A DNA stretch of 46,972 nucleotides, the filler included, from Catajapyx aquilonaris (taxonomy: Eukaryota): the NCBI GenBank assembly GCA_000934665.2. It is 2 parts of 2 records of this genome, joined end to end, with 100 filler letters (N's around TTAATTAATTAA, not from the genome) between each part and the next. Parts side by side here need not be neighbours in the genome. Positions count along the whole stretch, not along the records: positions 23,540 to 46,972 come from KZ539397.1; 1 more part is not named here. One strand, 5' to 3'. Positions 1 through 46,972 of the stretch are shown here, piece by piece; position 1 is the first letter of the stretch; each line of letters starts with the position of its first letter. The position numbers and the translations under genes were made by a program. A model generated the notes under the pieces. The model ran no database searches, was not told the DNA's origin, and saw only the letters and a list, made by a program, of their open reading frames with translations.

Positions 1-13626: not shown

Positions 13627-13833
13627 GCTGTGATATATCTGCAACATTTTACATATCAGGATAATATATTACACTTTTAGTATTGCTTCAACAAGAGCAT
13701 GGTACCGATGTCACCATAACAACAATGACTTTCAACAATGCTAAAACAATGAAGAGGCTTGTAATATCAGTACCGTGTTATGGTTGCAGCAATAAATAAT
13801 CGAACCCTTCAGCACCATTTTAAACTCCAGACT

Positions 13834-16800
13834 TTACATCATAAGATTTTTCTTGCCCACCCTGAGCAATATTCCAGTAACAAGTATGTATACCCCGGTC
13901 CAGATGGCAGTGGCCAAAAATCCGGGCCAGACACCGGGATGAAGTACGCTCCATCCCCTCAGGAGCAGACTCCTGGACGCCTCGGTGGCCCAGGTGGTAG
14001 GAAGCCCGAGGCAAAACCACCTCATCCATTGGGACACTCCTTCCAATGGCCATACAGTGCTGCTCAGCAGGATTGTTGGATACATCCACGAGAAAATGAG
14101 AGGCACCAGAATGTGTATGTCGGAAGCCAGGAGGGAGAGGACATATCCAGCACACATTCCACACATGGCTTGACAGCAGAGGAGGAGCATGAACCAGAAG
14201 AGAGGCAGGTTGATCTCGAAGCCTTGGTACAGGTACATGACCAGGAGCATTCCAACCAGCTGGACACTGAAGATCATGTACTGGACCGCCATCTGAGCCA
14301 CGAACATCTTCACGTCATTGATTCCTGAAGAAATACATTGGCCGCACTTCATTGGTAGAGTCAGGTGGTTAATTTATTGGCAATATTGCGCATGACAACC
14401 AAAATATGAACAGGCTCCTAATTTATTTACATTATGCAAATGGCGACAAGTAAGCTGGACAATATCCTGGTTCATTTTTTGGTAGTTGAGTATTAGCAAG
14501 TGTGCCAATGTTACTTATCAAGAAAGAAAGAGGTCTATTACTCTGTATGCAATGGTGAATAATTAATAATGTTATAAGCTTATTACGAAAAGCCACATCA
14601 CTCTGCGGGCTTGTAACCCAAGTGTGTAACATACCTGCTACAAAAGACCTCTGAATAACGCCATCTTTCTTCTCCAAAACCAACAGGCCCGAAGAGAAAC
14701 TCATAGACACTGCAAACACAATGCTGAAAATAGCGAAAATACTTCATAATTCAGATTTATGGCACAAAGTGTTTATTCTACCATTTTGCTGTATTATACT
14801 CTGTGGTGTATTATCTGACTCTGTTCTCTCCTTCTTGAACTTTGGACTTAAGCAGTGTACAGTACCACGACCCTATACAATCAGCCTACGGTAAGTTAGT
14901 AATGCATTACCTGATGAACATTCCAGGTGCCATGAACGATTGGAAAGTGGGTTTGTTGGTACCATATATTGCATCCCCTAAGTCAATCGGAGCCACTCCA
15001 AGTACTTCATCGGTTGAACATGACTGCAATACTTGATTTATGAACTCCATGAAGCTTCTTATCACCATGTGTTGAACCACGTATCCAATTTCTTGATCTG
15101 TAAGAATGACAAATGAGGCATTATTATGCTCCTTATGATTAATTTTAAGAATATCATGCAATTATTGATTGCTTACTGGTCATATCCATTCTAAGGGTAG
15201 TTATAGAGTTGGTTAAGGTTTTGTTGTCTATTTGGGTGCCTTTCGTCAACCTCTCTATGATGTTGCTGGAGTAGTTTTGAGGAAAATACAGCACTCCCCA
15301 AGACTCTCCCCTGCTTATTGCTTCAACCGCCTTTGCTTCATTCACGTATGGAATCTACAGAGATAAACCATGTACTGTGCGAAAAAAATTGCTCATATTT
15401 GGTCATATTGACAATAAGCAACATGAATGAACAATATGAATACACATAGTAATGTTACTAACCAAATCGATCATGTCATGGTCCAGTTCGTTAAGGTAAC
15501 GGCAGCTGAGATTCTGGTAGTGACATCCACCGTCATATTGGCAGAACGGATCTGATGGCCACTCGTTGTTGACCAGAGATATTTTCAGCTTCTTCGGATC
15601 ATTTCCAATGAACATCGAGAACATCCACATTATGGCGGGAGGCAGAATGAAGAAAATCAGGAGTGCTCTGAATATGAAGGCAAAAGTTCATATTTGAGAT
15701 CAACAAAAATCAAGGCCAATTTATGGCATTTTATTCATTGCTGATTTTTATTATCATACATTAAAGACACAAGGATCCAAACAACTACAAGTACTTACTT
15801 GATCATCCTAAATAGACGACTGTAGTTTTTGTAAATGACGGCATTGACGTGATGAAAAAACGACGAAGGCTTGCGACAGCTTGGTATCCCAACTTCCTTT
15901 TCATCTTTCTCCTCATATTGTGGCTGAATTTCTTCCGCTTCCAAACAGCTATTGACCTCAGTCTCGTCCTGATCTTTCTCATCCTTGATGCAGAGGGTCA
16001 AGAAGACTTTCTCTATGTGTGGACAGTTGTACCTGAGCAGAAGAGAAGTGGGCGAATCCTGCTCCAGCATGTGTCCGTCCCTCATCAGGCCGACCATGTG
16101 AGCCAACTTAGCTTCCTCTGTGTCGTGGGTGGTGAACAGTACTGTTGTGTTGTTTTCAGCAGTGATCTTGCGCAGGTAAAACCATATCCTGGAACAAACT
16201 TGGAGTGACAATCTGTTTGGTTTCGAGTGTGCCATATGACTCACTTTTGTCGAAGAAGTGGATCCAACCCTACTGTTGGTTCATCCAGCACAAGAAATTC
16301 GCCTCCATGAAACAAAGCCACTGCCAGGGACACTCTCCGTCGTTGACCTCCACTGGAAACCGAACCGTTATTAAAACGACCTTTGACCTGGTCATGTCAG
16401 TCGTACCTCAATGAATGAATAACTCGAGTTGCTTCCGGAAGTTGCAACAGTCCTACCAGGTACTTAACCCTCGACTTCCTCTCATCCGAAGTCATACCAT
16501 GTATGAGCCCAAAGTAGACCAGCATTTCCTCGATTGAACAGTCCAGGTACATTCCCAGGTCCTGAGGCATGTAACCTACCCTGATGCCGGGCACAGCTGC
16601 CTCGTCGGTACCGGGTGCGTACCCGTACACTCGGACAGTACCGGAGTTCAGCTTCTTCAGACCTAGTATGCATTGCAGGAGAGTGGTTTTACCACAACCA
16701 CTAGCTCCAAGCAAAGAATAGCTGGGAAAGACAGGGTGTTATAATCGTAATTCATGAATAAAATAAAATAAATATCCTACAGTGACAACATAATGTATTG

Positions 16801-17272
16801 TATTAAAAATTATGTTGTATGCATATTATGTAGCCTACGATGATGATAAGTAGCCTAAAGGTAAAGTAAGTAAAGTAAAAAAGTACAAAGTAAAAAAGTA
16901 AAAGTAAAGTAAAAGTGTACTGCAAGTAAAGTAAAAGTAAAGTAAAAGTGTACTGTAAGTAAAAGGAGAAGTAGTGCCATTATTATTGAGGTCTCTTCAC
17001 TCTTTGCATAGATACAGATAGAGCTCGCTTAATTATTGCTAATTAAAAAGTTTGATTTCAGGTGCAACCTTCACTATATGATTGGTTTTTGAAATCTGGA
17101 AGTATCAGAAAATTCATACTTACATTGTACCTAGTTTGACGGTCATGTTCATGTTGATTAAAACTGGAAACAAACTTTTTCCGGTTCCATACGACTTGTA
17201 TGCTTTCCGGACACTGACAGCATTAGGCAAATGACTAAGTTCGTCAGGGACGTACATGCCCCTACTTCCCAT
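13834..17272 (-). CDS. ABC transporter subfamily H (ABCH / 'ABCG23-like') half transporter, about 703 aa
   Basis: Exons 17272-17124, 16721-16407, 16352-16245, 16188-15799, 15667-15463, 15354-15177, 15097-14911, 14723-14635 and 14324-13834 total 2112 nt. N-terminal NBD: Walker [14 protein letters not shown], signature [12 protein letters not shown], Walker [14 protein letters not shown]-loop TTH. C-terminal ABC-2 type TMD ([23 protein letters not shown]). Start codon is tentative because an acceptor lies just upstream of it. Confidence 0.9.
16856..16964. repeat. Degenerate (AAAGT/AAAAGT)n microsatellite in the ABCH intron
   Basis: Repeated GTAAA(A) units with an internal duplication (AAAAGTAAAGTAAAAGTGTACTG twice). 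Confidence 0.8.
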
Positions 17273-20200
17273 TGTTTCTTGGAGCTATAAGTAAAATCTA
17301 TGAGAAAATATAGGCTATATGTTATCTGCGACCTAATTGACAAATACCCTACCTGAGGTGCAAATAATTATGTTAGAAAAATAATATAAACAATTATTAT
17401 AATAATATTACTTTACCGTAATTTCTGGGCAGAGGCAGAGGTTTATCTAGGCTCACACTGAAAATTACACTGACCAGGGTATATCTGGCCGAGTTTAAAC
17501 AGCGGCATTGTCCTTGAGCAAAGGTAATTCCTCAAATAATGCATACAAAAAGAGGACGAGGATTCGCATGACTGAAAAGTGCGTTTGATGACCTTGAATG
17601 TATGATTGCTAATGTTTTTGCCTCGTGTTTGCAATAATCATGTCTGGTTGAGACAGGCGAATCAGTTGCATGATTGTTCACTGCATCATTCAGTTTAAAG
17701 AGCACATTACACAAGTCACGTATCCTCCTTATATTGGTGACTTGGGCAATGCACCACCGTATGTAATATATGGAAAATACTCCGAGTGACTAACTTGTAA
17801 GGCAAGGTTGAATAAGTCAAGATATAAATATTATAAGCTTATAACCAATTTTAAACTGATGTTATTCATTATGGGAAACGATTAATCAGTTAATCAATCA
17901 AATAATAAGTAACAATAATTTAATTCGATAATCATATAGATCTAATATGTGGCCAAAAGTGTTTTCATTAGGCTTGTGGACTGTACCTTTTATAACACCA
18001 GTTTTACACAAAAACTCTTTAGCAACTTTTCTGCAAAAGAGACAAAAAAGGACCTCTGAGGTATAAAGCTCTGCTTTGCGTTAATGAAGTTATAAAATTA
18101 GCCAACTGATGAGAGTTATGACTAATGAGGTAGTATTTTTTTATTACTTGGTTGTGTTTTTTCATGTAATGAGAGAATTTCATATGTAGATTTTCACGGT
18201 TATTAGTCGACTATTTTTATCCTAGTGACCGCTAGTAAGAGTACTACGTGGGATAGTTGCAAAAGGCAACCCTACGTTTTATAGATGTTTCGAAATAATA
18301 CGAACAAAAAGTTTAGACAAAATATGACGTGCTTGTTTGGAAAACCAAAATTGCGCATCACACCACTAAAAACTTGAGTTTTACTCGTATTAAATATTTT
18401 TTCTCCATAGACATGATGAAATTGATGTTTCATAACATGCATTTAGACTACACTCGCACTGTATAAGGCAGTATCATACGGTAATATAGCAAGTAATAAC
18501 GAGTAATTAGGATTGAGCAAGGGCGGAATAAAATTTCTACGGATTGGTTAACCCATAACAACGAGTTTCTCTTGATTGTTGCTTTATAAAGTTTTGCTTG
18601 AGTGAACAATCCAAAGCTATACGTCATATAGTGACTGTGTCTCGACAGCTTTAAAATATAATAGCAACTCAATTCAGAGTTACATTAGCAGAAATATATT
18701 AGACTCGGAAAATCAAAAGCGCCAAAAATCAAAATTATGATAACAGATTATACAGGCTATGAATATTTAAATGCTTTTTTTTTGAAGAAAATTGGGTTTC
18801 TGAGTCTATAATTTGTCTGTTGGTTGGCGAAACGAGCATTTCTTGCATAAATGATACCACAACACTCGGCCCTATCGGATGTAGTTATGTAGGCTACTGT
18901 ACTATATTAACCACACGGCTTCTAGACTTGTTGGAGAGGTATATAACCAACTTGATCTTGCGAGAGCTCACCTTGGAGTGTCCCTTACCAGCAACGATTT
19001 CTTCAATCGTGTCTATTGCGTTGTACAGACATGACCAGTGTATACAGTACAGATTGGTTAAGAAATAATTACTGTGAAGATGAGTGTTTTTTTTGGTGAT
19101 CACATGTTTATTAGTGTGTACTACATGCTCGGGAGTGATTCATCTGAATGATAGAATCTAAACAACTGAGCAGCTCATTGCTCAATTGGTGCACGACATT
19201 CTTTCACATAAGTTGCATACCTGCAGTTTGATGCTGACCCACGATTATGTGTTTGCTCTTAAGCTGTTACAAAACCTTCTTTCAACCTCTAGTCACGTCT
19301 ATCGCCCAGTGTTGTCCTTATCTCCTCCCTTAAAATATACTTTGCCAATACCGCAATTTTTGGGATTTGCACTCCAGGAAATAGACTGGCCCTTGTTTGC
19401 TTCAAATGATTACCACAAACACAACCGGTGAAGTGGACCGCCTCAGTTTGTTCGTGGCGACCACTGTTGAAGTACGCATGAGTGAGGATCATGTCTGGAC
19501 CAGGATGGACCCGGATACAGAGCTATGGTGACCACAAACAGTATGGTCGGAATGACTCGGAAGCTGGCTGTAGAGCCAGATGGTGATAGTTTGCTTCTCT
19601 CAACAATATGCTTCTTCTGCCAAAACGGTGGTCCTATGAAGATGCTGCTTGGACCATGCCCGCGGATGTAAAAGTGCAAGTTAAAGCCACCACACCAACA
19701 AGAGCATGAGCGTCCTGCTTCTCTCGTGATGAATTTAATAACAACTGATGAGCCTGAGGATTCAATTAATCTTGAGACATTAGACTGATTACAGTGATAT
19801 ATCGCAATGTATATGCTGTGGCAAGACCGTGTTGCGGCATGATAATTATGCAAAACAATGGGAACAGTACATTTTATATAGAAAATATAATTTTTTTTAC
19901 ACACTGCTAAACGCTATATGCAATCACTCGTGGCTGTCATGAACTGTGTAATATATATGCTTCTGTATGTAACAATATGGCAAAGTCAAGGCTTTTTTTC
20001 TGACACTTGCGTGCCGCTGGATCCTGTTTGTCTACCTTTACCGACCTTTACATGCTTAGTATTCATCGCAGGGTGGATGATATACGACCTTGCGAAATAG
20101 ACACTTTATAGGACTTCATCTGGAATGGTGTTCATATAGTAACACGTCTGCACTGTTGGAGCATCGTGACAACAATGGAGAAGTACGATTGCTGCAGTGA

Positions 20201-21175
20201 CTCGTTCTGTGACTTGCTAAATATGCTAAAAGAAGATCCAGGTGACAAGTATGAAAGAAGATATTGAGTTGAAAACGTTGAAAACATACTCCGTCAATAT
20301 TGGCTAAATTTAAACATCGGACATGTTCCCGCCCTTTTAGCGCGAAATTCATTTTTTTTGCACCTCCAATGCAGTTGATAAGCGTGTTCTCAACGACTCA
20401 TGCTATCATGCGAACAAAATGCAGATGCGATCAGCAGTCAACGCGAATCATGCAGGTGTATTACGTTGTATGCGGAGCAGACCTTTGTGTCACTCATTTG
20501 CCACAATTATTTACCATCCTTCTAACAACAATGAGCATCTGTCTGGGACATATTTGGCACAGTGCCTTTGCACATCACAACCTGCTGGATTTTATACACA
20601 CCTGAAATATTAGGAAATTGTAAGTATTTATTCACTCTGTTGGGCAGTCTTTTCCGGTCGACACAGCATGACTGTTTTAAGGCTGAAAATGTTGAAAATA
20701 TGGAATGACTTTTCCTATTATTGTCACACCGCAATCATTTCATTACTGTAGATGCCCTTGCTCGATATCAGTATTCACTTCCTGGTATATTGCTCACAAT
20801 AAAGATACCATATCGCTATGTAACTACGTTTTGTTCCGGCCAACCATTGCACCGACTGGATACAACCAAGTGTAAAAATGCGATATATTCATTGCATCTT
20901 CCTGAAATAATTGACAAAAAAAATAATCATGTAACTTATGGAAGATATGCCTTTTTATTGTTATCCCCCTTGACAAGTTATGCAACAGACTAAGGGTCGT
21001 TAGTGTCGAGGCTATCGGCGCGTCAGGACCCGTCACACTTCCAGACGAGTTGGCTCCACTGGAGGGAGAGCTGGTCCCGGAAAAAGGAGGTGGGGGATTC
21101 ATACGGATGCAGTGCGCAGACCGGATTCATCTAGAGATAACGAACACATCCTCAGAGAGAGTCTCGTAGTACACC

Positions 21176-23439
21176 ATGGATACGCCGGTAGAGAGTGTTG
21201 TCACCACTCATGCCAAGCCAAACAGGAACATATTTAAGGTATTGTGGTTGAATTTGGGGTTTCATGTTTCTACACAGAGAGGTCGGGGTGTGGCCATTTG
21301 AAATCGATTCTTTCACGCCGCATCGGAATCGCGGGCTTGATTAATGGACCTTACGTAATGGCTCAGCTGATTATACCGGCAAAGGAAATGTCATTACGTT
21401 TTTCCCCACCCGCCTTGATGGTTCGATAGTGCCCTTTATGGTGATCCCGGAAATTTTTTGAGAATCTTGTCTGGTTGAAAGTACAGGGTGGTTCACAAGT
21501 GCCCAGTTCATATCAGGGGGAATTAATAATAAATAATTATTGAGGGGTCTGAGACAAAAAAAAGTCAACCTAGAAAAACTGGTCGTAGAATGAGCAAAAA
21601 CTGCAATTTTCACTAGTAAAATCTTGCAGCTTTTTACGTCCATATTATGTTGTCACAGTTCAGCTACATACGCAAATATGTAATTAATATCCAATTGCAT
21701 TAAATACATAATTGCTGAACTTATTTGTGCTACACTTTACAAAAATGGGCTAGGCTGTTTTTGGTCTCAGGCCGTCAATTTATTAATAAAAGAAATAATT
21801 AGAATACCGCACTATGGGGCTATACAAATGACATCTTGGCATCTTTATAATAATAATAATAAAATCATTTAATAATAAATTTTGCTAATGAATCTCATCG
21901 TAGCACCAGAGAGCTGGCTGAAACCTTGAGCATATGTGCATATCGATTTGTTATATCAGCTCGCGGGCGTTTATATGACAAAAATTACAGCATCCCGTCT
22001 TCACGAGAGCAGTAATAACATACCAATTTGCTAAAGTGACTTCTCTGCTATATTAGTCTGTAGCACGGAAGGGCGTTGTGCCATTATAAAATGCGTGAAT
22101 GTCAAAAGGTGCGGAGTACGTACTGGGTGGGGCAGAGTACAAATTATTGATGTCGTGCTAATACTCGTACATAATAAACAGCTTGATGGTTACATACATA
22201 TACATTTACTACGCAATTGTTGTGTATGTGAATATTGGGAGGCGGATTGACCACATTTAGAAAAGAGCTTCAGCAATATGAATCGGTCTGCTGAAATATC
22301 CGCAATAAATATTACGGGGTGGACGGAAAGTTTCTCACCTCTTATGAATATACATATATCGCCGGTGCTTCCTTTTTCAGCTTGGAGAACGTGGATCTGG
22401 TCTCCGTTTCTATGGAGGGGTTCAAGACTTTTACAAAATTCGAGAACAGTGCAAGGAAGAAGGCAAGCTGTTCGAGGATCCAGCCTTTCCTTGCACGGAT
22501 AAGTCCATTTTTTACAGCAAGACTCCACAGAAGCCCTTCGTTTGGCAGCGTCCTCACGTGAGTTAAAGAGCTATAAATTAGAAAAAATGTTGATTAATTG
22601 CATCGTTCATGTACAGGAGATTGTCGATGATCCCCGCTTGTTTTACGAAGGTGCCAGTCGATTTGACGTCAAGCAAGGTGACCTAGGTACGTTATACCTT
22701 TTGGACTGTATGTATAACAAACGACATGCAGACTGTCTCAATGTTAACTCCAAACTGTAGGCGACTGCTGGCTTCTCTCTGCTGTGGCCAATCTGACCAT
22801 GAATCCAGAACTTTTGGAACACGTGGTGCCAAAAGACCAAAATTTCCAGGATCTATACGCAGGGATATTTCACTTCAGGTATGGAATTACTTATGCCAAC
22901 GTACTCTGGCCATGAGTAGTAAATAAAACAAACAAATAAACCAAAAAATAGATACTGTAGAATGTAGATAGATAGCTCTATCGAAACATCACAATTATTT
23001 TGCAGAATTGGCAGAAATCTTGCCAGAGTGATGACTGCTCCTGGATATGTGTTTGGCTATTAAAATCATTTTTTTGGCATAATATGTGCATCAGGTTCTG
23101 GCAGTATGCCCGCTGGGTGGACGTGGTGGTGGACGACCGACTGCCCTCGTGCAATGGTCAACTCCTGTTTATGCACTCAGCAAGCAAGCAGGAGTTCTGG
23201 AGTGCCCTTATGGAGAAGGCCTATGCAAAGTGAGACTTTCAGTAATTTTTTGATGGTGACCACATTCTTGTGTGGCTAAAAATTTTTTGGCAGGCTGTTT
23301 GGTTCCTACGAGTCCCTGCAGGGAGGTACAGCCTTAGAGGCCATGGAAGACTTCACTGGAGGTGTCACAGAGATGTACAAGCTGTCCGAGGCGCCACCCA
23401 CCCTCTTCAATATTATGGTCAAGGCTGCTGAGCGAAACT
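21176..23439 (+). CDS. Classical calpain (calpain-B/A-like), 5' half only, truncated by the assembly linker
   Basis: Exons 21176-21238, 22381-22557, 22617-22686, 22761-22878, 23095-23229 and 23294-23439+ join in frame: [48 protein letters not shown] (catalytic Cys)..[51 protein letters not shown]. The exons for the catalytic His/Asn, C2-like and penta-EF domains are not in the window. Confidence 0.92.
21542..21776. mobile_element. Non-autonomous TIR element (Sola-like) in calpain intron 1
   Basis: Left GAGGGGTCTGAGACAAAAAAAAGTCAACC is imperfectly complementary to right GGCTAGGCTGTTTTTGGTCTCAGGCCGTC, with AT-rich 4-bp flanks TATT/AATT. Superfamily call is inference from the termini only. Confidence 0.45.
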
Positions 23440-23539
23440 NNNNNNNNNNNNNNNNNNNNNNNNNNNNNNNNNNNNNNNNNNNNTTAATTAATTAANNNNN
23501 NNNNNNNNNNNNNNNNNNNNNNNNNNNNNNNNNNNNNNN
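23440..23539. other. Artificial contig linker N44-TTAATTAATTAA-N44
   Basis: Exactly 100 bp and symmetric. The 12-mer at 23484-23495 places stops in all six frames. The calpain ORF ends at the left edge and does not resume. Confidence 0.95.
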
Positions 23540-25257
23540 ATTCTTGTTCTTGATTAGCCTTTGAATAATTGTGGATGATGAGATACATTGGCGCGGGGCC
23601 TTTATGGTCGGGTCGCCGTAACTCTGACACAGGTAGTTGTTTAGTATATGGACTTGAATTGTTGGGTGAATGAATGCAAGTCAGTTATGGGGTGTCCTAT
23701 CTGGGTGTGACTCGTGTGCACGGATGACAGGGACTAGCGCGACTTTATCCGGATGGAAAGTGATTGAACTTCTTGTCTTTGTCACAGCCGCATTCCTGAA
23801 CAATCGTCAAGCAAAGGACTTCGCCAGAATAAAATTATTCGGGTATAGTCTACACAAACTATTTGACTCCTCCTCTGACAGACGTTGAGGACGGGGTTTA
23901 GGGTCGTCGCATATTGGACCGGAGATGGCGGGGCTTATTTATCCAGAGGACCATAATTATGATTGTGGGGACCAAGAGGATCGGCGAAAGAAGCCCACAC
24001 TACACTACTTTTTTTTCCAGATGTGCAAGTGTTGTGGTAATTGATCGCCTGTATCATTGAGAGAATAATGGATGCTGAGATTGCTATTGTACTGAAAGGA
24101 ATAAATATATTAATTTCTAATTGCCAAAAATTCTACCGTGTAAATCCCAGTTCTTTCATGTTACCTGCGTGATTCTTTGGCGAGCTTGTAGCAATTTATT
24201 ATTTAACAACCTCGGGAAGTGTGCTTTTGAAATGCATATGGCTGTAAATGTTCCCAGAAAAATCTTCTGGTGTGATCTCAAGTGTCGGGTCAGACCATTA
24301 GGCTATCTTCCGCAAGTCGTGTCGTTAATCATCAAAAATTATTAAACAGGCATTAATCAGGGTGCACTGACCTTGGCCTATACATCGGATCATTCCGAAT
24401 TCTCAGGGTCTAGAGCAAAATAATGTACGTATTAATTATTAGGGCATAATTATATACGATGCTACGGAAATGTAAAGTCTTCACTATTCAGCGAGAAGGG
24501 GAGAGAAACAAAAGACGAACGATACCTAATCATATCCTCCCCCCCCCCCACCCCACCCCNCCCCCCCCCCGGCCCCATTTTTGACCAGAGTGTCCCACCA
24601 TTAAAACAGTTACAGGTGGTAATATATTTAATTATATTTAATCTCCAATTCATGTCATTAAATTTTGAATGTCATTAAAATAATTTCACATAAATCTTAA
24701 TGCGTAAAATCGTAAATAATAAAACAGACTGATAAAAAACGTGATTGAGTATTAAAACCTGTGCAAACACAATTCAATGTGTATAATTTATTATAGATAG
24801 CTCAGCAACAACCTGCAGCACTACGAACCAAATGCACTTACTATGTAAGTTAGAAGGTCTCAAATGATGAACATATTATGTCCTCTACATGAAATGATCT
24901 GCAGTTCATGTTTTCAAAAAATAGCGATTTTCAATAATTTATTTATAAGCATAATATACAGTATAGCCAAGGCCTATAGCCGATAGCCTCTAATTTGCAA
25001 CATATTGCCTTACCAAAACTGCTCAAATAGCCTATGTCAAGAAAAAAACAATGCAATGATCTTATGAATCTTATGAATCTTATGGATGTCTTCAAAATAA
25101 GGCTCATTATTTTGAAGACACGAATGCAAGTGAAATGAGGAATCCAAACGTAACTAGTGTCATGGGTATTTTTTGACCCCAGAATGATGCACCCCACCGT
25201 GATTATAGCTGTTTTTGAGGGCCACGAACTTTTTTTTGTGTGTGTGTGTGTATGCGT

Positions 25258-25300
<43 letters not shown>

Positions 25301-26127
25301 GCATGAGAACTAAAGCATGTAGAGGAAAACCTATTTCAGATTTGAAATCAGCGTTGAATAAATACTACGAATAAGGTGAAAAATATCATGTAACAGATTT
25401 ATTTTTTTTGCCCAGTTTATTATGCAATTACAAACCTCCTGAATGTATACCATACGCATTGATACGAAGAAACTGAATTTGACAAAGAGTGTGGGGTTTT
25501 TATTGTATTTAAAAAATTGACGGTCAAAACCACCTGAAATGCAATGAAATATCATTGAACCAAATTGATGTTACTGGTACAAAATTTGGTGAAACGGGCT
25601 CAAATCTAATACCCTGATATGCAAAGTAACATGCAAGATTTTCCTCAAATGTTTGAAGTGACCTTGGCCAAAAAAAAAACCCAGGACTATTAACAGTAAA
25701 ACATGACCATTAAAACTATTAAAACATGCTATATTAGTGTAATAAGAGAATTTCGGGGTCTGCCCAATTAAAAATGAGCATTTCGCAAAATGGATGGTTT
25801 GAGAAGGGGCATTTCGCGAAAATGCTCGTTTTTTGCGCTCGTTTTCGGGGTTTGAATTGAATGTATCCTGTAACGATCGTACGAGATGACCAGGTGAATG
25901 TACAGTACCTGGCAAGGTACCTGGTCATCGCTGGCAACCCCATCTTGGGAAAATGCCGTGATTGTCATTGCCTCATAATGAAAACCGCCAGGTAATATTG
26001 GCACAATTTACAATACCCAGGTAACTTACTGCAATGTCGTGTGTCAGTAGGCTACGTCATAAAAATTCATTTTAGAAAAATATCACAAAATGATAGCATT
26101 CTTCATAAGGGCGTCAGTCACAAAGAG

Positions 26128-26311
26128 AACCGAAGCAGGTTGGCATGGTGGATAAGGCGTCCGACTGCTAATCGGGAGGTCCTGGGTTCGAATCCCGGGG
26201 CCGGCAACCTTGACCGTGGTTTTCTGTAGTTTTCCACGGTCTTTCTAGGATAATTCCGGGGTTGCTTCCGTATAATAGGCCACAGCCGCTTCCTTCCTTC
26301 CCTATCCTTGG
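26128..26311 (+). mobile_element. tRNA-derived SINE, family A (3'-truncated copy)
   Basis: A box TGGCATGGTGG, B box GGTTCGAATCC, anticodon-like arm CCGA-CTGCTAA-TCGG, then body GTGGTTTTCTGTAGTTTTCC...GGCCACAGCCGCTTCCTTCCTTCCCTATCCTTGG. A closely similar copy lies on the - strand at 43512-43696. Confidence 0.85.
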
Positions 26312-29300
26312 AGGTTGAAAGGCAATGCTGGGCCAACCTCCTTAAATATATCAATTATAAAGTCACAAAGAGATATGTGCCGCAAAAAGAAGAAAAAAGT
26401 AGTCTACATAATGTTGAACATAACTGCTTTTCTTTGACTTTTCATGACTTTTTGCCAAATCAATCAATAAGAAAGCTTTTATGTAATAAAATCAGCTTCA
26501 CAGGTTTTTTGACTAGCCCCTGTAAAAATATTGTATATTTTTGTGACTTACACCCTTTCCCTTGTCAACACCTCATTTGACAAAATAAAAAACTCTCTTA
26601 AGTAGGCCTATATTTTGTATATTTTCTATATGGCTTTTTTACTTTTTTTTTTTTGCTTTTTGCTTTTACTTTGCTTTTTACGGCAAGTTAGTACCGTACT
26701 TCAACTCATCATAAAACATGTTTGATATCAGTTAAATTTTTAAGATTCAGAGTTTAGTCATTAGTGTGTTAAGTAGGCTACAATAACTTGGTAATTTGCG
26801 TATTTCGGTTATCATGAAGTAAAAAGGCAGCATATTCGTTACATGTACAGTACAGTATAGCTTATACCAGGGCCCAGCAGGGCCCAGCAGGGCAGTTGAT
26901 TCTTTAAAATCTTTCCACAGCCATAATTGGACAGTGTTATGCAATATTGGGTCAACCCACAAAAATGTCAAAATTGAGTTAAACCCAGGAACATACACCC
27001 AAAGGATAGTTAACTAGTTATAGTACTTCATTAAGTTAAAATCAAGGTGGCGAAATCTGCATACTTCTGCCATAAATGACCGAAAAGAACACTGAATTAA
27101 TTTCACAGGCATGACCTTCAAATCCCTTTTTCTCAAAACTGTTCTCATGTGGGTTGACTCATTATTGCATAACACTGTCCCATTGATGTCAAACACTGCA
27201 TCCGTGGATTATGCTGCAACAAGTGGGACACTTAAGTTGAGCTTGTAGTAAATCAAGCTTGAGACAACACTGCAGATCAATCAGCAGCGTGCTTTTATGA
27301 TGTGGAAAGATGATGAAGAGAATGAGGAGTCATGGTGACAATTGCAATGCTCCAGGTTTTTACTGTACTGTACTGTACAGTACCAATTGAATGCAAGAAA
27401 TAAGTGCTTCCACCTTCCCGCTTCCCGGCCAGTGGACCAGCAGAAGCCCGGACCAGGTCCCTTCAGTGCCAGCATCGTTTTAGGCACAGTTTTAAATCAG
27501 TAGAAATGTTGCACCTGGCCACCTGGTATACTATACACAGCTGTTCCTACAGGCAAGCATTTCCTCCGAAGTAAAGTTTCTTGCAATACTCAAGACAACA
27601 ATACCCTTGCTTATTTCAATGATTTTGGCTTAATTATTGAAATAATTGCATGGCAAGTGTAGTTTTGCAACATACTGTATCAATACAATACTGTATGTGA
27701 ATAATAGGAATCATCCTGCTGGATATTCCACCCTCAAACCACCCTTGCTAAATGGGTCACCTGAAGCACCGGTGGACCCAGTCAGTCACTTCATGAAACA
27801 AACATTTACCTGACCCAGGGTAATTTTGCTAGGAATCTAAAATAAATGCTTTAAAAACCACGCACATTTTTTATCATGCTACAAGTACCTACCAGGCATC
27901 CACACTTCATCCTCACAATCCCAATGTCAACTGAAAGGCAAATGTCCCAACATAAAAAGACAAGTTATTACATGGAATTGTTTACTGTTGTTAAAATAAT
28001 TACAATGGTCACTTTCCACATTGCTGATGACAAACATGAGACATGTGAAGGGAAAGATTACAATATCCAATATCCACGTTGAATAAATAGAAACTTGCTG
28101 GACCGGGCATTTTTTTGTTCCTGTAGCTGCCTGTACTGTCAGTTTAGTCTCTGCCTTTTAACTTTTCACACATTTCCCATCACGTGTCAAATAATGGCAG
28201 AAGTTGGACGTTATTGTCGTGGTGATGATGGCTGAGTGTGTGTTTGTGACTCATTTGGCACTCAACCACGACTGCTTCGCTTTTAAAATTTCCCCCTCTC
28301 AGAGAAAAACTGACAGTGGGCTGAGTTATCACGGGAATGGGAGATGATATTGTACACAGGCAAAAACATAAACATAAAAACAGGCAATATCTAATGTGTA
28401 TCCTAGCAGGGGTAGACAAGGTGGGCAGGAAGGGGACAGGAGGAAATGTGCAACTGAAGCACACATTCACACCATACACGCATCATATACACACACATTT
28501 CCCTTACTACACATGCTGTGGATGTGCCAATTGGTGGAGAGGATGGGAGGGGGCAGGGTGAGGCGAGAAGTGGGAGGGTACAATTTTTAAAAATGATGTA
28601 ATACTGTGTAGCTGTGTTGTGAGCAAGATAACCTACAGAGAAGTCCATTCTTATCAAGAATCCCAGTTTACAGGTACATCAATTAAGCCACAAAAATTCA
28701 GTTAGTCTACTTGTGTTACACATTTCTTTTCTTTTTTAACTCTTGTGGGGCAGAAAACAAATAACATTTTTTAAAATTGGTAGTGCTTATACATTGAACT
28801 GGGTTAACATTACAGAGAAGCTACTAAATCAGCTGCAAACTACGGCTATATATGTATATTTTTTTTCTCTTGAAGTTGAGGGTATGACCAAGGGGGTATA
28901 GGCAGCTGCCAAAAAAAGAGAAAGATCTGGCTCCTTTCTTCCCCAAAAGCGCTAGCCTGCCACTCTTAATCTCTTTTTTTCTTTTAAGTACAAAACCATG
29001 GCATGTACAAACAGCTGCACCCACCGTTGGAAATACCTCACCCTCTGTCTGACCTCCATCATGTGAATTTTTTCATCTTCTTCCCCCCCAACCCCCTCTT
29101 ATGTTTCCCTTATATGATACATATTCACGACACTCAGGAAAGACTAGTTGAAGAGGAGGTTTCATCCTAACCCTCTCTTGCAATATGTTACACATTAATA
29201 TATGAAACGACCATTTTTTTTTCTTGGAATATGCAAACATTGGTAGTTTTTTTTGTTTGTTTCATTATTTCTTCATCCATGTCTTTCAGTCTGGCCATTT

Positions 29301-29725
29301 GTGGAAATATCCAACTGCCAAACGTTGAAAACACAGCTGATTGAAACCCAGCCTTGTCCCCGGTTCTTTTGTCTTTAACATCGATATCTGTCAGAGTTTC
29401 AAGAGACCGGATTGAACAATTTCAATGCCTGTTGAAACTGAAATGTCTGGTATATTAAAATTTTTCTCATATTGTTTCTGAAACGCTGGGGACAGCAATC
29501 GGCATACTGGAAGCTGCATACCAACGAGAGAATACAATGTAATGGATTATTAATATAGTAATAATTATTATTATTATCTTCAGCAAAGGCTTCTAGGTTT
29601 CAAAAGCAGGCATTGTTTTTGGGTGGAACTTATTAAATTTTTTTTTTTTCCTTTTTTTCACTCACTCTCTTGCTCTCACTGTTCCTAATAGCTCTCCCCC
29701 AAATTTTTTGAAGTTTTGGCATCAC

Positions 29726-32700
29726 CTAATCCTTTGCCTCGAAATACTTGTAGGTGGGATTCTCATATCCATTGATCTGCATGTTGGCCACATGTCTTTC
29801 TTCTGGTGTGGCTGCCTGATCTACCTCGACAAATCCCTGTAACAGTTGGTTTCAATTAATATTGTGCATCTTAATAGTAGTTGCAGAGTAGGATTGAAGG
29901 TACATACCTGGTTTTGCGGGGAGCGGCTGTGGCGCCTCCGAAGCACCACAATTCCTACAATCATGGCTGCCATGAGGGCAATTCCTGCAAATGCCAGTGT
30001 GAAATAGATGCTCTTGTTCTCCCTGTGGTACACTTCTCGGTGAACTGAATAGATCTGAAAGACACAGAAATGTAAATACTTTATTTATATCCTTCATTTA
30101 TAGTTGTATTCATATATTCATATTATTGTTATATTCATTTATAGTTATATTTTATATTACACTGACCCCTCATATCCGGAGTTATTCTATATCAATTGCA
30201 TATATTTATTACATTTTTTGCACTTATTGGTGATTTGGGGTACGATCTGGGCTTTTAGGGGAGCTAGGCATGGAGAAACTTCTCATTCAAGACTTCTCAC
30301 ACTGGGAGGCTGAACAAATGAAACTTTTCTACGGCAGGTTTGTTTCATGGATGAGGCGACTTTTTATGTACATCATCAAGAACAATGTGTGTGGTGTAAT
30401 GGTACGAGATATCCTACAGGATAAGATCTCGACAGTAACTCTAGATATGATTGAGCAGGTTAGGTACGAGACGTATATATCGTATTTCTTTATCTTCCGA
30501 TCGAGAAATGAAGCAAAAATCGAAACAAACTAAGGTGAGAACAAAACTTTCATAACATTTCAAAACTTAAGTCATTAAGATATGTCTACAAGTTTGCGAG
30601 TTATAAGGTTTCAAAATCCGCACATTCTGTTTCAATCACCCTGTATTATATTTAAAAGGTGAAACATAGCTTAAGTAGGCCTTCTCTCTCTCTCTCTCTC
30701 TCTCCCTCCCTCTCTAACCCATTTAGATAGGTAGATAGGTGCTAGGAGTTGGTGACGACAACTGTAATTTGCTATCTCCATTGGCCCACATATAACCTTT
30801 GTGTCTTTGGTACATAGGCAATGCGCATTATAAAACTCTCCATGCATCCGTTTTTATACAATTCTATTAATCTTTTGTGATATAAAAATATATGCATGAT
30901 TCTTGAAAATACACTTTTGATGATTGATTGTGGATTGATGCATGTGTCACATTATTTTTCCCTCTTTCCAGAAGCCCAGATAACAAGTTTCACTCTTTTG
31001 CCAGTCTTTTCTAGCAATCCATGCTAGCCCATGAAAAAAGAAGAGACTGATACACACCATTTCTGTGTGTTCCAATTTTCAGATATATACAACCTGATTA
31101 CATAATAAGGACTTCCTTATTCATACTCATTTGAGCAAAAAAAAAAAAAAAGGGGGGGGGGGGGGGNGGTAAAAGTAACTTTATGCAATAGAAAATCCTC
31201 GTTCTCCCCTAAAACAGATTTAAAAACCTGGGTAGTGGTAACTTGTAACTCATTGGTCCAGAGTCAATACATATTTATACTTTTCTGAACCAGTCCTGAC
31301 TTTGCAAACAGAGTAATGCACACAAAGTTGTTTCTAACTATGTTGATTGTCTGCCAGTGAATTCCTTGAACCAAAACAAGTGTAACATGTAGAGGTGAAA
31401 AATACCGCCAGCTAATAATGACATAAAAACAATATACAGGGTGGGGCAAAAGTCCTGGGCGGATTAAAACAACGCAGCATGGCGTAAGTAACGAACAATT
31501 ATATTTTTTTTAAATTACACTACACAGAGAAAGATATGCCATTTATGGATCCAGGTCCAAAAAAGACACTTCTTGAAAACAACACCGGATAGATGTCCAC
31601 CTTTGCGGGCAACACATTATTCCTCCAAACGCTGGACGAAACCCTTCATATAACGTGCTCCAGCATGTCCAGGGGAATGTTTCTCACGGCGTGTCTTATC
31701 TGATCCTTAAGATCAGCCAATGACTGAGGAGGTGTGGCAAACACCAAACAAATTAGTCAAATGTTTCCTGGCCGGGTCATTTCAAGATTTGGGGACATTC
31801 CATGACCGCCGCGGTCGCCAGATTTGACCATCCCCAACTTCTTCCTGTGGGGGTACCTGAAGAGTTTGGTGTTCGCCACATGTCCTCAGTCATTGGCTGA
31901 TCTTAAGGATCAGATAAGACACGCCATGAGAAACATTCCCCTGGACATGCTGGAGCGCGTTATGAAGGGTTTCGTCCGGTGCTTGGGGGAATAATGTGTT
32001 GCCCGCAAAGGTGGACATCTATTCGGTGTTGTTTTCAAGAAGTGACTTTTTTGGACCTCAATCCATAAATGGCATATCTTTCTCTGTGTACTGTAATTTT
32101 TTTTAAATATAATAGTTCATTACTTACGCCATGCTGCGTCGTTTTAATCCGCCCATGACTTTTGCCCTATCATGTACCATGAGTTTCACAATTTAGCTTA
32201 CAACGATATCAGCACAAATGTTGAAATGTCCTCATGTCCTACCCTTGCATATGTGCCACAAAATTGTCCACGCAGGTTGTGGTGTGTGTCTTTTAAGAGC
32301 ACCCAATTGTTTGTTTTCTTCTATGTTGTACTAAGGCTACATAAACCTGGGTACCTGATTAGTGCAGGAACCTTGCAGTGGTGCAAGCAGCCCTTACCCA
32401 AGTAACCTGAGTATGATGGGTACTCACTGAATCTCGGTGAGACAGATTGCAAATGCTTGTGCATGTTTCACTGTCATAGTGCTACGAGTAAATGCTTAAG
32501 AAAACAGTTTGGTGTAAAAATTTCTAGATGAAATGGGCACACTGACTTTGGATTACTCTGCACATGAGTTTTGAACTCAGGCTGTAACTCACAAGTCAGA
32601 TATTTCTTTACACTTGATCTGGCCAAAAGAATCTAACAGCAGGTGATTGACATGCTAGTTATAACATCCTGTACTTGGTATCATTGACAAGAGTAAGGCA

Positions 32701-35700
32701 TGTTTGGTATACTCTGAAGGAAAGTATACGCACCAATTGCCTCAGAAACTGTTCTGGTGTTATGAAATTATTTCAATTTTTTGTGTGCTGCATTTTCCTG
32801 CAACTCTAAATCACATCTTGCATGCAGCAGTTCAGCAATGGAAGGTCTAAAATAATGCGTGTCATAGGCTATGTTTGTTACAAAATACATGGTGTAATGC
32901 ACTCTTTGATAAATTATCATTCCTGACACCCAGGAACTCACCCTAACACAGTCAGAATCAGTGCAATACACATGGCACAGTAATGGTAAGGCATGCAACT
33001 ATTCCACCTTTCCACTGTAAGATCCCTGTGTTCAACAAGAATAAAAAGCACAGGTGTCTCACAAGGTTCAAAACATGGCACAATTATGACAAATCACTGC
33101 AAACCATGCAGGGGGCACAGTGACGTTGGGAACCTCCCAAAATCTAACAAACTACATGGTTTCAACTGAGAGAGTGACTGATATGAATGTAGTGGTATTT
33201 GGATGATTGAGATAGTGGGGTTGTGGGAGAAGAGCTGCCACAGAGTTGTAGCATATGAGAGGTACTATGGGGCTCAAATTGTTTTGGCCACTTTATCCTG
33301 GTCTTGAAGCAACCCTTTGCACAGGCCCCACGCTGAGCAGGTGTGTTTGTGTGTGTGTGTGTGTGAAGGGTTGCTTCAAGACCAGGATAAAGTGGCCAAA
33401 ACAATTTGAACCCCATAGTACAACTTAATAAAACCTTTTCTGCTTCAATTATAAAAATTCAGTTTGAAAAGATTATTCCTTTCACACTCAATGGGCTGAA
33501 AGCAAAAAGCATTACCTACAATTTTCAGAAAAAATTAAATGAACTTGATCATATGGGGCATCAAATGTTCTCCCCCTCAAAATATAGTACCCCAGTTTAA
33601 AAATAGGTCAAATCAGTTGATTTCATATGTCTCAGCATTCCAATGCTGCACTCCTTTCTAAATTACCACTTAATCACCCTTGTTGGATAGAATGCTTTTT
33701 GCATGCAACTTCTTCAATTGCCAAATGCATTCGAGGCACATATTGTAGGCCCTATTCATGTCTGTAGAGTCTGGGCAGTCCATAAAGTGTCAAAATATCT
33801 ATATTATACAAGCCGTGCTGTTTCTGTTTGTTTATTGTACACCGTTTTTCTACAACTTCCAAACGTGGTAGAAGCCTGAAACTTTGTACACTTATGCTAA
33901 GGTATTATAGGAGTGTCCAAAATTACGAAAAGCCATAAAAATCAATGCAGGACTTTCCCAGCAGATGTAGCTGCATGTAGGGTGTGGAAATTTAATGTAC
34001 TTTGGGAATGTTAGAAAGATTCTAGGCAATCATTTTAAGTATAGATATCATGGGGACATGGGTCTCCACAGTGTAGTTACAAAGATAAATTGGCTATTTA
34101 TCACATAGTATAGCATGTCCTGGAAGGTTTGCATCTGACCATAAACAGGGTGCAGCTGAAAAGTCCTGCCTGTCTATGTCTTGGCAAGACACTAACTCTG
34201 GATCACTGGCCCATCATTTACAGTGTCACATAACACACTGAGCATCCCTTACTAGAAACAAGTATCAAATGCAGAGCACAGCAGATTGATACTCTGTAAA
34301 TCATGGTTCAGTGATTGGGAGTTGGTGTCCTTGCCAAGACATAGACATGAGACACCTTTCAAGAGTGTGGTGGGACCTTCCAGGGCATGTTACACTACAT
34401 GATAAATAGCCCATTATCTTGGTAACTATTTAGGCTGTAGAGATCCACAATACCTGTACTTAAAATGATAGCATAAACCCCTCTACCATTCCCCAAAGTG
34501 AAGGTAAGTTAAATTTCCAGACCTTGTACAGGGCTTATTCCCATGCCTTGAGCATTTGCCAAGTAGTACAGCACACATTATTATTGTGACTGTGCCAAAG
34601 TAGTGACAGTTTTGAGTCCCTGGATTGTCCCCTGTTTCCAAACACATCAACTTCAATCTAGAGGCATCTCTCTCTTTCACTACATAAAGACAGCTACATA
34701 GCTTGAGTCCATTTCTGGTATAGAAGGGCAGGGGAGGCCACAGCTGGGGAGATCAGGGCAGAGTCAGGAGAGTAGACCTCCAGTGATAAGACAACAGGTA
34801 CTAGGGAATAGCCATGGCAAATGCATATTCTGAACTTCGGATTTTCTGCAAATCTACTGAGCATGTAGTGGATGTAATTCATCTGGCACCACATTTTCTA
34901 TAATAATGGTTTAAGCACCTTCAAGAACACAAACATTTTCAATGAACTCCATTCTGTAACATCAATTATGACATATCAGAGGCAGGCTTCCTGCTAATTG
35001 TCAGTAATGTGAACTTTCACTGTACGAGATGTAAATGATTCTGGACCAATCATACCACCAATCAATGTAACTGGTCCCCCAAGTCAATTCACATTCCCGC
35101 TGTACCATATTCTGAAGAACCTGAATTTTGATACAATGCTCATCCTGTGAAAGTGGCTCAAAACAGTCAAAACAGCTTCTGGCATACTTTCAAATTACCA
35201 GACTCTTTCACAGACATCCATACCATGGGCTTTGGCTACAATAAATTATATAAAAATAAGCAACTCACAGCTTCATGCGAGATGGAATGAGCTTGCGCAT
35301 GTGCCACTTTAGGCGCTGCAAGCTGATCAGCCTTGTGCTGAGAGGTGGCGGCTGCTGAGTCAGGTTGTGTCGACTCATCCTCCATGCTCTCTGGGTCAAA
35401 CTGTCGGCCCACCTTCTTTCCTTGCATGTTCTGTTCCACCCTCTTCTGTTCCTCCCTCAGCTCCTGACGTTCCTTCTGCCTTTGGGCCTTCCTCTCCCGC
35501 TCCATCTGTCTCTGGCGCTCCTTCTCCTGCATCTTGGCAGTCACCTCTGCCCGGAACCGGTCCAGGAGGTGAGTCTCACTCTCCCGGGTGCGTGCCAGGA
35601 GGGAACCAGGTGTGTCATCCTTACTGCGCAGGGCAGTTGCATAGTCTTCCATCAGCTGACGAATCTTTGCTGACAGTTCAGGGAAGCGGCTGATGGAAAA

Positions 35701-38700
35701 TAAAAATATTTATTAGTGGTAGAATTATCACAACTTGAACACTGAATTCCAAACAAAATTAGTAGCAATGTAAAATTAATTCACTTACACCCCTGCCTCA
35801 GATAATATAAGCTTCTTGTTACTCCTTGACTACCAAAACTACCTCATATATGGGATGTCTTTACTGACAACAACAACAACAGGGTTTCATTAACTTAAAG
35901 GACAGGCATACAGTATGCTAATACAACAGCACAAAAAAAACCAGCAGCTATAAATATTTCTAAAGGTAAGTGACAGTTTTCTATGTGAAACTTGTGGTTT
36001 ACCTGACAATAGAAAAAAAAATCTTAATTTTCAAATGCACAGTATCAGAAAAATGTATGACAAAACCCAGTTAGCATTTTTGGCCCCTCCAGAGAAAAAT
36101 CTAACACAGAAAAATACTGATGGTCTTCACCTCCAACTTTCACCTTGGAGGAATACCTGCAACCTTTTCAACCAGGGATGGAAAAAGTACCGCTTCCTTC
36201 CAAGAAGCGCTTCTTTTTTCCATGTGCAGGGATAGAAAAAGAACCGCTTACCGCCCAAAGAAGCGGTTCTTTTTCCATCCCTGTTTTCAACATATCACAC
36301 CTAAGCATCCCTCCCATAAGCATAAATACGTCGGTATGTATATGTATATTTGACTAGATATTTGGCATGGAACTGTCACATGGAGAAGTAAGAACTGTGC
36401 TCATAAGATCAGTTAAGATTTTACTTGGCAACTTTTCTCGACAATCCTGAAATTTTGAATGTCTGAATTAGCAAAACCTTCTTAAACAACCAACTAAACT
36501 GTAGGTTAACAACAACAATTTGAACTGGAAAGAGCTGATCATATATCAGTTTCATCCAAGTCTGATGACATCATATGAGTACTATTTATGAACTCTAAGG
36601 ATGTGCTTTCATCAGATTCCCAGCCAGGTAAAATATCCATCCAAAACCCCAATTTATCCTGACAAAAGCACTATATTTTAGCACAAGAATCTCCCCTCTA
36701 AGCATTTATATTGATTTCCATTAATTCCCATAGATATGCTTCTATTCCATTGCATTTTCCTTTGATCTCCATGGACTTCCTTTGCATAAAACAAATATGA
36801 CATGTTGATTCATGGCCAAACTACTACCCACTGATCCCAGAGTCTGTCAAAGCAAGGGTAGATGACAAAAAAATAATTCTGCAGGGTATTCATAAATGAA
36901 CTAGAACCATGAAGTCAAAACCGTTTTAGTGGGGATAAACTGGGTGAAAAAGGGATGCTGACATGCCCTCATTTACTGCTGAATTTGTGAAACAGGCTGA
37001 ATGTTACTTCTGAAATTGCAGATGTGTCATCCTAAACAGTGGCCCAGGCATGGGGAAATCGGAGGTCCCCCCCACCCCCCACCCCAAAGCTTTGAAATTC
37101 TTTCAGTAAAAACATTACATATAATTAAGTCGTGATAATTTGGAAAAAGGCTGGAAAAAGGCTAATCCAACCTGCTCAGCATCTGCAAGGACTGGTTGAC
37201 CATCTTGTCAATATCAACAAGGTGCTCCAGGGTGAGGTCACGCTCCCTCTCAGCCTGCTCGAAATTGGTATTGAGAAGGTGACGGTAGTGGGCCACAGTA
37301 TGGTGACGGTCCTTGTGAAGAGCCCTCAGCAACTTCTGGAGGCACTTCTGCACCCGATGAGCCTTCCATATAAAAAAAACAAAGCACATTAAAATTGCTG
37401 CCCCCACACCACCCATTAAGTATAGACCATGCCCCTTTTTCATCATTACGGTCAGCAAGACACATTATTAGCTGGCTTCCATATCACCCCCATGTGGATT
37501 GGAGTGAAGTGTAGCGCCACAGATTCAATTGCGTGCTTATGTGGGAGCATGATTAACTCATCAAATTTGCTCCTTACATTTGGTGGGTTCTCATTGAGGG
37601 CTTCAGTGTAGCAGGTCATAGCCTCCTTCTTGCGTTCATTGATGTGTGCCATCACACGCTGCTGGTGCATTGCCACCAGTTGTCTCTTCTCAGCATTGCC
37701 CTCTTCCTCCAATGCTTGCACTGTCTTCTGGAACCTGAAAACCAAGTTTCATAAATCATTATGTTATGCAACTCTACCATTCAGTGAGCCTAAGTGGATT
37801 TAAGATGGCAACATTGGTGATACTTTTTCCTGAGTTTCTGTACTTTAGTAGGGATCAGCAAACAAGTCTGCTGGCACATACTGTAGTTGTAGAAGTGACA
37901 AAATTGCTTTAAAAACTCACATTGTGGGCTTCCTAGTCTCGCTTGGGTAACAGAGGATAAACCTTTAACTTGCTCATGGATCAAGTTCAGAGGCATTACG
38001 CTCCCAGGACCATCTTCAACATTGTAAAAATTTATTTCCGTAAGGTTAAAAGTCGTTCTCACCTGCACTAGCAAGTGCCTCTGATGGTGTCAGTATGTGT
38101 AAAGTTCTTACCTAATCAGTGCGACTTTTGCGCCTGTTTCGAGTCACATAATTTTTGGATGCGCCCCCCTGCCACCCCTCAGCCCCCAAGGGGACACGCC
38201 CCACCGGTACGTATACAGTAAGTAATCGAAACATCCCCGACAAGCCTTTGGTGCTGGGAAGGCATGTCAAAAATTCCAGTGCTAAAACTTCAACTTATTC
38301 TCTATGTTCATGGGAACTTCGAAACATGATTTTTTTAAAAATCCACAAGAGTCCCCGCCGCCTCCCCCCCCCCTCCCCCTGGCTACATCACTGGGATGTG
38401 TGATTGCCCAACTGCACATTAACAAGTCAAATTATGTTTAAAACTAAAAGCATAACAGATGCAACTTTTTGGGGGGTATCATGTTGCAGGGGCTTGGGAG
38501 AAGCCTTTCAAGCTAAAATCAAATCAACTGCTGCAATACTTGAAAGTTCTTGCAGTGCAACACAACCTTGAACAATCTATTAACACTCAATTAGTTTATA
38601 AAGCCTTACAAGGTACAGTCAGCTAGCATAAAGATGTGGAGTAGTGCTCCCCTGGCAAGTAGAGGAGATGCCAATGTCACAAGTACACTATCAACGTATG

Positions 38701-41633
38701 GTATTCTCAGCATGTCCTAGACTAGTAAGCCTACTCTGGTGCTGTTGGTGAGGGGCAGAGGTCATGCAAGGAGCCCCTGGGCAGAGGAAGAGCTCTGGTG
38801 TATCATCCACATCTTTATGCTGGTGACTTTACATGCACAAGGCATTTCACTATTTCTGTTAAGAAATCTCACCTCAGTGTCATCTTCTTCTTAAACTCTT
38901 CTGCTGCTTTGGTATCAGTGTTCCTCATCTCCTGGTACCTCTCCTCCAGATCTGACCAATCCTTCATGACCTGCAAATGTGTAATAAATTTTAGTGACAT
39001 GACTTGTATCATGTATTTCTATATGGCATGTTCAAATGAAACATAATGTGAGGCAATATCTCAGGAACTATTTGTCTCAGCTGAGTACTAGTGGTATCTC
39101 TGAGTAGGCACTTGCATGGCTAATTTTCATGCAGAATAGTTAGTAGTCAGTATGCATGTAGTGGACAGGGGAGCATTTTATACAAGTCTCCCAGGGCTAT
39201 GCATTCGTCCAACAGGCACAACTCGTCATCATCCTTTTTCCTCATCAAGGAAGGAACTGCACCAGTGGACATTGTCTATTGGATGCCAAGGGTGTGTGGG
39301 AGAACCTGCTTCAGCCACAACACCTTGGTGCAGAAACCCACTAAGGAAATGTACTCTGGAAAGGTCCTCCGTGCACACACGTCTGGACAGAAATTCCCTG
39401 TCAAAAATCCCACCTTTTGAAGAGCGTCTTGGGGTTAAAACAGACATTCCCATGCACCTTCTGCATCCAATGGACAATGTTCACTGGTGCAGTTCCTTCC
39501 TTCATGAGGAAAAAGGATGACAAATCCATAGCCCTGGTAGCCTTGCATAAAATGCTCCCCTGTCCACTACATGCATACTGACTACTAACTACTCAGCATT
39601 AAAATTAGCCATGAAAGGGCCTACTCGGAGATATCACTAAGACTCAACTGAGACAAATAGCTCCTGAGATAGTGCTTCACTTTATGTTTCATTTGAACAC
39701 ACCAAGTACATAGAATAAGTTGTTTTTTTTAACCTGTGGAAAACCTGTAACAGCAGCACAGGAACTTTAAAAAAGGAAGTAAATGCAATATGTGGCAAAG
39801 TTAAGTGCCAATTCTCCAGTTGCATTAAGCCTGTTTTACGAATTCCCTCTGCTCGTTACAACGCAACTTCACACCCCGAACTGCAAGTCATCGCTGCATA
39901 TGGGTGTACAGCAAAACACTGCTTCCTGCCATGTGTGAATATTTATGAAAAGGTTGCTGCTCGCGGCAAAGTATGAGAATGTATGAGCAAGTATGAGAAA
40001 GGGAGGGTCGGAGAGGTATGTGCGCTAGGCCAACCTGGAGTCTGGCAGGCTCAGGGCGGACTCCGGGGCGGGGAGCCGGGTGAGGGCAGTGTCCTGCACC
40101 ACATACGGGGCGAAGGTGGACGAGATGGAGGCAGAAGGACGGAACATTAGCAGCCAGGCGGACTGGGGAAAAGAAGCAAGATGGGGGAGACGAGGAGGTG
40201 AAGGAGGCGTGGATGTAACGTGACTCGATGTGACTTCCTCTGATTGGCTCAACGCGGCAGCATGCAATCGGACTTCTGGAGATTTTGAAGTCGGTAGCTG
40301 GCTCTTTCGGCAGCAAAACAGCTTGCTGCTCATTGTCTTTTAATAAATTGGTTTGCTCCGCGCATTGCTTGTAGTCGCTTTATAACACAAAAAGGGAATT
40401 CGTAAACGGGCTTCAGAGTACTTCAGTTATAAGCTGACCATATTGCCCATTTCAGTTACAGCTTCTTTTCCAATATTATGGCAAGCCTAATTCTTTCTTA
40501 GAACAGCTCTGCAGGTACTTCTGGGGCCAGCTTACTCAAACAATCAAATGATATTGCATAATATAAGTTACGGTACTTGTATGCTGATGAAAGTGACACC
40601 GATGGAGACAATATTTGTGTTGTGCACTTTATTTGCATCAATTTGTAGATCTGGCCCCTGGCAGACTGTATCTGATCCCTTTGCTGGTGCCACTAACAGA
40701 GCCAGCAAATAATTCTCTTAATAGAACACTTTTGCAGATTACTTGGGAGAAGTGGAACAAACATACTGCATATCTAGACACAAATAGCCTCAAATCCCTT
40801 TGATGATGTCCTCAAAGGCTCATTTGTCCCTGACAGCACGACGGTTGTTGATGTCTGTGCTACAATGCACTATACACTAGTGCAATATCAATAAATGACT
40901 GGATACCTCATGACATACAGGGCGTGTGGAAATTTAACATACCAGTACCATCACTTTGGGGGTTGGTAGAGAGAATCTAGACAAACATTTTAAGGATAGG
41001 CATTGTGGGTCTCCACAGCCTAGTTACCCAGCTAATGGACGGCAAACACAAGACATAAAATATCCTGGCAGGTACGCGTCCCTCCTCACAACCTCACCCT
41101 TTCCATTTAAATTTTGAGTGTTCTCATGCAATTTAAATTTAAGATACGATCTCATTAGGTCTAGCAGGTAGTGGCCAAGGCAATGGAAGTGTTGCAGGTG
41201 GTGTCAGTGACATTGAAGCTGGTATAATGCAACCTTTATTTAATGCTAATTATATCAGTACTAGGCTGTGGAGACATGGGGTGAAATTTTCGTCCCACTG
41301 CTTAGAAGTACAGTACCAGCATTGGCACTGGTACTGCTAAGTTATCAGTATCTAGCAGTGGGATGAAAATTCAACACATGATAGGGAGGCATGGTGGTCT
41401 GGTGGTTACACCACTGGCCAGCCAAGCGGGAGGCCGGGGTTCAAATCCTGTCCTCGTCACCTCTGCTTGGCTTTCCGCCTTTCACCCGACATGCAGGGGC
41501 AGAATTGGACTCCCTACACTGCCCAGGGCCAGCAGAAAAGGTCTGGTGTATTTCAGAAAGTCAGAAATGACTATAATTACAGCGCCCTCCCTTGGGAACC
41601 TCCCCTTCCACCCTATCATGGGGTAAATTTTTA

Positions 41634-41693
<60 letters not shown>

Positions 41694-41749
41694 TTTTATT
41701 TTATTTTATTTTCCGTACCCCTTGATGGCCCTATATGGGCCTTTCGGGG

Positions 41750-41799
<50 letters not shown>

Positions 41800-41885
41800 T
41801 TCAACACATGATCTATTAGAACCCATCTACTGTCCCCCAAAGTGACGGCATGTTAAATTTCCACACCCTGTATAGGATGGTGGCC

Positions 41886-41950
<65 letters not shown>

Positions 41951-43204
41951 GGTAGTGTTGACGGACCTTTATTTAGACACATACATTACAATGTCCTTGC
42001 TCTGCTGCAGCGCCCTGGTCCAATGGGTGTAGGGAAGGAGGACATTGTTTCTAGTCATTTCAGACCCTCTTAAATACCAGACCTTTTCTCTTGGCCCTGG
42101 GCAGAGAAGGGAGTGCAATTCTGACCTGACACGTCAGGTGACAAGTGAAAAAATACCCGACCAAGAAGAGGTGATGGGGACGGGATTTGAACCCCGGACC
42201 TCCCACTTGGCTGGACAGTAGCATAGCCACTAGACCAATATGCCCCCCAAGTGTAATATCTTAGCCCAATAAGGCCCTTGTTAAGACATGGAATTGTCAC
42301 ATCACATCATGCATTTGATACATGAAACTTCTGAAATTATCATGTGAATGGCATAACAATCCATGTCTTTGAAAACATACTCTTCATCCAAATTTATTGT
42401 GCCTGGATTGAGGTAGTGGATAGCTTTAAGATAAGGCAGTGGGTCAGCATTGTCATTTTTAGCTTGAAGGCCATTTATGCTACAATATTTTGGAGCAGGC
42501 ACATCACAGGGTTTTTCAAGTGTTTTCAGATCCTTGCAACCTAATTATCATCATCTTATTGGCTGCAATATGTTCTCATGTTTCAATGTGGGGAAAAAAT
42601 TTATGTCATTTCATGTCTCTTCACACCTCATGCATAACCACTGCACTTAATGCAACCAAATCAAACCACAATCCAATGATTAATATGGGAAAAATCCAAG
42701 AACACACAGCACAGCACTGAGCAAATGTACGAACAAGTTCTCATTAGATACTAATTAGAAAAGTAGCTAAAATTGCCAAGTTGCAAACTACCTTGGTGAT
42801 CTTTTCCTTGTGCATCTCTTCTAGACGCTGCTCTGCCTCCTTGAAGGCCTGGTGCTCAATGCGAGGGTCAAAGTGGGTAAAGTATGGATCAGGAGTGGGC
42901 ATATCAGGTGCATGCGAGGATGAGGACGGGTGGGTCTCCTGTGGAGCAGCAGTGGACGAGGAGGAGGAGGTGCTGCCAGACCTCGGGCTAGAATTGGTTG
43001 ACTTGTCCGCCTCTAAATCATCATCTTCATCATCTTCCTCATCAGATTCACTGCCATCAGCAGCATCATCCAACATCTCCTCATCAGGATCATCATCGTC
43101 ATCATCTGCCTCGTCAGCAGCCTCACTCTCCAGAGGTTGTGGAACTTCCAACTTGACTTTCTCCTCCTTCACCAGGTCTAAGTCTGACTTGGGTGACTTC
43201 ATGT
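29726..43204 (-). CDS. Appl: Amyloid precursor protein-like, 5'-partial (acidic region, E2 domain, TM, YENPTY tail)
   Basis: Exons 43204-42792, 38970-38873, 37734-37578, 37362-37172, 35689-35269, 30054-29908 and 29836-29726 join in frame. Asp/Glu-rich tract, then [49 protein letters not shown] (E2), [24 protein letters not shown], tail [37 protein letters not shown]1-domain exons were not found in the window. Confidence 0.95.
31437..32174. mobile_element. Tc1/mariner-derived foldback element (two inverted 3' ends, transposase C-terminal relic)
   Basis: TA|CAGGGTGGGGCAAAAGTC...GACTTTTGCCCTATCATG|TA. Arms 31437-31749 and 31864-32174. The + strand from about 31764 reads [66 protein letters not shown], the [16 protein letters not shown] motif of Tc1/mariner (rosa/DD41D-like) transposases. 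Confidence 0.9.
33262..33421. mobile_element. 160-bp MITE-like hairpin with 56-bp arms
   Basis: Arms 33262-33317 and 33366-33421 are complementary except at one position; the loop contains (GT)n. Confidence 0.8.
33978..34526. mobile_element. Long palindromic mariner-type MITE, family M, copy 1
   Basis: Ends (T/C)AGGGTGTGGAAATTTAA...GTTAAATTTCCAGACCTTG|TA with extensive internal arm pairing (e.g. TGTCTATGTCTTGGCAAG / CTTGCCAAGACATAGACA). Same termini and subterminal sequence as 40918-41870. Confidence 0.8.
36173..36283. mobile_element. 111-bp hAT-type MITE with 8-bp TSD
   Basis: TTTTCAAC|CAGGGATGGAAAAAGTACCGCTTC...GAAGCGGTTCTTTTTCCATCCCTG|TTTTCAAC: perfect 8-bp TSD (36165-36172, 36284-36291) and Ac-like CAGGGATG termini. 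Confidence 0.88.
39030..39698. repeat. Long inverted repeat (arms about 270-290 bp), unclassified foldback
   Basis: 39030-~39322 pairs with ~39426-39698, including a 45-bp perfect stretch (39137-39181 / 39547-39591). The ORF track shows the same peptide [14 protein letters not shown] on both strands. Confidence 0.92.
39828..40412. mobile_element. Non-autonomous TIR element (PIF/Harbinger-like) with GC/CpG-rich interior
   Basis: TTA|AGCCTGTTTTACGAATTCCCT...AGGGAATTCGTAAACGGGCT|TCA: roughly 45-bp imperfect TIRs and 3-bp TNA flanks. Confidence 0.65.
41279..41377. mobile_element. PIF/Harbinger-like mini-MITE (same family as 6134-6243)
   Basis: ATG|GGGTGAAATTTTCGTCCCACTGCT...AGCAGTGGGATGAAAATTCAACAC|ATG. 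Confidence 0.75.
41383..41798 (+). mobile_element. tRNA-derived SINE, family B, full length with (AAT)n tail and 14-bp TSD
   Basis: A box TGGTCTGGTGG, B box GGTTCAAATCC, (AAT)n tail. TSD ATTCAACACATGAT at 41369-41382 and 41799-41812. Confidence 0.88.
41633..41949. repeat. Three (AAT)n microsatellites (41633-41693, 41751-41798, 41887-41949), serving as SINE tails
   Basis: Pure AAT runs adjacent to SINE 3' ends. Confidence 0.9.
41887..42248 (-). mobile_element. tRNA-derived SINE, family B variant with a different 3' tail
   Basis: The - strand reads GGGGGCATATTGGTCTAGTGG..GGTTCAAATCCCGTCCCCATCACCTC..CAGAATTGCACTCCC..TGCCCAGGGCC..GAAAAGGTCTGGT..GAAATGACTA, homologous to 41384-41573, then an unrelated tail ending in (ATT)n. 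Confidence 0.8.
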
Positions 43205-43454
43205 CTGTTGGAGGGAATGGCAAGATATTTCAGACATCTGGAAAGTCTTGCAGTAACTCATCCTGTCTTACTCTCATGGTGGGACTAACAACTTCATTAA
43301 TGCATGAATTATACATGGGAACAAAAAATCTAACCAATGGTCCTGAATTTAGCTCTGAGAGCACAAGAGGAGCATAATGTGAAAATGAAGCACGTGTCAC
43401 ACATTCCCATGTTACTGTATTACTGTATCATCAGTGAAACAAGTATTGTCCCAG

Positions 43455-43696
43455 TCATCCTGACGTGTGTGCTGCCCGCTCGACACACACCATGTAACTT
43501 ACATGGTGGGACCAAGGATAGGGAAGGAAGGAAGCGGCTGTGGCCTATTTTTACGGAAACGACCCCGGAATTGTCCTGGGGGAACCGTGGGAAACCACAG
43601 GAAACCACGGCCAGGGTCGCCGGCCCCGGGATTCGAACCCAGGACCTCCCAATTAGCAGACGGACTCCATATCCACTACACCAACCTGCTTCGGTT
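43455..43696 (-). mobile_element. tRNA-derived SINE, family A, longer copy with structured 3' tail
   Basis: The reverse complement matches 26128-26311 over about 185 bp and continues into a hairpin-rich tail (CACCATGTAA-G-TTACATGGTG; GTGTGT..ACACAC). Confidence 0.85.
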
Positions 43697-44384
43697 GGCT
43701 GGCCCCCTATAAGTGTATGAGAACCAGACAAATATAGCATTGAAAAACGATCCTTTTCCTTCAATGTTACAGCAATAAGAGAGAAATATTCTACAAATCC
43801 CGCCACGGGTTGTTGACACAAAACATCCATTGGTCATGTCAGGTGCGAATAATGACACTGGTGCAACCAAAATGTCACCATTCAGGGAATGATATTGATC
43901 ATGAATGTGGACAATGTCACAGCACCGCAAATGCCACACGGGAACGTGCATGCTATTTTAAGCACTGTGCATACCCTCATCAAAAACACATTAATAACAT
44001 TTAAAACCTTGTTTGCCTGGCTATGACCGGTAACGATCGCGCCTAATATTCACATCCCAGCACGCGGTATTTCGAAATCCCCATTCCTGAATACTTGTCT
44101 CTTCCGAGACTGCCTCGGCCCAGATGTCTCCAGCAAAACCCATGCATCTGGAAACCCTATGCAAGCTACTTGGTTTACTCTCCAGGTTGTGGTCTGGCCG
44201 TCCATGCCCTGCATCAGGACTACAAAAGCTCCTCTGCAGCTGCAGCAACAGAAGCGTCTTGGCGCAAAAAGCCCGTTTCCCGTCCGCAGTGGCAGACGCA
44301 TTTCCATCCCGTGGACCTGCGCTGATGCAACCGCTGCTGTTGCACCAAAGGAACACCACACGGCACGGACATGAGGCCACCCCC

Positions 44385-46708
44385 NNNNNNNNNNNNNNNN
44401 NNNNNNNNNNNNNNNNNNNNNNNNNNNNNNNNNNNNNNNNNNNNNNNNNNNNNNNNNNNNNNNNNNNNNNNNNNNNNNNNNNCCCAACCCTGGCAGCATT
44501 TATTTCCTCCTCTCCTCCGATTCTTCCAACACTCTTTCAAGGTAATCCCAAGAAAGTGCTTCCGTCCATTCGCCGGAAAGCACTCGCTAAGGTTTCGATT
44601 TTACAGATATACAACCATAGAAATCTCTTAACCCCTCCCCCCCCTCCAGTCAATAGCTATTCAATTACAGCCTTTCTGCCCGATTTTGCCCCCTTCTCTT
44701 TCTCTCTCCCTCTCTTCCCATGTATCGACACCAATGTTGTAAAAAGTTATGATGGAATCAAAATGTGGTCGTTAACATATCAATTCGGCCATGAATATCG
44801 GCTTCCCCCCCCCCCTCTCTCTCTCCGCGTGTAAATACACAACCCTTAACGAGAGAATTTTAAACAGGCCGGAAAATTGCGCAGCTCTATGAATTGATTA
44901 ACGATCCCGCAATATGCATGATTTCCTTGTGGTCATGCGACGCAAACACCCCCCTGAACATCCCCATTCATTCGCCCTAGACAATTCTGCATGAATGAGA
45001 CGACAGAGAGAACCCACCCACTGAAAATATACAAGCGTTCTGCAAAAGACGGCTATATCCTGGCGCATACTTTCCGCCACATTTGTCTGAGGACGCGCGA
45101 GTGGAAGAAAACGATAGCAAGGCGTTTAAGCTCCTACCCAGCAAACTCCTTTCTCTGGCAGGCGGCCATTTTTCCACGTTAGCTCCTATCGACCAAATTT
45201 CTTCAGCTGTGAGAAGACNNNNNCCCCCCCCCCCTACTCCTTTGCCATATTCTGCATCGTCCTATGCTACCCAAAATTCACAACCCAAGTTCAACACGGA
45301 CACATTTGTTGCCCTTACCCACCTTCGACATACGGCCCTAAAATCTTCCTCGTTTATTTTCGCAATTAGGTTTTCAAAAAAAACTTCGTGGGGGGTGCTT
45401 CTTCCGGGTAAGCCGGCAGAATGAATACGCCCGGATTCTAACAACGACCCAAGAATTATAACAAAAACCACCCTCCTGATTGGGCAATCGAAAACCATCC
45501 GGTCTGCCATTTAAAAAAAAATTAAAACACTATAAAACATCAATAGCATAAAAGTGCGGCCATTACAAACGAGCGGATGCTCAATATGAAATCAACTTTG
45601 AAGTGGGAGAAATGGTTCCTGACCCTCCCGTAATTTCAATCAGCGTAAAAGCAGCCGTCCTTCGCCCACTGCATGCACCGTTGGCAACAGCGGAAAGGAA
45701 AAAAAAACCGACTGCCTATAAATAAAAAGGTTCCAATTAAAATAGAAATGAGATTTTTGTCCCGAAAAAATGAATCGAGGTTATGCGTCTCTCTGGATTC
45801 CCACAAAAAAAACAGGGTATACCCTCTCTCCCCCCAAAAAACTACAAAAAAAACAAAACCCCGAAGCAGAGCAGATGTGGTGGGGATGAAAGTAGAGGTC
45901 GGTCGCTTGCTCTTATTGGTTTCACGAAGGACTGTTGCGCTTGTTTTCTGGAGCGCACAGCTGACTCCGACACTCAGCAAAAGAAACGGCCATTACATAG
46001 CGCCCCTCGTCTATATACAGGCTCAACGCTCCATTGCATTTGAGGGGGGCCCACCTGCATAATTACAACCTTCCGCCCAGCATATACAACAGCAGCTACG
46101 CGATTCCCTGAGTGATAGCCTACAGCCAGCTATTTTTTTCACTTAGTCGCAAGCGTAAAGATCGAAGTGGGTCTGGCGCCAGAGGCTTTTTGGCTAGTGA
46201 AGACAAGGCTTTCTTTCCGAGTGGCGGCGATTGCCCGAGTCCACCATGACCCCCCCGTCTCTTTTCTTTCCCCCGTGCCAATCAATAAATGGCGCACGCC
46301 ACCCCCTACCCAGCCGAGAGGGGGGGAGCTCTATATGAGCCCTCACCTGCGCCTCGGACTCGTGTCCATTTTTTTTTTTTGTTCTTGTTGTTGTCATTAC
46401 CCTGTTGGATTTATGTATCCGGGAGTGAAAGGGAAAAATATTCATGACTGCATATCTGGGCCGACACCAATACCGGTATTGCCAGAGTGTTGTCAAGGAC
46501 TGGTTGCAACATTGAATGAAATTAACACCGGTCCATCCTATGGCCGTGCCCATTATTGCCAGTCAACAAAACATGTATAAGAAGAGCCATCGGCGCAACG
46601 TACTCGCAGGCAACATTTGGCAAGCAAGCCCCCGCGCTCCCCCTCTGCCCCCCCCCCCNNNNNNNNNNNNNNNNNNNNNNNNNNNNNNNNNNNNNNNNNN
46701 NNNNNNNN
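44385..46708. other. Assembly gaps next to poly-C runs (44385-44482, 45219-45223, 46659-46708)
   Basis: N runs bordered by C homopolymers, typical of short-read dropout. Confidence 0.85.
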
Positions 46709-46972
46709 CCCCCCCCCCCCCCTCACTCCTTCGGAAATTTATTGACCCGTTCTTCCTTCTAGGTCTCCGTGTATATATAGCCAACCTATCCTCTACTTTG
46801 GCTTACTGCAGGTACCAATATGCTCACCTGTTCGCCGCACCCTCCGAATCGAATCATCGGGGGCGCACCAAGTTGCAATCATACGACCGCGTAGCCTTGT
46901 AAACTGCACGTTTGGAGAGCTATGAAGGATTACCAAATCTCAAATATTGGTTCTGAAGACAACCCCTGGCTG

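Follow-up and report, generated by a model that had tools for sequence, protein, structure and literature searches.

The APPL Gene and the Four-Exon Block

The window analyzed here (46,972 nucleotides of DNA from Catajapyx aquilonaris, along which all positions are counted) carries, on its minus strand, an arthropod APPL (amyloid-precursor-like) gene, in which four consecutive exons, termed here the block, encode most of the E2 domain along with the linker. The exons recognized are as follows:

42792 to 43204, minus strand: upstream APPL exon, found by tblastn; acidic region and start of E2, ending in EKITK
38873 to 38970, minus strand: block exon 1, 98 nt; APP_E2 profile positions 44–74 (Pfam, E = 9e-11)
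37578 to 37734, minus strand: block exon 2, 157 nt; APP_E2 profile positions 77–128 (Pfam, E = 1e-21)
37172 to 37362, minus strand: block exon 3, 191 nt; APP_E2 profile positions 130–190 (Pfam, E = 1.5e-22)
35269 to 35689, minus strand: block exon 4, 421 nt; charged linker from E2 to the membrane, ending in ISHEA
29908 to 30054, minus strand: transmembrane exon, 147 nt, phase 0 to 0, beginning IYSVHREVY, with a cag/ATC acceptor at 30054
29726 to 29836, minus strand: last coding exon, GFVEVDQ to YFEAKD, plus stop

Together, block exons 1–3 match positions 44–190 of the 190 positions of the APP_E2 profile (PF12925), placing the gene in the APP/APLP/APPL family, and no significant Pfam family match was found for block exon 4. 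The order of parts is also that of the family, with E2, the linker, the transmembrane segment and the YENPTY tail colinear at 42929–29729, as judged by tblastn with three arthropod APPL proteins (P0001, P0033, and P0076) as queries. The window does not reach the E1 exons. The upstream exon ends in a phase 0 donor (AAG/gt at 42792/42791), and its 5′ border, near 43204, is placed tentatively, from an AG and the open reading frame.

Each of the four block exons is bordered by AG on its acceptor side and GT on its donor side, and their lengths (98 + 157 + 191 + 421) sum to 867 nt, or 289 codons, with no stop and with phase 0 at either end. The first codons of the block are GTC ATG AAG (VMK), with ATG in second place, and a second AG, 9 nt inside block exon 1, makes a candidate tandem acceptor. 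The borders, the phases and the stop-free frame thus confirm the in-frame block proposed in the initial annotation, and the exon phases likewise agree with its proposal that two predicted junctions, a 42792-to-30054 skip and a 35269-to-38970 back-splice, would both be in frame. The introns flanking the block measure 3821 nt and 5214 nt, and no extra exons were detected in either, all 642 tblastn matches (from 120 proteins) falling on the known exons or on their read-through.

Family-M Copies and Neighboring Repeats

Each flanking intron holds one copy of a repeat family designated M, these being the only two copies in the window. The elements most relevant to the block are:

40918 to 41876, unstranded: upstream family-M copy, broken, keeping its ends only, with nested repeats in the middle
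41384 to 41576, unstranded: SINE-like repeat nested in the upstream family-M copy
39029 to 39699, unstranded: unrelated palindromic element with arms of 186 nt (89%), its nearer end lying ~58 nt upstream of acceptor 38970
33978 to 34532, unstranded: downstream family-M copy, a complete fold-back with a self-fold minimum free energy of −243.6 kcal/mol

The block had been described as bracketed by twin palindromic elements, and both copies do exist, but only the downstream one is a complete palindrome, its halves aligning in inverted orientation over 583 columns (65.9%) and carrying terminal inverted repeats. The upstream copy is a palindrome of its ends only: ~115 nt at 40924–41038 and ~57 nt at 41820–41876 resemble the downstream copy, and the two ends align with one another over 47 nt (76.6%), with the SINE-like repeat, a small palindrome (41271–41378) and (ATT)n runs lying between them. 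Terminal homology extends ~6 nt past the ends first assigned, to 34532 and 41876. A TA beside CAGGG...CCCTG, a candidate target-site duplication, is readable at the upstream copy and unclear at the downstream one, with boundaries good to about ±6 nt.

By blastn, the two copies share three matches only (E from 1e-14 to 1e-16), one of 119 columns in inverted orientation (74.8%), and two in direct orientation, of 51–57 nt (82%) and 91 columns (73.6%), a similarity that, at the level of sequence comparison, is beyond chance. No other inverted matches between the two flanking introns were found by blastn at E 1e-8. The copies are old and have diverged to a similar degree in every comparison (66–82%), and thus nothing suggests that pairing has been preserved. 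At least five further palindromic elements are present in the window (39029–39699, 31435–32176, 33262–33421, 36170–36286, and 13483–13626), and in a stretch so full of such elements it is unremarkable that some exon block is bracketed by two copies of one family.

The SINE-like repeat has an inverted copy at 42049–42248 in the same intron (77% over 202 columns), and the two pair in the predicted fold. No tRNA was called in it by ARAGORN, and the sole basis for a label of “tRNA-derived” is a T-arm-like motif read by eye. Six matches to Rfam miRNA families between 29000 and 44000, all on palindromic repeats and far below gathering scores, were rejected as generic hairpins. The contigs of one sequencing run, X1 (kind unknown), were placed in 29600–43100 on repeats only, with none on the four block exons or the exons flanking them, and are uninformative for splicing or expression.

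Predicted Pairing across the Block

The folding model points to the two block-proximal arms of the M copies as the partners that could bring the flanking introns together:

40921 to 41037, minus strand: block-proximal arm of the upstream copy, one duplex strand, 1947 nt upstream of the 38970 acceptor
34412 to 34523, minus strand: block-proximal arm of the downstream copy, the other duplex strand, 742 nt downstream of the 35269 donor

The predicted duplex of 41037–40921 with 34412–34523 has an energy of −124.0 kcal/mol (z = −16 versus shuffles) and comprises 93 bp (37 GC, 49 AU, and 7 GU), interrupted, with a longest helix of 12 bp. The arm duplexes within the copies are weaker, at −74.9 and −97.6 kcal/mol, with z-scores of −12.5 and −7.6. 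Among 5146 window pairs compared between the two introns (mean −39.0, standard deviation 9.7), pairing of the M arms occupies the first three ranks (−112.1, −98.6, and −81.3). When the two whole copies are co-folded, 137 intermolecular pairs form, with a ddG of −11.6, and cross-pairing is kept in the co-fold minimum-energy structures (ddG −11.6 and −17.8), whereas eight control stretches gave a ddG of 0 to −4.3 and 0–15 intermolecular pairs. Arm duplexes and co-folds were used in place of a full-length RNAduplex value (−352 kcal/mol), which was discarded as its loops are strung along the whole length and it is not comparable with self-fold energies.

In the model, then, complementary sequences in both flanking introns are able to pair, and in silico such pairing can compete with self-folding of each copy, as had been proposed. 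The initial annotation had cautioned that divergence might leave cross-pairing weak; the copies are indeed only 74–82% identical, but the predicted pairing is strong, and, with inter-copy and intra-copy duplex energies now computed, cross-pairing is not negligible and cannot be dismissed on energetic grounds. Each arm lies 0.3–0.85 kb from its partner within its own copy and ~6.6 kb from its partner across the block, and the 38970 acceptor is transcribed ~4.4 kb before the downstream copy; these distances and this transcription order would favor self-folding.

Relation to Known Circular RNA Loci

Complementary repeats of the same family in flanking introns are a layout known to favor circular RNA. 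Inverted Alu pairs reportedly drive exon circularization in mammals, in work from 2014 by Zhang et al. and by Liang and Wilusz, and laccase2 is said to be flanked by DNAREP1 repeats, in work by Kramer from 2015. The APPL locus resembles these systems of reverse-complementary matches (RCMs), such as inverted Alu repeats, in having same-family repeats in both introns, pairing across introns set against pairing within an intron or element, and long introns. It differs in that the M repeats are ~25% diverged, form helices of no more than 12 bp and are each palindromic, and in that the APPL junction is predicted only.

Closer in phylogenetic terms are the neuronal circular RNAs of Drosophila, most of which are described as flanked by RCMs, many of them transposon-derived, with deletion abolishing one circle (PMC12404201). 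Like those loci, APPL is a neuronal gene of an arthropod whose flanking introns carry transposon-derived RCMs, and, as in the ELAV model, the upstream intron would have to persist until the downstream repeat is transcribed. In Drosophila, both ELAV binding and circle production were demonstrated, circGlut1(17,29) being one example (PMC12404201); at the Catajapyx aquilonaris locus both are hypothetical. For fly Appl itself, Supplemental Table S1 of that paper contains circAPPL(4,4) and circAPPL(8,8) only, both single-exon, of 171 and 165 nt by coordinates, with logCPM of −4.6 to −6.1 and of class “other” (PMC12404201). No title among the papers listed in our literature search for an Appl circle concerns Appl.

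The human gene offers another example. As reported, circAbeta-a (hsa_circ_0007556) comprises APP exons 14–17 (524 nt); its detection relied on RT-PCR, RNase R treatment and sequencing, and 16 other forms are also described (PMC7650678). Like the candidate discussed here, it is a four-exon circle from an APP-family gene, found in brain, with a coding role proposed, but its exons are those of Abeta and the transmembrane segment, not of E2, and its frame changes at the junction to reach a stop (Abeta175; PMC7650678). In rice, miniature inverted-repeat elements on both flanks, the arrangement seen around our candidate, were reported for 72 of 2354 circular RNAs, the authors considering other mechanisms to dominate (PMC4647462), and mammalian circular RNA loci have been associated with young transposons (PMC8516420).

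Transposon Relics or a Circular RNA

We consider it probable that the two M copies are ordinary intronic transposon relics in an arthropod APPL gene, capable of plausible pairing of the circular RNA type but of little or no consequence. One small fold-back (MITE-like) family would have inserted into two different introns, and both copies would then have decayed to ~75–82% mutual identity, one of them being split by later insertions. As the family is palindromic, the exon-proximal end arms are still complementary, and an interrupted duplex of ~110 nt would, according to the thermodynamic model, loop out the four E2/linker exons. In the cell, normal linear splicing is most likely, with any back-spliced by-product at a low level at most; we infer that the pairing, documented in silico alongside the exon structure and the repeat homology, has little if any influence in vivo. 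Since the block consists of whole coding exons in phase 0, its in-frame length and stop-free, “endless” frame are to be expected and carry no sign of design. Several points go against a relic-only view: the cross-intron pairing is stronger than expected, heads the ranking of window pairs and persists in the co-folds; the geometry is like that of known circular RNA loci (long introns, repeats at 1.9 and 0.7 kb from the nearest splice site of the block, and a circle size of 867 nt); and RCMs flank most neuronal circular RNAs of Drosophila (PMC12404201).

The alternative of a real circular RNA we regard as unlikely. In that case, the M arms would pair before the upstream intron is spliced out, and joining of the 35269 donor to the 38970 acceptor would give an 867-nt exonic APPL circle, probably non-coding, that would accumulate in neurons. 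Such an outcome would be consistent with the top cross-intron duplex of all 5146 window pairs sitting exactly at the M arms, with a cross duplex competitive with self-folding, with the length of the flanking introns, with repeat-driven circles being established in flies and mammals (PMC12404201; PMC8516420), and with the reported production of circles by APP-family genes in human brain (PMC7650678). However, the junction is a prediction, the repeats are diverged, with short helices and 1.9 kb between the nearer arm and the acceptor, the kinetic order favors folding of each copy on itself and prompt splicing of the upstream intron, and the two fly Appl circles tabulated in PMC12404201 (Supplemental Table S1) are single-exon and rare.

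Exon skipping by loop-out, with the same duplex joining the 42792 donor to the 30054 acceptor, appears far less likely still. It would yield an APPL protein lacking E2 positions 44–190 and the linker. The junction would be in frame, and in-frame isoforms with a shortened E2 are annotated elsewhere: Frankliniella occidentalis X3 is missing precisely the equivalents of block exons 1 and 2, and eight Bombus entries and Venturia X4 are without 58 residues at the block start. However, these variants drop the first part of E2 only and need no transposon, and the product of the full skip, retaining a mere stub of E2, would be unlikely to fold. None of the 72 homologues spanning the region (with both anchoring exons) is without the whole block, the shortest anchor spacing (145 residues, in P0121) probably reflecting a faulty gene model. 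Nor was a circular permutation, exon 4 followed by exon 1, found in any of 128 homologues; in one of them, P0053, the upstream exon and exon 1 are locally duplicated. Such indirect evidence on the circle or the skip is neutral to negative.

We give even less credence to a bistable RNA switch, in which self-folding would allow normal splicing and cross-pairing over 6.6 kb would lead either to a translated circle, producing secretion-incompetent E2 concatemers, or to an mRNA for an E2-less receptor. Least probable of all, and unsupported, is rolling-circle translation of an APPL circle from the second-codon AUG into E2-linker concatemers with an ISHEA/VMK junction: the length is a multiple of three, with 289 sense codons and an in-frame AUG, and endless frames are reported to be translated in transfection assays of circEGFR and circTau (PMC11724312), but any in-frame block of coding exons gives a stop-free circle automatically, the circle itself is hypothetical and contains no IRES-like element, the AUG lies within the 9 nt that the candidate tandem acceptor would remove, and E2 would be made in the cytosol with no signal peptide. 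The endless-frame (iORF) circles circEGFR and circTau 12->10 are, like the APPL block, divisible by three and stop-free, so that multimers are possible in principle, but they are experimentally detected circles of 249 and 288 nt, as opposed to a hypothetical one of 867 nt (PMC11724312).

A circle at this locus, if produced, would parallel, in an invertebrate, the circular RNAs of the human amyloid precursor gene, and would provide a clean test of whether transposon copies of such age and divergence can still drive back-splicing. At present, the locus mainly illustrates how easily such layouts arise in this repeat-rich genome, and the stop-free frame of the predicted circle, a consequence of exon phase, provides no evidence of function. 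For the biology of APPL, the in-frame isoforms of other insects that are without the first part of E2 are probably a more useful lead.

The APPL gene and its E2 exon block

An arthropod gene for APPL (amyloid-beta-like protein) is represented by its 3' half on the minus strand of the window, where colinear tblastn matches to three arthropod APPL proteins identify it:

42929-42786, minus strand, start of E2
38973-38872, 37736-37575 and 37359-37168, minus strand, E2
35694-35275, minus strand, linker
30054-29908, minus strand, transmembrane segment
29839-29729, minus strand, YENPTY tail

Exons 38970-38873, 37734-37578, 37362-37172 and 35689-35269 (block exons 1 to 4) have exactly the borders proposed in the initial annotation, with AG acceptors (contexts CAG, CAG, AAG and CAG, in order) and GT donors (GTGAGA, GTAAGG, GTTGGA and GTGAGT), and they add up, as counted there, to 98+157+191+421 = 867 nt, or 289 sense codons, running from GTC ATG AAG to ...ISHEA. 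Block exons 1-3 cover positions 44-190 of the 190 in the Pfam APP_E2 profile, block exon 4 has no significant Pfam family match, and identity with hemimetabolous insect APPL is 85-90% in block exon 3 and in the transmembrane exon. The upstream exon ends at 42792 (AAG/gt) and the transmembrane exon starts at 30054 (cag/ATC), both in phase 0, so that the reading frame would be kept in the two predicted products, a circle back-spliced from 35269 to 38970 and an APPL skipping from 42792 to 30054. The flanking introns showed no additional homologous exon; all 642 matches, from 120 proteins, fall on known exons or their read-through.

The flanking family-M copies

The block lies between two copies of family M, a palindromic MITE-like repeat, one upstream (40918-41870) and one downstream (33978-34526), with homology reaching about 6 nt past these ends. 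Both exist, and the observation of exons bracketed by M copies is confirmed; the RNA products proposed from it are predictions. In the downstream copy the fold-back is complete, with halves aligning inverted over 583 columns at 65.9%; the upstream copy, likewise described as palindromic, keeps its ends alone (40924-41038 and 41820-41876), and the intervening stretch of approximately 780 nt contains a small palindrome (41271-41378, resembling 6122-6255), a SINE-like repeat and (ATT)n runs. A TA target duplication is readable at the upstream copy and not clearly so at the downstream one. The copies share three matches, one inverted (119 columns at 74.8%) and two direct (51-57 nt at 82%; 91 columns at 73.6%), and as all comparisons, within and between copies, range from 66 to 82%, there is no sign that a particular pairing was preserved.

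The nested SINE-like repeat (41384-41576), in which ARAGORN called no tRNA, has an inverted copy in the same intron (42049-42248; 77% over 202 columns), and the two pair mutually in the predicted fold (168 of 193 nt). Within and beside the upstream M copy, at 41634-41950, are three long (ATT)n microsatellite runs.

Predicted pairing across the block

Duplexes between 120-nt arms on the pre-mRNA strand were computed with RNAduplex and scored against 100 dinucleotide shuffles.

Predicted duplexes of family-M arms
Upstream copy, own two arms: -74.9 kcal/mol, z -7.6
Downstream copy, own two arms: -97.6 kcal/mol, z -12.5
Distal cross pair: -59.5 kcal/mol, z -5.2
Exon-proximal cross pair, 41037-40921 with 34412-34523: -124.0 kcal/mol, z -16.2
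Same-arm controls: -35.6 and -38.8 kcal/mol, z -0.5 and -2.6

The concern that copies so diverged would pair weakly across the block is thus not borne out in the folding model, in which the exon-proximal duplex (93 pairs, 37 GC, 49 AU and 7 GU, in 13 helices, the longest of 12 bp) is more stable than either copy's own. Co-folding the whole copies gives -582.4 kcal/mol versus -570.8 for the two self-folds (ddG -11.6), with 137 intermolecular pairs at both arm pairs, compared with ddG of 0 to -4.3 and 0-15 intermolecular pairs when the downstream copy was co-folded with eight control stretches of other intron sequence, each about 950 nt long. When more of the surrounding sequence is included (40700-42400 plus 33800-34700), the main cross helix stays, with 83 pairs and a ddG of -17.8. 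In a scan pairing every 120-nt window of one intron with every such window of the other (5146 pairs, mean -39.0, sd 9.7), the three best values (-112.1, -98.6 and -81.3) all lie on these M arms. Cross-pairing is thus not negligible relative to self-folding, so that the energetic outcome named in the initial annotation as refuting its proposal is not seen, and the premise that the M copies may pair across the block is supported in silico, by a model that takes no account of what it would cost to close a loop of about 6.6 kb, of transcription order, or of proteins and helicases. An arm's own partner would lie 0.3-0.85 kb away, and the downstream copy would be made some 4.4 kb after the upstream acceptor.

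Relics, circle or skipped isoform

Our favored reading, which we hold to be probable, is that the M copies are neutral relics of transposons and that any circle would be a minor by-product at most. A real repeat-driven circle of the block we consider unlikely. The layout is the standard one for circularization driven by complementary repeats. In flies, transposon-enriched complementary matches are reported to flank most circRNAs, circGlut1 is abolished when such matches are deleted, and the upstream intron must stay until the downstream repeat is made (PMC12404201); young transposons have been tied to mammalian circRNA loci (PMC8516420). In rice, only 72 of 2354 circles are reported to have MITEs on both flanks (PMC4647462). 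For the fly Appl gene, Supplemental Table S1 of PMC12404201 has five rows, all circAPPL(4,4) or circAPPL(8,8), of 171 and 165 nt by coordinates and at logCPM -4.6 to -6.1, grouped as "other" and without significant change in elav mutants. None of the 128 homologues fetched has exon 4 followed by exon 1. Over 29600-43100, contigs from one sequencing run of unknown kind match only repeats and cover no Appl exon; they are silent on back-splicing, skipping and expression.

An isoform skipping the whole block appears very improbable: of the 72 homologues, among the 128, that match both the upstream and the transmembrane exon, none misses the block, the spacing being 145-365 residues, with the shortest from a gene model seemingly reading into an intron (P0121, from Ephemera danica). 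That entry is without equivalents of exons 1-3, and in the Nilaparvata lugens entry (P0053) the segment of upstream exon and exon 1 is locally duplicated; both oddities look like annotation artefacts.

Rolling-circle translation of a block circle appears less probable still. Reports of endless frames exist for circEGFR and circTau (PMC11724312), and human APP circAbeta-a (exons 14-17, 524 nt) is reported to change frame and then meet a stop (PMC7650678). An endless frame would arise in any phase-matched block of coding exons, because all it takes is the absence of a stop and a length that is a multiple of three; by arithmetic, sub-blocks 98+157 and 191+421 and the gene's 147-nt exon also qualify.

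Shortened E2 forms and a candidate tandem acceptor

In-frame variants shortening E2 are annotated in other insects (homologues P0009/P0011, P0113-P0120 and P0107/P0111). One example is Frankliniella occidentalis isoform X3, in which ...EKVTK is joined straight to THRVQKC..., a junction that leaves out precisely what corresponds to block exons 1 and 2; other examples are eight Bombus entries and Venturia canescens X4, without 58 residues from the same boundary. By this analogy a shortened E2 form, if present, would be better precedented as a skip of exons 1 and 2 (255 nt) than as the 867-nt loss, and would need no transposon.

Block exon 1 contains a second AG, 9 nt in from its acceptor border (38961-38970, minus strand; ...cag/GTCATGAAG/GATTGG), and the difference between Andrena APPL isoforms X2 and X3 is exactly the matching tripeptide, VMK. 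The sequences suggest a conserved tandem acceptor, whose use would remove the second-codon ATG.

Other repeats in the window

Further palindromic elements are as follows:

39029-39699, about 670 nt, unrelated to family M; arms of 186 nt (89%) plus inner arms of 95 nt (82%); stops some 58 nt short of the 38970 acceptor, on its upstream side
31435-32176, downstream intron, large and well preserved; arms of 216 nt (90%) and 100 nt (95%); a contig of the sequencing run aligns to either arm with some 13-15 differences
33262-33421, short
36170-36286, short; matched without mismatch by a 111-nt contig of that run (depth 81, highest among the listed pieces)
13483-13626

Elements 36170-36286 and 33262-33421 hit Rfam miRNA families below threshold, as is typical of MITE hairpins. 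The segment 39835-40406 (about 570 nt), bounded by 37-nt inverted ends (76% complementary) around a GC-rich core with a CCAAT-like motif, is possibly another non-autonomous element. The window's strongest long-range inverted repeat, 26128-26311 with 43512-43696 (185 columns, 87.6%), is better preserved than the M pair; its arms lie about 3.4 kb past the stop codon and upstream of the acidic/E2-start exon, respectively.
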